Source: a bacterium (lineage in GTDB: Bacteria; Patescibacteriota; Minisyncoccia; Phycocordibacterales; Phycocordibacteraceae). Taken from it: a stretch of 58,642 nucleotides of DNA. A program made the position numbers and the translations under genes. Of this stretch, positions 1 through 58,642 are shown piece after piece. Within the stretch, counting starts at the first letter, position 1, and each line of letters opens with the position of its first letter. The DNA lies in the NCBI GenBank assembly GCA_021833245.1, contig JAKBGA010000002.1:1-58642 (forward strand), in the 5' to 3' direction. The notes below the pieces were generated by a model. The model saw only the letters and a program-made list of their open reading frames with translations, ran no database searches and was not told the origin of the DNA.

Positions 1-507
1 TGGAGTGACGAACTGCTGTATGTGTCGCCGGTAATTGGATTCCGGTCGTCTGTGTGAGGGCGCGCGTTAGGGAAATCCGGCGCGCACATTCCCGAGCACG
101 GACGCAATTTCCTCTTTCGGGGGGAGAGAGGGCGCAAAGCGCGGTTTCAAGAAAACCTTCTAAGCATCAACTCTATAGACGACCGTACCGCAAACCGACA
201 CAGGTGGTCAGGTCGAGAAGACCAAGACGAACGAGTAAGATGTCCTCAAGGAACTCGGCAAAAAAGCGGCCGTAAGTTAGCGATAAGGCCTGCCCTTTCT
301 CCGTAAGGAGGCGGGGCCGCAGTGAAAGTTTCCCTGGCAACTGTTTACCAAAAACACAACTCCCTGCAAACTCGTAAGAGGAAGTATAGGGGGTGACACC
401 TGACCAATGCCGAAAGGTTAAGCACGGTGGGTCCTTCATAGCAATATGAAGGGCTGGACTGTGTATGCCCCGGTGAATGTCGGCGATAACTATAATCGTC
501 CTAAGGT

Positions 508-767
508 TCGCGGTACGACCCTCATGAAAATGAGAGTCGCTCCGCGAAGGACTAGGACGATTATGGAGGTAAACAACACAAGCTGCCTTGTTCTGTAGCA
601 ATACAGAACTTAGTCCAATCATAGCCATATGCTGGGAAGCGGATGGAAATTCGCGATCAGCAGGGAAGATTTGTGCGCTAATAAAGCGCATCAAAAACCC
701 TCAGATACCAAACGCTATGCTCCGCAAAAGCGGATGAAGTTATGGTACTTCGTTGAAAGGAACGAAC
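508..767 (+). mobile_element. ORF-less group I-like intron in 23S at ~E. coli U1931/A1932
   Basis: The conserved string cctaaggt (ends 507) | agcgtaattccttgtcgg (starts 768) is split by 260 nt absent from E. coli 23S. A guide-like gct-gccttg (582-590) pairs with both exon ends, with a U507.G585 wobble. A GAAA-capped hairpin spans 508-547. The last nt is C rather than omega-G, so the class or boundary is uncertain. Confidence 0.6.
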
Positions 768-1428
768 AGCGTAATTCCTTGTCGGGTAAGTTCCGACGTG
801 CACGAATGGTGTAATGACTGGGGAACTGTCTCGAGGACTCGCTCGGTGAAAATGCACTTCCGGTGAAGATGCCGGATACCTGTAGTTAGACGAAAAGACC
901 CCAGGAGCTTTACTACAGCTTCGTATTGGCGTTATGTGCTGCATGCGTAGCATAGAGAGGAGAGGTTGAAGCATCGGTTTTGGCTGATGTGGACTCGTCA
1001 GTGAAATACTCTTCTTGTTGTGTGTAACGTCTAACCCCAGCGGGATCCGCTGGGGGACCGTGCGTGGTGGGTAGTTTTGGTGGGGCGCTATCCTCCTAAA
1101 AAGTAACGGAGGAGTCTATTAAGGTTCTCTAGGCGCGAATGGAAACCGTGCCGATAGTGTAATGGCATAAGAGAGCTTAACTGCGAGGGGTACATCCCGA
1201 GCAGATGCGAAAGCAGAGCATAGTGAACCGATGGTACGCCTTAGAAGCGGCCAGAGATTAACGGATATAAGTTACCCTGGGGATAACAGGCTAGTTCCGC
1301 CCAAGCGTCCATAGCGACGGCGGAGTTCGGCACCTCGATGTCGGCTCACCTTAGCGCGGGGGTGGAGAAGCTCCCAAGCGTTTGGCTGTTCGCCAATTAA
1401 AAAGGTACGCGAGCTGGGTTCAAACCGT

Positions 1429-1680
1429 TCAGCAACTGATTTTGAATCGGTGATTGAACGGTTTGAACCCACGAGGAATAAGACAAAAATAAACTCACGG
1501 CGGTCTCGCATAGGAATATGCGGGAACCAAATCAACTAATATCGGTGGAACCCGCACTCGTTGTGTACGAGAGGGTAATACCGAGGGAAGCGAAAAGCAC
1601 CCGTAGAGACTGAATGTTGATCGCCCAGAACGGGCGAAGTTACAGTCCGATCCTCTGTGTAAGCAGAGTAAACATAGATG
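1429..1680 (+). mobile_element. ORF-less group I-like intron in 23S at ~E. coli U2593/C2594
   Basis: gggttcaaaccgt (ends 1428) | cgtgagacagg (starts 1681) corresponds to GGGUUUAGAACGU|CGUGAGACAG. The 252-nt insert ends in G1680. ctcacg-gcggt (1494-1504) forms a 6-bp P10 with 3' exon cgtgag and a 5-bp P1 with 5' exon accgt ending in U.G. Several GNRA-capped hairpins are present. Confidence 0.75.
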
Positions 1681-1743
1681 CGTGAGACAGGTTGGTCTCC
1701 TATCTACTACAGGCGTTGATTCTTGAGGAGGGTCGTCCCTAGT

Positions 1744-2144
1744 AAAGAATTGCTACTTCAGAGAGAAATCTCTGATGACAACGCGGCTTATAACGGTGAA
1801 GTCTACGGCGCTTCTGGTTTGAGAGTCGGATATCTTAAAGGTCCAGCGGATATCTAACTCACTTGAAAACCAGAATGTCGCTATGATAATACCGTGGGAA
1901 GTCGATTAAGTATTAACGATGCAGAATAAAAACTACACGAGCAAGAGACGAGAGATAAAACTGCTTCAGATACTTAGTTTGACCCCGTAACGACTTACGT
2001 TGAAACACACGTGGACTCATAGGTTTGAGGAATCATTTCATAGAGAATGACTGCTCCTATGGGTAAGATGCCGCCATCCTCATTTCGCATAAGCGGGGAA
2101 GGATGAAGATATAGTCTGCGCTCCTGGAAACAGGGGAAGAAGCG
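1744..2144 (+). mobile_element. ORF-less group I-like intron inside the 23S sarcin-ricin loop (~U2656/A2657)
   Basis: ccctagt (ends 1743) | acgagaggaccgg (starts 2145) rebuilds CCUAGUACGAGAGGACC. The 401-nt insert ends in G2144. A P1 hairpin tagta/tgcta (1740-1755) places a U1743.G1752 wobble at the junction. GAAA-capped hairpins include tcagaga-gaaa-tctctga. The boundary is ambiguous by 1 nt (A1744 = A2145). Confidence 0.7.
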
Positions 2145-2460
2145 ACGAGAGGACCGGGATGAACTGACCTCTGGTCTACCAGCTGTCCTGCCAAGGGCAC
2201 CGCTGGGTAGCTATGTCGGGTTGCGATAACCGCTGAAAGCATATAAGCGGGAAACGTGCTCCAAGATTAGGAATCGTTATGAGGCTCCTCGGAGATGACG
2301 AGGTTGATAGGCTCTAGATGGAAGCACCGTAAGGTGTGGAGTCGAGGAGTACTAATATGCCCAGTCTCTCGTGCGGAAATCTGTGTAGCACAATCGTTTG
2401 TTTGCACATAATCTTCAATACCAATGCGTGTTTTGTATACTTGAACATTTCGAATGTTCG

Positions 2461-2577
2461 GTTCTGGTGGTTTGGCGGGAGGGTCATACCCGATCTCATT
2501 CCGAACTCGGCAGTCAAGCCTCCTAGCGGCGATGGTACTCATCGTTTCAGATGGGGAGAGTAGCTAACCGCCAGAAC
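2461..2577 (+). rRNA. rrf: 5S rRNA
   Basis: The 117-nt sequence gttctggtgg...ccgaactcggcagtcaagcc...gagagtagc...ccagaac has complementary termini (helix I) and conserved CCGAAC and AGAGUAG motifs. It lies ~90 nt after the 23S 3' end. Confidence 0.9.
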
Positions 2578-2610
2578 TGAGCATTTGAAATATATTTCAG
2601 TTTCTACTAA

Positions 2611-2712
2611 CGTGGTGTAGCTCAGAGGTAGAGCGTCGAGGACGCCGGATGAGACATCTGGCAAACAAGCAAGTCTTCGAAGGTCGTTGGTTCGAATCCA
2701 ACCACCCGACCA
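2611..2712 (+). tRNA. Aberrant tRNA-like gene; anticodon not assignable
   Basis: It has a canonical D arm (tagctcagaggtagagc), a T arm (gttgg-ttcgaat-ccaac), an aggtc variable loop and an encoded A-CCA end. The acceptor stem is 6 bp with a bulged T2613. The anticodon stem tcgagga/tcttcga (2636-2642/2674-2680) encloses 31 nt, not 7, and no U33-NNN-R37 loop can be derived. Confidence 0.45.
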
Positions 2713-2719
2713 CTCTTTC

Positions 2720-2750
2720 GCCGCGCGATCTTATTTGCGCGGCATTTTAC
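2720..2750 (+). terminator. Hairpin terminator closing the 23S-5S-tRNA-like transcription unit
   Basis: A GC-rich 7-bp stem gccgcgc/gcgcggc (2720-2726/2737-2743) is followed by atttta. Confidence 0.5.
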
Positions 2751-2848
2751 TTACGGTATGCATATCGTGCAGCTTTGCGTTTCCCAGAGTTGAGGGTAGC
2801 TATATAACACCATACACAAAGCATGGTAGGTTTTGTTATACTACCCTC

Positions 2849-3613
2849 ATGTCCTGGGCAGCACGGAGAAGGCTCACCATTTTTCTGATCCTCGGTGCAG
2901 TTATTGTGATAATCTCTATAGGCATTTTTGCAACAGTCTTTTATAAGGCACCGTCTTGTGTTGACGGCATCCAGAATCAAGGCGAGATGGGAATAGATTG
3001 TGGTGGTCCATGCCCATATCTTTGCAATGCGCTCGAACAGCCACCAACTGTTCTTTTTACCACGGTACTTACCAATAATGCAGGGCGTACAGATATCGTT
3101 GCGTCAATTGAGAATAAAAATATCGATGCGGCCGCAAAAGGTGTTCCATACACCATAATGCTTTATGGTAGCGATCAGACTCTTGTTCAGAAAATTTCTG
3201 GCACACTTGATTTACCACCAGGCGCAAAAGAAACAATCTTCATGCCCGGGGTTGCGTCAGGGACGCAGAAAATCACAAGCGCATTCCTTAGTATCGCGTC
3301 ATCTTCACCGCGATGGTTTACCATGACCGTTGATCCACGTATTATACCGACCGTGTCAAACATAATACAAAGTGGTTCCATAAATGCGCCGCGTATAGAT
3401 GCGACTCTCACAAACAGCAGTGTCACGACACTTGAGGACGTGCGAGTGATCGTACTTGTGCGTGACGCGCAAAACAATGTCATCGCGGCTTCAGAAACTA
3501 TTGTGCCTTCTATTCCCGCGCAAGGTACTGCAACAGCAACGTTTACGTGGAACAATGCATTCCCAAGTATTCCAGTTTCGATAGAAATAACGCCGGTTAT
3601 TCCTCTGCCCTAG
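2849..3613 (+). CDS. Membrane-anchored hypothetical protein with a Cys-rich motif
   Basis: ATG 2849 lies downstream of the terminator. The protein has an N-terminal TM helix (LTIFLILGAVIVIISIGIFATVF), then CVDGIQNQGEMGIDCGGPCPYLC and a beta-rich domain. The longer TTG-2687 ORF would overlap the tRNA-like gene. Confidence 0.7.
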   Translation: MSWAARRRLTIFLILGAVIVIISIGIFATVFYKAPSCVDGIQNQGEMGIDCGGPCPYLCNALEQPPTVLFTTVLTNNAGRTDIVASIENKNIDAAAKGVPYTIMLYGSDQTLVQKISGTLDLPPGAKETIFMPGVASGTQKITSAFLSIASSSPRWFTMTVDPRIIPTVSNIIQSGSINAPRIDATLTNSSVTTLEDVRVIVLVRDAQNNVIAASETIVPSIPAQGTATATFTWNNAFPSIPVSIEITPVIPLP

Positions 3614-3635
3614 CTAATTAGAGAAAATCTCACTT

Positions 3636-4769
3636 ATGGTTTCTCAGCCACGCACGCGCCCCAACATTTTTTTTGATTGGACACTCCTCTTTCCGGCACT
3701 GTTACTCTCATTTTTGGGGACACTCACAATGAATACGTTCGGGCAGGGGGCGTCGCTTGCGCCGCGACAGCTTATTTGGATTGTCATTGCGACCTGCATT
3801 TATTTCACATTGTCCACACTGGACATGCGTTTTATTCGTCGAACAGTAGTTGTTATGACGTTATATGGAGTTTCCATCCTACTCCTTGCGCTTGTGCTTG
3901 TCGCTGCACATCCGGTCCTGGGTGCACGAGCATGGTTTTCGCTCGGGCCAGTTTCTTTTCAGCCTGCGGATCTCGCGAAATTTTCTATCATAGCATTACT
4001 CGCTAAATATTTATCACGTCGACATGTTGAAATTGGAGATTTCCGCCACATCATCGTCTCGGGTGCATACATGCTCATTATCGTGCTGCTTGTTCTTATT
4101 GAACCGGACTTAGGGAACGCAATTATCCTTAGTGTACTCTGGCTTGGCATGATGCTTATCTCGGGCATTTCAAAGAGGCACCTTGTTGTACTTGGGTGCA
4201 TTGGCGCTATCGTCGCCGTTGCGTTCTGGTTTGGGGGATTAAAGCCCTATCAGCGCGAACGCATCATTTCTTTTGTGAATCCGGCGAGTAACATTCGTGG
4301 CGCTGGTTATAACGCGTATCAGGCAAAAATTGCCGTCGGTTCGGGGGAACTCCTTGGGAAAGGTATTGGGTACGGTACACAATCAAAACTTCGTTTTTTG
4401 CCAGAATATCAAACTGATTTTATCTTTGCGGCGTTTGCGGAAGAATGGGGTTTTATTGGGGTATTACTTTTGCTCTCTATATACGCACTTCTTTTTGTGC
4501 GGCTCGCGCAGATTGCGCGCACATCCGCAACAAATTTTGACGCGTTTTTTACACTCGGCGTGCTCATACTCTTTGCGGCACATGTTGTGATACATATAAG
4601 CATCAGTCTCGGACTCTTGCCGGTTACGGGAACAACGATACCATTTATGAGTTCTGGTGGTTCACATCTCGTGCTTGAATTTGCCACGCTCGGCATCGTA
4701 ACTTCGCTCGCACGTCATGGTCGTAGTGCATCACGTGACATAAGTGCGAATGAATATGTGGGTGGTTAA
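3636..4769 (+). CDS. SEDS-family peptidoglycan glycosyltransferase (FtsW/RodA/SpoVE)
   Basis: Polytopic membrane protein carrying family motifs YQTDFIFAAFAEEWGFIG and GLLPVTGTTIPFMSSGGS. Confidence 0.9.
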   Translation: MVSQPRTRPNIFFDWTLLFPALLLSFLGTLTMNTFGQGASLAPRQLIWIVIATCIYFTLSTLDMRFIRRTVVVMTLYGVSILLLALVLVAAHPVLGARAWFSLGPVSFQPADLAKFSIIALLAKYLSRRHVEIGDFRHIIVSGAYMLIIVLLVLIEPDLGNAIILSVLWLGMMLISGISKRHLVVLGCIGAIVAVAFWFGGLKPYQRERIISFVNPASNIRGAGYNAYQAKIAVGSGELLGKGIGYGTQSKLRFLPEYQTDFIFAAFAEEWGFIGVLLLLSIYALLFVRLAQIARTSATNFDAFFTLGVLILFAAHVVIHISISLGLLPVTGTTIPFMSSGGSHLVLEFATLGIVTSLARHGRSASRDISANEYVGG

Positions 4770-5914
4770 CGATACACAGTGGCGGTTTTTTCGAGCATCT
4801 GCTCGATAGAGAACTCTACTAAAACTTTCCTGCGAAGCGCCTCACCAAGGGTAAGACGTTTCTGTGGGTTGTCTATAAGCATCTCAAGCGCTCGCGCAGC
4901 AGACTCTACGTTTTTCGCCTCAACGAGTATGCCCGTTTGTTCATCAACAATATCAGTCGTGCCAGAGATGCGACTCCCAACTACAGCACAATGAGCCTGA
5001 GCAGCCTCAAGCAAGACATACGGAAGCCCTTCTTTTACCGATAAGAGAGTGAAGATATCGAAAGCGCTGAGGTATAGTCGTGCATTTGGTACAAAACCAA
5101 GTAAGAACACATTTTCAGAAAGCTGTTCATGGAGGATAAGTTTTTCTAGTACAATACGATTTTCGCCCTCGCCAATAATGCAAAGCACAAATGCGCGACC
5201 CCGCTTCTTCAGAAGTGCAGAAGCTCGTATGAGATATGATAATGCTTTATTACGAGTAAGTTCGGCGATCGTACCGATCCATACATCTCTATCACCCATG
5301 GAAGGGATTAACTTTTTCCTTGCAGAGATGCGTTCCATGGGGTGGAAGGGTGCGATGCCATTATGTACAAGACGGATTGCATGTTTGCAAAAAGGGAATC
5401 GTCTTGCTCGTGCATAGGCATCACGTGAAATAACGATTGTACGATGAGCGAGTAAAAATGTCGTCCATGTCGATAGCCAGATAAAAATTTTGATAAAGAA
5501 CGGGCGATCTTCATCATAGGCTAAACCGTGTGAAGTAAACACGATACGTCGTACTCCAGCAATGCGACCGGCAAGTGAGCCAAGCCCCCCTGCCTTTGAG
5601 CTGTTGAGATGGAGCACGTCTGGCTTCTCGGAACGCACTATCCGTAACAGCTCAAAAAATACTGAAAAATCGCGCGTGATGCTGATATCGCGCGCGAACG
5701 AAGAAATGAAAATTGTTCGTACTCCAGCCTCTGCGAGACGCGTTGAGAGTAGCCCTGCGGATGCCCCTGCTTCTCCTGTACCGCCGAGCGCAACCAGGAC
5801 ATTTCCACCGGCGCCAGCAAAACGTGTCGCAAGTGTATAAACATACTCCTGGGCGCCACCCCAGTTCGATTTTGTTATAACGAACAGTATCTTTTTAGCA
5901 GCCAAGGTTTCCAT
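4766..5914 (-). CDS. Glycosyltransferase family 4 (GT-B)
   Basis: N-terminal KILFVITKSNWGGAQ and C-terminal E-x7-E region SVKEGLPYVLLEAAQAHCAVVGS. It overlaps the SEDS gene stop by 4 nt in convergent orientation. Confidence 0.85.
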   Translation of the reverse strand: METLAAKKILFVITKSNWGGAQEYVYTLATRFAGAGGNVLVALGGTGEAGASAGLLSTRLAEAGVRTIFISSFARDISITRDFSVFFELLRIVRSEKPDVLHLNSSKAGGLGSLAGRIAGVRRIVFTSHGLAYDEDRPFFIKIFIWLSTWTTFLLAHRTIVISRDAYARARRFPFCKHAIRLVHNGIAPFHPMERISARKKLIPSMGDRDVWIGTIAELTRNKALSYLIRASALLKKRGRAFVLCIIGEGENRIVLEKLILHEQLSENVFLLGFVPNARLYLSAFDIFTLLSVKEGLPYVLLEAAQAHCAVVGSRISGTTDIVDEQTGILVEAKNVESAARALEMLIDNPQKRLTLGEALRRKVLVEFSIEQMLEKTATVYR

Positions 5915-5961
5915 AAAGGCAACTGTACAATATATTTACACGTTATAGTATCCATATACGT

Positions 5962-7296
5962 ATGGTTTTCGACCGTCGCGAAACGACTATTCTCCTCACA
6001 GGAGATTTCCTAGTCCTGGTGGTGTCTCTCTGGACAGCCCTCTTTCTCCGTAACCTTACACTGCCATCGTTAAGTTACTTTAAAGAGAACGTAGTGCCAT
6101 TTTTACCCATGTTCTTTCTTTCGCTGATGGTTTTCTATATTGCCGGTCTTTACGAGAAGCAGACGCGCCCAATTCAACGTGTGATGGGTGTACGCATTCT
6201 AGGCGCGCAGGCCGCAACGGTTGCAATTGTTGCCATACTTTTTTTTGTCCTTCCTCTTTCCATCGCGCCAAAAACTATTCTCGTGCTCTATCTTATTGTG
6301 TCAGTGGTAGCCGAAAGTTTATGGCGCTTCATGCGTATGAGGCGTGAGGTCGCGGAAGACAAGCGTATGCCGACACTCCTTGTTGGTTCCAGTCCCGCGG
6401 CTCTCGAATTACAGGATGAAGTAAATGGAAGTAATCAATACCTCATCCGATTTGTGGATCGCGTCAAAACAAAAGGCCTTTCGGGCAGTGCAATATTGCA
6501 TACGATTAAAACCGAAATCAAAGAAGAAGCTCGATTTGTTGTTATAGATACATCTGATCCAGCTTTTGGGCATGATATATACACGTTTTATGATCTTATA
6601 TCAGATGCGACGTTTCTTGACCTTATTTCTCTGTATGAAGAAATTTTTGATCGGGTACCCCTGGATCACATGAGCTCAACGCAACTGTTCGATTTTTTGC
6701 CAAAACGACGAGCTCTTTATGATCTTTCGAGGCGTATATTTGATATTGCATTTGCCGCTATTGGCACCATTATTGCCACTCCATTCATTATTGTTTCGGC
6801 ACTCGTGCTTTTTGCTACAGGTGGTACGCCTTTCATCTATCAGGAACGTGTTGGGAAGGGCGGGCGTAGTATTCGACTTATCAAACTTCGCACCATGCTG
6901 TTCTTCGATGCGGGAGATCCCGAGAAGCAGAAACGAAATCATGTCACGAAAGTTGGTCGTTTTTTGCGTAAGACGCGCATCGATGAGTTACCACAACTCT
7001 GGAATATTCTCACGGGGGATTTATCATTCATTGGACCACGACCAGAGCTACCAAAGATCGCCGAGGTATATGAGCGAGAGATTCCGCAGTATCGTATGCG
7101 CTATCTAATTACCCCAGGACTTTCTGGCTGGGCGCAAATACACGACTCTAATGTGCCACGTGGACAAGCGGATGTTGTGCGTACACGCCGGAAACTTTCA
7201 TTCGACTTATATTATCTGAAGCATCGTTCCTTTGGACTTGATCTTGCCATCACACTCAAGACGTTTCGTGCGCTTGCTTCTCTTTCGGGAACCTGA
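5962..7296 (+). CDS. Polyprenyl-phosphate sugar phosphotransferase (WbaP/ExoY-type initiating transferase)
   Basis: N-terminal TM helices. The C-terminal bacterial sugar transferase domain contains KLRTM, DELPQLWNILTGDLSFIGPRPE and PGLSGWAQ. Confidence 0.88.
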   Translation: MVFDRRETTILLTGDFLVLVVSLWTALFLRNLTLPSLSYFKENVVPFLPMFFLSLMVFYIAGLYEKQTRPIQRVMGVRILGAQAATVAIVAILFFVLPLSIAPKTILVLYLIVSVVAESLWRFMRMRREVAEDKRMPTLLVGSSPAALELQDEVNGSNQYLIRFVDRVKTKGLSGSAILHTIKTEIKEEARFVVIDTSDPAFGHDIYTFYDLISDATFLDLISLYEEIFDRVPLDHMSSTQLFDFLPKRRALYDLSRRIFDIAFAAIGTIIATPFIIVSALVLFATGGTPFIYQERVGKGGRSIRLIKLRTMLFFDAGDPEKQKRNHVTKVGRFLRKTRIDELPQLWNILTGDLSFIGPRPELPKIAEVYEREIPQYRMRYLITPGLSGWAQIHDSNVPRGQADVVRTRRKLSFDLYYLKHRSFGLDLAITLKTFRALASLSGT

Positions 7297-7448
7297 ATCA
7301 CAGGAGAACTAACCGTAATTACCTGCGAGTATAGTTTTACTGATATGGGCATCTTCATTACGAGAGATGCTTTCCTTATGGAAAGGGCAATGAATATATG
7401 AAATACGCAAGGTCTTCGCTTTTTCTCTATTTCGTTTATAATCTCCAT

Positions 7449-8762
7449 ATGACTCGTTTCCGAGTGTTTGCAGGTGTCGCCCTAATTATAGGGTTTTTGC
7501 TTATATATTTTGTGTGGGCGACCGAAACAAATCCTACAAGCGCGTATCATTTTAAACTCGGCCTCGATCTCGCGGGGGGCACAGAACTTGTTTATAAGGC
7601 CGACATGAGTCAGACGCCTTCGAGTGAACGTTCGGATGCACTATCCGCGCTTCAGGGTGTTATCGAGCGTCGAGTGAATTTGTTTGGTGTTGCGGAACCG
7701 TTAGTTCAGACAGAACAGGCGAGCGCACTTTCAGGTATCACCGAAGATCGTCTCATTGTTGATTTACCAGGTGTGACTGATATCAAGGCTGCTGTGGCCG
7801 CGCTTGGTAAGACTCCTACACTCGAATTTATGCTCGCGACTACAACAACGGTTGGCACGACAACTGAGGTTGCGTATGTCCCAACTGGTCTTACGGGCCG
7901 CTATCTTTCGAGTGCAGCGCTTGGGTTCGGGTCTGGTGCGACAGCGGGTCTTTCGGCTCCACAGGTTATTCTTACCTTCAATAGTGCAGGCGCGACACTT
8001 TTCGAAAAAATAACGAGTGAAAACGTTGGCCGTACACTTGCCATCTTTCTTGACGGACAGCCGATTTCTGAACCGGTCATTCAAGAAGCAATTCCTGGCG
8101 GACAAGCGACCATCACCGGGAACTTTACAGCAACTGGGGCGCGTGACCTTGTGCGCAATCTTAACTTCGGTGCGCTACCTGTACCAATTACGCTTGAAAG
8201 CAGTTCTGCGGTCGGTCCGACTTTGGGTGCAGCAGCTATTTCTGCCGGTGTTGTCGCGGGAGTCATCGGTTTCATTGTCATCGCACTTTTCATGATCGCC
8301 TGGTATCGCCTCCCAGGCCTCATCGCGATAGTCGCGCTCGCTGAATACCTTGCGTTCATGCTTGCAATCATTAAAATTATTCCAGTTACACTTACAGCAT
8401 CGGGAATTGCAGGGCTTATAATTTCAGTCGGTATGGCGGTGGACGCGAATGTGCTTATATTTGAGCGCTCCAAGGAGGAATTACGTGAAGGGAAGGATCC
8501 ACGTGAGGCAGTGCACGTTGGTTTCGCTCGTGCATGGACTGCAATTCGTGATGGTCATCTTACAATGATTATCTCCGGAGTTATTCTTTTCTGGTTAGGA
8601 ACGAGTATAGTACAGGGATTTGCACTCGTTTTTGTACTCGGCGTGCTTGCGTCATTCATTTCTGCAATATCACTCTCTCGCGTTTTCTTGCTTTCTCTTG
8701 TCCCTGAACACAAAAAGGGTATATGGAAGTTCCTTATGGGTTCTGGAATACATAACGCATAA
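7449..8762 (+). CDS. secD: Protein translocase subunit SecD
   Basis: GLDLAGGTELVY, a periplasmic domain, and a C-terminal 6-TM block with GIAGLIISVGMAVDANVLIFER. Alternative start at 7398. Confidence 0.9.
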   Translation: MTRFRVFAGVALIIGFLLIYFVWATETNPTSAYHFKLGLDLAGGTELVYKADMSQTPSSERSDALSALQGVIERRVNLFGVAEPLVQTEQASALSGITEDRLIVDLPGVTDIKAAVAALGKTPTLEFMLATTTTVGTTTEVAYVPTGLTGRYLSSAALGFGSGATAGLSAPQVILTFNSAGATLFEKITSENVGRTLAIFLDGQPISEPVIQEAIPGGQATITGNFTATGARDLVRNLNFGALPVPITLESSSAVGPTLGAAAISAGVVAGVIGFIVIALFMIAWYRLPGLIAIVALAEYLAFMLAIIKIIPVTLTASGIAGLIISVGMAVDANVLIFERSKEELREGKDPREAVHVGFARAWTAIRDGHLTMIISGVILFWLGTSIVQGFALVFVLGVLASFISAISLSRVFLLSLVPEHKKGIWKFLMGSGIHNA

Positions 8763-8768
8763 TTTCTT

Positions 8769-9668
8769 ATGTATATTGTTACACACCGCTCACTTTTTTT
8801 CTGGATTACCGGAATCATTCTCGCGGCAGCGATTGGGTCCATTCTTATCTTTGGCTTGCCACTCGGCATTGATTTTACCGGCGGTTCTCTGATGCAAGTG
8901 AGCTATCAAAATAGCGTTCCGCCACTTGCAACTATTGAGAAACAGGTTGCTGTTGTCCCATTAGGCTTAGTATCTGTACGTACTATGGGCACAAATGAAA
9001 TTTCCATCCGCACACGTACCATGACTCCAGCAGAACATGATGCTGTTCTTGCTTCAATTTCTTCAAATGCGTCGACAACCGAACTCTCTTATTCATCGGT
9101 TGGTCCCGCACTCGGAAGCCAATTTACCAATAAGGCACTCTGGGCAATTTTCGTGGTAATTCTCGTTATTGTGCTTTACATCGCATTTGCCTTCCGCAAG
9201 GTATCACGGCCAGTTCCTTCATGGGGATACGGTCTGACAGTTATCACAATGCTTGCTATAGACCTTATCGTACCGACTGGTTTTTACGCCGCGTATGCAC
9301 ACTTCACTGGAGCAGAAGTCGATTCCTTATTTATCGTTGCACTTCTCGCGCTCCTTGGGTATGTCGTAAACGACATAATAGTAGTCTTTGACCGTGTACG
9401 GGAACATCTTGCAAAGAACGAAAAAATGGGCGTGAAGGAAGAATTTGAAGTAACAATCGGCAAATCTATTAACGAGACGATGATGCGTTCTATCAATACC
9501 GCGCTTACTGTGGCTCTCGCACTTCTCGTACTTATCTTTTTTGGTGCTCCAGCAACTCGCAATTTCGCACTCGTTATGCTCGTTGGGGTAGTTGCAGGAA
9601 CCTTCTCTTCAATTTGTCGCTCCGCTCCACTCCTCATTCCTATTGCCAAATGGTTCACCAAGAAATGA
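8769..9668 (+). CDS. secF: Protein translocase subunit SecF
   Basis: GIDFTGGSLMQV and the C-terminal membrane block LLGYVVNDIIVVFDRVRE. It lies immediately downstream of secD. Confidence 0.9.
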   Translation: MYIVTHRSLFFWITGIILAAAIGSILIFGLPLGIDFTGGSLMQVSYQNSVPPLATIEKQVAVVPLGLVSVRTMGTNEISIRTRTMTPAEHDAVLASISSNASTTELSYSSVGPALGSQFTNKALWAIFVVILVIVLYIAFAFRKVSRPVPSWGYGLTVITMLAIDLIVPTGFYAAYAHFTGAEVDSLFIVALLALLGYVVNDIIVVFDRVREHLAKNEKMGVKEEFEVTIGKSINETMMRSINTALTVALALLVLIFFGAPATRNFALVMLVGVVAGTFSSICRSAPLLIPIAKWFTKK

Positions 9669-9953
9669 TTTTCACAAAAGGAATTAACTTAACTTTTAAA
9701 GACCCATATTTAAGTATTATTAGGACATAATACAAAATTATTATCTGAGTCAAATATAAATACCACCTCTCTTAGAATAATCTAAATTTCCAACCATATT
9801 TCCTGATAATAAAAGGAGTGTAATTTAGTCATCCCAATAACTACTAGTCATGACAGGCAGGATGGAGAAATCCGCAAGAAAGATTGAAGTGGAAACAATC
9901 ACACACTCACGCAACCGCGCATTTCATAGGCAAGGGTGACGGCCTCGTTAAAA

Positions 9954-10430
9954 CTATAGCGCTTTACCAGTCTCGCGCAACTTTGCAAAATCTACAACCT
10001 GTTTCGCAAGATTCTTCACAAGCCAAGAGCTTGATTGAGGCTTCCCCGTATCACCAACATTGAATATCATTTTTATCCCAAGTTTCTTGCATATGGCTGT
10101 CTCAGGAATTTCCTCCTCATTGCTTCGATCGTTTCCACCATTGGCAAATATATCGATCTGAAGCTTTTCAAGCATGTGGGAAATATCATACGTCTCTCGC
10201 GGATCACGAAGTACTACCTCATCAACCCACCGAATGTGATACAAAAGTTCTTTTCGTTCTTCCTGCGGCATAAAAACATAGCCCTTTTTTCGCATCAACC
10301 ACTCATCCTCATTGAGGATGACCAGGAGTTTATCCCCCAGCGCCCGTGCATCTCGAAAGAGATGCATGTGTCCAATATGGACAGGATCGAATCCTCCTGA
10401 AACCGCAACGACGGTTTGTTTTTTCATCAT
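9954..10430 (-). CDS. Cytidylyltransferase-family nucleotidyltransferase (TagD/HldC/RfaE-II-like)
   Basis: The N-terminal signature VAVSGGFDPVHIGHMHLF (HxGH motif) and the ~158-aa size are typical of single-domain sugar-phosphate nucleotidyltransferases. The substrate cannot be inferred. Confidence 0.8.
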   Translation of the reverse strand: MMKKQTVVAVSGGFDPVHIGHMHLFRDARALGDKLLVILNEDEWLMRKKGYVFMPQEERKELLYHIRWVDEVVLRDPRETYDISHMLEKLQIDIFANGGNDRSNEEEIPETAICKKLGIKMIFNVGDTGKPQSSSWLVKNLAKQVVDFAKLRETGKAL

Positions 10431-10444
10431 GTCAGTATATCACC

Positions 10445-10473
10445 TTGACGTTACTTAGTACCTCATATACAGT
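10445..10473 (+). promoter_or_regulatory. Candidate sigma70-type promoter upstream of 16S
   Basis: ttgacg (10445-10450), 17-nt spacer, tacagt (10468-10473). This is a by-eye match only. Confidence 0.25.
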
Positions 10474-10567
10474 AGTTCTACTGTCCCGCTGGGCGGGGCA
10501 AGTTTTTCTTTGACATTATATATATGTGAAACATCACGCCACATTGTGACGTGATTAGATAAATAAA

Positions 10568-10597
10568 GATGTGTGAATTCTTTTGTTCCGCCTATTC
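10568..10597 (+). other. 16S processing-stem, 5' strand
   Basis: cttttgttccgcctattc (10580-10597) is perfectly complementary over 18 bp to gaataggcggaacaaaag (12213-12230). gtgtg/cacac extends the helix. Confidence 0.75.
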
Positions 10598-12064
<1,467 letters not shown>

Positions 12065-12212
12065 TTGGAACCGATTTTCCCGAAAGGAAAATCATGTCGA
12101 TCTGATTCGCAAGAATCAGGAGAGATCGTATTCGTCTCAAAACGATACGCGGAAGCCGGATAACGTAACCCGGCGTCGTTCGAGAGCCTCATATGAGCTC
12201 TCGAGCGGAACA
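12065..12212 (+). ncRNA. Structured 16S 3' trailer enclosed by the processing stem
   Basis: Five consecutive hairpins, including gattttcc-cgaaa-ggaaaatc, ctgattc-gcaa-gaatcag and cgagagc-ctcatatga-gctctcg. No ORF. Confidence 0.5.
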
Positions 12213-12242
12213 GAATAGGCGGAACAAAAGAGCGCACACATC
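12213..12242 (+). other. 16S processing-stem, 3' strand
   Basis: Complement of 10568-10597 (see the 5'-strand entry). Confidence 0.75.
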
Positions 12243-12373
12243 TTTAATTTAAGGAAATACAAAATTTTTGCCAACGTATGGAGGCCATACAGCCTTTTTA
12301 AAATAAGCGTAATGCAGCTCATGAATGGTATGTGGTGGCAGAAGCCGTGTATCTTTGTTACTATCGCCACCAT

Positions 12374-12446
12374 GCACGCGTAGCTCAGTTGGTAGAGCAC
12401 CCGACTGATACTCGGGCGGTCGTAGGTTCAACCCCTACCGCGTGCA
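12374..12446 (+). tRNA. tRNA-Ile (anticodon GAU)
   Basis: Cloverleaf: acceptor gcacgcg/cgcgtgc, D arm gctc-agttggta-gagc, anticodon arm cccga-ctGATac-tcggg, T arm gtagg-ttcaacc-cctac, discriminator A. CCA is not encoded. Confidence 0.9.
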
Positions 12447-12535
12447 CCGAATCAAGTAAGAAATGCATACTTAGAGGCGCCTGTTATACCCACACCATGT
12501 CTCGAAACTGATAGAACAGGGTTATACTAAAGGAA

Positions 12536-13039
12536 ATGCAAAGAAACTTTCTCTTTGGCGTGGCACTTATTGCTATTATTGGCGTAGTTATTTTCCTCTT
12601 TAACCATAAAAGCGGTATTTATAATGATGTCCACCCGGCTGTAACGAGTAATCAGTCAGCGGCAATTATTGTACCATTTACAGATATTGCGCATGGCTTG
12701 AAGTCATTAGTTACAATCCGTGCAAATTACCTCATAACTTCTACAGGTCAATTGGATCAACTTTGGAAATTGATTGGCGCAACCAATACACCGCCAGCCA
12801 TTGATTTTAAGACTCATGCGGTGATTGCCGCATTTGCTGGTAAGGAACCGAGTTCCGTTATCTCGATTTCGAATATTAAGGACACGAGTGCGCGTCTTGT
12901 TTCCATAACAATTATAAAATCTAACGGCGCGTGTGCACAGAAGTCAATTACATCACCATACGATGTTGCCGTTATGCCAGTAACTGCACTTCCGCTCGTG
13001 CACGTGGATATCTCCATAGCGACCACCAGCTGCCTCTAA
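12536..13039 (+). CDS. Membrane-anchored hypothetical protein (possibly PrcB_C-like)
   Basis: N-terminal TM helix FLFGVALIAIIGVVIFLF followed by a ~140-aa beta-rich ectodomain. The family assignment is only a recollection-level guess. Confidence 0.6.
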   Translation: MQRNFLFGVALIAIIGVVIFLFNHKSGIYNDVHPAVTSNQSAAIIVPFTDIAHGLKSLVTIRANYLITSTGQLDQLWKLIGATNTPPAIDFKTHAVIAAFAGKEPSSVISISNIKDTSARLVSITIIKSNGACAQKSITSPYDVAVMPVTALPLVHVDISIATTSCL

Positions 13040-13082
13040 CATAACGTGCACGGGGTAGATTAGTGCGCTACGATTTAGTCTG

Positions 13083-14393
13083 ATGGATGCACATGCGTTT
13101 TTTCGGGGAAAACGAATTACCGTAATGGGACTAGGTCTCCTTGGGCGAGGAGTTGGTGACGCACAGTATTTGGCCGAATGCGGCGCAGAGCTCATCGTGA
13201 CTGATCTTAAGACGCACGGAGAGCTTGCAAGCTCAGTGGCGCGGCTCGAATCATTCCCAAACATAAAATTCGTTCTTGGCGAACATCGACTGGAAGACTT
13301 TCGCGACCGTGACCTCCTTCTTAAGGCTGCGGGCGTTCCGCTCGATTCTCCGTACGTTGCGGAAGCGAAAAAGAATGACATACCTATTCGCATGAGCGCG
13401 GATCTTTTTGCTGAGATTTCCGGCATCCCAATTATCGGCGTAACCGGTACACGTGGGAAGTCGACGGTGGCACACATGCTTCATGCTGTTCTTACCGAGG
13501 CCAGGGTTCCAGTTCTTCTCGGTGGGAATGTGCGCGGTGTCTCAAATCTCACTCTACTTTCTAATGTGACGCCTTTTCACACCGCAGTTCTCGAACTAGA
13601 TTCCTGGCAGTGCCACGGCTTCGGTGAGGTGGGCATGAGTCCGCACACAGCGGTTTTCACGACATTTTATCCCGATCATCTAAACTATTACAAAAACAAC
13701 CTTGATGCCTATCTTGCAGATAAGGCAAATATTTTCCTACATCAGACACCCAAGGATACGCTTGTTCTCGGCGCGCAGTGCACCCCGCGTATAATTGATA
13801 AATACGGTGATAACATTGTATCGAAGGTTCTTGTCATCGATACGCTTAAATTTCCAGATACCTGGACTTTGCGCATACCGGGCATGCATAATCGTTATGC
13901 AGCGGCACTTGCACTTGCCACCGCGCGCGCGCTTGAAATTCCAGATGCCGTTAGTCGTTACGCACTTGAATCATTCAAGGGCGTGCCGGGCAGATTGGAG
14001 CTTCTTGCGGAAAAAGATGGCGTTAAAATTTATAATGATACGACCGCAACGACACCTGAAGCGACACTCGCTGCGCTCTCTGCGCTCGATACCGCGCGCA
14101 CCATACTTATTATGGGAGGTACCAGTAAAGGTCTTGACATGAGTGCACTCGTATTGAAGTTACCAGAGGTAAAGCATATCATCCTGCTCGCCGGGAGCGG
14201 CACAGACCGTATACGTGAGGAACTCCCGAACGTACACGTTTACGATGCGCTTCCACCTGCGGTTGCCGATGCATTCGCACACGCGAGCACTGGCGATACC
14301 ATATTATTCTCCCCAGCGTTTTCTTCATTTGGTATGTTTGAGAATGAATTCGATCGCGGGGATCAATTCACCACACTCGTGAGAAACCGATAA
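13083..14393 (+). CDS. murD: UDP-N-acetylmuramoyl-L-alanine--D-glutamate ligase
   Basis: N-terminal Rossmann segment KRITVMGLGLLGRG, P-loop GVTGTRGKSTV, and Mur-ligase middle and C-terminal domains. Confidence 0.9.
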   Translation: MDAHAFFRGKRITVMGLGLLGRGVGDAQYLAECGAELIVTDLKTHGELASSVARLESFPNIKFVLGEHRLEDFRDRDLLLKAAGVPLDSPYVAEAKKNDIPIRMSADLFAEISGIPIIGVTGTRGKSTVAHMLHAVLTEARVPVLLGGNVRGVSNLTLLSNVTPFHTAVLELDSWQCHGFGEVGMSPHTAVFTTFYPDHLNYYKNNLDAYLADKANIFLHQTPKDTLVLGAQCTPRIIDKYGDNIVSKVLVIDTLKFPDTWTLRIPGMHNRYAAALALATARALEIPDAVSRYALESFKGVPGRLELLAEKDGVKIYNDTTATTPEATLAALSALDTARTILIMGGTSKGLDMSALVLKLPEVKHIILLAGSGTDRIREELPNVHVYDALPPAVADAFAHASTGDTILFSPAFSSFGMFENEFDRGDQFTTLVRNR

Positions 14394-14475
14394 ATAATGA
14401 TATGGTAGAAGAACTCTTTGAGAAGGATAGGGATTCCCTGTTTCTTCACAAGCACGAGCTTTAGTAAGAAATATT

Positions 14476-15765
14476 ATGAATATAATTTTACCCAGGAAAG
14501 TCCACTTTATTGGTATCGCTGGTGTGGGTATGTCGGCACTCGCCCAACTTATGGCAGACGGAGGTGCACAAATAACTGGATCTGATAATGCCTGGTTCCC
14601 AACGCTCAAGGCGATCGAAAAATACGGGATTCCCTTTACGATAGGTTACAAAGCAGAGAATATCCCTAGAGATACAGAATTGGTAGTCTATACTGATGCG
14701 GTACCCGTTGATAATGTGGAGCGTATCGAGGCGCATCGGCGCGGGATACCGCAACAGTCTTATTTTGAGGCTCTCGGCAAGATCTCAATCGGGAAGAGGA
14801 CGGTTGCGGTCGCAGGTACGCACGGCAAGACGACAACGACTGGTATGCTCGCACGCATACTACGCGACGCAGGAGCGTCACCAACCGCAGTCATAGGATC
14901 CATCGTAAAAGATTTTTCCTCGAATTATTTATCCGGCACGTCCGATCTTTTTATTGTCGAAGCGTGTGAATATCGTGATCATCTGCTTGAGCTTTCGCCG
15001 CAAGTACTTGTCATTACGAATCTTGAATGGGATCACACCGATTGGTTTCCTTCGCTTGAGATCCTCCAAAAAACATTCCAGCGTGCCATTGAACGTGTTC
15101 CTAAGAACGGTGCGATCATCACTGATCTTAGTAATAAAAATATCGTTCCGCTTCTTGCAAACACAAAGGCGCATGTTGTCGATTATATGGATGAACCCAC
15201 ATACAAGCTTAGTCTGCAGGGCGAGTTCAATCAGATGAATGCGCGTGCGGCCGCTGCGGCCGCACGTGTTGTCCTGCCGCATATCTTAGATGCCGCAATC
15301 GTCCGTCCACTCGCGGAATTTCAGGGAACATGGCGTCGATTTGAATATAAGGGTGTTACAGCCAACGGTGCCGATGTATATGATGATTATGCGCATCATC
15401 CAACAGCAATCCGCGTAACCCTCAAGGCGCTTCGCATGAAAACAAAAGGGAAAATATTTGTCGCATTTCATCCGCACCTCTATAGTCGTACACGCGACTT
15501 ACTCAGTGAATTTGCGACCGCATTCGGCGATGCTGACCGAGTGCTCGTCGCGCCTATTTACGCTGCGCGTGAGGTAAATGACGGCACGATCTCAAACGAG
15601 ACACTTGCTGACCGTATTCGAGCCGCAGGTACGAACGCCACAGCACTCGATTCATTTGACGCCATTGAGCGCGTACTCAACAAAGTTGGTAAAGATGATG
15701 TAATCATGACAATGGGTGCCGGCGATATTTATAAAGTTGCCGATACGCTCGTAGCACATAAATAA
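14476..15765 (+). CDS. murC: UDP-N-acetylmuramate--L-alanine ligase
   Basis: VHFIGIAGVGMSALAQLM, P-loop AGTHGKTTTTGM, and DDYAHHPTAI. Confidence 0.9.
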   Translation: MNIILPRKVHFIGIAGVGMSALAQLMADGGAQITGSDNAWFPTLKAIEKYGIPFTIGYKAENIPRDTELVVYTDAVPVDNVERIEAHRRGIPQQSYFEALGKISIGKRTVAVAGTHGKTTTTGMLARILRDAGASPTAVIGSIVKDFSSNYLSGTSDLFIVEACEYRDHLLELSPQVLVITNLEWDHTDWFPSLEILQKTFQRAIERVPKNGAIITDLSNKNIVPLLANTKAHVVDYMDEPTYKLSLQGEFNQMNARAAAAAARVVLPHILDAAIVRPLAEFQGTWRRFEYKGVTANGADVYDDYAHHPTAIRVTLKALRMKTKGKIFVAFHPHLYSRTRDLLSEFATAFGDADRVLVAPIYAAREVNDGTISNETLADRIRAAGTNATALDSFDAIERVLNKVGKDDVIMTMGAGDIYKVADTLVAHK

Positions 15766-15766
15766 T

Positions 15767-16438
15767 ATGGGGACACTCTCGGTCATCGCGACACCTATCG
15801 GGAATTTAGAGGATATAACACTACGTGCGTTGCGCATGTTCCGAGAGTGCGGTGTCGTTTACGCCGAAGACACGCGCGTCGTTTCTAAATTGCTCACGCA
15901 CTATGACATACAAAAACCACTACAGCGACTTGACGCAACAACCGAAACAAAGAAGACGAATGAAGTAATTGCCCGACTCGAAATGGGGGAGCACGTTGTT
16001 CTTGTAAGTGATGCAGGAACACCTGGAATATCCGATCCAGGTGCACGCCTCATTGGTAAGGTGCGAGAACGATTATCTGGTGCGGTTATTGAGGCAATAC
16101 CAGGACCATCCGCACTCACTGCGGCGCTTTCCATTGCAGGAATTGATACAACAGAATTTACATTTCTCGGATTTTTACCGCACAAGAAAGGGCGGCAGAC
16201 TGCGCTCAAGAGAATTGCGGCAAGTGAAATTCCAACCGTGCTTTACGAATCGCCACATCGCATATTGAAATTACTGAAAGAAATAGAGACATTCCGTTCA
16301 TCGCGTATTACTATCGCGCGTGAACTCACCAAGATTCATGAGGAGGTTATTTCAGGGAGTGTTGAAGAGGTTCAGAAATACTTTTTGAAGCACTCGGATC
16401 ACGTGCGTGGAGAATTTGTCGTCATCGTGGTGCCTTGA
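15767..16438 (+). CDS. rsmI: 16S rRNA (cytidine1402-2'-O)-methyltransferase RsmI
   Basis: LSVIATPIGNLEDITLRALRMF..YAEDTR and VSDAGTPGISDPG, of the tetrapyrrole-methylase fold. Confidence 0.88.
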   Translation: MGTLSVIATPIGNLEDITLRALRMFRECGVVYAEDTRVVSKLLTHYDIQKPLQRLDATTETKKTNEVIARLEMGEHVVLVSDAGTPGISDPGARLIGKVRERLSGAVIEAIPGPSALTAALSIAGIDTTEFTFLGFLPHKKGRQTALKRIAASEIPTVLYESPHRILKLLKEIETFRSSRITIARELTKIHEEVISGSVEEVQKYFLKHSDHVRGEFVVIVVP

Positions 16439-16450
16439 TATACTTTACTT

Positions 16451-16681
16451 ATGTCTCGCACCAGCACACTTATACTTCTCGGCATTCTTATTGTTTTGAC
16501 CCCCTTCTCAGGACTTCCGATAGCGTTTCGTACGCTTATTGTCGTCATTCTTGGTGTATGCGTATCTGGCATCGGGTTTGCAATTCGTGTACATGAGGCG
16601 CGTAGTATGCAGTCACGGGCGATAGTTCCCCCTCCCACAACGGCGACGTCAGGATCAACGGATCTCTCCTCAGAAGTGTAG
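16451..16681 (+). CDS. Small two-TM membrane protein, hypothetical
   Basis: 76 aa with two hydrophobic helices (LILLGILIVLTPF, LIVVILGVCVSGIGFAI) and a Pro/Thr/Ser tail. It sits just upstream of the VirD4-like ATPase. Confidence 0.5.
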   Translation: MSRTSTLILLGILIVLTPFSGLPIAFRTLIVVILGVCVSGIGFAIRVHEARSMQSRAIVPPPTTATSGSTDLSSEV

Positions 16682-16766
16682 TTATAAGGATCGCACGGTG
16701 GCGGGTGTATTTTCGACTTAATCCCTTGTCAATGACAAGATTCCGCATCTTTTTGCTATACTCAAC

Positions 16767-18566
16767 GTGATGGAAAATCCCGAACGAATTACCTATTTTG
16801 CGGCGACTGACGCGCGGGGGAGACACGTTCCTTTCGGTATTAAAGCGAAGGATCGTGATCGCCACATGTATGTCATCGGTAAAACTGGCATGGGAAAATC
16901 GACACTGCTCGAAAACATGGCGATTCAGGATATACGAAACGGTGAAGGATTCGCATTTATTGATCCACACGGGGGAACTGTCGAACGGCTTCTTGACTAC
17001 ATTCCCAAAGAACGGATTAAGGACGTCGTTTATTTCGCTCCGTTCGATATGGAGCACCCCGTTGCGTTTAATGTAATGGAGGATGTCGGATATGACAGGC
17101 GTCACCTCGTTGTTTCTGGACTCATGGCAACTTTCAAGAAAATATGGGAGGACGCTTGGAGTGCGCGTATGGAGTATATCCTTACAAACACGCTACTCGC
17201 GCTCCTTGAGTACCCGGGCGCGACCTTACTCGGTGTCAATCGCATGTATACCGATAAGGACTATCGGAAAAAGGTCATTGATAATGTAAAAGATCCGGTT
17301 GTGAAAGATTTTTGGACAAAGGAATTTGCCAATTATGGCGATCGATATACACAAGAAGCGACACCCGCCATCCAGAATAAAGTCGGCCAATTTACTGGTA
17401 ACCCGCTTATCCGCAATATCATAGGTCAGTCGAAATCTTCGTTCGATATTCGAACCATGATGGACGAAAGAAAGATACTTATCATAAATCTCTCTAAGGG
17501 TCTCGTGGGGGAAACTAATATGCGCTTACTCGGCTCAATGCTCACAACGCGTATATTTCTTGCTGCGATGAGCAGAGCGAACCTTCCTGCAAACGAACTT
17601 GCTGCACTTCCGCATTTCTATTTTTATGTCGACGAATTTCAGAATTTCGCGAACAAGACCTTTGCGGAGATTCTCTCCGAGGCGCGCAAGTATAAGTTAA
17701 ATCTTATTATCGCGCATCAATACATAGAACAGATGGAAGAGGAAGTTCGTGATGCTGTTTTCGGTAACGTTGGTACGACCGTTGTTTTTCGGGTTGGGCC
17801 CTTTGACGCCGAAGTGCTCGAGACAATTTTCATGCCGCGATTTACAAAAGAGGATGTTGTAAGTCTTGATAAGCGGCAAATATATCTCTCGCTCATGATA
17901 GATGGTGTCGGATCATCGCCTTTTTCTGCAGTGACGATTCCGCCGATCGAGGCGCCACCAATATCGCATCGCGAAGAAGTCATCGCAACTTCGCGTGCCG
18001 CATTCGCCGCATCACGCACTAATATAGAAAATGCGATCATGAAGGAACTCTCAGAGAGTTTGTCTTCCGCGCCGCCGCCAGATGCGCGCATGCGTAAGAA
18101 GCCTATGCAACAACGGACGTCATCCACACGAGAGGAAGTGAAACCTCCAAGAGGTGAGCCATTACGACCGGTTATTCCACAGCGGCCCTCCGGTCCGCAT
18201 TCTTATCCAAGAATGAATTTATCGAGGCCATTTTCTTCTCGGCTAGTCGTTGAGAATAAGCCGCCCACTGCGATGAAGAGTGCTGAAGATCTTAAGTCAA
18301 TCTTACGCACAATAACGGCGAAGAATTCCGCAGAGCTTAATAAGCGTAAGATAGAGCGCCAGTATTCCCTCAAGGGAACCCTCGACACGGTACTTGCCAA
18401 AAATGACGAATCTTCCATTTCTTCCGCCATTCCCGTACCAAAAAATCCAGAGAAGAATATGCCGGAGCAAGAAGGGTCATACATATCACCATCATCGGCA
18501 GAGAGTAAAAAACCATTTGAGGTTCCGGAGGACGCGCTTCGGAAGGTGCTTAAGGGCGAAACATGA
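16767..18566 (+). CDS. VirD4/TraD/TraG-like (T4SS coupling-protein family) P-loop ATPase without TM anchor
   Basis: Walker A YVIGKTGMGKSTLLENM, Walker B-like HFYFYVDEFQNF, and KYKLNLIIAHQY. The C-terminal ~200 aa are a low-complexity Pro/Ser/Lys-rich tail. Confidence 0.8.
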   Translation: MMENPERITYFAATDARGRHVPFGIKAKDRDRHMYVIGKTGMGKSTLLENMAIQDIRNGEGFAFIDPHGGTVERLLDYIPKERIKDVVYFAPFDMEHPVAFNVMEDVGYDRRHLVVSGLMATFKKIWEDAWSARMEYILTNTLLALLEYPGATLLGVNRMYTDKDYRKKVIDNVKDPVVKDFWTKEFANYGDRYTQEATPAIQNKVGQFTGNPLIRNIIGQSKSSFDIRTMMDERKILIINLSKGLVGETNMRLLGSMLTTRIFLAAMSRANLPANELAALPHFYFYVDEFQNFANKTFAEILSEARKYKLNLIIAHQYIEQMEEEVRDAVFGNVGTTVVFRVGPFDAEVLETIFMPRFTKEDVVSLDKRQIYLSLMIDGVGSSPFSAVTIPPIEAPPISHREEVIATSRAAFAASRTNIENAIMKELSESLSSAPPPDARMRKKPMQQRTSSTREEVKPPRGEPLRPVIPQRPSGPHSYPRMNLSRPFSSRLVVENKPPTAMKSAEDLKSILRTITAKNSAELNKRKIERQYSLKGTLDTVLAKNDESSISSAIPVPKNPEKNMPEQEGSYISPSSAESKKPFEVPEDALRKVLKGET

Positions 18567-18829
18567 TTATTCCTATGTATAGGTCCGAGTTCAACATTCG
18601 ATCGACGAGTACGCTGCAACCACAGGCGCATATCATCGGTTCTTTTATAGTACAGGCGGTCGAACGTATTATTAACGAGAAGCCCCAAATCAAGGCCTAT
18701 GAGAAAGCAGTAAACGGCCCCCACGGCTATGACGGAAATCATCGTCGTGGGGGCCTCAGCGTTGGATTCTCCACAATAAGAACTATGGCAAACGTTGCGC
18801 ACCGCGTTATTTTTCGCGCAGCTCTCTAG
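18563..18829 (+). CDS. Hypothetical 88-aa protein (weak call)
   Basis: Its ATG overlaps the ATPase stop (ATGA), which suggests translational coupling. No recognisable motif. Confidence 0.3.
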   Translation: MIIPMYRSEFNIRSTSTLQPQAHIIGSFIVQAVERIINEKPQIKAYEKAVNGPHGYDGNHRRGGLSVGFSTIRTMANVAHRVIFRAAL

Positions 18830-18869
18830 GAATTGGCATCAAATCCTCTTACTATAGTAGGCTCACGAT

Positions 18870-19754
18870 ATGAAAGATAGTAAATTAATTCTGGTTACCG
18901 GAGGTGCGGGCTTCATCGGCTCGCATCTTTGTGCGCGCCTCGTGGAGGACGGGCATCATGTCATTTCGCTCGACAACTACTTTACCGGAAGTCGTGAGAA
19001 TCATGTGTCTGGTGTCGATTATCGCGATGGACACACGAAGGATGTCGAGAAGCATGTACCCGAAACCCCCGATCTCATCTACCATCTTGGTGAGTACTCA
19101 CGAGTTGCAAAAAGCCTCAAAGAACCCGCGCTCGTCTTTGATCTCAACATTGTCGGTACGTTCGGTGTACTCGAATTCTGGAGCAAGAAGAAATGCAAGC
19201 TCGTGTATGCTGGTTCATCAACCAAAATGGTCGGCGCGCGCGCCGATGGGACATGCGGACGCGATCTCGCTCCTTATACTTGGATGAAGGCCGCGAACAG
19301 CGAGCTCCTACGGAATTATGCGCACTGGTACGGTCTACCGTATGCGATAACGTATTTTTACAATGTGTATGGACCAGGAGAGCGTGCTAGTGTTGAAAAT
19401 TATGGCACTCTCATTGAAACATTCAGACAGCAATATCTGGCTAATCAGCCGCTCACGGTACGAGAGCCAGGAACGCAGACTCGCGCCTTCACCTATATTG
19501 ACGATACGGTGAACGGTATCGTGCTTGTCGGAGAGAGGGGACTCGGCGACGAATATGGCATTGCGGCCAATGAAACATTTTCTCTAATTGATGTCGCGCA
19601 TCTCTTTAGCGATAACATTACGATGTTACCTCCGACCCCAACGACTCGCGCGGAAGCAGGAAGTGTCGATACGACAAATCTGCGGCAGCTTGGCTGGAAA
19701 CAGACAGTGCATTTGTCGGACTATATCAAAGAAGTAAAAAAACAGAAAAAATGA
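18870..19754 (+). CDS. NAD-dependent sugar-nucleotide epimerase/dehydratase (UDP-glucuronate decarboxylase-like SDR)
   Basis: LVTGGAGFIGSHLCARL..ISLDNYFTGS and catalytic YxxxK (YTWMK). Confidence 0.85.
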   Translation: MKDSKLILVTGGAGFIGSHLCARLVEDGHHVISLDNYFTGSRENHVSGVDYRDGHTKDVEKHVPETPDLIYHLGEYSRVAKSLKEPALVFDLNIVGTFGVLEFWSKKKCKLVYAGSSTKMVGARADGTCGRDLAPYTWMKAANSELLRNYAHWYGLPYAITYFYNVYGPGERASVENYGTLIETFRQQYLANQPLTVREPGTQTRAFTYIDDTVNGIVLVGERGLGDEYGIAANETFSLIDVAHLFSDNITMLPPTPTTRAEAGSVDTTNLRQLGWKQTVHLSDYIKEVKKQKK

Positions 19755-20923
19755 AAAGAATACTCATTTTCTCACTCGCATATTACCCGAGTTTCGTTTC
19801 GGGTGCAGAAGCCGCGATTAAAGAAATTACCGACCGCATTAATCCGTCTGATATCGAATTTCACATGATTACACTGCTCTTCGACCGTACAGCCCCGCGT
19901 GAGGAGCGCATTGGGAATGTGTACATACATCGCATCGGCTTCGGCGGAGCATATCTTTCAAAAATTCTGTTTGTTCCGCTTGCCGTCCTTGTGGCGCATT
20001 CACTCAATAAGCGATATAAGTTTGACGCATTGTGGGCCATGATGACATATATGCTCTTGCCAGTCGTTGTCTCACACCTGATCGGGGTGCGCGCTCCTCA
20101 CATCCTATCCCTTCAGGACGGCGATCCGTATGAAAAAGTTTTTGAGCGCTGGTTTATTCGACCGGTTATCCCCCTGCTCGATCGAGGGTTCAAGACGGCA
20201 TCAATGATTCAAACAATATCAGTGTTTCTTGCTGAATGGCCGCGGAAGCGCGGGTATACCGGACCGATAGAACTTATTTACAACGGTGCCAACACACGTG
20301 ACAGCAAGGATATTGTGTCTGAAGACGAAGTTGAGGAAATGAAGAAAAAACTCGGTAAAAGGCCTTCTGACGTGTTTTTGGTTAACACCTCGCGGCTCGT
20401 TCATCAGAAAGCTTTTGACGACAGTATCCGTGCACTCACGAAACTCCCCTTAAACGTCAAACTGCTCGCAGTCGGAAGCGGCGCGGATGAAGCGAGTCTG
20501 AAAAAACTCGCGAAGGACCTTGGCGTAGCGGACCGAGTAATTTTCACAGGGCAAGTAGATCGGAGTGTGGTAACGCTCTATCGGCGTGTAGCGGATATAT
20601 TTGTCGCCCCAAGCCGTTCAGAAGGATTAGGAAATGCATTCATCTCAGCACTTGCCTCTCGTCTTCCGCTTATAGCGACGCAAGTCGGTGGTATGGCTGA
20701 CTATGTTTTTGATGAAAAGAGGAACCCTGATAAAGAACCGACCGCATGGGTCGTTGATCCCGACTCTCCGGATCAGATTGCGGAAAAAGTGAAAGAAATT
20801 ATAGCGAATCCCGAAAGGGCGAGACAAATTTCTTCCTATGCTCGGAAGATGGTGGAAGAAAAATATGATTGGGACAAGATCGCCGTGCAAATGCGCGCGC
20901 GAGTATTTGCACATGTTTTATGA
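19751..20923 (+). CDS. Glycosyltransferase family 4
   Basis: C-terminal PSRSEGLGNAFISALASRLPLIATQVGGMADYV. 4-nt overlap with the upstream gene. Confidence 0.85.
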   Translation: MKRILIFSLAYYPSFVSGAEAAIKEITDRINPSDIEFHMITLLFDRTAPREERIGNVYIHRIGFGGAYLSKILFVPLAVLVAHSLNKRYKFDALWAMMTYMLLPVVVSHLIGVRAPHILSLQDGDPYEKVFERWFIRPVIPLLDRGFKTASMIQTISVFLAEWPRKRGYTGPIELIYNGANTRDSKDIVSEDEVEEMKKKLGKRPSDVFLVNTSRLVHQKAFDDSIRALTKLPLNVKLLAVGSGADEASLKKLAKDLGVADRVIFTGQVDRSVVTLYRRVADIFVAPSRSEGLGNAFISALASRLPLIATQVGGMADYVFDEKRNPDKEPTAWVVDPDSPDQIAEKVKEIIANPERARQISSYARKMVEEKYDWDKIAVQMRARVFAHVL

Positions 20924-20965
20924 ATTATAGTTCACAAGATTCTTGTTGAAAATGAGTGAGATCGC

Positions 20966-22090
20966 TTAGTGCAAGCCTTTCTGGCGAAGTTTTTCATCGT
21001 CGCTCCTGAGCGAATCACGTTTCGCCTTATACACTTTGATGACCTCGTCCGGCACTTCTCTGTCGCTGAGGATGCATTGCAGGACTTCAGTCCAAAATTC
21101 GATGCGCACGCACGCGAGTTCGCGTATATCGCCTGTAGTATGCGAAAGCCATGTCGCGTAGTAGCGAATGAGTTCGATGAGACGATAGGCACGCATGAGT
21201 TTAAGTGAGAGTAATTCCTCTTCGGTTCTATTGAGACAAACGTATTCAACGAGAGCGCTCGCAAGCGGTGGATTATAGAGCGTCATAAAATTTATAAAGC
21301 GCGCCCAGCTTTCGTACTTGTTGCCAAAACGGATTGACGTATGATCGAGGAGATACAATTTACCATCTCTGATGCGGAAGTTTTGTGGAATGAAATCCCA
21401 ATGTGTAAGAAATCCACCATACCGATCAAGCTTCTCTTCGTTATCCCGAATAAGTTCAATGGTTTTGTCGAGTGCAATATCGAGCTTCGAATACAATTTT
21501 TGTTCATTAATCAAGAGCCCAGAAATGTCTTGAGCATAAGCGCCAATTTTTCGATACTCACCTGCTTTTATATAGTAGTCAGCCGCTTTCATTTCTCCGA
21601 AGGATCTTGAGACCAAATGGTGACTATACGTTGTTGCGTGTGCGGCCTCCTGCGCCTTGAACGCGTTGAGTGCGATAGCGAATTGCTCTTTCAGTGGACG
21701 ATCGAGAAAGGGTTTCTCCTGAGCTATGTATTCAGTAATGATGACTCCTAACGCTTGGTCAAACAATATGTCTGCTGGAAGATGAAACGCTAGATACGCA
21801 AATTTAATCTGCTTGAGCATCTTTCGGACATCTTGTTCTTTCCGAAGCTCAGCGATACCGTGCTCTTCGCTCGATGTTTTTATTACGACGCGCATGCCGT
21901 CCGAGCGACGTTGACCGAAAAACACCACCTTTCTCCCGCCACCAACTGGGCGCGTAAGGTAGCGCTCGCCGATGGTTTGCGGCTGCAACGCATCGAGCTG
22001 GAAGCCCGCTCGTTCAAGTAAGGGTTGTACACGCTTTGCCTCGTGTGTAACATATGCGTCCCATGCCTGTTTTGTATTGTTAGGAGGCAT
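20966..22090 (-). CDS. Protein-kinase-like fold phosphotransferase (APH/WaaP-like), substrate unknown
   Basis: Catalytic-loop-like HWDFIPQNF (HxDxxxxN) followed by LYLLDHTSIRFGNKYESWARF (DxG-like segment). Confidence 0.65.
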   Translation of the reverse strand: MPPNNTKQAWDAYVTHEAKRVQPLLERAGFQLDALQPQTIGERYLTRPVGGGRKVVFFGQRRSDGMRVVIKTSSEEHGIAELRKEQDVRKMLKQIKFAYLAFHLPADILFDQALGVIITEYIAQEKPFLDRPLKEQFAIALNAFKAQEAAHATTYSHHLVSRSFGEMKAADYYIKAGEYRKIGAYAQDISGLLINEQKLYSKLDIALDKTIELIRDNEEKLDRYGGFLTHWDFIPQNFRIRDGKLYLLDHTSIRFGNKYESWARFINFMTLYNPPLASALVEYVCLNRTEEELLSLKLMRAYRLIELIRYYATWLSHTTGDIRELACVRIEFWTEVLQCILSDREVPDEVIKVYKAKRDSLRSDDEKLRQKGLH

Positions 22091-22607
22091 ATCTGAAGAG
22101 CGATTCTAGGGTATGCAGATGAGCCACCCAAGATGCTTCGTACGCGGTAAGCGCTTCGGTTGGCTCTGGTTCGAACGGGAGAATCTCTGGATAGCGCGGT
22201 GGAAGTTCGTGTACGACGACGTCGGCACGTGCGAAGGAAAGGCGTTCAATGAGACCACCATGCAAATGCGCTGCTACATCGGCTATGCAGAAAATGAGCG
22301 ACACAGATTTAGGAAAGAAAGCAAGCAAAAGCGGTAATTCCACTGAAACACCGTTTATGGCGAGTACAACATCTGTTTTCTTCACGGCGTGTGCAAACGC
22401 TTTCCGGAACGCGTAGAGGCGTGTGAGGAGCCGTTTCTGCTTATCAATCGTGATGACGGAAACACCGCGCACTTCCTCCGGTAAGTGTGTGTAAGCTATA
22501 ACTGTAACCTCATGGTTCTTCGAGAGGCGTAAGGCCAACTCCTTGGCATACACAGCGGCATTTGCAATTTCGGGCGGATAGAGTGGAGTTACTATAAGTA
22601 CTCTCAT
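22080..22607 (-). pseudogene. GT4 N-terminal-domain-only protein (truncated glycosyltransferase or split GT-B half)
   Basis: From ATG 22607, MRVLIVTPLYPPEIANAAVYAKELA resembles the N-terminus of the divergent neighbour (MKLIIATPLYPPEIGGPSTYAKLL). The protein ends after ~175 aa, before any E-x7-E C-domain. Confidence 0.5.
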
Positions 22608-22683
22608 GTTTGTAAATCTACCATGCCCGCTATAATAAATCGGGTGGTCGCCAAGATATTCCGATACCGCTAAAATAGACTCC

Positions 22684-23769
22684 ATGAAACTCATTATCGC
22701 CACGCCTCTTTATCCACCTGAGATCGGTGGACCATCGACGTATGCGAAGCTGCTTGTAGAGCGATTACCAAAACTGGGCATTGAGGTTGAGCTGGTGAAA
22801 TTCAGCGATGTGCGGCATTTGCCAAGGCTCTTGCGCCACTATGTCTACGCGCGCCGCATCCGTGCCGCATTGCGCGACGCGGATGCGGCGCTCGCACTTG
22901 ACCCAGTCTCGGTGGGGCTCCCGACGATGCATGCCGCAAAAAAAGAGCGGAAACCTTTCATCGTAAAAATTGTTGGTGACTATGCATGGGAGCAGGGACA
23001 GCAACATTTCGGCATCACGCAAGACCTTGATGAGTTTGTGAAAACTAAACAGTCTTCATTGCGGGTTCGCGTACTGCAATCAATACAAACGCGTACCGCA
23101 CGTACCGCGCGCCGTATTCTTGTGCCAAGCGAATATCTGAAAAGCATTGTCACCGCATGGGGCATATCCCCGGAGAAAATAGAAGTTATCTATAATGCAG
23201 CGCCTCCTGAAGAATTCGGTGTCGTGCCGGAAACTATTGCGAAATTGTCGCGGCCTTTGGTCGTGACGGCAGGTCGACTCGTGTCCTGGAAACATGTGAA
23301 CGGCATTATCGATGCAGTGTCACGCGTTCCGGAAGTCTCGCTTGCAATTATCGGCGACGGACCGGAACGTCGTGCGCTTGTCCGGTATGCGCTTGAAAGG
23401 TTGCCTAGCCGTGCTGTTTTCACGGGAATGTTGTCGCATAAAGATACTCTCGCGGCGATACGTTTTGCAGATGTGTTCGTGCTCAACTCATCATATGAAG
23501 GTCTCTCGCATTTGCTTATCGAAGCGCTCACTGTTGGCGTACCCATTATCGCTACGCGTTCCGGAGGAAACATAGAGATAATAGAAGACGGGAGCACCGG
23601 TCTCTTGATACAAGCGGGCGATACAGAAGGCCTCGTTCGAGCACTTGCGCGCGTAATTACCGACGGCGCGTTCCGCAAACGTTTTGGCACACAAATGAAA
23701 GAATCCGCAAAGCGTTTCTCAATCGAAACAATGCTTGTCGCAACAGCGGAGCTTCTACATACCTTATGA
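22684..23769 (+). CDS. Glycosyltransferase family 4
   Basis: NSSYEGLSHLLIEALTVGVPIIATRSGGNIEIIEDGSTGLL. Confidence 0.88.
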   Translation: MKLIIATPLYPPEIGGPSTYAKLLVERLPKLGIEVELVKFSDVRHLPRLLRHYVYARRIRAALRDADAALALDPVSVGLPTMHAAKKERKPFIVKIVGDYAWEQGQQHFGITQDLDEFVKTKQSSLRVRVLQSIQTRTARTARRILVPSEYLKSIVTAWGISPEKIEVIYNAAPPEEFGVVPETIAKLSRPLVVTAGRLVSWKHVNGIIDAVSRVPEVSLAIIGDGPERRALVRYALERLPSRAVFTGMLSHKDTLAAIRFADVFVLNSSYEGLSHLLIEALTVGVPIIATRSGGNIEIIEDGSTGLLIQAGDTEGLVRALARVITDGAFRKRFGTQMKESAKRFSIETMLVATAELLHTL

Positions 23770-24899
23770 AAGTTCTATTTATTTCAAATGATCCTACCAT
23801 TTTTGTCGCGAAGAGTCCGGCGCGTACGCGTATGTGCGCATATGCCAAGGCGATAGGCGAACTACATATCGTTTCCTCCGTGTTTTGCGCTGGACGTGAC
23901 GAACAGGAAGGAAGTCTTTTTTTGCATCCAGTGTATGTTTCGAAGCTATTTCGAGTGCATGCACTCGCGAAGCGTGCGCATGCACTCGTGCTCGAATATG
24001 GTATCGAAATCGTTTCCGCACAAGACCCTTTTGAACACGGACTCGCGGCGTTTCGTGCGGTGCGTGGCACCAAGGTGAAATTGCACATCCAGGTGCACAC
24101 GGATTTCCTCTCTCCATGGTTCGTAAAAGGTGGTAACTTGCGCAGTTTGCGCGTACGAATGCTATTTCTCAATTGTTATCGCCGAAAAATTGCCGACCGC
24201 GTCTTGCCGAATGCCGATGGAATCCGTGCAGCTTCTGAACGCGTGAAAGCGTCGCTCCTCGCACGATATGCCTCCCGTATTCCCAAACCCACGGTACTAC
24301 CAATTGCTGTGGACACTACCGTATCCGAACCGGTCCTTTTGCCATCACACTCGTTTACATTCGCGCTCATTGCTGTTGGGAGACTCGAGCCTGAGAAGCG
24401 CGTAGAGGACATCATCGCTGCGCTCAAACTAGTTGTTGTACATTACCCAATGATAGGCCTCTTCGTCGTCGGGGAAGGAAGCGAGCGCAGTCGCCTAGAG
24501 CGGATGGCCTATTCTCTCAACCTCAAAGACAACATTATTTTTCTCGGAAGTCGCCCCGATGCGCGTGGTCTCATGCGTAGTGCGCAAGCATTCATCCAAG
24601 CGAGCGCCTATGAAGGTTACGGCCGCACTCTTATTGAAGCAGCACTCGCTAAGGTGCCAATCATCACAACCGACGTTGGCATTGTCGGTAATGTTTTCAA
24701 AAAAGACGAGGATGTTCTCTCTGTACCTGTGGCCAATCCGGAGGCGCTTTCACACCGCATTATGACAATTATCGAGAACAATGCCATGCGTCGAGAACTC
24801 TCAATGCATGCCGAAACTACAGCACTTACGCATCTGACCGCAATAGACCATCTGCCAGAACGTATTCGCGCGGACCTTGAACAACTCACCCACTCATGA
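23766..24899 (+). CDS. Glycosyltransferase family 4
   Basis: ASAYEGYGRTLIEAALAKVPIITTDVG. ATGA overlap with the upstream gene. Confidence 0.85.
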   Translation: MKVLFISNDPTIFVAKSPARTRMCAYAKAIGELHIVSSVFCAGRDEQEGSLFLHPVYVSKLFRVHALAKRAHALVLEYGIEIVSAQDPFEHGLAAFRAVRGTKVKLHIQVHTDFLSPWFVKGGNLRSLRVRMLFLNCYRRKIADRVLPNADGIRAASERVKASLLARYASRIPKPTVLPIAVDTTVSEPVLLPSHSFTFALIAVGRLEPEKRVEDIIAALKLVVVHYPMIGLFVVGEGSERSRLERMAYSLNLKDNIIFLGSRPDARGLMRSAQAFIQASAYEGYGRTLIEAALAKVPIITTDVGIVGNVFKKDEDVLSVPVANPEALSHRIMTIIENNAMRRELSMHAETTALTHLTAIDHLPERIRADLEQLTHS

Positions 24900-25948
24900 A
24901 ATTACTCGTTGTTACTCAGGCAGTCGACGTGGAAGATCCAGTTCTTGGATTCTTTGTTCAATGGATAGAAGAGTTTTCAAAACACGTTGAACGCGTCGAA
25001 ATCATCTGTTTGAAGGAAGGGAAGCACGCGTTACCGGAAAATGTACGTGTGCATTCGCTTGGTAAAGAGCGAGCCGTAGCATCACGACTCACATACGCCA
25101 TTCGATTTAAGATGCTTATCTGGAAATTGCGCAATGACTATGAAACGGTCTTCGTACATATGAATCCAGAATATGTCGTAATAGGAGGAGTTTTATGGCA
25201 CATGCTCGGGAAGCGTATTGGTTTATGGTACGTTCACAGGAGCGTCAATCTTAAGCTACGTATAGCAGCCGTGCTCGCCGATTATATTTTTACCGCCTCC
25301 CCCGAGGGATTCCTCCTCGCAACACCGAAACTTCACGTGGTTGGGCACGGCGTCGATACTGAGAAATTTCGTGCACCGATTCGGCAGTTCGGTACCCCGG
25401 TGCGTATTGTAAGTGTCGGTCGCATTACACCAATTAAAAATTTCGATACGCTCATCGAGGCCGTTGCGCTCCTCAAAGAAAAAGGAATTGACGCACATGC
25501 GACGATTATCGGCGCACCAATCAGTACAGCTGATGAAGCGTACCAAATGTCTCTCAAGGAGCTTGCCGCAAAATGGGATATATCCGATCGCATTACATTT
25601 GCCGGAAGCGTGCCCCATGCACAGATGCCGGAGCAGTATAGTCACTTCGATATATCGGTGAACCTGTCTCCGACTGGAGGGCTCGACAAAGCGGTGCTTG
25701 AATCTATAGCCGCAGGATTACTCGTATTCGTGTCCAATCGTGGATTTGTCAATCTTCTTGGTACGCATGCAAACAAGATTCTATTTCACGAGAGAGATGC
25801 GACCGAGTGTGCCAATCGTATTGCCGCACTTGTTCATCACACTGATATTGTCGAGCACATACGTACCGATCTCTCACGCCGAGTCGAGACTATGAGCGTG
25901 CAAACACTCATTCCGCGCATTCTTTCTTTCTATGAAAAAAAATCGTAG
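24896..25948 (+). CDS. Glycosyltransferase family 4-like
   Basis: GT-B C-domain pattern GRITPIKNFDTLIEA...GGLDKAVLESIAAGLLVFVSN. 4-nt overlap upstream. Confidence 0.8.
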   Translation: MKLLVVTQAVDVEDPVLGFFVQWIEEFSKHVERVEIICLKEGKHALPENVRVHSLGKERAVASRLTYAIRFKMLIWKLRNDYETVFVHMNPEYVVIGGVLWHMLGKRIGLWYVHRSVNLKLRIAAVLADYIFTASPEGFLLATPKLHVVGHGVDTEKFRAPIRQFGTPVRIVSVGRITPIKNFDTLIEAVALLKEKGIDAHATIIGAPISTADEAYQMSLKELAAKWDISDRITFAGSVPHAQMPEQYSHFDISVNLSPTGGLDKAVLESIAAGLLVFVSNRGFVNLLGTHANKILFHERDATECANRIAALVHHTDIVEHIRTDLSRRVETMSVQTLIPRILSFYEKKS

Positions 25949-27053
25949 AAACACATCGGAAGTATGCTTCTACGGTATCTATGATCCGTCTTATTCACGC
26001 AACAGAGTGCTTATTCACGGTTTCGAAGAGAATGGGTATACCGTCGTGCAGTGTCGAGTCGACCCGCGTAAGCACGGTGGCATATCAAAATTCTTTTTTC
26101 TTACCAGAGAGTATTTTCGCGTTCGGCATCACGATTTTGATTTCGTAATTGTGGCGTTCCCGGGCCATACCATTGTGTGGCTCGCGCGGCTTCTGTTTGG
26201 CCGACCGATAGTGTTCGATGCCTTCGTCTCGCTCTATGACTCGAATGTGTTCGATCGCATGCTCTATGGCGCTAAGAGTTTGCATGGACGTCTTGACTGG
26301 TTGCGTGATTATACGGGCGCGCGTCTTGCTGACATTGTCCTGCTCGATACTACGGCGCACATAGACTATTTCGTTAAAACATTCGGACTTCCGCGAGAGA
26401 AGTTCTTGCGCGTCCCTGTCGGTTCAGATGAGCGTATTTTTCATTCACAGGCCGAAGTATGTATCGAGGAACCTATTATTGTGCACTTTCACGGCACGTT
26501 CATCCCGCTTCATGGCATTCCGTACATCCTTGAAGCAGCACGGCTTCTCGTCGATGAACCATTACGGTTTCATATCGTCGGCAGTGGGCAGGAGTCCAAA
26601 CGTGTACGAGAGGAGGCATCCAAACTCGGCATTGCAAATGTCGATTTCATAAATCCAGTACCGCTTGAGCAATTACCCGGGCTCATAGCGTCAGCGCAGA
26701 TATGCCTCGGTATTTTCGGTGACACATCGAAGACGATGCGTGTTGTGCCCAATAAAGTCTTCGAATATATGCTGATGGGCAAGCCAATCATCACGGCAGA
26801 TTCTCCCGCTATTCGCGAGCTCTTCGCACCCGATCCACCGGCACTCGTCCTCGTGCCACCTGCAAACGCCGTCGCACTTGCAGAAGCTGTGCGGGCATTC
26901 CTGCGGGATCCTGATCGCCGGCGCAACTTTGGCGAAGCCGCGGCAAACTTCGCCGCAACTCGTCTCACCGCCCGCGCCATAGTTGCAAACCTGCTCGCGG
27001 AACTTTCGGTTACAGGCGCCGTGTACGCATCTCTTAACCGAAGAGGCATATGA
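25932..27053 (+). CDS. Glycosyltransferase (GT-B, GT4-like)
   Basis: VPNKVFEYMLMGKPIITADSPAIRELF. 17-nt overlap with the upstream gene. Confidence 0.75.
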   Translation: MKKNRRNTSEVCFYGIYDPSYSRNRVLIHGFEENGYTVVQCRVDPRKHGGISKFFFLTREYFRVRHHDFDFVIVAFPGHTIVWLARLLFGRPIVFDAFVSLYDSNVFDRMLYGAKSLHGRLDWLRDYTGARLADIVLLDTTAHIDYFVKTFGLPREKFLRVPVGSDERIFHSQAEVCIEEPIIVHFHGTFIPLHGIPYILEAARLLVDEPLRFHIVGSGQESKRVREEASKLGIANVDFINPVPLEQLPGLIASAQICLGIFGDTSKTMRVVPNKVFEYMLMGKPIITADSPAIRELFAPDPPALVLVPPANAVALAEAVRAFLRDPDRRRNFGEAAANFAATRLTARAIVANLLAELSVTGAVYASLNRRGI

Positions 27054-27083
27054 TTCGCAAGGTGATAAAGTCATAAGGAAGCA

Positions 27084-27839
27084 ATGAAAGACTTTTTCAA
27101 AGAAACTTTCTTCAGGTTCGTTCCGAAACCGATGCTCCCAAGAAGCAGCGCCAGCATCCTCATGTACCACTCCATTAGCGACCATGGAGATCATTTCTCC
27201 ACGATTCCACCGGAAGCATTTAAGAAGCAAATGATGTATTTTACAAAGAAGAAGTATCCGATGATCTCCCTCGTCGAACTTGTGCGCCGCCTACGCGCAG
27301 GCGAGTCGCTTGGCGGGTCTGTCGCGCTCACCTTTGACGATGGATATCGCGACAACTACGCGACTGTCTTCCCACTTTTGCAGCGATACGGGATTCCTGC
27401 GACCATCTTTGTCACCACGAATTTCATCGGCACTCCCGGATATTGCTCGGCCGAAGAATTGCGGGAGATGCACGTCTCAGGTCTCATAAATATCGAGTCG
27501 CATACGCTTACACACTCGAAGCTTGCAAATCTCTCTCGTGCCGATGTCGCGCGCGAGCTGCGCGAATCTCGTCGCGTACTCGAAAGTATTCTCGGAGCGA
27601 CCTCGATGATTTTTTCCTATCCGTATGGTGACTTTTCGAAAGAAACGGTGAGCGTTGTACGTGAGGTAGGTTTTATGGGGGCGGTGACGGTGTCAGAGGG
27701 AACCGTCGATTCCATTGCCGACCCGCTTCTCTTACCGCGCAATGCGATTGACAGCTCAACAAGCTTCTCGCAATTTCGTGGAAAGATTTCTCGCGCGATC
27801 GATTGGTACAATTCGCTCAAAACCATTATCCGCATATGA
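27084..27839 (+). CDS. Polysaccharide deacetylase (CE4/NodB homology domain)
   Basis: ALTFDDGYRDNY and ESHTLTH metal/catalytic motifs. Confidence 0.88.
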   Translation: MKDFFKETFFRFVPKPMLPRSSASILMYHSISDHGDHFSTIPPEAFKKQMMYFTKKKYPMISLVELVRRLRAGESLGGSVALTFDDGYRDNYATVFPLLQRYGIPATIFVTTNFIGTPGYCSAEELREMHVSGLINIESHTLTHSKLANLSRADVARELRESRRVLESILGATSMIFSYPYGDFSKETVSVVREVGFMGAVTVSEGTVDSIADPLLLPRNAIDSSTSFSQFRGKISRAIDWYNSLKTIIRI

Positions 27840-28939
27840 AGATTCTCTACATCGCTAATATTCGTCTCCCAACCGAGAAAGCGCACGGCCTTCAGATCAT
27901 GAAGACGTGCGAAGCATTTGCTGAAGCGGGGCATAATCTGGAACTCGTGATTCCGACACGGCGCAACATACTCCGCGAAGACCCATTTTCTTACTATCAG
28001 GTGCATTCGATGTTTCGCATTACGTCCCTTCAGGTGCCAGACTTTGTCTCTTTCGGGAAGATTGGATTTATCGTGTCGCTACTCATATTCTCTGAACGGG
28101 TCCGTCTCCTGAAGAGTTTTCGGTCTGCCGATATCATCTACTCGCGTGATGCTTTGGTGCTCTTGCAGTATATCTTGCTCGGCCGGAGATTTATATTCGA
28201 AGCGCACGGGAAGCCAACGCTCGTCGCACGTCTCGTCGCACGTCATGCCTACCGGGTCGTGGTTATCTCGAAAGCGCTCGGGGCGACGTATCAGGAAATT
28301 GGCGTTCCGCACGAAAAAATCATCATCGCGCCGGACGCAGTAGATGCCCATATGTTTGATGATGCTCCTCTGCGCGATGGAGCACGTGCCTCGCTTGGTT
28401 TCATGTCTGATGCGAAGACTGTCGTTTATACCGGGCATCTCTATGTCCGTAAGGGTGTAGAGACGCTTGCACAAGCTGCCGCACTCACCCCCGAGGCGCA
28501 ATTCTTTTTCGTAGGCGGAACGGCTGGCGACATTGCACAGTTTCGTGCACAGTGGGGGAGTCAACCGAACATTCATATCATTGGCCATGTTCCGCCGACT
28601 CAAGTGCCGCAGTATCTGCGCGCCGCAGATATTCTTGTAATACCGAACTCAGGGAAAGACGAGGACGCCCGGGAATTTACTTCTCCTATGAAGCTTTTTG
28701 AATACATGGCAAGCGGTACATCTATTGTTGCTTCATCCGTGCCAGCGACACGAGAGATACTTGCTGATGATTGTGCATATTTTTTTACTCCCGATGACCC
28801 GCATGCGCTTGCCGAGAGCATAAAAATAGCGTTGGCGCATACGAAAGAATCTGGAGAGAAGGCCCATCGGGCGGTCGCGAAAAGTAAGGAGTATACTTGG
28901 ACGAAGCGTATCGAGCGCATTCTTGTTGCTATCCAATAA
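27836..28939 (+). CDS. Glycosyltransferase family 4
   Basis: Start MKILYIANIRLPTEKAHGLQ (ATGA overlap with the deacetylase stop). C-terminal TSPMKLFEYMASGTSIVASSVP. Confidence 0.85.
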   Translation: MKILYIANIRLPTEKAHGLQIMKTCEAFAEAGHNLELVIPTRRNILREDPFSYYQVHSMFRITSLQVPDFVSFGKIGFIVSLLIFSERVRLLKSFRSADIIYSRDALVLLQYILLGRRFIFEAHGKPTLVARLVARHAYRVVVISKALGATYQEIGVPHEKIIIAPDAVDAHMFDDAPLRDGARASLGFMSDAKTVVYTGHLYVRKGVETLAQAAALTPEAQFFFVGGTAGDIAQFRAQWGSQPNIHIIGHVPPTQVPQYLRAADILVIPNSGKDEDAREFTSPMKLFEYMASGTSIVASSVPATREILADDCAYFFTPDDPHALAESIKIALAHTKESGEKAHRAVAKSKEYTWTKRIERILVAIQ

Positions 28940-28942
28940 CTT

Positions 28943-29575
28943 ATGGCACTCACTACACGTCCTTGGGAGAGGTTCTTCAATGAGCGCGTTGAGCGCATGA
29001 TTGATGAGTCATCACGTATTCTTGATATAGGTGCCGGACTCCGATTATCGAAAGAATATGGTAATCGCGTCGACCCGACCCATAGGTGGATCGTGGAGCG
29101 TATGGAAAAAAAGGGAGTCAAGTATGTCGTGCTCGACTATGTCGATACCTATCATCCGCACATCGTAGGCGATATCCAGAATCTGCCGTTCCCGAACGAT
29201 TCGGAAGAAAGCATCGTTTGTCTTGCGATACTCGAACATGTCGAAAATCCGTTCAAATCATTTGCCGAGTTACATCGTGTGCTTGCGCCGGGTGGCCGCT
29301 GCCTCCTCTACGTGCCATTTCTTTACTACTATCACGCCGAGCGCGGCTACTACCACGACTACTGGCGCTTCACGCACGACTCACTCGAAACGCTCGCGAA
29401 ACCGTTTCATACCGTCGAAATACAGAACGTTCGGGGACCGCTCGAGACTCTTGTGCGCCTTTCGCCGCTCGGTCGGGGCAGGTTCTTTCAGGATGCGGCG
29501 TTTCTATTTGACCGTGCGTTCGGCAAGCTCGACTCGCATCAGACGAGCGGCTATTATGTATTCCTGCGTAAATAA
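28943..29575 (+). CDS. Class I SAM-dependent methyltransferase
   Basis: Motif I ILDIGAG and post-I/II pattern VVLDYVD...LAILEHVENP. Confidence 0.8.
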   Translation: MALTTRPWERFFNERVERMIDESSRILDIGAGLRLSKEYGNRVDPTHRWIVERMEKKGVKYVVLDYVDTYHPHIVGDIQNLPFPNDSEESIVCLAILEHVENPFKSFAELHRVLAPGGRCLLYVPFLYYYHAERGYYHDYWRFTHDSLETLAKPFHTVEIQNVRGPLETLVRLSPLGRGRFFQDAAFLFDRAFGKLDSHQTSGYYVFLRK

Positions 29576-29584
29576 CACTTCCTC

Positions 29585-30541
29585 ATGAAGGAATCTTCTA
29601 TCGAACTGTCTGTTATCTTCCCGGTTCATAACGAATCTGAGAACGTGCGGCCGCTTGTGGAACGTATCTTGCACGTTTTAAACCAGATGAACAGGGCATA
29701 TGAAATCATTGCGATAGACGATGGTTCGACGGATGACTCATATGCGCAGCTTGTCGGTATGGCCTCAGTCACTCCCGTTCTTTCGATCGTGCGGTTCACG
29801 CACAATTTTGGTCAGACTGCCGCGCTCTCCGCAGGTATCGAGCGTGCGCGAGGAGAGATCATTATCACCATCGACAGTGATCTTGAAAATGATCCGGCCG
29901 ACATCCCGCGTCTCATTGCGAAGATTGAAGAAGGTTACGATGTCGTTTCGGGCTGGCGCAAAGATCGGTGGCAAGACGCTCTGGTTACGCGTAAGTTCCC
30001 CTCCATGACTGCAAACTGGGTTATCTCAAAACTATCGGGTGTGCACCTGCACGACTATGGTTGCACACTCAAAGCATACCGAGCGCGCGTCATCAAAGGG
30101 ATACGCCTGTATGGCGAAATGCATCGCTTTATTCCGGCATATGCGGCATGGCAGGGCGGTAAGATAACTGAGCTCACGGTCAATCATACTCCGCGTGTGC
30201 ATGGCGTCAGTAAGTACGGTTTCGGTCGCGTACCACGCGTCATGCTTGATCTTGTCGTATTTGTGTTTCTTCACCGCTATATGACCCGGCCGATGCATTT
30301 TTTCGGCTTCTGGGGTCTTTGGAGTCTTTTTGTAGGAGTGCTTGCGGGAGTCACTGCGATCTTGCTTCGGATTTTAAATATTCGGCATCTCGTCGATACA
30401 CCGCTCCCGACCTTCTCAGCGCTCTTTATCATCGTGGGTGTCCAATTTGTCCTTTTTGGTGTCATAGCTGAGATGCTCATGCGTACGTATTATGAATCGC
30501 AAGGGAAGCGGCCGTACGAGATAGATGAAGTGTCACATTAA
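29585..30541 (+). CDS. GT2 polyprenol-phosphate glycosyltransferase (GtrB/ArnC/DPM1-like)
   Basis: LSVIFPVHNESENV, IIAIDDGSTDDS and DSDLENDP (DxD), plus two C-terminal TM helices. Confidence 0.88.
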   Translation: MKESSIELSVIFPVHNESENVRPLVERILHVLNQMNRAYEIIAIDDGSTDDSYAQLVGMASVTPVLSIVRFTHNFGQTAALSAGIERARGEIIITIDSDLENDPADIPRLIAKIEEGYDVVSGWRKDRWQDALVTRKFPSMTANWVISKLSGVHLHDYGCTLKAYRARVIKGIRLYGEMHRFIPAYAAWQGGKITELTVNHTPRVHGVSKYGFGRVPRVMLDLVVFVFLHRYMTRPMHFFGFWGLWSLFVGVLAGVTAILLRILNIRHLVDTPLPTFSALFIIVGVQFVLFGVIAEMLMRTYYESQGKRPYEIDEVSH

Positions 30542-30546
30542 GTGAT

Positions 30547-32406
30547 ATGTGCGGTCTCGCTGGAGTCGTTGGGTTGAAAGAAGAGCGCCGGCTTCACGAC
30601 ATGGTTGCCGCTATAAAGCATCGCGGTCCAGATTATACGGGCATATATACGCGTGATGGAGTCGGGTTTGGACACGCGCGTCTATCGATCATAGATACAA
30701 CAGCAAATGCGAACCAACCAATGCTCTCTGCAGACGAGCGGTTTGCGCTCATCTTTAATGGGGAGATATTCAATTTCAAGGAATTGCGTCAGAAGCTTGA
30801 ATGGGGAGGATATCGATTCCGCACGACCTCTGACACCGAAGTCGTCCTCGCGCTCGTGGAGCGCGAGGGAACACGATCTTTCTCGATGATGCACGGCATG
30901 TTCGCGATCGCGTTCTACGATTTCAAGACCGGGTCCTTGGTCCTTGCGCGTGACCGGATGGGGGAGAAGCCGCTCTATTGGTCGCACCAGGGCGGATCTT
31001 TCATTTTTGCTTCAGAGCTTGGCGGAATGATCGCATCGGGTCTTGTCAGTAAGGAAATCGACCGGCATGCGCTCAATCAGTATCTCCAATTCGACTATGT
31101 GCCGACGCCGCAGAGCATGCTTCGCGACGTGTACAAGCTTGAGCCAGCGACCATACTTACTTTCAAAGGAGGAGTCATTTCGAAAGAAAGATTCTGGGTA
31201 CCGCCTGTAAAGCTCTCCTCTTTTGATGAGGAGCAGGCAACCGCTCGCCTTGATGAGGTGTTGAAGGAAGTCGTATCGCGTGAACTGGTTTCCGACGTCC
31301 CACTCGGCGTTTTTCTCTCTGGGGGTATCGACAGTAGCACGATCGCCTATTACGCCCAGGCGACAAGTGTACGTCCAATCGAGACATTTTCGATCGGCTT
31401 TGATGATCCGTCTTTCGACGAGTCCGCGTTCGCGCGCGAGGTTGCGGCACATCTCGGCACGCATCATCATGAACAAATTATTCATGCCAAGGACGCGCTT
31501 GATTTAGTGCCAAAGCTTGAAGAGGTGCTCTCTGAGCCGATCGCAGACGCCTCCATTATCCCAACCCTTTTTCTCTCACGTTTTGCGCGTGAGTCGGTAA
31601 CAGTCGCGCTTGGTGGCGACGGCGGAGATGAGCTTTTCGCTGGGTATCCGACTTTTCAGGCAGAGCAGTTCTACAGGAGTCTTCCTACACCGCTCCGCCG
31701 GGTGCTTCGCAGAGCGGTGGATCGACTTTCCGCGTCGCACGAAAATTTCTCATTCTCATACAACCTGAAGAAATTCTTATCAAGCGATACGGACGATATG
31801 GTTAGCCGCCATCTCGAGTGGCTCGGTTCGTTTGATATTCGCGCCCGCACTGCGGTCGAAAGTATTCCTCTTCAGGAAGCAGTCCGGCAGGACAATGTTT
31901 TTGCAAACGTCGAGGAGTCACTTAAAGACTTTACGCAGGACGATTTGCAGAACCGGCTCCTCTTTGCGTATGCCCGCAGTTATCTTATGGATCAAGTGCT
32001 TGTAAAAGTCGATCGCGCGAGCATGCATTACGCACTTGAGACTCGCGCGCCGTTTCTCGAGTATTCGGTCGTCAATCTCGCATTCTCGCTTCCCTATGAG
32101 CTCAAATATCACCTAGGTACTACTAAGTATCTCCTCAAGCGTCTCATGGAAGGGAAGCTGCCGGCGCATATTATATATCGAAAGAAGAAGGGGTTCGGTA
32201 TTCCGCTCGCGAGTTGGCTCGCCGGTCCTTTGCGTGAATTTTCAGAAGACCTACTTTCGCCTTCAGCCCTTGCCGAGCATGGGCTTTTCGATACGAAGGA
32301 AACCAGGCGACTTATCGACGAGCATGCAAGTGGGCGTCGGGATAACCGCAAGGAGCTCTGGAATCTCATGATGTTTCAGTTATGGTATCGGCGTTGGATG
32401 CGCTAG
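30547..32406 (+). CDS. Asparagine synthase-type glutamine amidotransferase (AsnB/WbpS-like)
   Basis: N-terminal nucleophile MCGLAGVVG, SGGIDSS pyrophosphatase loop, 619 aa. Confidence 0.88.
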   Translation: MCGLAGVVGLKEERRLHDMVAAIKHRGPDYTGIYTRDGVGFGHARLSIIDTTANANQPMLSADERFALIFNGEIFNFKELRQKLEWGGYRFRTTSDTEVVLALVEREGTRSFSMMHGMFAIAFYDFKTGSLVLARDRMGEKPLYWSHQGGSFIFASELGGMIASGLVSKEIDRHALNQYLQFDYVPTPQSMLRDVYKLEPATILTFKGGVISKERFWVPPVKLSSFDEEQATARLDEVLKEVVSRELVSDVPLGVFLSGGIDSSTIAYYAQATSVRPIETFSIGFDDPSFDESAFAREVAAHLGTHHHEQIIHAKDALDLVPKLEEVLSEPIADASIIPTLFLSRFARESVTVALGGDGGDELFAGYPTFQAEQFYRSLPTPLRRVLRRAVDRLSASHENFSFSYNLKKFLSSDTDDMVSRHLEWLGSFDIRARTAVESIPLQEAVRQDNVFANVEESLKDFTQDDLQNRLLFAYARSYLMDQVLVKVDRASMHYALETRAPFLEYSVVNLAFSLPYELKYHLGTTKYLLKRLMEGKLPAHIIYRKKKGFGIPLASWLAGPLREFSEDLLSPSALAEHGLFDTKETRRLIDEHASGRRDNRKELWNLMMFQLWYRRWMR

Positions 32407-32421
32407 ACTGACGGATAATAT

Positions 32422-33150
32422 ATGCAGGATGTAATGTACGACATCATGTATCAGACCGAGCGTAACCACTGGTGGTATCGCGTGCGACGTGAGCTCATTG
32501 CTGAACTCCTAGCGCCGATACGGCAGAAAAAAGGGAAACCACTGCAGGTTCTGGATATCGGATGCGGTACGGGACTTCTCATGCAAGAACTACGGCAATT
32601 TGGAGAAGTGCACGGTGTCGATGTGTCGGAACGAGCTGTCGCCTATTGCAAGGAGCGCGGACTCTCTCCCTCTATTGGTTCAGCCGAACTATTGCCATTT
32701 CCAGGAGCATCGTTTGATGTAATCATCATGCTCGATGTGCTCGAGCATCTCAAGAATGATGACACTGGCGCGCATGAAGTTCATCGCGTCCTCAGGAAAG
32801 ACGGGATTGCCATCATTACTGTGCCGGCCTTCCGGTTCCTGTGGGGAGTGACCGACAGAATCAGTAACCATTATCGCCGCTATACGCGGGCTGAACTTGT
32901 GCGAGTGCTCGAGGCATCAGGCCTCAAGGTCGAACGGGCGACCTACTTCAACACGCTCCTCTTTCCGGCGATTGCCGCATTCCGCCTCCCGGTGCGTTTT
33001 TTCCGTATCCCAGTCAAGTCTGAAAATACGATTGGTGGAGTGTGGATAAATGAGGTACTATATCGGATATTCGCTCTTGAACTGAAGGCCTTGCGACGTT
33101 TCAATTTTCCGTTCGGAGTCTCTGCATTAGCCGTCACCTCTAAGAATTGA
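32422..33150 (+). CDS. Class I SAM-dependent methyltransferase
   Basis: VLDIGCGTGLLMQEL and DVIIMLDVLEHL. Confidence 0.85.
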   Translation: MQDVMYDIMYQTERNHWWYRVRRELIAELLAPIRQKKGKPLQVLDIGCGTGLLMQELRQFGEVHGVDVSERAVAYCKERGLSPSIGSAELLPFPGASFDVIIMLDVLEHLKNDDTGAHEVHRVLRKDGIAIITVPAFRFLWGVTDRISNHYRRYTRAELVRVLEASGLKVERATYFNTLLFPAIAAFRLPVRFFRIPVKSENTIGGVWINEVLYRIFALELKALRRFNFPFGVSALAVTSKN

Positions 33151-33920
33151 TCATGTCATCAGAACAGCGTTTCGGATACGAGTGGAATCGCTATTCATGG
33201 ATGGCGTTCAATTATGAACGCCAGTTTCGTAATTGGACGCACCCGTTTACGCCCGTCGATTGGGAAGGGAAGAAGGTACTTGATGCAGGATGTGGCATGG
33301 GTCGCAACAGTTACTGGCCGATGCATTACGGTGCCGCATCCATAACCGCATTTGATCATGATGAGCGTTCAGTGACCCGCACCAAAGAGACACTTAAAGA
33401 CTTTCCGTCAGCAGAGGTTCTGTATAAGAGTGTTTATGATATTGACTGGAAGGACCTATATGACATCACTTTCTCTGTCGGAGTCATACATCATCTCAAG
33501 GATCCAAAAAAGGCAGTTGAGCGCATCGTCGATGCTCTCAAGCCGGGCGGAACGTTGCTTATCTGGGTTTACAGTTACGAGGGGAACGAATGGATCGTGC
33601 GTTTTGTAAACCCAGTGCGGATTCATATCACCTCTAAGTTGCCGCTTGCGGCCGTGCATGTGTTGTCATATCTCTTCTCTGTCCCGCTCTATCTGTTCGT
33701 AAAGTTATTCAAAGGGCCGAGTCCTTATTTCGAACAGTTGTCTCACTTCGACCTCTGGCATATAAACAGTATCGTGTTCGATCAGCTCATACCGGACATA
33801 GCAAATTATTGGAAGAAAGACGAAGTCCGAGCTCTCATTCGGGGTCTCTCAGTAACAGGAGTCGAAGTATATCCGACTCCGGAAGGTACCGGATGGATAC
33901 TGTGCGCTACGAAACAATGA
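33147..33920 (+). CDS. Class I SAM-dependent methyltransferase
   Basis: VLDAGCGMGRNS, VGVIHHLKDP and LKPGGTLLIWVY. Confidence 0.85.
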   Translation: MIMSSEQRFGYEWNRYSWMAFNYERQFRNWTHPFTPVDWEGKKVLDAGCGMGRNSYWPMHYGAASITAFDHDERSVTRTKETLKDFPSAEVLYKSVYDIDWKDLYDITFSVGVIHHLKDPKKAVERIVDALKPGGTLLIWVYSYEGNEWIVRFVNPVRIHITSKLPLAAVHVLSYLFSVPLYLFVKLFKGPSPYFEQLSHFDLWHINSIVFDQLIPDIANYWKKDEVRALIRGLSVTGVEVYPTPEGTGWILCATKQ

Positions 33921-34288
33921 AAGAATTCCCGCGCTTCATTCTGGTTGGTGGTGCCGGTATGCTCGTCAACATGGGTGTTACGTATTTCGGTGTGCAGTAT
34001 CTCGGATTGTGGTACCTGTGGTCGTTTTGTCTCGCTACGCTTATCGGCTGGACTGTTATTTTCATCGGGAACGTTCTCTTCACCTTCCCGGGGCACGAAC
34101 GGCATTCGTATGGTCGGAAATATGTAGCTTTTATCACGGGATACTTCGGAGTTTTTTGGGTAAACGTAGCATTTGTCTATTTATTCACTTCCATCCTTTC
34201 AATCCATTATTTGATCTCAATTGTAATTAGTACTGTGATTACGACACTGCTTACGTTTACGTTCAGTAAGCATGTCGTCTTTCGTTAG
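33917..34288 (+). CDS. GtrA-family membrane protein
   Basis: From ATG 33917 (ATGA overlap): FPRFILVGGAGMLVNMGVTYF, four TM helices, ~123 aa. Confidence 0.8.
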   Translation: MKEFPRFILVGGAGMLVNMGVTYFGVQYLGLWYLWSFCLATLIGWTVIFIGNVLFTFPGHERHSYGRKYVAFITGYFGVFWVNVAFVYLFTSILSIHYLISIVISTVITTLLTFTFSKHVVFR

Positions 34289-36025
34289 ATGTGTATGGAA
34301 ATACTAAAGCGCCACTGGATTGCATTCATCTTCGCTCTGGGGATCGGCGTGGTGACGGTATCACCTTTCGTGTATTTTCAGACGACCGCAGGATATCAAG
34401 GAATTTCAATGATGGGGACGGACGCCGAGGATCACTATCTCGCGCGGATGCAGGAGGTATATGATGGCTACCCCTCTCAGGGAAATGTCTTCTTACCGGA
34501 TAAGACTGTATTGCCGATAGAGCCAGGACTCGGTGAGTGGCTTGAAGCTCAATTTGGGAAGGTGTTGCATCTTTCGGTAAGTCAGGTTGAAACCGCTGGT
34601 AAGTTCATTCTGCCATTCACTATTGCGCTCCTTATATACGCACTCGCGTATACGCTATCGGCGTCACGCGCGGCAAGCGTGCTCGCGTCAATCGCCGTAA
34701 TGCTTGGTGATCCGTTTATAAGCAATCCGCGCCTGCTTATCGATCTATTACATAGCTCTGTGCCCCAAACAAGTTTCCTGATTTATGCACGTCCTGTATC
34801 TCCCGAGATAAGCGCAATATTCTTATTTGGGACACTGCTGATCCTCGCACGCTTGTTCTTTACTCAGATCACGGTCATGTCGCGTGGTCGACGCGTGGCG
34901 GCACTTGTTGCGGTAGCGGTACTCACGGGACTTTCGCTCTACGTTTCTTTCTACACTTTTGCATTCCTTGGCGCGCTTGAGCTCATCATGTTTCTGTTCG
35001 CGCTCTTTCGTCGAGAGTATCGTCATGCGCTTGAGCTCGGCTTGGCTGGGCTCGGCGGACTCATACTCGCCATCCCATTCGTCATAAATTATCTCTACAT
35101 CACAGCTGCTCCATCCTATGTATCAGCATCAGAGCGTTTCGGTTTCATCGCGACGCGCACGCCGGTTTTCGGTGTGCTCGTTTTCATCCTCATCGTGGCA
35201 GCGCTACTCATCCCGAATCGATTACAGGCCGCTCGAACATTTTTTCTGTACGGTGCGGCAGCGCTCATACTCATTCTGAACCAACAACTGATCACGAATC
35301 ACGTCCTCCAGGCGGGGCATTTCCATTGGTACGTTACTCGGCCTTTTGTCTGTATCGCAGGAGCAATCTTGTTCAGCGCGCTCGTTGCTCGGTTTGTGCG
35401 GCATAAGATAATTTCGTTTGGGTTGTATGGGTTAGTCTGCGGCGTGCTTATATACGGCGCTGTCTTGGTGCAAATCGGGGCCTACCGGGTCGTGTATCCT
35501 GTGGCACACGCTGCACAGGCGTACGCATCACTCCTCGCAAGTCTCAACGCGACATCGAGCCCTCAGGTTGTCTGGGCTAACCGCGACCTCTCGAGTTATG
35601 TGTCGATCTATACGCACGATGACGCGCCGAATGACAATTACGCGGAATACTATCTCATTCCTGAACAGTACTTCATTACACGATTATTCCTTGAGTACCG
35701 GCTGCGCGGCGTGACCCCCATGAATGTGCGCGAAGTCATGACACACGACCGTGCAGATATTTCCGCACGGCTGTTTGGAGTGTATTGGAGAGACGCGGCA
35801 GGAAGCTACGCAGCTATCCCGGACGCATTGCTTGACAAGTATGTGCAAGGATATAAAGACACGTATGCTGAATCAATTCTTGCCCGCCTCGCGGCACTCG
35901 ACGTGACTACAGTTGTGTGGGATACGAAAGCTGATCCCGAATGGAACCTGAATGCGATATTGTCAGTAACTCCGAAAAGGGTCGGACGGTTTGAGATATT
36001 CCAGTTGATGAATCAGAAGCCATGA
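34289..36025 (+). CDS. Polytopic membrane protein, putative GT-C-type (ArnT/PMT/YfhO-like) glycosyltransferase
   Basis: At least 10 predicted TM helices plus a ~170-aa C-terminal soluble domain. The first loop carries an acidic motif GTDAEDHYLARMQE reminiscent of the DExRYAE loop of ArnT-type enzymes. Assignment is by topology and context only. Confidence 0.6.
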   Translation: MCMEILKRHWIAFIFALGIGVVTVSPFVYFQTTAGYQGISMMGTDAEDHYLARMQEVYDGYPSQGNVFLPDKTVLPIEPGLGEWLEAQFGKVLHLSVSQVETAGKFILPFTIALLIYALAYTLSASRAASVLASIAVMLGDPFISNPRLLIDLLHSSVPQTSFLIYARPVSPEISAIFLFGTLLILARLFFTQITVMSRGRRVAALVAVAVLTGLSLYVSFYTFAFLGALELIMFLFALFRREYRHALELGLAGLGGLILAIPFVINYLYITAAPSYVSASERFGFIATRTPVFGVLVFILIVAALLIPNRLQAARTFFLYGAAALILILNQQLITNHVLQAGHFHWYVTRPFVCIAGAILFSALVARFVRHKIISFGLYGLVCGVLIYGAVLVQIGAYRVVYPVAHAAQAYASLLASLNATSSPQVVWANRDLSSYVSIYTHDDAPNDNYAEYYLIPEQYFITRLFLEYRLRGVTPMNVREVMTHDRADISARLFGVYWRDAAGSYAAIPDALLDKYVQGYKDTYAESILARLAALDVTTVVWDTKADPEWNLNAILSVTPKRVGRFEIFQLMNQKP

Positions 36026-37155
36026 CCAGATTTTTGAATATCTTGCGGAACGCTGCTTTCATTGCCACGAGTTACGGCTATATGCTCATGCGTGGGAAGG
36101 CTCGACATACGCAAATTGAAGTACGCGCGGTGCTTGTGGTTCAGACCGCAAAGATGGGAGATATGGTGTGCACGACACCAGTCCTTCATGCACTCAAGGA
36201 GCGATTCTCGAAAGCACGCGTCGTGGTTTTGGGTGATGCGGTAGGGAAACAGGTGCTTGCGAATAGTTCTTACGTGGATGGATATATTATGGCAGGTGAC
36301 GGGTTTCTCAAGATTCTCGGTGCGATTCGGCGCGAAGACTTTGACGCGAGCATTATACTTGTTCCAGACGCGCGGGCAATCGCTCTTTCGTTTCTTGGCG
36401 GCGTGAAAAATGTCGTCGCGCCAGCAGTGGTCGGTGGCTATTGCCCATGGATGACGAAGACGTACCGATTACTGCTCCGATTGGTATTGAACGTTCCGCA
36501 CCGCATGGGGCACTACGCGCCATTGGAATACCTGCGGATGCTTAGATCGCTCGGTATTCATACAAGTGACACGACGAAGCATCTAAGTTACTCAGATGAG
36601 GCACGCAAAAATGCACTAGTGTTTCTGCGTGCGCATGGCCTCACCGCGAATAAATTTGCCCTCATCTCGCCTTCGGCAGGAAACAAGATAAAGAACTGGC
36701 CGGCAGACCGTTTTGCGCGCGTCGCCGAGCATCTCGTGAGTAAGGGGATGCCAGTCGTCGTGATAGGAGGGAAGCGCGATACAAAGGAGGTTGCGACAAT
36801 GATGCGAGCAGTAGGGAAGTCGAAAGGCATCATCGACGCGTCTGAGAGATTTTCTATCGATGAACTCAAGGCACTTATCGCGCGGGCGGGACTTTTCGTC
36901 GCCGTTGATACCGGCCCTATCTACATCGCCGAGGCATTCGGTGTTCCAACGATCTGTATTGTTGGTCCAATGGATGAGCGGGAACAGCCGCCGAGAAGCA
37001 CGATTCACAAAGTCGTGATTCCTATGCGCACGGCAGCCGCGATTCACATAATGAATGCTCGCGTTTATGATGAACAGGAAGCGCTGCGCCAAACGAGAGC
37101 AATTTCAGCAGAGATGATTTGTGAAGTGATAGATGAGTTGATAAAGCCTCAATAA
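36022..37155 (+). CDS. Glycosyltransferase family 9 (heptosyltransferase-like)
   Basis: LVVQTAKMGDMVCTTPVLHALKERF and VAVDTGPIYIAEAFGVPTICIVGP match the GT9 N- and C-terminal signatures. Confidence 0.82.
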   Translation: MTRFLNILRNAAFIATSYGYMLMRGKARHTQIEVRAVLVVQTAKMGDMVCTTPVLHALKERFSKARVVVLGDAVGKQVLANSSYVDGYIMAGDGFLKILGAIRREDFDASIILVPDARAIALSFLGGVKNVVAPAVVGGYCPWMTKTYRLLLRLVLNVPHRMGHYAPLEYLRMLRSLGIHTSDTTKHLSYSDEARKNALVFLRAHGLTANKFALISPSAGNKIKNWPADRFARVAEHLVSKGMPVVVIGGKRDTKEVATMMRAVGKSKGIIDASERFSIDELKALIARAGLFVAVDTGPIYIAEAFGVPTICIVGPMDEREQPPRSTIHKVVIPMRTAAAIHIMNARVYDEQEALRQTRAISAEMICEVIDELIKPQ

Positions 37156-37171
37156 TTTCCTCCGTTGATTT

Positions 37172-37903
37172 ATGAAGTTGCGTCAAACAAAGATACAGAA
37201 CCTATTCGGACGAATCAGTACATATAGTGACTGGTGGAAAGTTATCCCTCCCCTCAATAAATTCTATAATAAGGTATCTGAACATTCGGTAACGTTGCGC
37301 ACTGGAACTGTCATGCATATACGGAATATTTTCGGATACGATCTCCCAATTCTTTATGAGATTTTCACGAAAGATGAATATAATTTGAATAACCTCATAC
37401 TCCCTCATGGCGCAGTGGTGTTTGATGTTGGTGCGCATATCGGGTCTTTTTCTGTTGCGGTGCATGACAAATATACAGACGCAGTGCTTATCGCCTTTGA
37501 ACCCCACCCAGACAATTTCGCTTTTCTTCAAAAGAACGCCCCGTTTGCCCGATGTATCAATAAAGCAATCGCGGGTTCTGCAGGCACGGTTCATTTAGGA
37601 GATCATGAAGCGTCCCCCTCATATGCTCTCAGTGATTCTGGGATAGCTGTCGAAGCCGTGACACTCGGGTCACACATCGCTCAAGTACCGCACGTAGATC
37701 TATTGAAAGTAGACGTTGAGGGTGCGGAGCGAGAGATTTTTGAAAACCTTGAGCCAGATATGTTAGCGAAGGTCGATAGAATCGTAATGGAGATTCATTC
37801 GCCGCATAAAGGGGAGTGGTTCGTCCTCTTATTTGAGAAGGCTGGTTTTGAGGTAGCCATAAAAGATAACATCCTCTTTGCCACGCGAAAGGGTGTTCGA
37901 TGA
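37172..37903 (+). CDS. FkbM-family methyltransferase
   Basis: VVFDVGAHIGSFSVAV...FEPHPDNF...LKVDVEGAEREI. Confidence 0.85.
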   Translation: MKLRQTKIQNLFGRISTYSDWWKVIPPLNKFYNKVSEHSVTLRTGTVMHIRNIFGYDLPILYEIFTKDEYNLNNLILPHGAVVFDVGAHIGSFSVAVHDKYTDAVLIAFEPHPDNFAFLQKNAPFARCINKAIAGSAGTVHLGDHEASPSYALSDSGIAVEAVTLGSHIAQVPHVDLLKVDVEGAEREIFENLEPDMLAKVDRIVMEIHSPHKGEWFVLLFEKAGFEVAIKDNILFATRKGVR

Positions 37904-37904
37904 T

Positions 37905-39152
37905 ATGAAAATCGTTTTTCTTCAGGACGATTTCCCGCCGCACGCGATTGGCGGTGCAGGTATTGTTGCGGCGTCGCTCGCGCGCGAACTCGTGAAGCAT
38001 GGACATGAACTGACGATCATCACTTCCGTGCAAGATCGTTCTCTCGCAGGTTCTTTCCGCGAAGGCAGTATGCGCATCGAGCGCATCTATTCAGGCTACC
38101 AGCGACGATGGCGCTCGTGGCTCTCGCTCTATAATCCCGCGACGGTCGGGAAGATACGGCGTATTCTCGCCGAAGTAAAGCCCGAGATTGTGCATGCTCA
38201 TAATGTGCACTATCACCTCTCGTATTGGGCGCTGCGTCTCGCGAAGCGGGGAGGTGCGAAAGTGTTTCTCACCGCGCATGACGTTATGCTTTTTCATTAC
38301 GGGAAGTTGACCGAGTTTATAGACCCGAGGAATCCAGAATGTCGCAAAGATTGGGACTATAGAGTGAATATTTGGCGGCAGCTTCGGGAATATCGATTCT
38401 GGTATAACCCGCTCCGCAACCTAACCATTCGGAGACTTTTGAAAAATGTCGATAGAATATTCGCGGTGAGTTCGGCGCTCAAAGACGCACTCGAGAAGAA
38501 TGGCATCAAGAATATAGAAGTGATTCATAACGGCATCGACATGAACGAGTGGCGGGTGACGCCGACAATCATTGAAGCGTTTGTGCAAAAGCATAAGCTT
38601 GAAGAAAAGAAGGTTATTCTATTCGGGGGACGCATTAGTAGCTTGAAAGGAGGAGGAGTGATGCTCGAGGCCTTGCGGGATATTGCTCATTCCGAACAAT
38701 CTGCAGTTCTACTACTACTCGGTGCACGCGATGCATACGTCGAGAGACTTGAGCGTCAGGCACGAGAGTGGGGAATTGGCGCGCACCTCATTTCAACAGG
38801 GTGGCTCTCAGGTGATGAATTGCATGCGGCGTATCACGCTGCCGATGTTATCGTGATCCCATCTCTTTATCTTGAGCCGTTCGGAATGATTGCACTCGAA
38901 GCTATGGCATGCGGAAAGCCGGTTGTTGGAAGTTGCTTGGGCGGTACCATAGAAATAGTCGTCGATGGCGAGACGGGGTATCTCCTCAACCCCTACGACA
39001 TAACCAGTCTCGCTAGACGAACGGTTGATCTGCTTCGCGATAAAGAGAGGCGAGATCGCTTCGGCAGGAACGGTCGCACGCGCGCGGCGGAGTATTTCTC
39101 CACTGATAAGTGGTGTAGACAAATACTTTCTGCGTATACTGCTATACGATGA
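37905..39152 (+). CDS. Glycosyltransferase family 4
   Basis: MKIVFLQDDFPPHAIGGAG and PSLYLEPFGMIALEAMACGKPVVGSCLGGTIEIVVDGETGYLL. Confidence 0.88.
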   Translation: MKIVFLQDDFPPHAIGGAGIVAASLARELVKHGHELTIITSVQDRSLAGSFREGSMRIERIYSGYQRRWRSWLSLYNPATVGKIRRILAEVKPEIVHAHNVHYHLSYWALRLAKRGGAKVFLTAHDVMLFHYGKLTEFIDPRNPECRKDWDYRVNIWRQLREYRFWYNPLRNLTIRRLLKNVDRIFAVSSALKDALEKNGIKNIEVIHNGIDMNEWRVTPTIIEAFVQKHKLEEKKVILFGGRISSLKGGGVMLEALRDIAHSEQSAVLLLLGARDAYVERLERQAREWGIGAHLISTGWLSGDELHAAYHAADVIVIPSLYLEPFGMIALEAMACGKPVVGSCLGGTIEIVVDGETGYLLNPYDITSLARRTVDLLRDKERRDRFGRNGRTRAAEYFSTDKWCRQILSAYTAIR

Positions 39153-40165
39153 TTGAGTCTTCACGCAACCTTTCTGTTCCCGTGGCGCTTATCCTGGCGC
39201 CGAGGATGGAGACAGTGTCGCGCGTGCTTGCTGCGATTAAAGCGGCGCGTCCCGTGAGATTCTATGTCGTCGCTGATGCTGGTTGGTCACCAGAGACTGA
39301 AGAGGGTTTCAAGAAGGTGAAGGATCTTATTGCGACCATTGATTGGTGCGACGTGCATACTGACTATGCTGAAAAGAACATGGGCGCGAAGATGCGGCTC
39401 GCAACTGGCATCAGTTGGGTCTTTGAGCATGAGGAACGTGCCATTATCCTCGAGCATGACTGTCTGCCTCATCCGTCGTTTTTTCGATATTGCGACGAGC
39501 TTCTTGAATGGTACAAAGATGATGAGCGCGTCATGCATATCGGTGGCAGCAACTTTTTCAAAGCACTGAAGTCGAAATTCGAGAGCTCTGATAGTTATTT
39601 CTTCACCGCGGTTCCGCATATATGGGGGTTCGCGACATGGCGGCGCGCATGGAAACATTATGACGTGAAGGTTGCGAAGTGGCCGGAGGCTCGCGCAAGA
39701 CGCATGCTGTACGATATTTTCCACGATGATGCCGTAGCATATCGATGGGAGAATAGGCTTCAAGAATATTACGAAGGACGTATTGAATCATGGGATGGTC
39801 AGTGGACTTTCGCCATACTCTCTCAGGGCGGGCTGAGCATAAATCCGAGTGTAAATCTCGTGAGCAATATCGGATTCGGTTCGCAGGCATTATCATGTAA
39901 GGACATAGATAGTCCTCTTGCGAATATGCCGACAACGCCAATCGGCTTCCCGCTCGTTCATCCGCCCTTTATGATCGTCAATCAAGAAGCCGAGTTTTAT
40001 CTCAACCGAGATTTATTCCGCATAAGCCGTACCCGCCTGCAGCGTCTTAAATGGCGTCTCAAGAAGATGCTTCCTCGTTTCTATGCGTTGATAAAACATC
40101 TTTCTGGGCGTCCGATTGATTCGGTACGGCCTTCTTTACGTGAGCAATCATGGAATCATCGTTAA
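39149..40165 (+). CDS. Putative nucleotide-diphospho-sugar transferase (GT-A, GNT-I/HlpA-like)
   Basis: VPVALILAPR...FYVVADAG...RAIILEHDCLPHPSFF (an acidic motif in the EDD-like position). Weak, recollection-based family call. Its 3' end overlaps the convergent gene. Confidence 0.55.
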   Translation: MIESSRNLSVPVALILAPRMETVSRVLAAIKAARPVRFYVVADAGWSPETEEGFKKVKDLIATIDWCDVHTDYAEKNMGAKMRLATGISWVFEHEERAIILEHDCLPHPSFFRYCDELLEWYKDDERVMHIGGSNFFKALKSKFESSDSYFFTAVPHIWGFATWRRAWKHYDVKVAKWPEARARRMLYDIFHDDAVAYRWENRLQEYYEGRIESWDGQWTFAILSQGGLSINPSVNLVSNIGFGSQALSCKDIDSPLANMPTTPIGFPLVHPPFMIVNQEAEFYLNRDLFRISRTRLQRLKWRLKKMLPRFYALIKHLSGRPIDSVRPSLREQSWNHR

Positions 40166-41054
40166 TCCATTTTTCTCCCATGAGTTTACTCATCTTGTCG
40201 ATTACAAGAAGCAAGAGCGGATCGATTTTATCTTTGTGTATACCAAGCGCATAGTAGAGGCTGCGCACTGTTCCTTTCGCGGAGCCGATTTTTTGCACGT
40301 TGATAATAGATAGTCCACATTTGGTACAAAGCTTTGTGAGCGTCGAAGGAGAGAAGTGGTATAGATGTCGCGGTATCTCAAGCGGGAAAAAGTTGCTCCT
40401 AAATATCTTGAATTTTATGGAATTTATATTGGGAACTTCAATGGCCATCTCTCCATCCAGCCTGAGCAGAGTAGTGAGCATTCGTAAAGTTGCAACAGGA
40501 TCGTTTACATGTTCTAGAACGTTGTTTAGATAGATACGATCGAAGCTTTCGTGCTCGAAATACGAGCCGATTGCATCTGGAGTGTCGAGAATGATGGGAA
40601 TGTCGTGCCCGATGGATTTTATTTCTTTGTTCGTTGATATGTCGAACCCATGTAGTTCCCAAAGTGGATGAGCAAGACGCATTGAAAGTAGAAATCGCCC
40701 GCTCCCGCATCCAAAATCTAATACGCGCAATCGGGAAGTATCTGATGATATTTCATTTGAAGAGGATGTAGATGGAGAAGATGGGGGGGTTATGAGTTTT
40801 TTTATTCCTTTAAGAAATTCTAATAAACGATTCTCTTCGAGGACTTTATATTCCGGCAAGTATGAAGGATAGTGCGACGGGTAGTATTTCACGAGCTCCT
40901 CCATGGTTGGCTGCGGGTTGAGATAGACAAGTTCACAAACGCGGCAGCGAACCAACGTGAATTTTGTGTTATCCACCCGAATATATTTATCATAGCTTGT
41001 CAGAAGCTTCTTAGAATTTGTGCTCCCGCAGATGGCACAAGAGATAATATTCAT
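40059..41054 (-). CDS. Class I SAM-dependent methyltransferase with N-terminal Zn-ribbon
   Basis: CAICGS...CRVCELVY (CxxC-x-CxxC), then VLDFGCGSGRFL and LNNVLEHVNDP. Confidence 0.85.
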   Translation of the reverse strand: MNIISCAICGSTNSKKLLTSYDKYIRVDNTKFTLVRCRVCELVYLNPQPTMEELVKYYPSHYPSYLPEYKVLEENRLLEFLKGIKKLITPPSSPSTSSSNEISSDTSRLRVLDFGCGSGRFLLSMRLAHPLWELHGFDISTNKEIKSIGHDIPIILDTPDAIGSYFEHESFDRIYLNNVLEHVNDPVATLRMLTTLLRLDGEMAIEVPNINSIKFKIFRSNFFPLEIPRHLYHFSPSTLTKLCTKCGLSIINVQKIGSAKGTVRSLYYALGIHKDKIDPLLLLVIDKMSKLMGEKWINDDSMIAHVKKAVPNQSDAQKDVLSTHRNEEASS

Positions 41055-41057
41055 ACC

Positions 41058-42320
41058 TCAGGCCCTTACAAGGATATCTTGTAATTGTGTAACGAAATCA
41101 TTTGCACGATGAAAGATGGTGTGCTGTGCGAACACTTCTCGCTGGGCGACTATTGCTCTTTGTTGCCCATAGATCGGGTTCTGCATAATATTCCTGAAGT
41201 GATTGGTAAATTCCTCTCCCGTTTTACATACGAATAGGGCGTTTTTGCTGTAAAGTTTCGGCAGGAGTTTCGGAGTGTCAATAAGTTGTGGCAATCCGCA
41301 CATGGCGAGGTGATGCGTTCGTTCGTTTACTTCGCATGCCCACTCTATCTGTTCCGGAAGGTGGAAGTTAAACCCAACCTTGCTTCGTGCATAAAGATAA
41401 CGATCACGATCACGATCAAAACGGAATTCTTTCACATGTCTCCATCCGATTCCATGAATGAATCCTGGGTAACGGGAGGTAATTTCTCCTGCAAGACGGG
41501 AATACATCGGCCCCTTTGTCCAGTGCGCCGAAGAGAGGAAGCAATAATCAACGTCTCGCGTAATCTCTGGAAGAGGGTAGTAGTGGAGCGGGTTCGCACC
41601 AAACGGCAGTGAAAGCAAGGGGTAACCGCGTTCGAAGAACGGTCGATATTCTTTCCGGATACGTGTGTACTCAGGATCTCGGAAACTGAAATAGAAATTG
41701 ATTCCGTGTTCTTTTGCCCAATCGAGACGAGGAATAAGAGGTGGATTCCCGATCTCCTCCTCCTCAATTCGCGCATTGAGTCCAATATACAGTTCACGCG
41801 TTTTCCGATAGGCAGCAATAGCTTGCCAATCGATTTGATCGATGTATACAGGCACGTCGGTTGAGAGGAGAAATGTCGGATGGAAAATCTCGAGTGCTTC
41901 TTTCACGTCAGATCTCCACCCAAGTTTGTAGGCTGGTATGCCTATGAAATCAAGAGATTCTATAAGATTCGAATAGAAAGAGAAATGCGCGGGCGACACG
42001 GAAGGATCTGGTACCTGTATAAGAATCCGAATACCAGATACGGCAGAACGTTTGTCGCGGAACTCGGTCTCAACACGCTTTTTGAGTTCATATCCTTGGC
42101 GAACGATTGGGTCAGATGATCGCTCGTATTTCTCAGGCATTTCTAAAATATCTTTCTTTGCGAGACTCTGCTCTGCCCAAGAAAGTATTTCTTGATGGCG
42201 TGAGATGGTTCTCGAATTTATGCTGTGTTCGAAGTTATAAAAAGGCCACGTTGGGTCCGGTTTCCGGAGAATCTCTTTGAGAACGTGCTTTACGAAGCGT
42301 ATGAAATACTCCATGTCCAT
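41058..42320 (-). CDS. CgeB-family / Glyco_trans_1_2-like protein
   Basis: The C-terminal segment KVGFNFHLPEQIEWACEVNERTHHLAMCGLPQLID resembles the CgeB/DUF3880-type GT-B C-domain. Moderate confidence. Confidence 0.55.
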   Translation of the reverse strand: MDMEYFIRFVKHVLKEILRKPDPTWPFYNFEHSINSRTISRHQEILSWAEQSLAKKDILEMPEKYERSSDPIVRQGYELKKRVETEFRDKRSAVSGIRILIQVPDPSVSPAHFSFYSNLIESLDFIGIPAYKLGWRSDVKEALEIFHPTFLLSTDVPVYIDQIDWQAIAAYRKTRELYIGLNARIEEEEIGNPPLIPRLDWAKEHGINFYFSFRDPEYTRIRKEYRPFFERGYPLLSLPFGANPLHYYPLPEITRDVDYCFLSSAHWTKGPMYSRLAGEITSRYPGFIHGIGWRHVKEFRFDRDRDRYLYARSKVGFNFHLPEQIEWACEVNERTHHLAMCGLPQLIDTPKLLPKLYSKNALFVCKTGEEFTNHFRNIMQNPIYGQQRAIVAQREVFAQHTIFHRANDFVTQLQDILVRA

Positions 42321-42326
42321 ATTGAA

Positions 42327-43595
42327 TCAGGGTTCCTTTTTTGAGGAATATGCATACAGAATGTAATTGAGATATCCGCCCCCTACTTTTATAATGACGC
42401 GTGAGACTACTAATCCGAGAAGCCCCCAAAAAATAACTCCTATGAGCATAGTTGCAATTTGAAAAACGGACAGCGCGATACTTGTTATGTATTGTTCTCG
42501 TATCTTCTTTTTCGCAACAAGATAAACACCCGCAGGACTAAAACTGAGAGAAAGAATGGACAGCGCATAGAGTTGCGAGTAAGGGATGGCATCTGTGTAA
42601 TTAGGGAAAAAGAACGCATAGAAATATGGTGCGAGAAGGATATAGAGCACCACGAACGCAAGACTCGATATAAAAAGCCATACAATTTTATTGCGCATCC
42701 CGGATTTGATTTCTGCGGTTGAACGACCAGCGAACTTCGGGAGAAGCATATTGCTTAGTGTCTTGATTGGGCCCTTGGTCTGATCGGGAATTGCGACGGA
42801 GAAATTATAGATAGCGAGTTCGACGGGGCCGACGAAATGGAAGAGAAGAATCTGATCAATATTACCGGCGATGGTGCTGAGAATGCCCATGAGTGATAGA
42901 TGTTTGCCGTAGGTAAGCATCTCAGGATCGGTCTTTGCTGGATCTGGTTTATAGACTCGTACGACACGACGGTAGAGCCAGTAGGTTGCAATTGTGTTGC
43001 CGACGAAGTAGACGGCAGCAATGATGAGCGGATCGTGCGTGAAAAGGATGGTGCCAGCAAGTGCACCGATAGCAAACAAGTTCTCTATGATATCGAAATA
43101 AATGGATGAGCGGGCAAAATCTTTCTTTGCGCTTAGAAATACACTGGCCAGATTAGCACTGGAAAGGAAAGGAGAGAGTGAGCCACCGATGAGAACTCCG
43201 AATGCGAGCGTCGGGTTACCTTGGAAGAAATAATAGATAGCGAGCGCGAATGCTCCCAGAAATATAAGTACGCTCCAACGGATATTGAGCCAGAAACCCT
43301 CAAAAAGAGATCCATCAAATCCGCGCGCGACAGATTGAAATACGGCGGTTCCGATACCAGTGAGTGAGAATGAGGAAAGTATAGCGACAACAGCAAGAAT
43401 ATATTTGTATTGTCCATACACCTCTTTCGGAAGAAAGCGAGCAACAAGAATGGCAAAACCGAAAACGGTAATCGAGGTCACCACCTGTCCAGTAATTGAC
43501 CAGAACCCGCCACGAGTAAGGTACACCATATCGGTCTTGGTGTATTTCTCGCTCCAGCGAAGTAGGCGAAGGAGACGGTATTTTAAGCTAGACAT
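42327..43595 (-). CDS. Wzx-type oligosaccharide flippase (MOP superfamily)
   Basis: 422 aa with ~12 TM helices. N-terminal pattern LTRGGFWSITGQVVTSITVFGFAILVARFL is typical of polysaccharide biosynthesis (Wzx) proteins. Confidence 0.8.
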   Translation of the reverse strand: MSSLKYRLLRLLRWSEKYTKTDMVYLTRGGFWSITGQVVTSITVFGFAILVARFLPKEVYGQYKYILAVVAILSSFSLTGIGTAVFQSVARGFDGSLFEGFWLNIRWSVLIFLGAFALAIYYFFQGNPTLAFGVLIGGSLSPFLSSANLASVFLSAKKDFARSSIYFDIIENLFAIGALAGTILFTHDPLIIAAVYFVGNTIATYWLYRRVVRVYKPDPAKTDPEMLTYGKHLSLMGILSTIAGNIDQILLFHFVGPVELAIYNFSVAIPDQTKGPIKTLSNMLLPKFAGRSTAEIKSGMRNKIVWLFISSLAFVVLYILLAPYFYAFFFPNYTDAIPYSQLYALSILSLSFSPAGVYLVAKKKIREQYITSIALSVFQIATMLIGVIFWGLLGLVVSRVIIKVGGGYLNYILYAYSSKKEP

Positions 43596-43772
43596 ATTTT
43601 TTATGTATAGAGTATAAACAGATACTCGTGCTGCTATCGTACCACTTAGACTGGAACAGGGGATGGCGTAGCGGAGGTTTCAACAGACCGTAAGAGACAT
43701 GCCAATCAATCGTCTATACTGTATAGAGTTAACGTATACTTACGTATAGTAATAATCATATATTTAAACTGT

Positions 43773-44630
43773 ATGAAGAATTATATTTATGGATTCGGGG
43801 CAGTTGCGTTTGCGCTCGCCATGAGCGGATTACCAGTGGCGGCTAGCGCTGATAGCAATGGTAGTGATGGGCAGAGCGGTTTAAGTGTGGGTGCAGAAAT
43901 AACGGCACAAGTGCAAGGCGGGGACACTTCAGTGAGTGCCTCAACAAGCGTTTCGGCGCGTGTCGGAGAGGGGCATGGGTCAAGTATCACGGGTTCTAAA
44001 GAGGGGAGTAAATCGAATCAATCATCTCATGTGGGTGAACAGAGGCGAGAAGGTACACAGCACGAAATTGAGAAGACACTTGAGATAATGAGTGAAGATC
44101 TCCCGTTTTCTCTTGAGAGCACGACGACTGCGGCACTTTCGTTCGGACAATTGAAGTCGTCAATTGAAGCGCGTCAGCGGGAACTTGACCAGGAGGAGGC
44201 AAGTTCTTCACCGGAGACGCGGAGCATCATGAAAAATGAGAATCCAGTGCGTCTTGCAGTGCATTCGCTTCTCGCCTCAAAGGATTTGCTTGGTGGAATC
44301 GGTGGTCAGGTGTCGGCAATAGCACGACAGATGAATTATTCGATCGCATCAACGACAAGTGCTGAAGCACAGATACAGTCACGTGGCTTCCTCACCAAGC
44401 TCTTTTTCGGCGGTGATACTGCCGCAGCGCAAGTCATTACAGAACAAGTCACACAGAATCAGCAGCGTATCGACGATCTCACAAAACTGCTTGCGCAGGC
44501 AAATATTTCAGTCAACGTGCAAACAATTCTGAAAGCCCAAATAACGGCCTTACAGGAAGCACAAGCGCGTTTGCAAGTTCTTGCACAGCAACAGCAGCAC
44601 ATGTGGGGCCTCTTTAGTTGGAGATTTTAA
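43773..44630 (+). CDS. Secreted Ser/Gly-rich plus coiled-coil hypothetical protein
   Basis: Signal peptide MKNYIYGFGAVAFALAMSGLPVAASA, a Ser/Gly/Thr-rich region, and a Q-rich helical C-terminus. Confidence 0.7.
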   Translation: MKNYIYGFGAVAFALAMSGLPVAASADSNGSDGQSGLSVGAEITAQVQGGDTSVSASTSVSARVGEGHGSSITGSKEGSKSNQSSHVGEQRREGTQHEIEKTLEIMSEDLPFSLESTTTAALSFGQLKSSIEARQRELDQEEASSSPETRSIMKNENPVRLAVHSLLASKDLLGGIGGQVSAIARQMNYSIASTTSAEAQIQSRGFLTKLFFGGDTAAAQVITEQVTQNQQRIDDLTKLLAQANISVNVQTILKAQITALQEAQARLQVLAQQQQHMWGLFSWRF

Positions 44631-44668
44631 TCTGAAGTATCTAAACCACTCTAGAAAGATCAGGTCTT

Positions 44669-44716
44669 ATCAAAACACACAACGCCATGCCAGAACATAG
44701 CGTTGCGTGTTTTGAT
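44669..44716 (+). terminator. Long hairpin between the secreted-protein gene and the ligase-like gene
   Basis: atcaaaacacacaacgc / gcgttgcgtgttttgat: a ~16-bp stem with one mismatch and a 14-nt loop. There is no clean U-tract beyond the stem. Confidence 0.45.
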
Positions 44717-44738
44717 ATATGGTATAGTTTCCTGCATT

Positions 44739-46952
44739 ATGCAGAGTAGCGGTGGAATCGCCAAGCAGATTGCAAGATGGATAGCGCTCGGGGCGCTCTT
44801 TCTCATACCGCTTACGCCGCTTCTTATCGCGAATAGTTACTTTTTTCCTTTCATCACCGGAAAGACATTCTATTTCCGTATTCTAGTTGAAATAGTGGTC
44901 GCAGCATGGGTTGTACTCGCTCTTTTGGACAAGGAATACCGTCCACGCTTTTCACTCATTGGCGCAGCGGTCGTTTGTTTTGTCGCATGGATGTTTGTTG
45001 CGGATCTTTTTGCGATAAATGTCGCAAAAGCCTTTTGGAGCAATTTTGAACGCATGGAAGGCTGGGTACTTCTCATACATTTACTCGGATTTTTCCTCGC
45101 CTCTAGCGCAGTGCTACGTGTGGAGAAAAAATGGCGCGCATGGTTTCTCGCATCAGTCGCAGTTTCGGTCCTTGTTTCCGGGTACGCGTTTCTGCAGCTC
45201 GCCGGCAACATTCCGATAAACCAAGGTTCAACACGTATTGATGCGACCTTGGGGAACTCAGCATATCTGGCGATCTATTTCCTTTTCAATGTGTTTATCG
45301 CGCTTTGGCTCGCATTTACCGAGAAATATCCCTGGCTTAAATGGTCGCTCATCTCACTCGCTGCCGTAGAGGTGGTTCTAATTTTTTATACCGAAACACG
45401 CGGTACGGTGGTTGGACTAACTTTGGCATTTGGTCTCGCGATGCTTTTGACAGCACTCACCGCAAGCAAGCGTATTCGTCGTATAGCGGTATTTGCACTC
45501 ATTGGTCTCGTGCTTCTCGTGGGTGGATTCTATCTTGCCCGCCATACTCATTTCGTTGAAAGCAATCACACACTACAGCGTATCGACTCGATTTCGCTCG
45601 CCGCTGGTCAGACTCGTTTCACCATATGGCATATGGCATTTGAAGGATTTCTTGAACGTCCTATCGTCGGGTGGGGGCAGGAGGGCTTCAACTATGTTTT
45701 TAACAAATTCTACGATCCATCTTTGTACACGCAAGAACAATGGTTCGATCGGGCGCATAATGCGTTTATCGATTGGCTTATCGCGGGCGGTGCTCCAGCG
45801 TTCCTGCTCTATCTCTCACTTTTTGGATCCGCATTGTTTTTGCTTTGGAAGAATTCTGAACTTTCGCGTCCCGAACGGATCATATTTACTGCAGCGCTTA
45901 CCGGATATGCCGTTCATAACTTTTTTGTTTTCGACAACCTGTATTCCTACGTCTACTTTTTCGCAATCCTCGCATTTATCGATTCCCAGATTGCGCGTCC
46001 TATAAATAGACTCGAACATGCGCCAGTGCTTTCCGCAATGGATGGCGCAACCTACGCACTCCCGATTGCTGCTGTAGTCGCCATTGCGCTTATTTGGACC
46101 GTGAATATTCCGGGCATGGAAGCCGCATCCGAGCTTATTGTGGCCATATCACCAACCGCACTTGATCCCACAACGCAAACCCCGGAACTTTCTGCAGAAA
46201 ATATAGCGACTTTCGAGGATTTGGTAAAACATCCAGCCTTTGCCGCGCAGGAGATACGCGAACAATTAGTCTCTACCGCAGCAACAATCGCACAAAGTTC
46301 ATGGGCGACTGAAGCGCAGAAACAACAGATTGTCTCGCTCGCAATTAACGAAATGGAAAAGCAAGTCACAGCGTATCCACTTGACGCACGTGAACGTCTG
46401 GAACTTTCCTATGCCTATCATGCAGCGGGAGACAATGCTGATGCACTCAAACAGATTCAAGCGGCGATTGCGCTTTCTCCGGCCAAGGAGGAGTTTTGGA
46501 TTGAGGCAGGTATAACCGAATGGGATCTGGGGAATGTGAAGGCAGCACAGTCTGATTTCGATACGGCATATGCACTCGGCCCGGAATTTCAAGGTCTCGC
46601 GAAGTATGCCGCAGCCGGAGATATTGCAGCCGGTAACACGACAATAGCCGACCACATACTGATTGGCACATACGGTACGACAACCATAGATAGTAATATT
46701 CTTATGGATGCATATTATCGTGCCAAGGACTGGCCGCGCCTTATAGATATATTGAAACTTCGCACGAGTGAACCTGGCGCGAATGTTACCGCATGGTTCA
46801 ACCTTGCGGGCGGTTATTATACTGCGGGTGATAAAACGAATGCCATTGCCACTATCAAAGAGGCAGTCAAGTTGTTCGCGGGAGTTCCTGGAGTAGCTTC
46901 TTCAGGGGCAGCGGCTATTGCACAAATAAGAGGGAACACAGTGGGACAATGA
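44739..46952 (+). CDS. O-antigen ligase/polymerase-like (Wzy_C) membrane protein fused to a C-terminal TPR domain
   Basis: Multi-TM protein with the RAHNAFIDWLIAGGAPAF (Wzy_C HN motif) loop. The C-terminal ~270 aa are helical TPR-like repeats (ELSYAYHAAGDNADALKQIQAAIALSP...). ATG 44739 is preferred over TTG 44703, which lies inside the hairpin. Confidence 0.8.
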   Translation: MQSSGGIAKQIARWIALGALFLIPLTPLLIANSYFFPFITGKTFYFRILVEIVVAAWVVLALLDKEYRPRFSLIGAAVVCFVAWMFVADLFAINVAKAFWSNFERMEGWVLLIHLLGFFLASSAVLRVEKKWRAWFLASVAVSVLVSGYAFLQLAGNIPINQGSTRIDATLGNSAYLAIYFLFNVFIALWLAFTEKYPWLKWSLISLAAVEVVLIFYTETRGTVVGLTLAFGLAMLLTALTASKRIRRIAVFALIGLVLLVGGFYLARHTHFVESNHTLQRIDSISLAAGQTRFTIWHMAFEGFLERPIVGWGQEGFNYVFNKFYDPSLYTQEQWFDRAHNAFIDWLIAGGAPAFLLYLSLFGSALFLLWKNSELSRPERIIFTAALTGYAVHNFFVFDNLYSYVYFFAILAFIDSQIARPINRLEHAPVLSAMDGATYALPIAAVVAIALIWTVNIPGMEAASELIVAISPTALDPTTQTPELSAENIATFEDLVKHPAFAAQEIREQLVSTAATIAQSSWATEAQKQQIVSLAINEMEKQVTAYPLDARERLELSYAYHAAGDNADALKQIQAAIALSPAKEEFWIEAGITEWDLGNVKAAQSDFDTAYALGPEFQGLAKYAAAGDIAAGNTTIADHILIGTYGTTTIDSNILMDAYYRAKDWPRLIDILKLRTSEPGANVTAWFNLAGGYYTAGDKTNAIATIKEAVKLFAGVPGVASSGAAAIAQIRGNTVGQ

Positions 46953-47980
46953 GCGTTGGTCAGGTTTCAGAAAATATTCCAATTGCGCCATTCACAACGC
47001 TCGGTGTGGGCGGCACAGCGCGCTTCTTCATGGAGGCGCAAACGGATAGAGATGTTGAGAGCGCGGTGGCGTTTGCGCAACAGCATACGCTTCCGCTTTT
47101 CCCTCTCGGGGAAGGGAGCAACATACTCGTACCGGACGCCGGCGTCAAGGGTGTTGTGTTGAAGATGTCTCTTCAGGACATACGTATCGAAGAAGATGGC
47201 GACAGCGTATTGCTTATCGCGGGAACGGGAGTTCCCTGGGAGAAAGTTGTGAGTGAAGCAGCAGCACGTGGTGTTTTTGGCATCGAAAATCTCGCCGGCA
47301 TTCCAGGCTCCATGGGAGGTGCCGCAGTACAGAACATTGGTGCATATGGTGCGGAGTTCGCCAACACATTTGAATACGCCGACACTATCGATAGTACAAC
47401 CAGTACACAGAGACGAATTAATCGAGCTGATGCGTCATTTGCGTATCGGACAAGCATTTTCAAGAAAAATCGTTCTCTTATTATCACACGTGTGGCACTG
47501 CGTCTTGCAAAGCAGGCGACACCGAACACTGCTTATGCCGATCTTGAAAGTGCGCGCGCGAAAGGTGTACCGCTTACTCTGCCAATTGATATCGTACGTG
47601 CGGTACGTTCTATTCGCGCACAAAAATTTCCACGAGGTGCTGGAGAGGGAACGGCAGGTTCATTTTTTAAGAATCCCGTCTTACCACAGGCAAAGTTTTA
47701 TGAACTTGCAAAAAATTTTCCTGACATGCCAGCGTTTCCTCAGAAGGATGGTATGGTAAAAATATCACTCGCGTGGCTGCTTGATCACGTGCTTTCACTC
47801 AAAGGATTTTCTATCGGTCGAGCGCGATTATATGAAAAGCAACCTATCGTTATTGTTGCGAGTGCCGGCGCTCGTGCTGATGAGGTTGACGCACTTGCTA
47901 CCGAGGTTGAGCGAAAAATTTTTATTGCAATCGGTATTCGCATTGAACGTGAGGTTGAGATGTTCGGTTCGTACGAGTAA
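46949..47980 (+). CDS. murB: UDP-N-acetylenolpyruvoylglucosamine reductase
   Basis: APFTTLGVGGTARFF and GEGSNILV (FAD-binding domain), plus the C-terminal MurB domain. Confidence 0.9.
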   Translation: MSVGQVSENIPIAPFTTLGVGGTARFFMEAQTDRDVESAVAFAQQHTLPLFPLGEGSNILVPDAGVKGVVLKMSLQDIRIEEDGDSVLLIAGTGVPWEKVVSEAAARGVFGIENLAGIPGSMGGAAVQNIGAYGAEFANTFEYADTIDSTTSTQRRINRADASFAYRTSIFKKNRSLIITRVALRLAKQATPNTAYADLESARAKGVPLTLPIDIVRAVRSIRAQKFPRGAGEGTAGSFFKNPVLPQAKFYELAKNFPDMPAFPQKDGMVKISLAWLLDHVLSLKGFSIGRARLYEKQPIVIVASAGARADEVDALATEVERKIFIAIGIRIEREVEMFGSYE

Positions 47981-48014
47981 TGTGTGCGAAAAATAATCTG
48001 CAAATTTTAAAAAG

Positions 48015-48023
48015 TTATCCACA
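48015..48023 (+). promoter_or_regulatory. Perfect DnaA-box consensus TTATCCACA
   Basis: Exact 9-mer in an AT-rich 168-bp intergenic region. A one-mismatch inverted box tgtgtataa lies at 48084-48092. Confidence 0.3.
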
Positions 48024-48148
48024 CTTCATAATTTTTTTTCACATAAAAATTATTTACGCGCGATAATGAAACACAGAAACGTTTGTGTATAAAATTTTTA
48101 ATGCACAGACGGGTCGACATATCAATCATTATATAATTCGCAACCACC

Positions 48149-48262
48149 ATGGCAAAAAAGCGTAAGGTCGTGAAAAAAACCACCACGAAACGCAAGACCA
48201 CAAAGCGAAAGGCAACGAAGCGTAAAACTACAAAACGCAAGGTTGCAAAGCGTCGTCGCTAG
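48149..48262 (+). CDS. 37-aa highly basic K/R/T pentapeptide-repeat protein (not in the supplied ORF track)
   Basis: Sequence MAKKRKVVKKTTTKRKTTKRKATKRKTTKRKVAKRRR. 22 of 37 residues are K/R and none is acidic. Five 15-nt repeat units. A strong terminator follows. Confidence 0.6.
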   Translation: MAKKRKVVKKTTTKRKTTKRKATKRKTTKRKVAKRRR

Positions 48263-48279
48263 CCCGGTTTCGTTTTTTA

Positions 48280-48317
48280 AAACATACGTTCACCGATGTC
48301 GGTGAACGTATGTTTTT
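48280..48317 (+). terminator. Rho-independent terminator
   Basis: Perfect 16-bp stem aaacatacgttcaccg / cggtgaacgtatgttt, a 4-nt loop atgt, and a T-run at the 3' side. Confidence 0.8.
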
Positions 48318-48471
48318 GAGAGCAAGTAAGAATACTTATATGATTTTAGCTGGTGCAGCTTGTCATTTCGATTCTAGACGGGGATTATGGCGTGACCTTT
48401 CGGAACTCTGTGAAGAGTAAAAGGACCCAACCCTTCTTTTAGGCTGTTAGAAGACAAAGTGGTATAGTTGT

Positions 48472-51006
48472 ATGACAATGTTCGGGCTTTCCAGCTTTTT
48501 TTCAAAAAACCAATCCGCAGCCTTTCTCAAGGCCGCGGCGCCATGTGTGGCCGCAGTAAACAAGTATTCCGAGGAGTTTTTAGAACTTTCCGATGATTTG
48601 ATACGTGCTCGGTTAAACGAAGTGCAAACGCGGTCACGGGCTATGGGCGCGACAGATGTTTCGGATCTCCCTCTTGTGTTTGCGCTCGTACGTGAAGCAT
48701 CCCGTCGCACGTTGCATCAACCACACTTTGACGTGCAAATAATCGGTGGTCTTGCGCTTGCAGAGGGGAAGATTGCCGAGATGCGCACGGGTGAAGGCAA
48801 GACGCTCGTTGCAACGCTTCCCGCAACTTTTCATGCTCTCTCAGGCAAAGGTGTGCAGATTGTTACGGTTAACGATTATCTTGCTCGCCGCGATGGTGCT
48901 TGGATGGGACAGGTGTATCATTATCTAGGTCTTACCGTCGGCGTCGTGACGAGTACGGGTGCATATCGCTATGATCCGTCACATACAGCAAAAGAATTAG
49001 ATCGTGAACGCGATTCAGAAGGTTCTTTCAGGGTGTTTTATGACTATCTTCATCCCGTGGATAAGCGCGAAGCCTACGCGGCCGACGTTACATACGTAAC
49101 CAATAATGAGCTCGGTTTTGATTATTTGCGCGATAACACTGCGTACGTTGCGGGACAAATCGTGCAGCGAGACTATCAGTACGCAATCATTGACGAGGTG
49201 GACTCCATTTTGATTGATGAAGCGCGCACGCCACTCATCATCTCGGGTCCGGCGGGTGATTCGAAAATGCTTTACGAACGTTTCTCCAGCATCGTTAGCA
49301 GTATGCAGGAAGGTACTGATTATACGGTTGATGAGAAACAGAAAGCGATTCAAATGACAGAGGCAGGTATGCACATGGCTGAAGCCGCGCTTGGCCTCGA
49401 GAATCTCTACACCGAAGGTGGTATGAAGTATGCACATCACCTCGAGACAGCCGTTCGTGCGAAGGCACTTTTCCATAAAGACAAGGAATACATCGTTCGC
49501 AATGATGAAATCATCATTGTGGATGAATTTACAGGAAGGCTGCAACCCGGTCGTCGCTGGTCGGAGGGCTTGCATCAGGCTATTGAGGCAAAAGAAGGTG
49601 TGCGAGTGCAAGAAGAAACGCGTACGTATGCGACAGTGACGTTTCAAAACCTCTTTCGTATGTATGGGCGCCTTGCGGGTATGACCGGCACGGCGTTGTC
49701 CTCAGAGGAGGAATTTTATACAGTTTATAAGCTTGAAGTTGTAGCGGTACCGACCAACAAACCGGTTACGCGTAAGGATTATGATGACCTCATATTCCAA
49801 ACCCGTTCAGGAAAGTATCGGGCAGTTGCGCGAGCGATAAAGGAACGTCATTTAAAAGGACAGCCGGTACTTATTGGTACGGTCTCCATTGAAGACAATG
49901 AGACGGTCAGTACGTATCTCACGAATGAGGGTGTACCGCACGAAGTTTTGAATGCAAAAAACCATGAGCGCGAAGGCGAAATCATTGCTGAAGCCGGAAA
50001 GGAGGGCAGGGTGACTGTCGCAACGAACCTCGCCGGTCGTGGTGTAGACATAAAGCTTGGCGGCGCACTCGCGACGAGCGAAACACGCGCCGCAGTTATC
50101 GCAAAAGGTGGTCTTGCTGTGATTGGTACCGAGCGACATGATGCACGTCGTATCGACAATCAGCTGCGCGGTCGTTCAGGTCGTCAAGGTGATCCAGGGG
50201 AAACGCGTTTTTATGTCTCACTTGAGGATAAGCTCATGCGTGTCTTTGCCGCTGAAACTCTAAAGAAGGTAATGGGCCGTTTTGGTATTCCAGAAGATGA
50301 GCCGATTGAAAGCGCAATGATTACCCGATCCCTTGAAACCGCACAGAAACGTATTGAGGGTTTCAACTTTGACTCGCGTAAACAGATTCTCGCGTATGAC
50401 GATGTAATGAACACGCAACGTCTTGCGATTTACGCGCGCCGGCGGGCGGCACTACTTGGAAGCGATGAGAAAGTAGAGGAGCTGATCCATACGTTTATTC
50501 AGGACGGAGAAACAATTCAGACTATGTTGAACGCGAGGAAGACTGAGCTTGGTGACGCATTTGCTCCGAATCTGCGTCGGCTGCTCTTGCAGACTATCGA
50601 TACATTCTGGCTCGAACATCTTGAGACCATGGACTACCTGCGTCGTTCAGTATCGCTCCGAGCATACGGACAAAGGGATCCGCTTATCGAATATCGACGC
50701 GAGGGTCTCATACGTTTTCGTCAGCTCGAAGAGGGTATTAGAAAAATGGTTATAGAATCGATACCGCGTATTCAACCTACTGATGATGCACGCATTCGTG
50801 CTGAAGAAGAGAAGGTGCATGCAGCGCTCGTTATTGCGGGGAAGGAGGGGGATAGTGATGCCGTCCAGACACCTTTAGTCAAGGCGCATGAATATGGTCG
50901 TAATGATTTCGTCACCCTCAAGAAAGATAACGCAATTCAGACACTTAAATTCAAAAAAGCTGAACCCTTACTTACTGAAGGTTGGGAGATTGTGAATGAA
51001 AGTTAG
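48472..51006 (+). CDS. secA: Preprotein translocase ATPase SecA
   Basis: MRTGEGKTLVATLPA, DEVDSILIDEARTPLIISG and TNLAGRGVDIKLGG. 844 aa. Confidence 0.95.
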   Translation: MTMFGLSSFFSKNQSAAFLKAAAPCVAAVNKYSEEFLELSDDLIRARLNEVQTRSRAMGATDVSDLPLVFALVREASRRTLHQPHFDVQIIGGLALAEGKIAEMRTGEGKTLVATLPATFHALSGKGVQIVTVNDYLARRDGAWMGQVYHYLGLTVGVVTSTGAYRYDPSHTAKELDRERDSEGSFRVFYDYLHPVDKREAYAADVTYVTNNELGFDYLRDNTAYVAGQIVQRDYQYAIIDEVDSILIDEARTPLIISGPAGDSKMLYERFSSIVSSMQEGTDYTVDEKQKAIQMTEAGMHMAEAALGLENLYTEGGMKYAHHLETAVRAKALFHKDKEYIVRNDEIIIVDEFTGRLQPGRRWSEGLHQAIEAKEGVRVQEETRTYATVTFQNLFRMYGRLAGMTGTALSSEEEFYTVYKLEVVAVPTNKPVTRKDYDDLIFQTRSGKYRAVARAIKERHLKGQPVLIGTVSIEDNETVSTYLTNEGVPHEVLNAKNHEREGEIIAEAGKEGRVTVATNLAGRGVDIKLGGALATSETRAAVIAKGGLAVIGTERHDARRIDNQLRGRSGRQGDPGETRFYVSLEDKLMRVFAAETLKKVMGRFGIPEDEPIESAMITRSLETAQKRIEGFNFDSRKQILAYDDVMNTQRLAIYARRRAALLGSDEKVEELIHTFIQDGETIQTMLNARKTELGDAFAPNLRRLLLQTIDTFWLEHLETMDYLRRSVSLRAYGQRDPLIEYRREGLIRFRQLEEGIRKMVIESIPRIQPTDDARIRAEEEKVHAALVIAGKEGDSDAVQTPLVKAHEYGRNDFVTLKKDNAIQTLKFKKAEPLLTEGWEIVNES

Positions 51007-51008
51007 AT

Positions 51009-51986
51009 ATGGCATTTGTTGACGAGGTAAAGATACATGCGGAGTCAGGGAAGGGTGGTGATGGTGTTATCCGTTGGTTGCGCACTAAAGAATCCGCGCG
51101 TGGTGGCCCCTCAGGCGGTGATGGCGGAAGAGGCGGTGATATTGTTCTCGTTGGTGTGCGTGACTTGTCAGCCCTTTCCTATTATCGGCATAAGAAAAAA
51201 TTTCATGCGAAAGACGGTGAGGCGGGGAAGGGAGAATTAAAACACGGTGCAAACGGAGAAGATACCTTTCTTAAGGTTCCGATTGGAACACTTGCGCATG
51301 TTTTTGAAACTGGCAAGGAGTATGAGATCACTAAGGAAGGCGAACATATAGTTATCTTTCGTGGTGGGAATGGGGGTCTCGGTAATGCGCGTTTCAAGAG
51401 CTCAACGAATCAAAATCCATTTCAACAAACGGTTGGAAAGGAGGGTAAGGGCGGGAATATAGAATTCATCCTTAAGATTATCGCCGACGCTGGACTCATT
51501 GGGCTCCCCAATGCCGGGAAATCATCACTTCTTAATGCGCTTACCAGAGCAAAGTCGAAAATAGGCGCATACCCGTTCACAACGCTTGAGCCAAATCTCG
51601 GTGATTTTTATGGACATATCATTGCTGATATACCTGGACTTATCGAAGGCGCCTCGTCTGGACGAGGTCTGGGAATTAAGTTTCTTAAACATGTGGAAAG
51701 AACAGGTATCCTAATACATCTCGTCTCGGCTGACCAAGATGACCCAATCGCCGCATATAGGGAAGTGCGCAAAGAAATAGAACTATTTGGGCATGAGATT
51801 TCAAAGAAGCGAGAAATAATTGTTCTATCAAAAATTGACCTCGTTTCTTCGCAAGAGTGCGAAACAAAGATTCAGCTGCTTTCTCGAGAGATAGGTAAGG
51901 AAGTGCTTTCGGTATCACTTGAAAATCAAGTGGTTCTTAAGGAATTTTCGAAGCACCTTTCAAAAATTCTTAAGAATATAGAGTAG
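51009..51986 (+). CDS. obg: GTPase Obg/CgtA
   Basis: Glycine-rich Obg fold (GKGGDGVIRW...GGDGGRGGDIVL) plus G domain GLIGLPNAGKSSLLN, DIPGLIEGAS. Confidence 0.92.
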   Translation: MAFVDEVKIHAESGKGGDGVIRWLRTKESARGGPSGGDGGRGGDIVLVGVRDLSALSYYRHKKKFHAKDGEAGKGELKHGANGEDTFLKVPIGTLAHVFETGKEYEITKEGEHIVIFRGGNGGLGNARFKSSTNQNPFQQTVGKEGKGGNIEFILKIIADAGLIGLPNAGKSSLLNALTRAKSKIGAYPFTTLEPNLGDFYGHIIADIPGLIEGASSGRGLGIKFLKHVERTGILIHLVSADQDDPIAAYREVRKEIELFGHEISKKREIIVLSKIDLVSSQECETKIQLLSREIGKEVLSVSLENQVVLKEFSKHLSKILKNIE

Positions 51987-52075
51987 ATACTTACTATCGT
52001 GGGGTAGAGACACAAAGAGAGAATAAGGAGCTATGGTGTGGACTGTTTCCCGTTTTCTGTTTACTCTATGGAGAT

Positions 52076-53497
52076 ATGTATCTCCCCACCATCGGTCTTG
52101 AGATTCATGCGGAACTCAAGACACGAACTAAGATGTTCTGTACATCCGCAAATGATCCTGACGAAACACGCCCAAATGTAAATATATGCCCGGTCTGTAT
52201 GGCGCATCCGGGCACTTTACCGGTTATCAATCACGATGCGGTGCGACACATTCTCCGCATAGGAAGTGCAATTAAAGCTACGTTTGCAAATTTCAGTGAA
52301 TTTGATCGCAAGAGTTATTTCTATCCGGACATTCCGAAGGGCTATCAAATTAGTCAGTATATGCATCCCTTGGTTACGGGTGGGGAACTTTCGGGTGTTG
52401 CGATTACACGTGTTCACCTCGAAGAGGACACAGCGCGCTCGATACATACGGCCGGGAAGAGCCTCATTGACTTCAATCGAGCGGGTATTCCGCTCATGGA
52501 GCTTGTTACTGAGCCAGTAATACGAGACGCAGAGACTGCCGGACGTTTTGCGCGCGAATTACAGCTGCTTCTGCGTACACTTTGCGCAAGTGAAGCGAAC
52601 CTTGAAAAGGGCGAGATGCGTATAGAAGCGAACATTTCCGTATCAAATAAAGAGGGTTTTTTGGGTACAAAAGTTGAGGTAAAAAATTTAAACTCATTTC
52701 GTTCTGTTGAACGGGCTATTGCGTTTGAAATAGATCGGCAAATCGCGCTCATTGAAGAAGGCGGGAAAGTAGCACAAGAAACACGTGGATGGGACGAGGT
52801 AAAGCAAGCCACATTCCACCAACGTTTTAAGGAGGGGAGTGCTGATTACCGGTACTTTCCGGAGCCAGATCTTCCCAAACTGCTTCTTTCAGAGAAAGAA
52901 GAATTTTCTCCAGAAATAATACAGGCGTCATTACCAGAACTCCCGTGGGAACGTCGTGCGCGTTATATACACACCTATTCTCTGCAAGAGAGTGACGCGA
53001 TGTATCTCTGTGCAGATCCGGAACGCGCTATGTTTTTTGATGCGGTTGTCGCGGCCCTCGGAGAAAATACCAAACTTGTTTTGCTCGCTACGAACTATAT
53101 TGTTTCAGACCTTGCGGGTATATACGCAAAACGAGGGAATGAAGGATATGCGGCGCTCAATCCTAAGGCTTTTGCAAGACTCATTCGCCTCATCAGTACC
53201 GGTGATCTCTCCTCACGCGGGGCTAAGGATACATTACGGATTCTTGTTGAGCACGGAGGTGATCCAGAGGCCATAGCGAAAGAGCACGGCCTCACCCAGA
53301 TGCGTGATACGGAGACTCTCCAACGCATAGTTGAAGGGGTGCTTGTAAAAGAAGTAAAAGCTGTTAACGAGTATCGTGCAGGGAAGGAGACCGCCTTACA
53401 GTACTTGTTAGGGAGAAGCATAAAGGCAACTAATGGCGCGGGTGATCCGGCTATCTTAAGAGACCTGATTTTGAAGGAGATAAATCGTATAGGATAA
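52076..53497 (+). CDS. gatB: Asp/Glu-tRNA(Asn/Gln) amidotransferase subunit B
   Basis: PTIGLEIHAELKTRTKMFC, NICPVCMAHPGTLPV and the C-terminal YqeY-like tail. Confidence 0.92.
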   Translation: MYLPTIGLEIHAELKTRTKMFCTSANDPDETRPNVNICPVCMAHPGTLPVINHDAVRHILRIGSAIKATFANFSEFDRKSYFYPDIPKGYQISQYMHPLVTGGELSGVAITRVHLEEDTARSIHTAGKSLIDFNRAGIPLMELVTEPVIRDAETAGRFARELQLLLRTLCASEANLEKGEMRIEANISVSNKEGFLGTKVEVKNLNSFRSVERAIAFEIDRQIALIEEGGKVAQETRGWDEVKQATFHQRFKEGSADYRYFPEPDLPKLLLSEKEEFSPEIIQASLPELPWERRARYIHTYSLQESDAMYLCADPERAMFFDAVVAALGENTKLVLLATNYIVSDLAGIYAKRGNEGYAALNPKAFARLIRLISTGDLSSRGAKDTLRILVEHGGDPEAIAKEHGLTQMRDTETLQRIVEGVLVKEVKAVNEYRAGKETALQYLLGRSIKATNGAGDPAILRDLILKEINRIG

Positions 53498-53556
53498 TTT
53501 GAGTGTTCCTGTGCATAACATTTTCATACCAGCCGAGATATGTATATACTATAATT

Positions 53557-54315
53557 ATGAATGAGATTCTCATAGACGATAGAAAGTATATATCGTCAAA
53601 GCGAGCTGCAGAAATAACTGGTTATGCCAAGGATTATATCGGACAACTTTGTCGCGAAGGGCGGGTCCCGGCACGCCTTATCGGACGAAGTTGGTATGTT
53701 CTTGAAACAGCGATTCATGATCATCGTTTTGGTAAACAAAAGATCGAGGCAGAACCTTCTCAAACAATAGTTCCTAACTCGGATTTACAAGCGACCTGGG
53801 AATCACCACGTTATGAGGCATCTCCAGTCGAAACATTCCTTTCACAAAAAACGGATGAATATCCGTTAAATAAAACGCAAGTTCAGGGTGAAGTATCGAA
53901 AAATCTCCAAGATTCTTGGCACGCATGGTTTAACAGTGCTGTAAAAAAAGAAACTGACTCCTCCGAAATACACGAAGATGTAAAAAAAGAAGAGTTTGAT
54001 GAAAAGCAAAGTGTAGTAGAAGAGGAAGAAATAAGTGTTCCCATCCACACGCTACATGGACAGCCGCCCAGGGAGCTCTTACCAAGACGCAATATTAAGA
54101 TTGAGTTCCCAATGCCAAATAGGGGTGATGGTCTTGAGGAAGTGCAGAGGAGAAATGGGAGGGGGGGAGTTTTGAGAGTGGTCCGGGTATTTGGATCGTT
54201 ACTTGCGGCAATATCGATCATTCTTGCTGTCATAAATACTGGATATTTTGATAATTACCTAATCTCGTATAGTCAAGTATATATAATTTCAGGAATTTCT
54301 TTGTACAGTAAATAG
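53557..54315 (+). CDS. Membrane-anchored protein with an N-terminal excisionase/MerR-type HTH
   Basis: ISSKRAAEITGYAKDYIGQLCREGRVPARLIGRSWYVLETAI (HTH_17-like), a charged linker, and a C-terminal TM helix VFGSLLAAISIILAVINTGYF. Confidence 0.7.
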   Translation: MNEILIDDRKYISSKRAAEITGYAKDYIGQLCREGRVPARLIGRSWYVLETAIHDHRFGKQKIEAEPSQTIVPNSDLQATWESPRYEASPVETFLSQKTDEYPLNKTQVQGEVSKNLQDSWHAWFNSAVKKETDSSEIHEDVKKEEFDEKQSVVEEEEISVPIHTLHGQPPRELLPRRNIKIEFPMPNRGDGLEEVQRRNGRGGVLRVVRVFGSLLAAISIILAVINTGYFDNYLISYSQVYIISGISLYSK

Positions 54316-54811
54316 CTTATTTACTAAATTTCTTGTCTTGTTTACACGAGTTAGTAAACTATAAATAGTTTTAAGGAAATTTCTGATCATCTATATTTTA
54401 AATATAATATACAGCGTTGAACCCTATACGAGAGTATTTATTGCATCAAGGATATTTATCTATGAAAATTAAAATAATCTCGCCTATTTAAAAAATTTAA
54501 TCCTAATATACGATTGGTCATTTATTGTAATAAATAGCATCAGGAATAAGTAATATAATGCTAGTTAGTTCGTATATAGAGATTATTATCTACAGCAAAT
54601 AAGGGGAGTTATTTTCATGACCATACTCTGGTATTTTGATCGTTCGAATTTCCTGAATACAATTAAATTAATTCCTGATTTAAATATACTTTGAATAAAA
54701 CTAGGCGTATGTGGAATATGTTTGGATAAAAATCTCGTTCCTAGTTAGAATTTTCTATATAAATTTATATGAAAGTAGAATTCAAAATTTGTTTTGATGA
54801 ACATTGATTAA

Positions 54812-54820
54812 TTATCCACA
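54812..54820 (+). promoter_or_regulatory. Perfect DnaA-box consensus TTATCCACA in an AT-rich gap
   Basis: Exact 9-mer. Nearby inverted near-matches are tttggataa (54720-54728, 1 mismatch) and tgtggaata (54709-54717, 2 mismatches). Confidence 0.3.
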
Positions 54821-54879
54821 GTATTTTCTAGGTGATGCCGGAGTATCAAGTTATTATTTAGATAATTCGGCTATCCGAC

Positions 54880-57800
54880 ATGGATGCTTTACTTAAAGGA
54901 AATTTAATACCGACAAAAGATGCTGCAGATATTTCTGGATATACTTCGGATTATCTCGCACGGCTCGCTCGCTCTGGAAAAATCATTGGTAAAAAAATTG
55001 GACACAGTTGGTTTATTGACGAAGAATCACTCGAACGTTTCTCTGGACAACAAAAAGATCGCAAGATTGATTACACGCGGTCTCTCGCACAAATACGTGG
55101 GGCAGAATATCGCGCGCACCGTTCTTCCATCAATCATCAGGTTCCCATAGTCTCGGTAAATAAATTTCCATACCAACGACTTGACGTCGCGAAAATTCCA
55201 CCCAGATCCAGTATCTTCGCACTCTCGATAGCGACATTAGTCCTTATTTTTGCCGCACTTATAGCACAATCCGTAATTATCCCACAACTGGCGGATGGGG
55301 CGGTATCGTTCGCGCATGGAATTTATTCCGGATTCAGTACGGTACTTGATGGTGTAGCACCCAGCGCATCGAAAATCGATACGGCGGATTTAGGGGTACG
55401 TGGACAGCCTACAAATATCACGATACGCAATCCATTATCATTTACGCCCACTACACCAACACCTTCTTTTTTCTCTGAAAGTACGCCGATCCCATTCCCG
55501 TCACTTGTTTACACGCCGGTCATTTCCACCGCATCCACATTTCTTTCTGACGAGAATTTACGTTCTTCTATTATGTTGTCTGCTGCCTACACCTTCCTCA
55601 CTAATCCGTCACTTGTCGTAAACGCACTTAAGCATACATTCGTTGCACTTGGTTCGGTAATCATTAATACGACGCATCTTGCAATACATGCTGACGTTAT
55701 GTTCGCATATGATCTTGCCGCCGCCGCCCCAGAAAGTGCACAAATTACCATCACGTTTGTTGGTGACATTGGGGATACGCTCATTGGGACTACTGTTCGC
55801 GTGCCCGCGCTTGTCGCTGCACTCTACTTAAACACGGTAAGTATGCCTGCCACTCTTGCACCGGGAATTGCGAGTGCAGTTTTTGATACAGAATATGCAG
55901 CTGCCACACGATTTGTCGCGTTTACAAACATCATTACCTCGCAGTACCTTGCGTTTATTTCTGGTACTGGCCATCTCGTATACAAAGGCGCGATAAACAC
56001 ATCCAGGCTCACGGACGCTACGCTGGTATCTTTATCTCACGCACCTTCAGTAGCCGAAAATGTGTACCTCGGAATTCTCGGTAAAAGTGCTTTTGCACTT
56101 AGTTCGTCCAGTGGAGAAAATACGGCTCGTATAAGCCCTACATCAGCGTTTGCCGCGGTACTCCCCATGCTTTCTGTAGGAGAGCAAGCCGCGCTTCTAA
56201 CTTATCAAGTTATTCATGGCCTTTTCGCCTCCGTGACCGAGAAATTAGCGTCTCTTCTTGGAACAACATCGAATGTTGCGGTCGTGTCAAATCCTTCACC
56301 AAGCACCCTGCCATTTTCCACTTCAACGATTCCAATTAATGTGCCGCAATCTACTGCCCATCTCAATCTACCCTCAACTCAAGCGCCAACCCTCATTTCG
56401 GCACCGAGCACGATAGTCACGAATTACCCAACGTATACAACCATAGTACACGGTGTTTCCGAAAACTTTATAAATGCTTCACTTGCAACACTCCGCGCTA
56501 GTATTCTCGCGACAGTAGCGGGTATGGTTCAGCCAGTTGCCGCACAGTCCGCAACGAACGTAACGACAATCCAGCAAGTGAACATGATTCAGGACCTTTC
56601 GAACCTTATCGTTCACAACGGAGATTTTCTTGGTGGAACATTCGACAGTGGTAATGTGACGAATGGCATTTCCGTTTCGGCAACAACGGGTAACTTTACT
56701 AAGCTTATAGCTGGTTCACTTTCAGTTTCTGGAACTGCAACGACGACGTTTTCTGGCCCGGTTGATACCTCAGGAAACTTCTTTGTTAACGGTGTTCCAC
56801 TTACGGTTTCCGGAGGGTCAGGTACCGTGAACTCAGGTATAGTGGGACAGTTTCCGTACTACTCTGCAAATGGAACTGCTCTTGCCGCTACATCATCACT
56901 CTTTATTTCTGCTCCGGGAAATATTGGCATTGGCACAACATCTCCCTATGCACTTCTTTCCATTGGAAATACTAGTGGCATTGGTTTTACCTTGGCGACT
57001 TCAACCTTTAATACTACCGGGGGTATAAATCTCGCTTCAGGCGGATGCTTTTCTATAAACGGTGTCTGTATTAGTAATGCGGGTAGTACAACATCTGCGG
57101 GTGGTACCACTGGTGACGTTCAATTCAACAATTCCGGCGCATTTGGTGTCAACGCTGGCTTTACTTTCGGTATCACTAATGGCCAACTTTCCATTCCATC
57201 GAATGGTTGGTATGCGATAGGCGGAAATCTTTTAGGTTATGCAAGTTCTACAAATCAGGACACGGTATTTGGACTGGGTGCTGGGGGAAGGAATGTGACA
57301 ACCAGTTCCTCTCTCGCGCAGAATACCGCTTTCGGCTATCATGCCCTCTCTTCAGATTTTTCGTCTTCCACTTCTGGCGATAATAATACTGCCTTCGGTG
57401 CAAATACTCTTTCTTCCAACATTTCTGGTTCTGATAACACCGCCAATGGGAATTACGCTCTTTACTCAAATACATATGGTTATTGGAACACGGCTACTGG
57501 CTATGACACTCTTTACGCCAATACAACTGGTACCGAAAACACTGCCACTGGTTATGGGGCACTCGCTTCAAGTACAACTGGTATATACAACACCGCCACA
57601 GGTTATGACACTCTTTACGCCAATACAACTGGCTATTATAACACCGCTAATGGTAGTATCGCCCTCAGTGCAAATACTACCGGTTACGACAACACCGCTA
57701 ATGGTGATGGCGCTCTCGGTTCTAACACTACTGGCTTTAATAACACCGCTAATGGTTTTACTGCTCTCGCTTCGAGTACTACTGGTGATTTCAATACCGC

Positions 57801-58642
57801 AAATGGTAGCGATGCCCTCTATTATGACACAACGGGCTCTGCCAATACCGCCAATGGTTACGGAGCTCTCCAAGATAATATCACTGGTTCAAACAATGCC
57901 GCGAACGGCGGGAATGCCCTCTACAATTCAACTGGTAACCACAATACAGCGGATGGCTATCAAAGCGGTTTTGATCTCGCTGCAGGTTCCTACAACATTG
58001 CCCTCGGCTCCAATGTAGACCTTCCTTCAAACACAGGCTCACAACAGCTTAATATCGGCAATCTCATCTACGGCACGGGCGTCTACAACGGAAGCACTCC
58101 GTCTTCAGTCCCGACCGGAGGGAGCGTTGGCGTCGGAACCACGTCTCCGTTTGCCACATTGTCTGTGGCTGGGGCAGCAGGCTCTGCTGCGGATCTCTTT
58201 GCTATTTCAACCTCATCTACGAATTCGGCAACATCAACCGTTCTCACGGTTAACAGCAATGGTGATTTATCACTCCTGAACGGTGCTGGCTTTGACGCGC
58301 AAAGAATCGATGTGGTGTTGTACGCGAGTCAGTTTGGAGGGGTAGACGCTGGTGCAAAAATTAACAACTGTCTCTCCGAGCTTCCAATAACCGGTGGCAC
58401 TTGTGATGCCCGCGGTCTCACTGGTGCACAGAGTGCTGCCGCGACAATTATTGTCCCCGCAAACGATACACTATTACTCGGTGGCGTTACTCTTACGCTC
58501 GATGGCAATCCGGGTATTGCATATAATAAAGACTCGGCAATACTCGGTCTTTCTCAAGATACGACAGCAATTGTCGACGAGGTCTCAAACACTAGCGTTT
58601 TCAGCCCACAAAATCCAAGCGTTACTAGCGAGTATGCGAAAA
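54880..58642 (+). CDS. Giant surface protein (>1,254 aa, 3' end beyond the window): HTH_17-like N-terminus, TM helix, repeat-rich ectodomain
   Basis: I translated the frame by eye from ATG 54880 to the window end without meeting a stop, and re-checked it at eight line starts. It is absent from the ORF track, presumably because it has no stop in the window. N-terminus IPTKDAADISGYTSDYLARLARSGKIIGKKIGHSWFIDEESL, TM SIFALSIATLVLIFAALIAQSVI, then NTAxG repeats. Confidence 0.8.
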   Translation, partial: MDALLKGNLIPTKDAADISGYTSDYLARLARSGKIIGKKIGHSWFIDEESLERFSGQQKDRKIDYTRSLAQIRGAEYRAHRSSINHQVPIVSVNKFPYQRLDVAKIPPRSSIFALSIATLVLIFAALIAQSVIIPQLADGAVSFAHGIYSGFSTVLDGVAPSASKIDTADLGVRGQPTNITIRNPLSFTPTTPTPSFFSESTPIPFPSLVYTPVISTASTFLSDENLRSSIMLSAAYTFLTNPSLVVNALKHTFVALGSVIINTTHLAIHADVMFAYDLAAAAPESAQITITFVGDIGDTLIGTTVRVPALVAALYLNTVSMPATLAPGIASAVFDTEYAAATRFVAFTNIITSQYLAFISGTGHLVYKGAINTSRLTDATLVSLSHAPSVAENVYLGILGKSAFALSSSSGENTARISPTSAFAAVLPMLSVGEQAALLTYQVIHGLFASVTEKLASLLGTTSNVAVVSNPSPSTLPFSTSTIPINVPQSTAHLNLPSTQAPTLISAPSTIVTNYPTYTTIVHGVSENFINASLATLRASILATVAGMVQPVAAQSATNVTTIQQVNMIQDLSNLIVHNGDFLGGTFDSGNVTNGISVSATTGNFTKLIAGSLSVSGTATTTFSGPVDTSGNFFVNGVPLTVSGGSGTVNSGIVGQFPYYSANGTALAATSSLFISAPGNIGIGTTSPYALLSIGNTSGIGFTLATSTFNTTGGINLASGGCFSINGVCISNAGSTTSAGGTTGDVQFNNSGAFGVNAGFTFGITNGQLSIPSNGWYAIGGNLLGYASSTNQDTVFGLGAGGRNVTTSSSLAQNTAFGYHALSSDFSSSTSGDNNTAFGANTLSSNISGSDNTANGNYALYSNTYGYWNTATGYDTLYANTTGTENTATGYGALASSTTGIYNTATGYDTLYANTTGYYNTANGSIALSANTTGYDNTANGDGALGSNTTGFNNTANGFTALASSTTGDFNTANGSDALYYDTTGSANTANGYGALQDNITGSNNAANGGNALYNSTGNHNTADGYQSGFDLAAGSYNIALGSNVDLPSNTGSQQLNIGNLIYGTGVYNGSTPSSVPTGGSVGVGTTSPFATLSVAGAAGSAADLFAISTSSTNSATSTVLTVNSNGDLSLLNGAGFDAQRIDVVLYASQFGGVDAGAKINNCLSELPITGGTCDARGLTGAQSAAATIIVPANDTLLLGGVTLTLDGNPGIAYNKDSAILGLSQDTTAIVDEVSNTSVFSPQNPSVTSEYAK
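57322..58011 (+). repeat. About 13 tandem 51-nt (17-aa) coding repeats, consensus NTA(N/T)GxxAL(x)3-4(N/T)TTGxx
   Basis: Example units: NTATGYDTLYANTTGTE / NTATGYGALASSTTGIY / NTATGYDTLYANTTGYY / NTANGSIALSANTTGYD / NTANGDGALGSNTTGFN. They resemble Hep_Hag/YadA-head or tail-fibre type repeats. Confidence 0.9.

Follow-up and report, generated by a model that had tools for sequence, protein, structure and literature searches.

A probable ORF-less group I intron at position 2593 of a Patescibacteria 23S rRNA gene, and a conserved hairpin over its 5′ splice site

The 23S rRNA gene analyzed here is interrupted in its peptidyl-transferase ring by 252 nt without a credible reading frame, and the locus raises the question of what these bases are, how they could be removed, and why they include a strand complementary to the exon that they interrupt. 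Considering the boundaries, the relatives, the helices, and the guides together, we regard the segment as very probably an intact ORF-less group I intron that would splice by the standard pathway and carries, in addition, a hairpin that we read as an occlusion switch or placeholder.

Positions 1 to 2363 of the window (the whole 58,642-nt stretch of DNA analyzed) are a bacterial 23S rRNA gene corresponding to model positions 1465 to 2912 of Rfam RF02541, and three stretches within it have no counterpart in that model (508 to 767, 1429 to 1680, and about 1744 to 2144). The 5′ flank of the second (...gggttcaaaccgt) stops at 1428 and cgtgagacagg begins at 1681, and these flanks were matched to ...GGGUUcAGaaCGU followed by CGUGAGACAG in the alignment of the Rfam bacterial LSU model. 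With the 5′ flank ...GAGCUGGGUUCAAACCGU up to 1428, the 3′ flank CGUGAGACAGGUUGG... from 1681, and the Rfam consensus GGGUUcAGaaCGUCGUGAGACAG at the junction, the insert lies between Escherichia coli U2593 and C2594, and the register is unambiguous. The insert and its immediate exon partners are as follows.

1429 to 1680, + strand: group I intron, 252 nt, ORF-less, inserted after U2593 (sequence, homology, and covariation)
1416 to 1428, + strand: last 13 nt of the 5′ exon, 23S G2581 to U2593 (Rfam LSU alignment and sequence)
1681 to 1686, + strand: first 6 nt of the 3′ exon, C2594 to G2599, the P10 partner (sequence and guide covariation)

Both the insert and the 23S rRNA gene occur once in the assembly (586 kb, 52 contigs, 91.8% complete), and given this single copy, the insert must be removed for a working peptidyl-transferase centre. 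An earlier note, made from the sequence alone, had placed the exon ends at 1428 and 1681 so as to rebuild an intact 23S rRNA, had assigned the site to L2593 in the peptidyl-transferase ring, and had described an insert that follows a U and ends in G; the LSU alignment bears out the ends, the junction is U2593/C2594, and T1428 and G1680 are both present. The same note listed exon differences from E. coli, and these (U2586C, G2588A, and A2590C) are real, with G2604 and U2606 of helix 93 compensating for them. Its suggestion of archaeal or eukaryotic states fails for C2586, which is the bacterial consensus in the Rfam model and the usual state in the phylum. In some CPR 23S rRNA genes (L084 and L035), CGCAAG, CGCGAG, CGUAAG, or GAGCCAG replaces the near-universal CGUGAGACAG in the region of the helix 93 loop.

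Several other features of the window were recorded. The third insert (about 1744 to 2144) splits the sarcin-ricin loop string between AGUA and CGAGAGGACC, and with its boundary set after U2656, it follows a U and ends in G. Just after the 5S rRNA gene, positions 2611 to 2709 were called a 99-nt tRNA by Rfam (42 bits) and not by ARAGORN, and about 30 nt are inserted in its anticodon region. The 16S rRNA gene (10597 to 12000) lies on the same strand 8 kb downstream of the 23S-5S pair and is followed by tRNA-Ile(GAT) at 12374 to 12448; the rRNA genes are thus unlinked, in the order 23S-5S ... 16S.

A search with the Rfam group I model had been proposed in the earlier note, and for this insert it was negative: cmscan with permissive filters over positions 1 to 2450, 1240 to 1760, and 1425 to 1690 (a 266-nt slice) gave no Intron_gpI match to 1429 to 1680 at an E value of ≤10, returning only meaningless microRNA and snoRNA matches on the hairpin described below, so that the window's copy falls short of the RF00028 gathering score. 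The likely reason is a 66-nt insertion inside P1, and the identity of the insert was consequently settled by anatomy and comparison. The other two 23S inserts scored 27.8 bits (508 to 767) and 34.7 bits (about 1744 to 2144) with Intron_gpI, both below the threshold. In a relative at the same site (L011, 213 nt), the model scored 50.4 bits against a gathering score of 50, with an identical helix assignment. ARAGORN found nothing near the insert. The statement that the insert has no ORF also held, as no credible ORF was found in 1429 to 1680 and the longest on the + strand has 31 codons' worth of protein (31 aa); an 87-aa minus-strand ORF was rejected as spurious, running as it does into conserved rRNA. 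The window's copy therefore lacks the endonuclease ORF of a mobile LAGLIDADG intron of the I-CreI type, and its endonuclease gene was lost or never present.

Comparison placed the insert in a large family. Homologous introns of 213 to 756 nt occupy the same site in more than 100 Patescibacteria (CPR) 23S rRNA genes. A BLAST search of 400 phylum genomes with the insert matched 27 other genomes, with E values of 3e-10 and 9e-10 to genomes of the same order and the same family, and in the first 28 fetched loci of other genomes, the L2593 junction was occupied in 14 (213 to 756 nt) and empty in 3. The occupants share a terminal G and four blocks (AUAUCGGUGAAACCC, AAUACCGAGGGAAG, CCCGUAGAGACU, and GAAGAUAUAGUCC). 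A pattern scan with one genome per GTDB species gave at least 120 loci; among the 120 listed, 102 had both exon flanks at L2593, with inserts of 256 to 754 nt, and nearly all listed loci were titled Parcubacteria, Paceibacterota, Nomura-, Kaiser-, or Moranbacteria, “Saccharibacteria,” or Patescibacteria group. The window's insert shares with this family both the exact insertion point after U2593 and ribozyme sequence homology. Among 301 phylum genomes, the 5′ flank was found in 207 and the uninterrupted junction in 158, so interruption at or near L2593 is at most 24%, an upper bound since some cases are neighbouring insertions or contig ends. With at most about a quarter of the genomes interrupted, occupancy of the site is variable among CPR 23S rRNA genes, a point that the earlier note had proposed to check.

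In a relative from the same order as the window's genome (L002), the intron measures 734 nt and carries a 150-aa ORF in the P6 loop, which matches I-MsoI and I-CreI over the full length with E values of 1e-28 to 1e-16. The window's intron is a member of a large Patescibacteria L2593 family whose longer members hold an I-CreI-type LAGLIDADG gene in the P6 loop. L2593 is also the site of the Chlamydomonas chloroplast Cr.LSU intron with I-CreI; the link to that system runs through the endonuclease protein of L002 only and not through the window's RNA. In one genus, two species carry the same L2593 intron (L013, 1645 to 2127, and L014, 1645 to 1934), one with about 190 extra bases in the P6 loop, mostly AT-rich tandem repeats of AATTTTT units, and no endonuclease ORF.

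The anatomy is that of a group I ribozyme. The region of the insert folds far more stably than its shuffled versions (z = −7.4, reached by 0 of 200 shuffles), and the minimum-energy fold recovers P10, P2, P4 to P6, P7, P8, and P9. The elements downstream of the guides are listed below, all on the + strand, with the support for each in brackets.

1505 to 1524, +: P2 hairpin, 8 bp (1505-1512/1517-1524), GGAA loop (compensatory changes at 8/8 pairs)
1531 to 1536, +: P3 5′ strand, pairing with 1616 to 1621 in a pseudoknot with P7 (compensatory changes at 6/6 pairs, 94% paired)
1542 to 1584, +: P4 (1542-1546/1580-1584), J4/5, P5 (1551-1553/1573-1575), and P5a (1557-1561/1567-1571) (covariation counts)
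1585 to 1602, +: P6 (1585-1587/1600-1602, plus 1590-1591/1597-1598) (alignment A1 and relatives)
1606 to 1612, +: P7 5′ strand, G1606, bulged A1607, and G1608 to G1612, pairing with 1643 to 1648 (alignment A1)
1616 to 1621, +: P3 3′ strand (alignment A1)
1622 to 1636, +: P8 hairpin (1622-1626/1632-1636) (compensatory changes at 5/5 pairs)
1637 to 1648, +: J8/7 and P7 3′ strand, aagtta-cagtcc (conserved block in A1)
1653 to 1668, +: P9 hairpin (1653-1658/1663-1668), GUAA loop (compensatory changes at 5/6 pairs, 99% paired)

Alignment A1 comprises 36 cores from the guide to the 3′ exon, aligned by MAFFT and not fitted to structure. On it, the proposed structure pairs 92.6% of cells, compared with 31 to 44% when the partners are slid by 1 to 3 columns; 35 of the 55 pairs have changed on both sides, and 0 of 500 shuffles reach the observed values. 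All 51 invariant columns are kept in the window's row. P4 is invariant, the outer pair of P5 alternates between C-G and U-A (16/14), P5a is a variable hairpin, and the endonuclease ORF of relatives lies in the P6 loop. P7 has five invariant pairs, and its terminal pair alternates between A-U and G-C (18/17); G1608-C1647, itself invariant beside the invariant bulged A1607, is presumed to be the guanosine-binding pair. The P3 5′ strand recurs in the Rfam alignment of L011, and GUAGAGACUGAAUGU and AAGUUACAGUCC correspond to the classical R-like and S-like elements.

The guides lie immediately upstream of P2 and were tested by the exons that they face.

1494 to 1499, +: P10 guide ctcacg, pairing with 3′ exon 1681 to 1686 (sequence; tracks 3′ exon variants in 6/6)
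1500 to 1504, +: internal guide gcggt (P1 3′ strand), pairing with accgt at 1424 to 1428 (sequence and exon covariation)
1680, +: omega-G, the last intron base (G in 102/102 homologues listed)

P1 has only 5 bp (ACCGU/GCGGU), including the wobble U1428.G1500, and P10 has 6 bp here, CUCACG at 1494 to 1499 being the exact complement of 1681 to 1686. A U before the intron and a G at its end were found in 102/102 homologues among the loci listed. Introns with a GCGG guide sit in ACCGU exons in 101/101 scored cases among the loci listed, in a pattern scan that fixed the guide and left the exon free, and AACGU exons are more frequent than ACCGU among the phylum genomes listed. Relatives in AACGU exons have GCGUU(C) guides. 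At the other end, the variant 3′ exons CGCAAG, CGCGAG, and CGUAAG are faced by the guides UUGCG, UCGCG, and UUACG (6/6), and CGUGAG by CACG. One relative (L015) sets a GCGG guide against an AACGU exon, leaving only 3 bp.

The insert thus combines a 5′ exon U in a U.G wobble with an internal guide, a terminal omega-G, a P10 guide adjoining the P1 guide, and a P3-P9 core in which P3 and P7 form the pseudoknot and a G-C pair of P7 adjoins a bulged base. The group I reading of the earlier note accordingly gains support from core covariation, the guides, the score of L011, and the endonucleases of relatives; its guide ctcacg-gcggt (1494 to 1504, P10 plus P1) is correct and tracks exon variants, its cgcata-ggaa-tatgcg hairpin is present as P2, and the P3-P8 core with a G-binding P7, whose absence it had named as fatal, is supported by covariation across 36 homologues. 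That the intron is actually spliced, with exon ligation of 1428 to 1681, we infer from the sequence.

As an intron, it is ordinary, because the site has already been catalogued in CPR and cyanobacteria (PMC11270868; PMC1995217). In the CPR survey, 2593 is among the frequent CPR 23S insertion sites, LAGLIDADG_1-encoding and shorter ORF-less forms occur at the same sites with highly similar non-ORF parts, and introns were classed by Rfam model (Tsurumaki et al. 2024, J Bacteriol; PMC11270868). The window's intron belongs with that population in lineage, site, and mixture of ORF-bearing and ORF-less forms; it differs in that the Rfam model used there does not detect it, and the accessible part of that survey does not describe secondary structures or the exon-pairing hairpin (PMC11270868). 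L2593 group I introns with a single-motif LAGLIDADG gene are also known from the cyanobacteria Synechococcus C1/C9 and Thermosynechococcus (Haugen et al. 2007; PMC1995217). These are group I ribozymes at the same 23S site, and, by description, the short P5 and the P7.1/P7.2 extension are shared with the “typical” CPR relatives (L008, L016 to L018, L023, L026, and L027) (PMC1995217). The window's copy, compared with them by description, differs in having no ORF, no P7.1/P7.2 (J7/3 is 3 nt), and a 66-nt P1-loop insertion that forms a hairpin. It is therefore a new member of a known population, and what is less ordinary is the clade-wide hairpin. Since the generic Rfam model misses this compact subfamily entirely, Rfam-based surveys undercount CPR rRNA group I introns and file them as “uncharacterised.” Many family introns (e.g., L034, L039, L050, L070, and L084) lie on contigs titled “uncultured Candidatus Saccharibacteria,” and the 2024 survey reports almost no group I introns in Saccharibacteria (PMC11270868); either the records are mislabelled or the Rfam-based detection of that survey missed them.

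The hairpin is built on the splice site itself and is followed by a linker with recurrent motifs.

1415 to 1471, +: hairpin occluding the 5′ splice site (“anti-exon” hairpin) (fold, shuffles, and covariation)
1472 to 1493, +: A-rich linker, GAGG (1473-1476) and AAGACA (1480-1485) (linker listing of relatives)

Positions 1415 to 1431 pair with 1455 to 1471 in 17 perfect bp across the splice site, a run made up of 14 exon bases (U2580 to U2593) and intron bases +1 to +3. Beyond it, the stem extends through G1432.U1454 and then 1435 to 1441 with 1445 to 1451, giving a nearly perfect duplex of about 25 bp that folds alone at −34.3 kcal/mol, and the 17-nt complementary run exceeds those of all 500 shuffles. 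The last 5 nt of exon 1416 to 1428 take part in P1 with the guide and all 13 in this alternative hairpin, so the two helices, using the same exon bases, are mutually exclusive. In relatives, GAGG directly follows the hairpin and AAGACAUCA directly precedes the P10 guide, sometimes with an optional hairpin between the two motifs.

Among the loci listed, the hairpin is present in 81 of the 82 introns whose guide lies at least 55 nt from the splice site. Registered on the exon, 79 distinct sequences among the loci listed gave the following counts.

Pair at 2586: C-G 73, U-A 4, A-U 1
Pair at 2588: G-C 43, A-U 35
Pair at 2590: C-G 86%
Position 2591: unpaired 78% (C.A 38, C.C 19, C.U 5)
Pair at 2592: G-C 97%
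Pair at 2593: U-A 81%, U.G 6%
Intron bases +1 to +3: 85 to 89% paired, against 49 to 67% in shuffled sequences
Intron base +4: G.U 73%
Intron bases +7 to +12: paired and covarying

The hairpin partners of exon positions 2586 and 2588 thus covary with them. In an independent MAFFT alignment of 37 compact hairpins (A2), 86.3% of cells pair, compared with 21 to 54% when slid, and 12 of the 24 hairpin pairs are compensatory. G.U pairs are frequent, which suggests that the structure forms in RNA of this strand; a DNA-level inverted repeat, such as an endonuclease target-site mimic, was for the same reason rejected as the main reading.

The energetics bear on whether the window's copy still works. 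Opening exon 2590 to 2593 in the hairpin costs a median of 8.5 kcal/mol with the C2591 mismatch and 14.7 kcal/mol where C2591 pairs; the window's copy, having C2591 paired, also costs about 14.7, some 6 kcal/mol above most relatives. With P1 forced in a nested fold, the structure is about 25 kcal/mol worse than the minimum and P10 is lost, so the open state is beyond the reach of nested energy models. By these energies, P1 could be reached cheaply only through a local swap of four bases to the guide with both hairpin ends kept, that is, a pseudoknot. On paper, P1 is disfavoured in the window's copy, and this copy may splice slowly or need help.

Such figures could also be read as decay, with the core intact, the perfect hairpin locking the 5′ splice site, and the gene or assembly not representing a working ribosome. 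The extra opening cost due to the paired C2591 and the absence of the endonuclease ORF fit this reading; against it, the genome, 92% complete, has no other 23S rRNA gene, the window's row retains all 51 family-invariant columns, and five independent relatives (L057, L076, L095, L130, and L147) also have 16 to 17 perfect bp, indicating that the perfect form of the hairpin persists in evolution. We consider an impaired copy unlikely.

Even less probable is an intervening sequence cut by RNase III or another nuclease without religation, which would leave a fragmented 23S rRNA, with the hairpin as the substrate and the core as a relic. The nearly perfect duplex of roughly 25 bp does fall in the size class of RNase III substrates, and CPR 23S rRNA genes may also hold RNase III-type intervening sequences according to the CPR survey (PMC11270868). 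The known RNase III intervening sequences described there, however, lie at other sites (23IS2 and 23IS4) and not in the peptidyl-transferase ring (PMC11270868). Cleavage of the duplex would take away G2581 to U2593, which is essential rRNA. A sequence of this class would have a stem joining its two ends at a surface helix and no ribozyme core, whereas the insert's ends are not complementary and its core is complete. Every group I helix and both guides are also under clear purifying and compensatory selection, which a relic would not retain.

The least credible reading takes the long hairpin for the functional P1, with a guide of 13 to 16 nt, and denies that GCGG is the guide. It can draw on the hairpin's covariation with the exon at 2586 and 2588 and on L015, where the hairpin follows exon A2590 and GCGG does not. 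In the hairpin, however, the partner of the splice-site U2593 is A in 81% of the sequences listed and G in only 6%, whereas the choice of a group I 5′ splice site rests on a U.G wobble. GCGG provides that wobble in every copy, adjoins on its 5′ side a P10 guide that follows the 3′ exon variants in 6/6, and holds the guide's place in relatives without the hairpin.

The reading that we prefer, an intact group I intron with a hairpin over its 5′ splice site, would operate as follows. The guide GCGGU (1500 to 1504) would form P1 with exon ACCGU, with the wobble U1428.G1500; exogenous guanosine bound at the G-C pair of P7 would attack after U1428; the adjoining guide CUCACG (1494 to 1499) would hold the 3′ exon as P10; and omega-G1680 would then enter the G site, so that exon ligation would restore helix 93. 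Before this, the first ~45 intron bases would fold back and take G2581 to U2593 and intron bases +1 to +12 into the hairpin, with the splice-site U in a U-A pair, so that neither the 5′ splice site nor the strand of helix 93 would be accessible before the ribozyme core and 3′ exon have been made. The closed state is under selection, since the partners of invariant exon bases are conserved, and the open state likewise, since the P1 and P10 guides track the exons; selection on both states is the pattern expected of a switch. Accordingly, we infer that the hairpin is a 5′ splice-site occlusion switch or placeholder helix. It could instead tether the exon for the second step or direct the excised intron in reverse splicing.

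A more specific proposal is tentative, and we would sooner doubt it than assert it: the anti-exon hairpin may be a built-in conformational gate, of a kind undescribed for group I introns, that yields to P1 once the core and the 3′ exon are in place. During transcription, the hairpin would form first and, acting as a stand-in for helix 93, hold both the peptidyl-transferase strand G2581 to U2593 and the 5′ splice site. It would give way to P1 only with a finished core and 3′ exon, through P10 next to the guide, and the C2591 mismatch, kept in 78% of the copies listed, could be the weak point for invasion by the GCGG guide. A gate of this type would link the two steps of splicing to each other, and perhaps to ribosome assembly, where the only 23S rRNA gene has several introns. 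In a variant of this scheme, the freed 13-nt strand would guide the excised intron to intron-less 23S rRNA for reverse splicing without an endonuclease.

A comparable system is the alternative 5′ exon helix P(-1) of Tetrahymena pre-rRNA, reported by Woodson and Cech (1991) to compete with P1 for the last exon bases and so to modulate forward and reverse splicing. P(-1) is formed by exon sequences alone, whereas the strand that competes in the hairpin found here comes from the intron, crosses the splice site, pairs over about 25 bp, and is conserved clade-wide. Literature searches gave no description of a group I intron that encodes a complement of its 5′ exon, which is not proof of absence.

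The hairpin, conserved and covarying in more than 80 independent sequences, is an alternative structure that occurs naturally, is carried by the intron, and hides the 5′ splice site. Should its role be to gate splicing or to substitute for helix 93, it would illustrate how minimal bacteria produce ribosomes safely from single-copy rRNA genes with multiple introns, and it would also be a small, naturally occurring template for designing conditional group I splicing.

Strands that pair with the exon may be more widespread among CPR rRNA introns. In the same 23S rRNA gene, the third intron has no similar exon complement (best run, 6), and the first (508 to 767, at about L1931) has a 12-nt perfect complement of its own 5′ exon, 492 to 503 with 553 to 564, which exceeds all 500 shuffles (maximum, 11) and ends 4 nt before the splice site.

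Follow-up and report, generated by a model that had tools for sequence, protein, structure and literature searches.

The window, by which we mean the whole 58,642-nt stretch of DNA analysed, begins within a bacterial 23S rRNA gene (Rfam LSU_rRNA_bacteria, 884.8 bits over positions 1–1730), with a 5S gene at 2463–2576 and a 16S gene, unlinked to the 23S gene, at 10597–12064. Two inserts, at 508–767 (after E. coli 1931) and 1439–1680 (after E. coli 2593), occupy classical insertion sites of the 23S gene, and a third, of 401 nt at 1744–2144, separates E. coli 23S U2656 from A2657 inside AGUACGAGAGGACC. Numbering was taken from an alignment to E. coli K-12 rrlH, in which AGTACGAGAGGACC occupies positions 2654–2667; a first E. 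coli reference (L001) had been dropped in its favour owing to homopolymer errors in the same region (AGTAACGAG). The original prediction of a 401-nt interruption of the sarcin-ricin loop at about U2656/A2657, terminating in G, agrees with this alignment in every coordinate: the upstream exon (...ccctagt) ends at 1743, acgagaggaccggg begins at 2145, and the last nucleotide of the insert is G2144. Since A1744 and A2145 are the same base, the boundary is ambiguous by 1 nt, and we placed the cut at U1743 and G2144 because group I introns follow a rule of a U·G pair at the 5′ splice site and a terminal G. A guanosine also ends the intron in all aligned homologues, where it was imposed by the search pattern, leaving G2144 of the window as the sole independent observation. 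Once spliced in silico, the window is colinear with E. coli across the sarcin-ricin loop and on to the 3′ terminus of the 23S gene, whereas aligning the unspliced window with gaps tolerated scatters the intron into several pseudo-gaps, so that only the spliced version is clean. The sarcin-ricin loop is needed by EF-G and EF-Tu, and it is reasonable to suppose that precise removal of the 401-nt insert would be required.

The features of the locus are listed below in window coordinates; the fold was derived from the sequence and its homologues, and the evidence for each feature is given in brackets.

1681–1743, plus strand: 63-nt 23S exon between introns 2 and 3, E. coli 2594–2656, ending in U1743 at the 5′ splice site (rrlH alignment)
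1744–2144, plus strand: very probable ORF-less group I intron of 401 nt at 23S site L2656 (RF00028; covariation; absent in the relative L124)
1740–1744 / 1751–1755, plus strand: P1, UAGUA/UGCUA with loop AAGAAU (U1743·G1752 wobble at the splice site)
1758–1764 / 1769–1775, plus strand: P2, 7 bp with a GAAA tetraloop, tcagaga-gaaa-tctctga (covariation)
1783–1787 / 2070–2074, plus strand: P3, GCGGC/GCCGC (covariation)
1793–1895, plus strand: P4–P5 domain, comprising P4, P5, P5a and P5b
1793–1798 / 1890–1895, plus strand: P4 (near-invariant; MFE fold)
1802–1803 / 1885–1886, plus strand: P5 (MFE fold)
1812–1820 / 1867–1875, plus strand: P5a, ttctggttt/aaaccagaa (partial covariation, 72% paired; MFE fold)
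1828–1834 / 1849–1855, plus strand: P5b, with conserved GGUCC at 1841–1845 in its loop (MFE fold)
1896–1986, plus strand: P6 and its extended loop, with the ghost of a LAGLIDADG gene (covariation; tblastn)
1896–1898 and 1901–1903 / 1981–1986, plus strand: P6 (100% paired, three covarying pairs)
1990 and 1992–1995 / 2113–2117, plus strand: P7, consisting of A1990, bulged C1991 and GACU 1992–1995 on its 5′ side (invariant in 18/18)
1996–2000 / 2009–2013, plus strand: P7.1 hairpin (covariation; MFE fold)
2015–2023 / 2056–2064, plus strand: P7.2 hairpin (covariation; MFE fold)
2075–2080 / 2100–2105, plus strand: P8 hairpin (covariation)
2106–2117, plus strand: J8/7 and the 3′ strand of P7, AAGAUAUAGUCU (family-invariant; Rfam consensus gAAGAUAUAGUC)
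2118–2120 / 2141–2143, plus strand: P9.0-like 3-bp helix enclosing P9 (covariation)
2121–2126 / 2131–2136, plus strand: P9 with a GAAA loop, cctg-gaaa-cagg at 2123–2134 (covariation)
2144, plus strand: terminal guanosine (omega-G) at the 3′ splice site (sequence)
2145–2415, plus strand: 3′ exon, comprising what remains of the sarcin-ricin loop and 23S gene, E. coli 2657–2904 (rrlH alignment)

The Rfam model Intron_gpI (RF00028) matches positions 1731–2137 over its full length (model positions 1–253) with 34.7 bits and E = 3e-7, a score below the curated gathering score of 50, which serves annotation and is not a biological criterion. The score is lowered because the model skips the long peripheral inserts (P5a/b, L6 and P7.1/7.2). 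Its alignment to the window contains the core elements P3, P4, P6, the P7 strand ACGACU, P8 (CAUCCU/AGGAUG) and J8/7-P7′ (GAAGAUAUAGUCU), as well as AUCCU...AGGAUGAAGAUAUAGUCU, a hallmark of such introns, and the GAAA hairpin of P9. The insert is also unusually stable for its composition (MFE −125.3 kcal/mol, z = −4.27; none of 100 shuffles was as stable), and its plain MFE fold recovers nearly all helices of the derived fold independently. The hairpins and pairing on which the original prediction had based a folded RNA are all present: tagta/tgcta at 1740–1755, with U1743·G1752 at the junction, forms P1, and the two tetraloop hairpins and the 9-bp long-range pairing turn out to be P2, P9 and P5a of a group I fold supported by covariation.

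Covariation was assessed in an alignment of 18 ORF-less introns of 279–470 nt at this site, the window included. Across 74 pairs, 91.4% of cells form standard pairs, compared with 33–46% when the 3′ partners are slid by 1–3 columns, and changes on both sides occur in 46 pairs, compared with 12–21 in the slid controls; none of 500 shuffles reached any of the observed pairing measures. Compensatory pairs were found in P2 (7/7, with 99.2% of cells paired), P3 (4/5), P7.1 (4/5), P7.2 (8/9), P8 (4/6), P9.0 (3/3) and P9 (5/6). P4 and P6 are nearly invariant, P4 having a single compensatory change (G-C to A-U) and P6 three compensatory pairs, and P1 and P7 never vary, an invariance to be expected of a guide/exon helix and of a catalytic centre, and neutral as to structure. 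All five pairs of P1 are thus retained in 18/18 homologues, as is its UG wobble, and in two homologues (L019 and L121) the P1 loop holds an additional small hairpin that is consistent with the P1 topology. The 5′ strand of P7 is preceded by J6/7 and agrees with the Rfam consensus AGACUA; within it, by analogy with G264-C311 of Tetrahymena, G1992-C2116 would be the guanosine-binding pair. As judged from these sequence comparisons, a full P1–P9 core with a P3/P7 pseudoknot is supported by covariation. The loops of P2 and P9 (L2 and L9) are GNRA tetraloops, the usual tertiary clamps, and P7.1 and P7.2 are peripheral hairpins lying between P7 and P3′ (1996–2064). In the Michel-Westhof classification two hairpins in this position mark subgroup IA, a feature that the window family shares in its covarying P7.1 and P7.2. 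A search for P10 between AAGAAU (1745–1750) and ACGAGA (2145–2150) gave one possible pair and no canonical P10, a helix that is common in group I introns and not obligatory. The intron motif GAGGACC was considered as an exon mimic and rejected, being the 3′ strand of P5a.

A natural empty site provides the boundaries with a further line of evidence. Splicing of the window is expected to yield the junction ...GGGTCGTCCCTAGT/ACGAGAGGACCGGG..., and 59 metagenome contigs proved to contain the lineage's exons already joined in this way (GGGTCGTCCCTAGT/ACGAGAGGACCGGGATGAAC). In one of them, L124 (VFSW01014902.1), a very close relative, the sarcin-ricin loop is uninterrupted, with T and A contiguous at the site, and the flanks are identical to the exons of the window over 63/63 nt before and 200/200 nt after it. 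The 23S exons of this contig are 98–99% identical to those of the window, introns 1 (90% identical) and 2 (96% identical) occupy the same positions in it, and it is syntenic downstream into protein-coding DNA (82.5% over 1.4 kb). Because L124 is a natural intron-less allele, the insert is a discrete element, optional to the gene, whose boundaries are those stated above. Taken with the covariation and the Intron_gpI match (E = 3e-7, below the 50-bit cut-off), the empty site bears out the group I reading and the splice sites that had been proposed from the sequence alone, and we consider it very likely that 1744–2144 is best explained as an ORF-less group I intron between U2656 and A2657 in the 23S gene of an ultrasmall, Kaiserbacteria-like CPR/Patescibacteria bacterium.

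The window intron has many relatives at the same position. Species-representative genomes were scanned with the pattern GATATAGTC-N(10-40)-GACGAGAGGACCG, which stands for the J8/7 core and a short P9 followed by the omega-G and by the 3′ half of the sarcin-ricin loop. At least 120 species-level genomes proved to have an intron at the site, all with the family signature ...GATATAGTC-N(10-40)-G/ACGAGAGGACCG. Among the matches listed, hosts are overwhelmingly CPR/Patescibacteria by deposited names, and include Kaiser-, Zambryski-, Nomura-, Yanofsky-, Campbell-, Harrison-, Davies-, Gottesman-, Magasanik-, Moran-, Doudna-, Andersen-, Kerfeld- and Falkowbacteria, WWE3 and others. From these genomes 84 introns were extracted, with the 5′ splice site set after ...YYTAGT, and their lengths are bimodal (279–470 nt and about 600–890 nt). 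By blastn the window intron is 76–90% identical to those of L107, L088, L026, L097, L053 and L040, and by exon identity its nearest 23S relatives are Kaiserbacteria (L040, 95%; L026 and L053, 93%). By its position and on this sequence similarity, 1744–2144 is a member of the CPR 23S intron family known as 23IS14 or “2657”. Separately, seven loci carry the labels Gammaproteobacteria, Elusimicrobiota, Nanoarchaeota or Mycoplasmatales; their exons were compared with those of the window and of E. coli, and they may be mis-binned CPR contigs.

Most of the long copies have a 444–462-nt insert in the P6 loop, nearly always a multiple of three in length, which encodes a protein of ~170 residues containing ...AYIAGFLDGDGS... 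that matches Pfam LAGLIDADG_1 (PF00961; 44 bits against a cut-off of 23) and the chains of the single-motif enzymes I-MsoI, I-CvuI and I-CreI, whose structures are solved (E 1e-9 to 1e-21). The reading frame passes through the ribozyme core, with P4′/P6 encoding its N-terminus (GAUAAUACCGUGGGAAGUCG reads DNTVGSR or, in another frame, IPWEVD), and the gene ends ...GLTP-stop within UUGACCCCGUAA, with the stop codon in J6/7. In the window this frame reads IIPWEVD-stop and then VLTMQNKNYTSKRREIKLLQILSLTP-stop, so that 7 codons are kept at the N-terminal end and about 26 at the C-terminal end, and an in-frame stop follows codon 7. Family endonucleases match positions 1901–1987 with their last 31 residues (48–58% identity, E 5e-6 by tblastn in a 2.5-kb search space), and compared with the Kaiserbacteria copy L026 the window intron is without about 400 nt of the gene. 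Kaiserbacteria-like relatives form a series in which the gene is intact (L026, L088 and L097, about 790 nt), broken (L040, 618 nt), reduced to a ghost (the window, 401 nt) or absent without trace (L053, 337 nt), and which ends at the empty site of L124. Another relative (L029) has the same intron with a GNAT acetyltransferase as cargo in place of the endonuclease, which hints that rRNA introns of the L2656 family can carry non-mobility genes.

Group I introns are standardly removed by two-step, guanosine-initiated transesterification with exon ligation, and we infer that 1744–2144 is spliced in this way. The guide UGCUA (1751–1755) would pair with exon UAGU and the first intron base to form P1 and present U1743·G1752, after which an external guanosine, bound in P7 at G1992-C2116 next to bulged C1991, would attack after U1743. 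G2144, positioned by the P9.0 pairing, would then take the same binding site, and the freed 3′-OH of U1743 would attack after G2144, joining ...CCCUAGU to ACGAGAGGACC... and restoring an intact sarcin-ricin loop in which the joined exons read CCCUAGUACGAGAGGACC. For the class as a whole, splicing is supported by the reported absence of CPR rRNA insertions from transcripts (Brown et al. 2015, as summarised in PMC11270868), a result that would speak for insertions of this kind and not specifically for the window copy. The L2656 family presumably spreads by means of the homing endonuclease, of the single-motif LAGLIDADG type, that its P6 loop encodes, and the window copy would be immobile and decaying, about 400 nt of its endonuclease gene having been lost and the two ends kept; such a copy would persist because splicing is still required.

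We also considered how the 3′ exon might be positioned in a family without P10, one proposal being that it is held or remodelled via the P5b loop motif (C)GGUCC, which we regard as improbable. This motif is complementary to GGACC (E. coli 2663–2667) in the 3′ strand of the sarcin-ricin loop, and GGTCC stands in the P5b loop of 60/81 introns. Among its variants GGUCU and GGUUC still pair with the exon by wobble, while GAUCC and AGUCC do not, in a comparison in which exon GGACC cannot covary. Were this reading true, splicing would double as a folding checkpoint for the sarcin-ricin loop.

Autonomous splicing of the window copy is not guaranteed, because the endonuclease it has lost might also have been a maturase. 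A variant of the main explanation is accordingly that this is a true group I intron whose in vivo splicing depends on a protein, either a host factor or a LAGLIDADG maturase acting in trans, so that the RNA alone would not splice. Several features fit such a dependence: no P10 can be drawn, P1 is short, with only four exon base pairs, and the family ORF is threaded through the core in a manner typical of introns that co-evolve with their protein. LAGLIDADG proteins can indeed serve as maturases, according to the text of PMC11270868. We nevertheless judge protein dependence to be unlikely, given that 18 species hold ORF-less copies with an intact, covarying core, that some of these (for example L053 and L096) are without any trace of the gene, that L2 and L9 are GNRA tetraloops, which usually act as self-contained tertiary clamps, and that the 23S portion of the window showed no further LAGLIDADG ORF.

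Considerably less credible is the proposal that the insert is a splicing-dead group I relic, residing in a non-functional 23S copy or tolerated unspliced. The endonuclease gene is certainly degenerate, the Rfam score is sub-threshold, and the window, which starts within the 23S gene, shows part of one rrl copy only, so that a second copy free of the intron might lie elsewhere in the genome. One rRNA copy is however usual in CPR genomes, as stated in PMC11270868, and the family-invariant core strands (P7, J8/7, J6/7, P4 and P6) are all intact in the window. The identity of the exons to the relative's intron-less allele, which is 100% over 263 nt, further implies full constraint, and an unspliced 401 nt in AGUA/CGAGAGGACC would destroy the loop that both elongation factors need. 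We give almost no credence to excision by RNase III without religation, which would leave a fragmented 23S rRNA, since the ends of the insert are not paired together into the long stem required by RNase III (the 5′ end lies in P1 and the 3′ end in P9.0) and since the interrupted element, the sarcin-ricin loop, is universally conserved and not a variable helix of the H9/H25/H45 type; we know of no precedent for a break within these 12 nucleotides. Fragmenting intervening sequences are known in bacterial 23S rRNA, reduced genomes included, and short non-intron inserts occur in CPR, but the survey in PMC11270868 places its known intervening sequences at 23IS2 and 23IS4, both within the 5′ portion of the gene.

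A spliced group I intron remains our preferred reading, and its closest counterparts are among bacterial and organellar rRNA introns that have been described before. The Chlamydomonas chloroplast L2593 LSU intron encodes I-CreI, and the introns of I-CreI, I-MsoI and I-CvuI are likewise group I introns of LSU rRNA domain V/VI with single LAGLIDADG proteins of the homodimer type. The window site differs from L2593 in lying 63 nt downstream, inside the sarcin-ricin loop, and the window family differs from the I-CreI-type introns in having its ORF in L6, overlapping the P4′/P6 core and J6/7. Searches of the full-text literature yielded nothing relevant on an L2656 or sarcin-ricin-loop group I intron, and positions 2656/2657 are not mentioned in a compilation of cyanobacterial LSU introns. 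In 348 CPR 23S genes, however, Tsurumaki, Sato, Saito & Kanai (J Bacteriol 2024; PMC11270868) found inserts in 82% and recognised 14 frequent sites, and the text of their survey names position “2657” as 23IS14, places it among the sites where LAGLIDADG_1 genes predominate, and describes group I introns there as unreported in other bacteria. The window intron has in common with 23IS14 introns the site, a CPR/Parcubacteria host and the group I type, and its relatives encode the same endonuclease family, the window copy being ORF-less with a remnant. The original prediction had hinted that the site might be new, a sense of novelty that was right before 2024 and is no longer so: the site is catalogued (PMC11270868) and at least 120 species-level genomes carry an intron there, which lowers the novelty and leaves the annotation unaffected. 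Site and phenomenon are already published, making this a good annotation and not a discovery. The text of PMC11270868 gives positions and ORF classes, and a secondary structure for 23IS14 introns does not form part of that text; our additions, which are small, are a covariation-backed structure for the intron family, the location of its gene, which sits in L6 and overlaps the core, an allele whose site is empty, and a decay series within one clade.

For annotation, the 23S gene should be described as split, with its exons joined at 1743/2145; left undivided, it would seem to have no sarcin-ricin loop and would be truncated by rRNA-based tools (the Rfam LSU match ends at 1730). The window intron opens no new question. 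The Kaiserbacteria-like copies are a textbook instance of the cycle of homing-endonuclease gain, degeneration and loss modelled by Goddard & Burt (cited in PMC11270868, refs 42–43), from which they show no difference, and the series, which runs from an intact and a broken gene through the ghost and a clean intron to the empty site, might serve to date intron turnover. The locus adds a further case of selfish introns being tolerated by CPR bacteria, even within the 12 ribosomal nucleotides that are conserved most strongly.

The 23S gene of the window carries three inserts in its 3' half, the third being the group I intron that splits the sarcin-ricin loop between E. coli U2656 and A2657 (the L2656 intron, 1744-2144), whereas the 16S gene carries none. 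This 16S does not lie upstream of the 23S, and the gene order and features in question are as follows.

1-12064 (region): rRNA genes in the order 23S, 5S and tRNA-like gene, followed, beyond some 8 kb of other DNA, by 16S and tRNA-Ile
508-767: first 23S insert, 260 nt, after E. coli U1931
1439-1680: second 23S insert, 242 nt, bounded as U1438 / ... G1680 / C, E. coli 2593/2594
2611-2709, + strand: tRNA-like gene with an Rfam tRNA match, directly downstream of 5S
10597-12064: 16S
12374-12448: tRNA-Ile, after 16S

The first insert matches Rfam Intron_gpI at 27.8 bits (E 2e-4; curated cut-off 50 bits), and its last base, as set by homology with E. coli, is C767 and not G, the nearest G being 764; judged from this alignment, the C767 end would reflect either a small indel in the mature rRNA or an unconventional 3' splice site. 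The second insert, at the I-CreI-type site, returned no match in the Rfam search even at E <= 10. Several Kaiserbacteria-like loci have clear homologues of it at this position (L040, L073, L107, L053 and L124, the last a metagenome contig from a very close relative). Only 63 nt of exon separate the second insert from the L2656 intron.

The tRNA-like gene, 99 nt long, scores 42.1 bits against Rfam tRNA (cut-off 29), and ARAGORN calls no tRNA at 2611-2709. Nothing abnormal is seen in its acceptor, D or T arm, and 37 nt stand in place of the anticodon loop. The anticodon stem seems to be extended, with UCGAGGAC (2636-2643) paired with GUCUUCGA (2673-2680), and inside the extended stem lie a hairpin, GCCGGAU-GAGAC-AUCUGGC, and AAACAAGCAA. 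The locus would hold either a short non-group-I tRNA intron, which would be unusual for a bacterium, or a tRNA-like element or pseudogene.

The L2656 intron itself is without P10, and its P5b loop contains a motif complementary to the 3' exon.

1841-1845: P5b loop motif (C)GGUCC, conserved in the family alignment of 18 ORF-less introns
2151-2155: 3'-exon GGACC, E. coli 2663-2667

GGTCC is present in the 5' half of the intron in 60 of 81 family members, and variants of the loop motif (GGUCU, GGUUC, GAUCC and AGUCC) leave the pairing ambiguous; the P5b loop could make a 3'-exon or a tertiary contact. The ribozyme core is overlapped by the LAGLIDADG reading frame of family loci (window 1886-1990). 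Over AAUACCGUGGGAAGUCG two such frames occur among family members, reading DNTVGSR versus IPWEVD (e.g. in loci L044 and L086), and the UAA stop codon of the gene is part of the invariant J6/7 ...CCCGUAACGACU.

Among the at least 120 genomes with the L2656 intron, seven bear an Elusimicrobiota, Gammaproteobacteria, Mycoplasmatales or Nanoarchaeota label (loci L017, L056, L079, L091, L094, L096 and L119); the probable explanation is mis-binning or mislabelling of CPR contigs, a quick exon-identity comparison being indecisive. The RefSeq E. coli 23S copy L001 (NZ_CP104647.1; 2906 nt) reads CCTAGTAACGAGAGG, with an extra A in the sarcin-ricin loop and another extra base close by, most likely homopolymer sequencing errors of that assembly.

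One family member differs in its cargo.

JAITGI010000021.1 (Ca. Nomurabacteria), oriented locus 1710-2599: L029 intron, L2656 intron core as in the family

It has no LAGLIDADG gene, and its P5 extension, of 640 nt, holds an ORF of 155 aa flanked by a long stem. This ORF resembles GNAT acetyltransferases, with Pfam matches to Acetyltransf_3 (38.4 bits) and Acetyltransf_1 (32.9 bits). The GNAT-bearing intron may be an assembly error; on its predicted coding content, it is a case, in one genome, of a putative non-endonuclease cargo gene within a group I intron of the sarcin-ricin loop.
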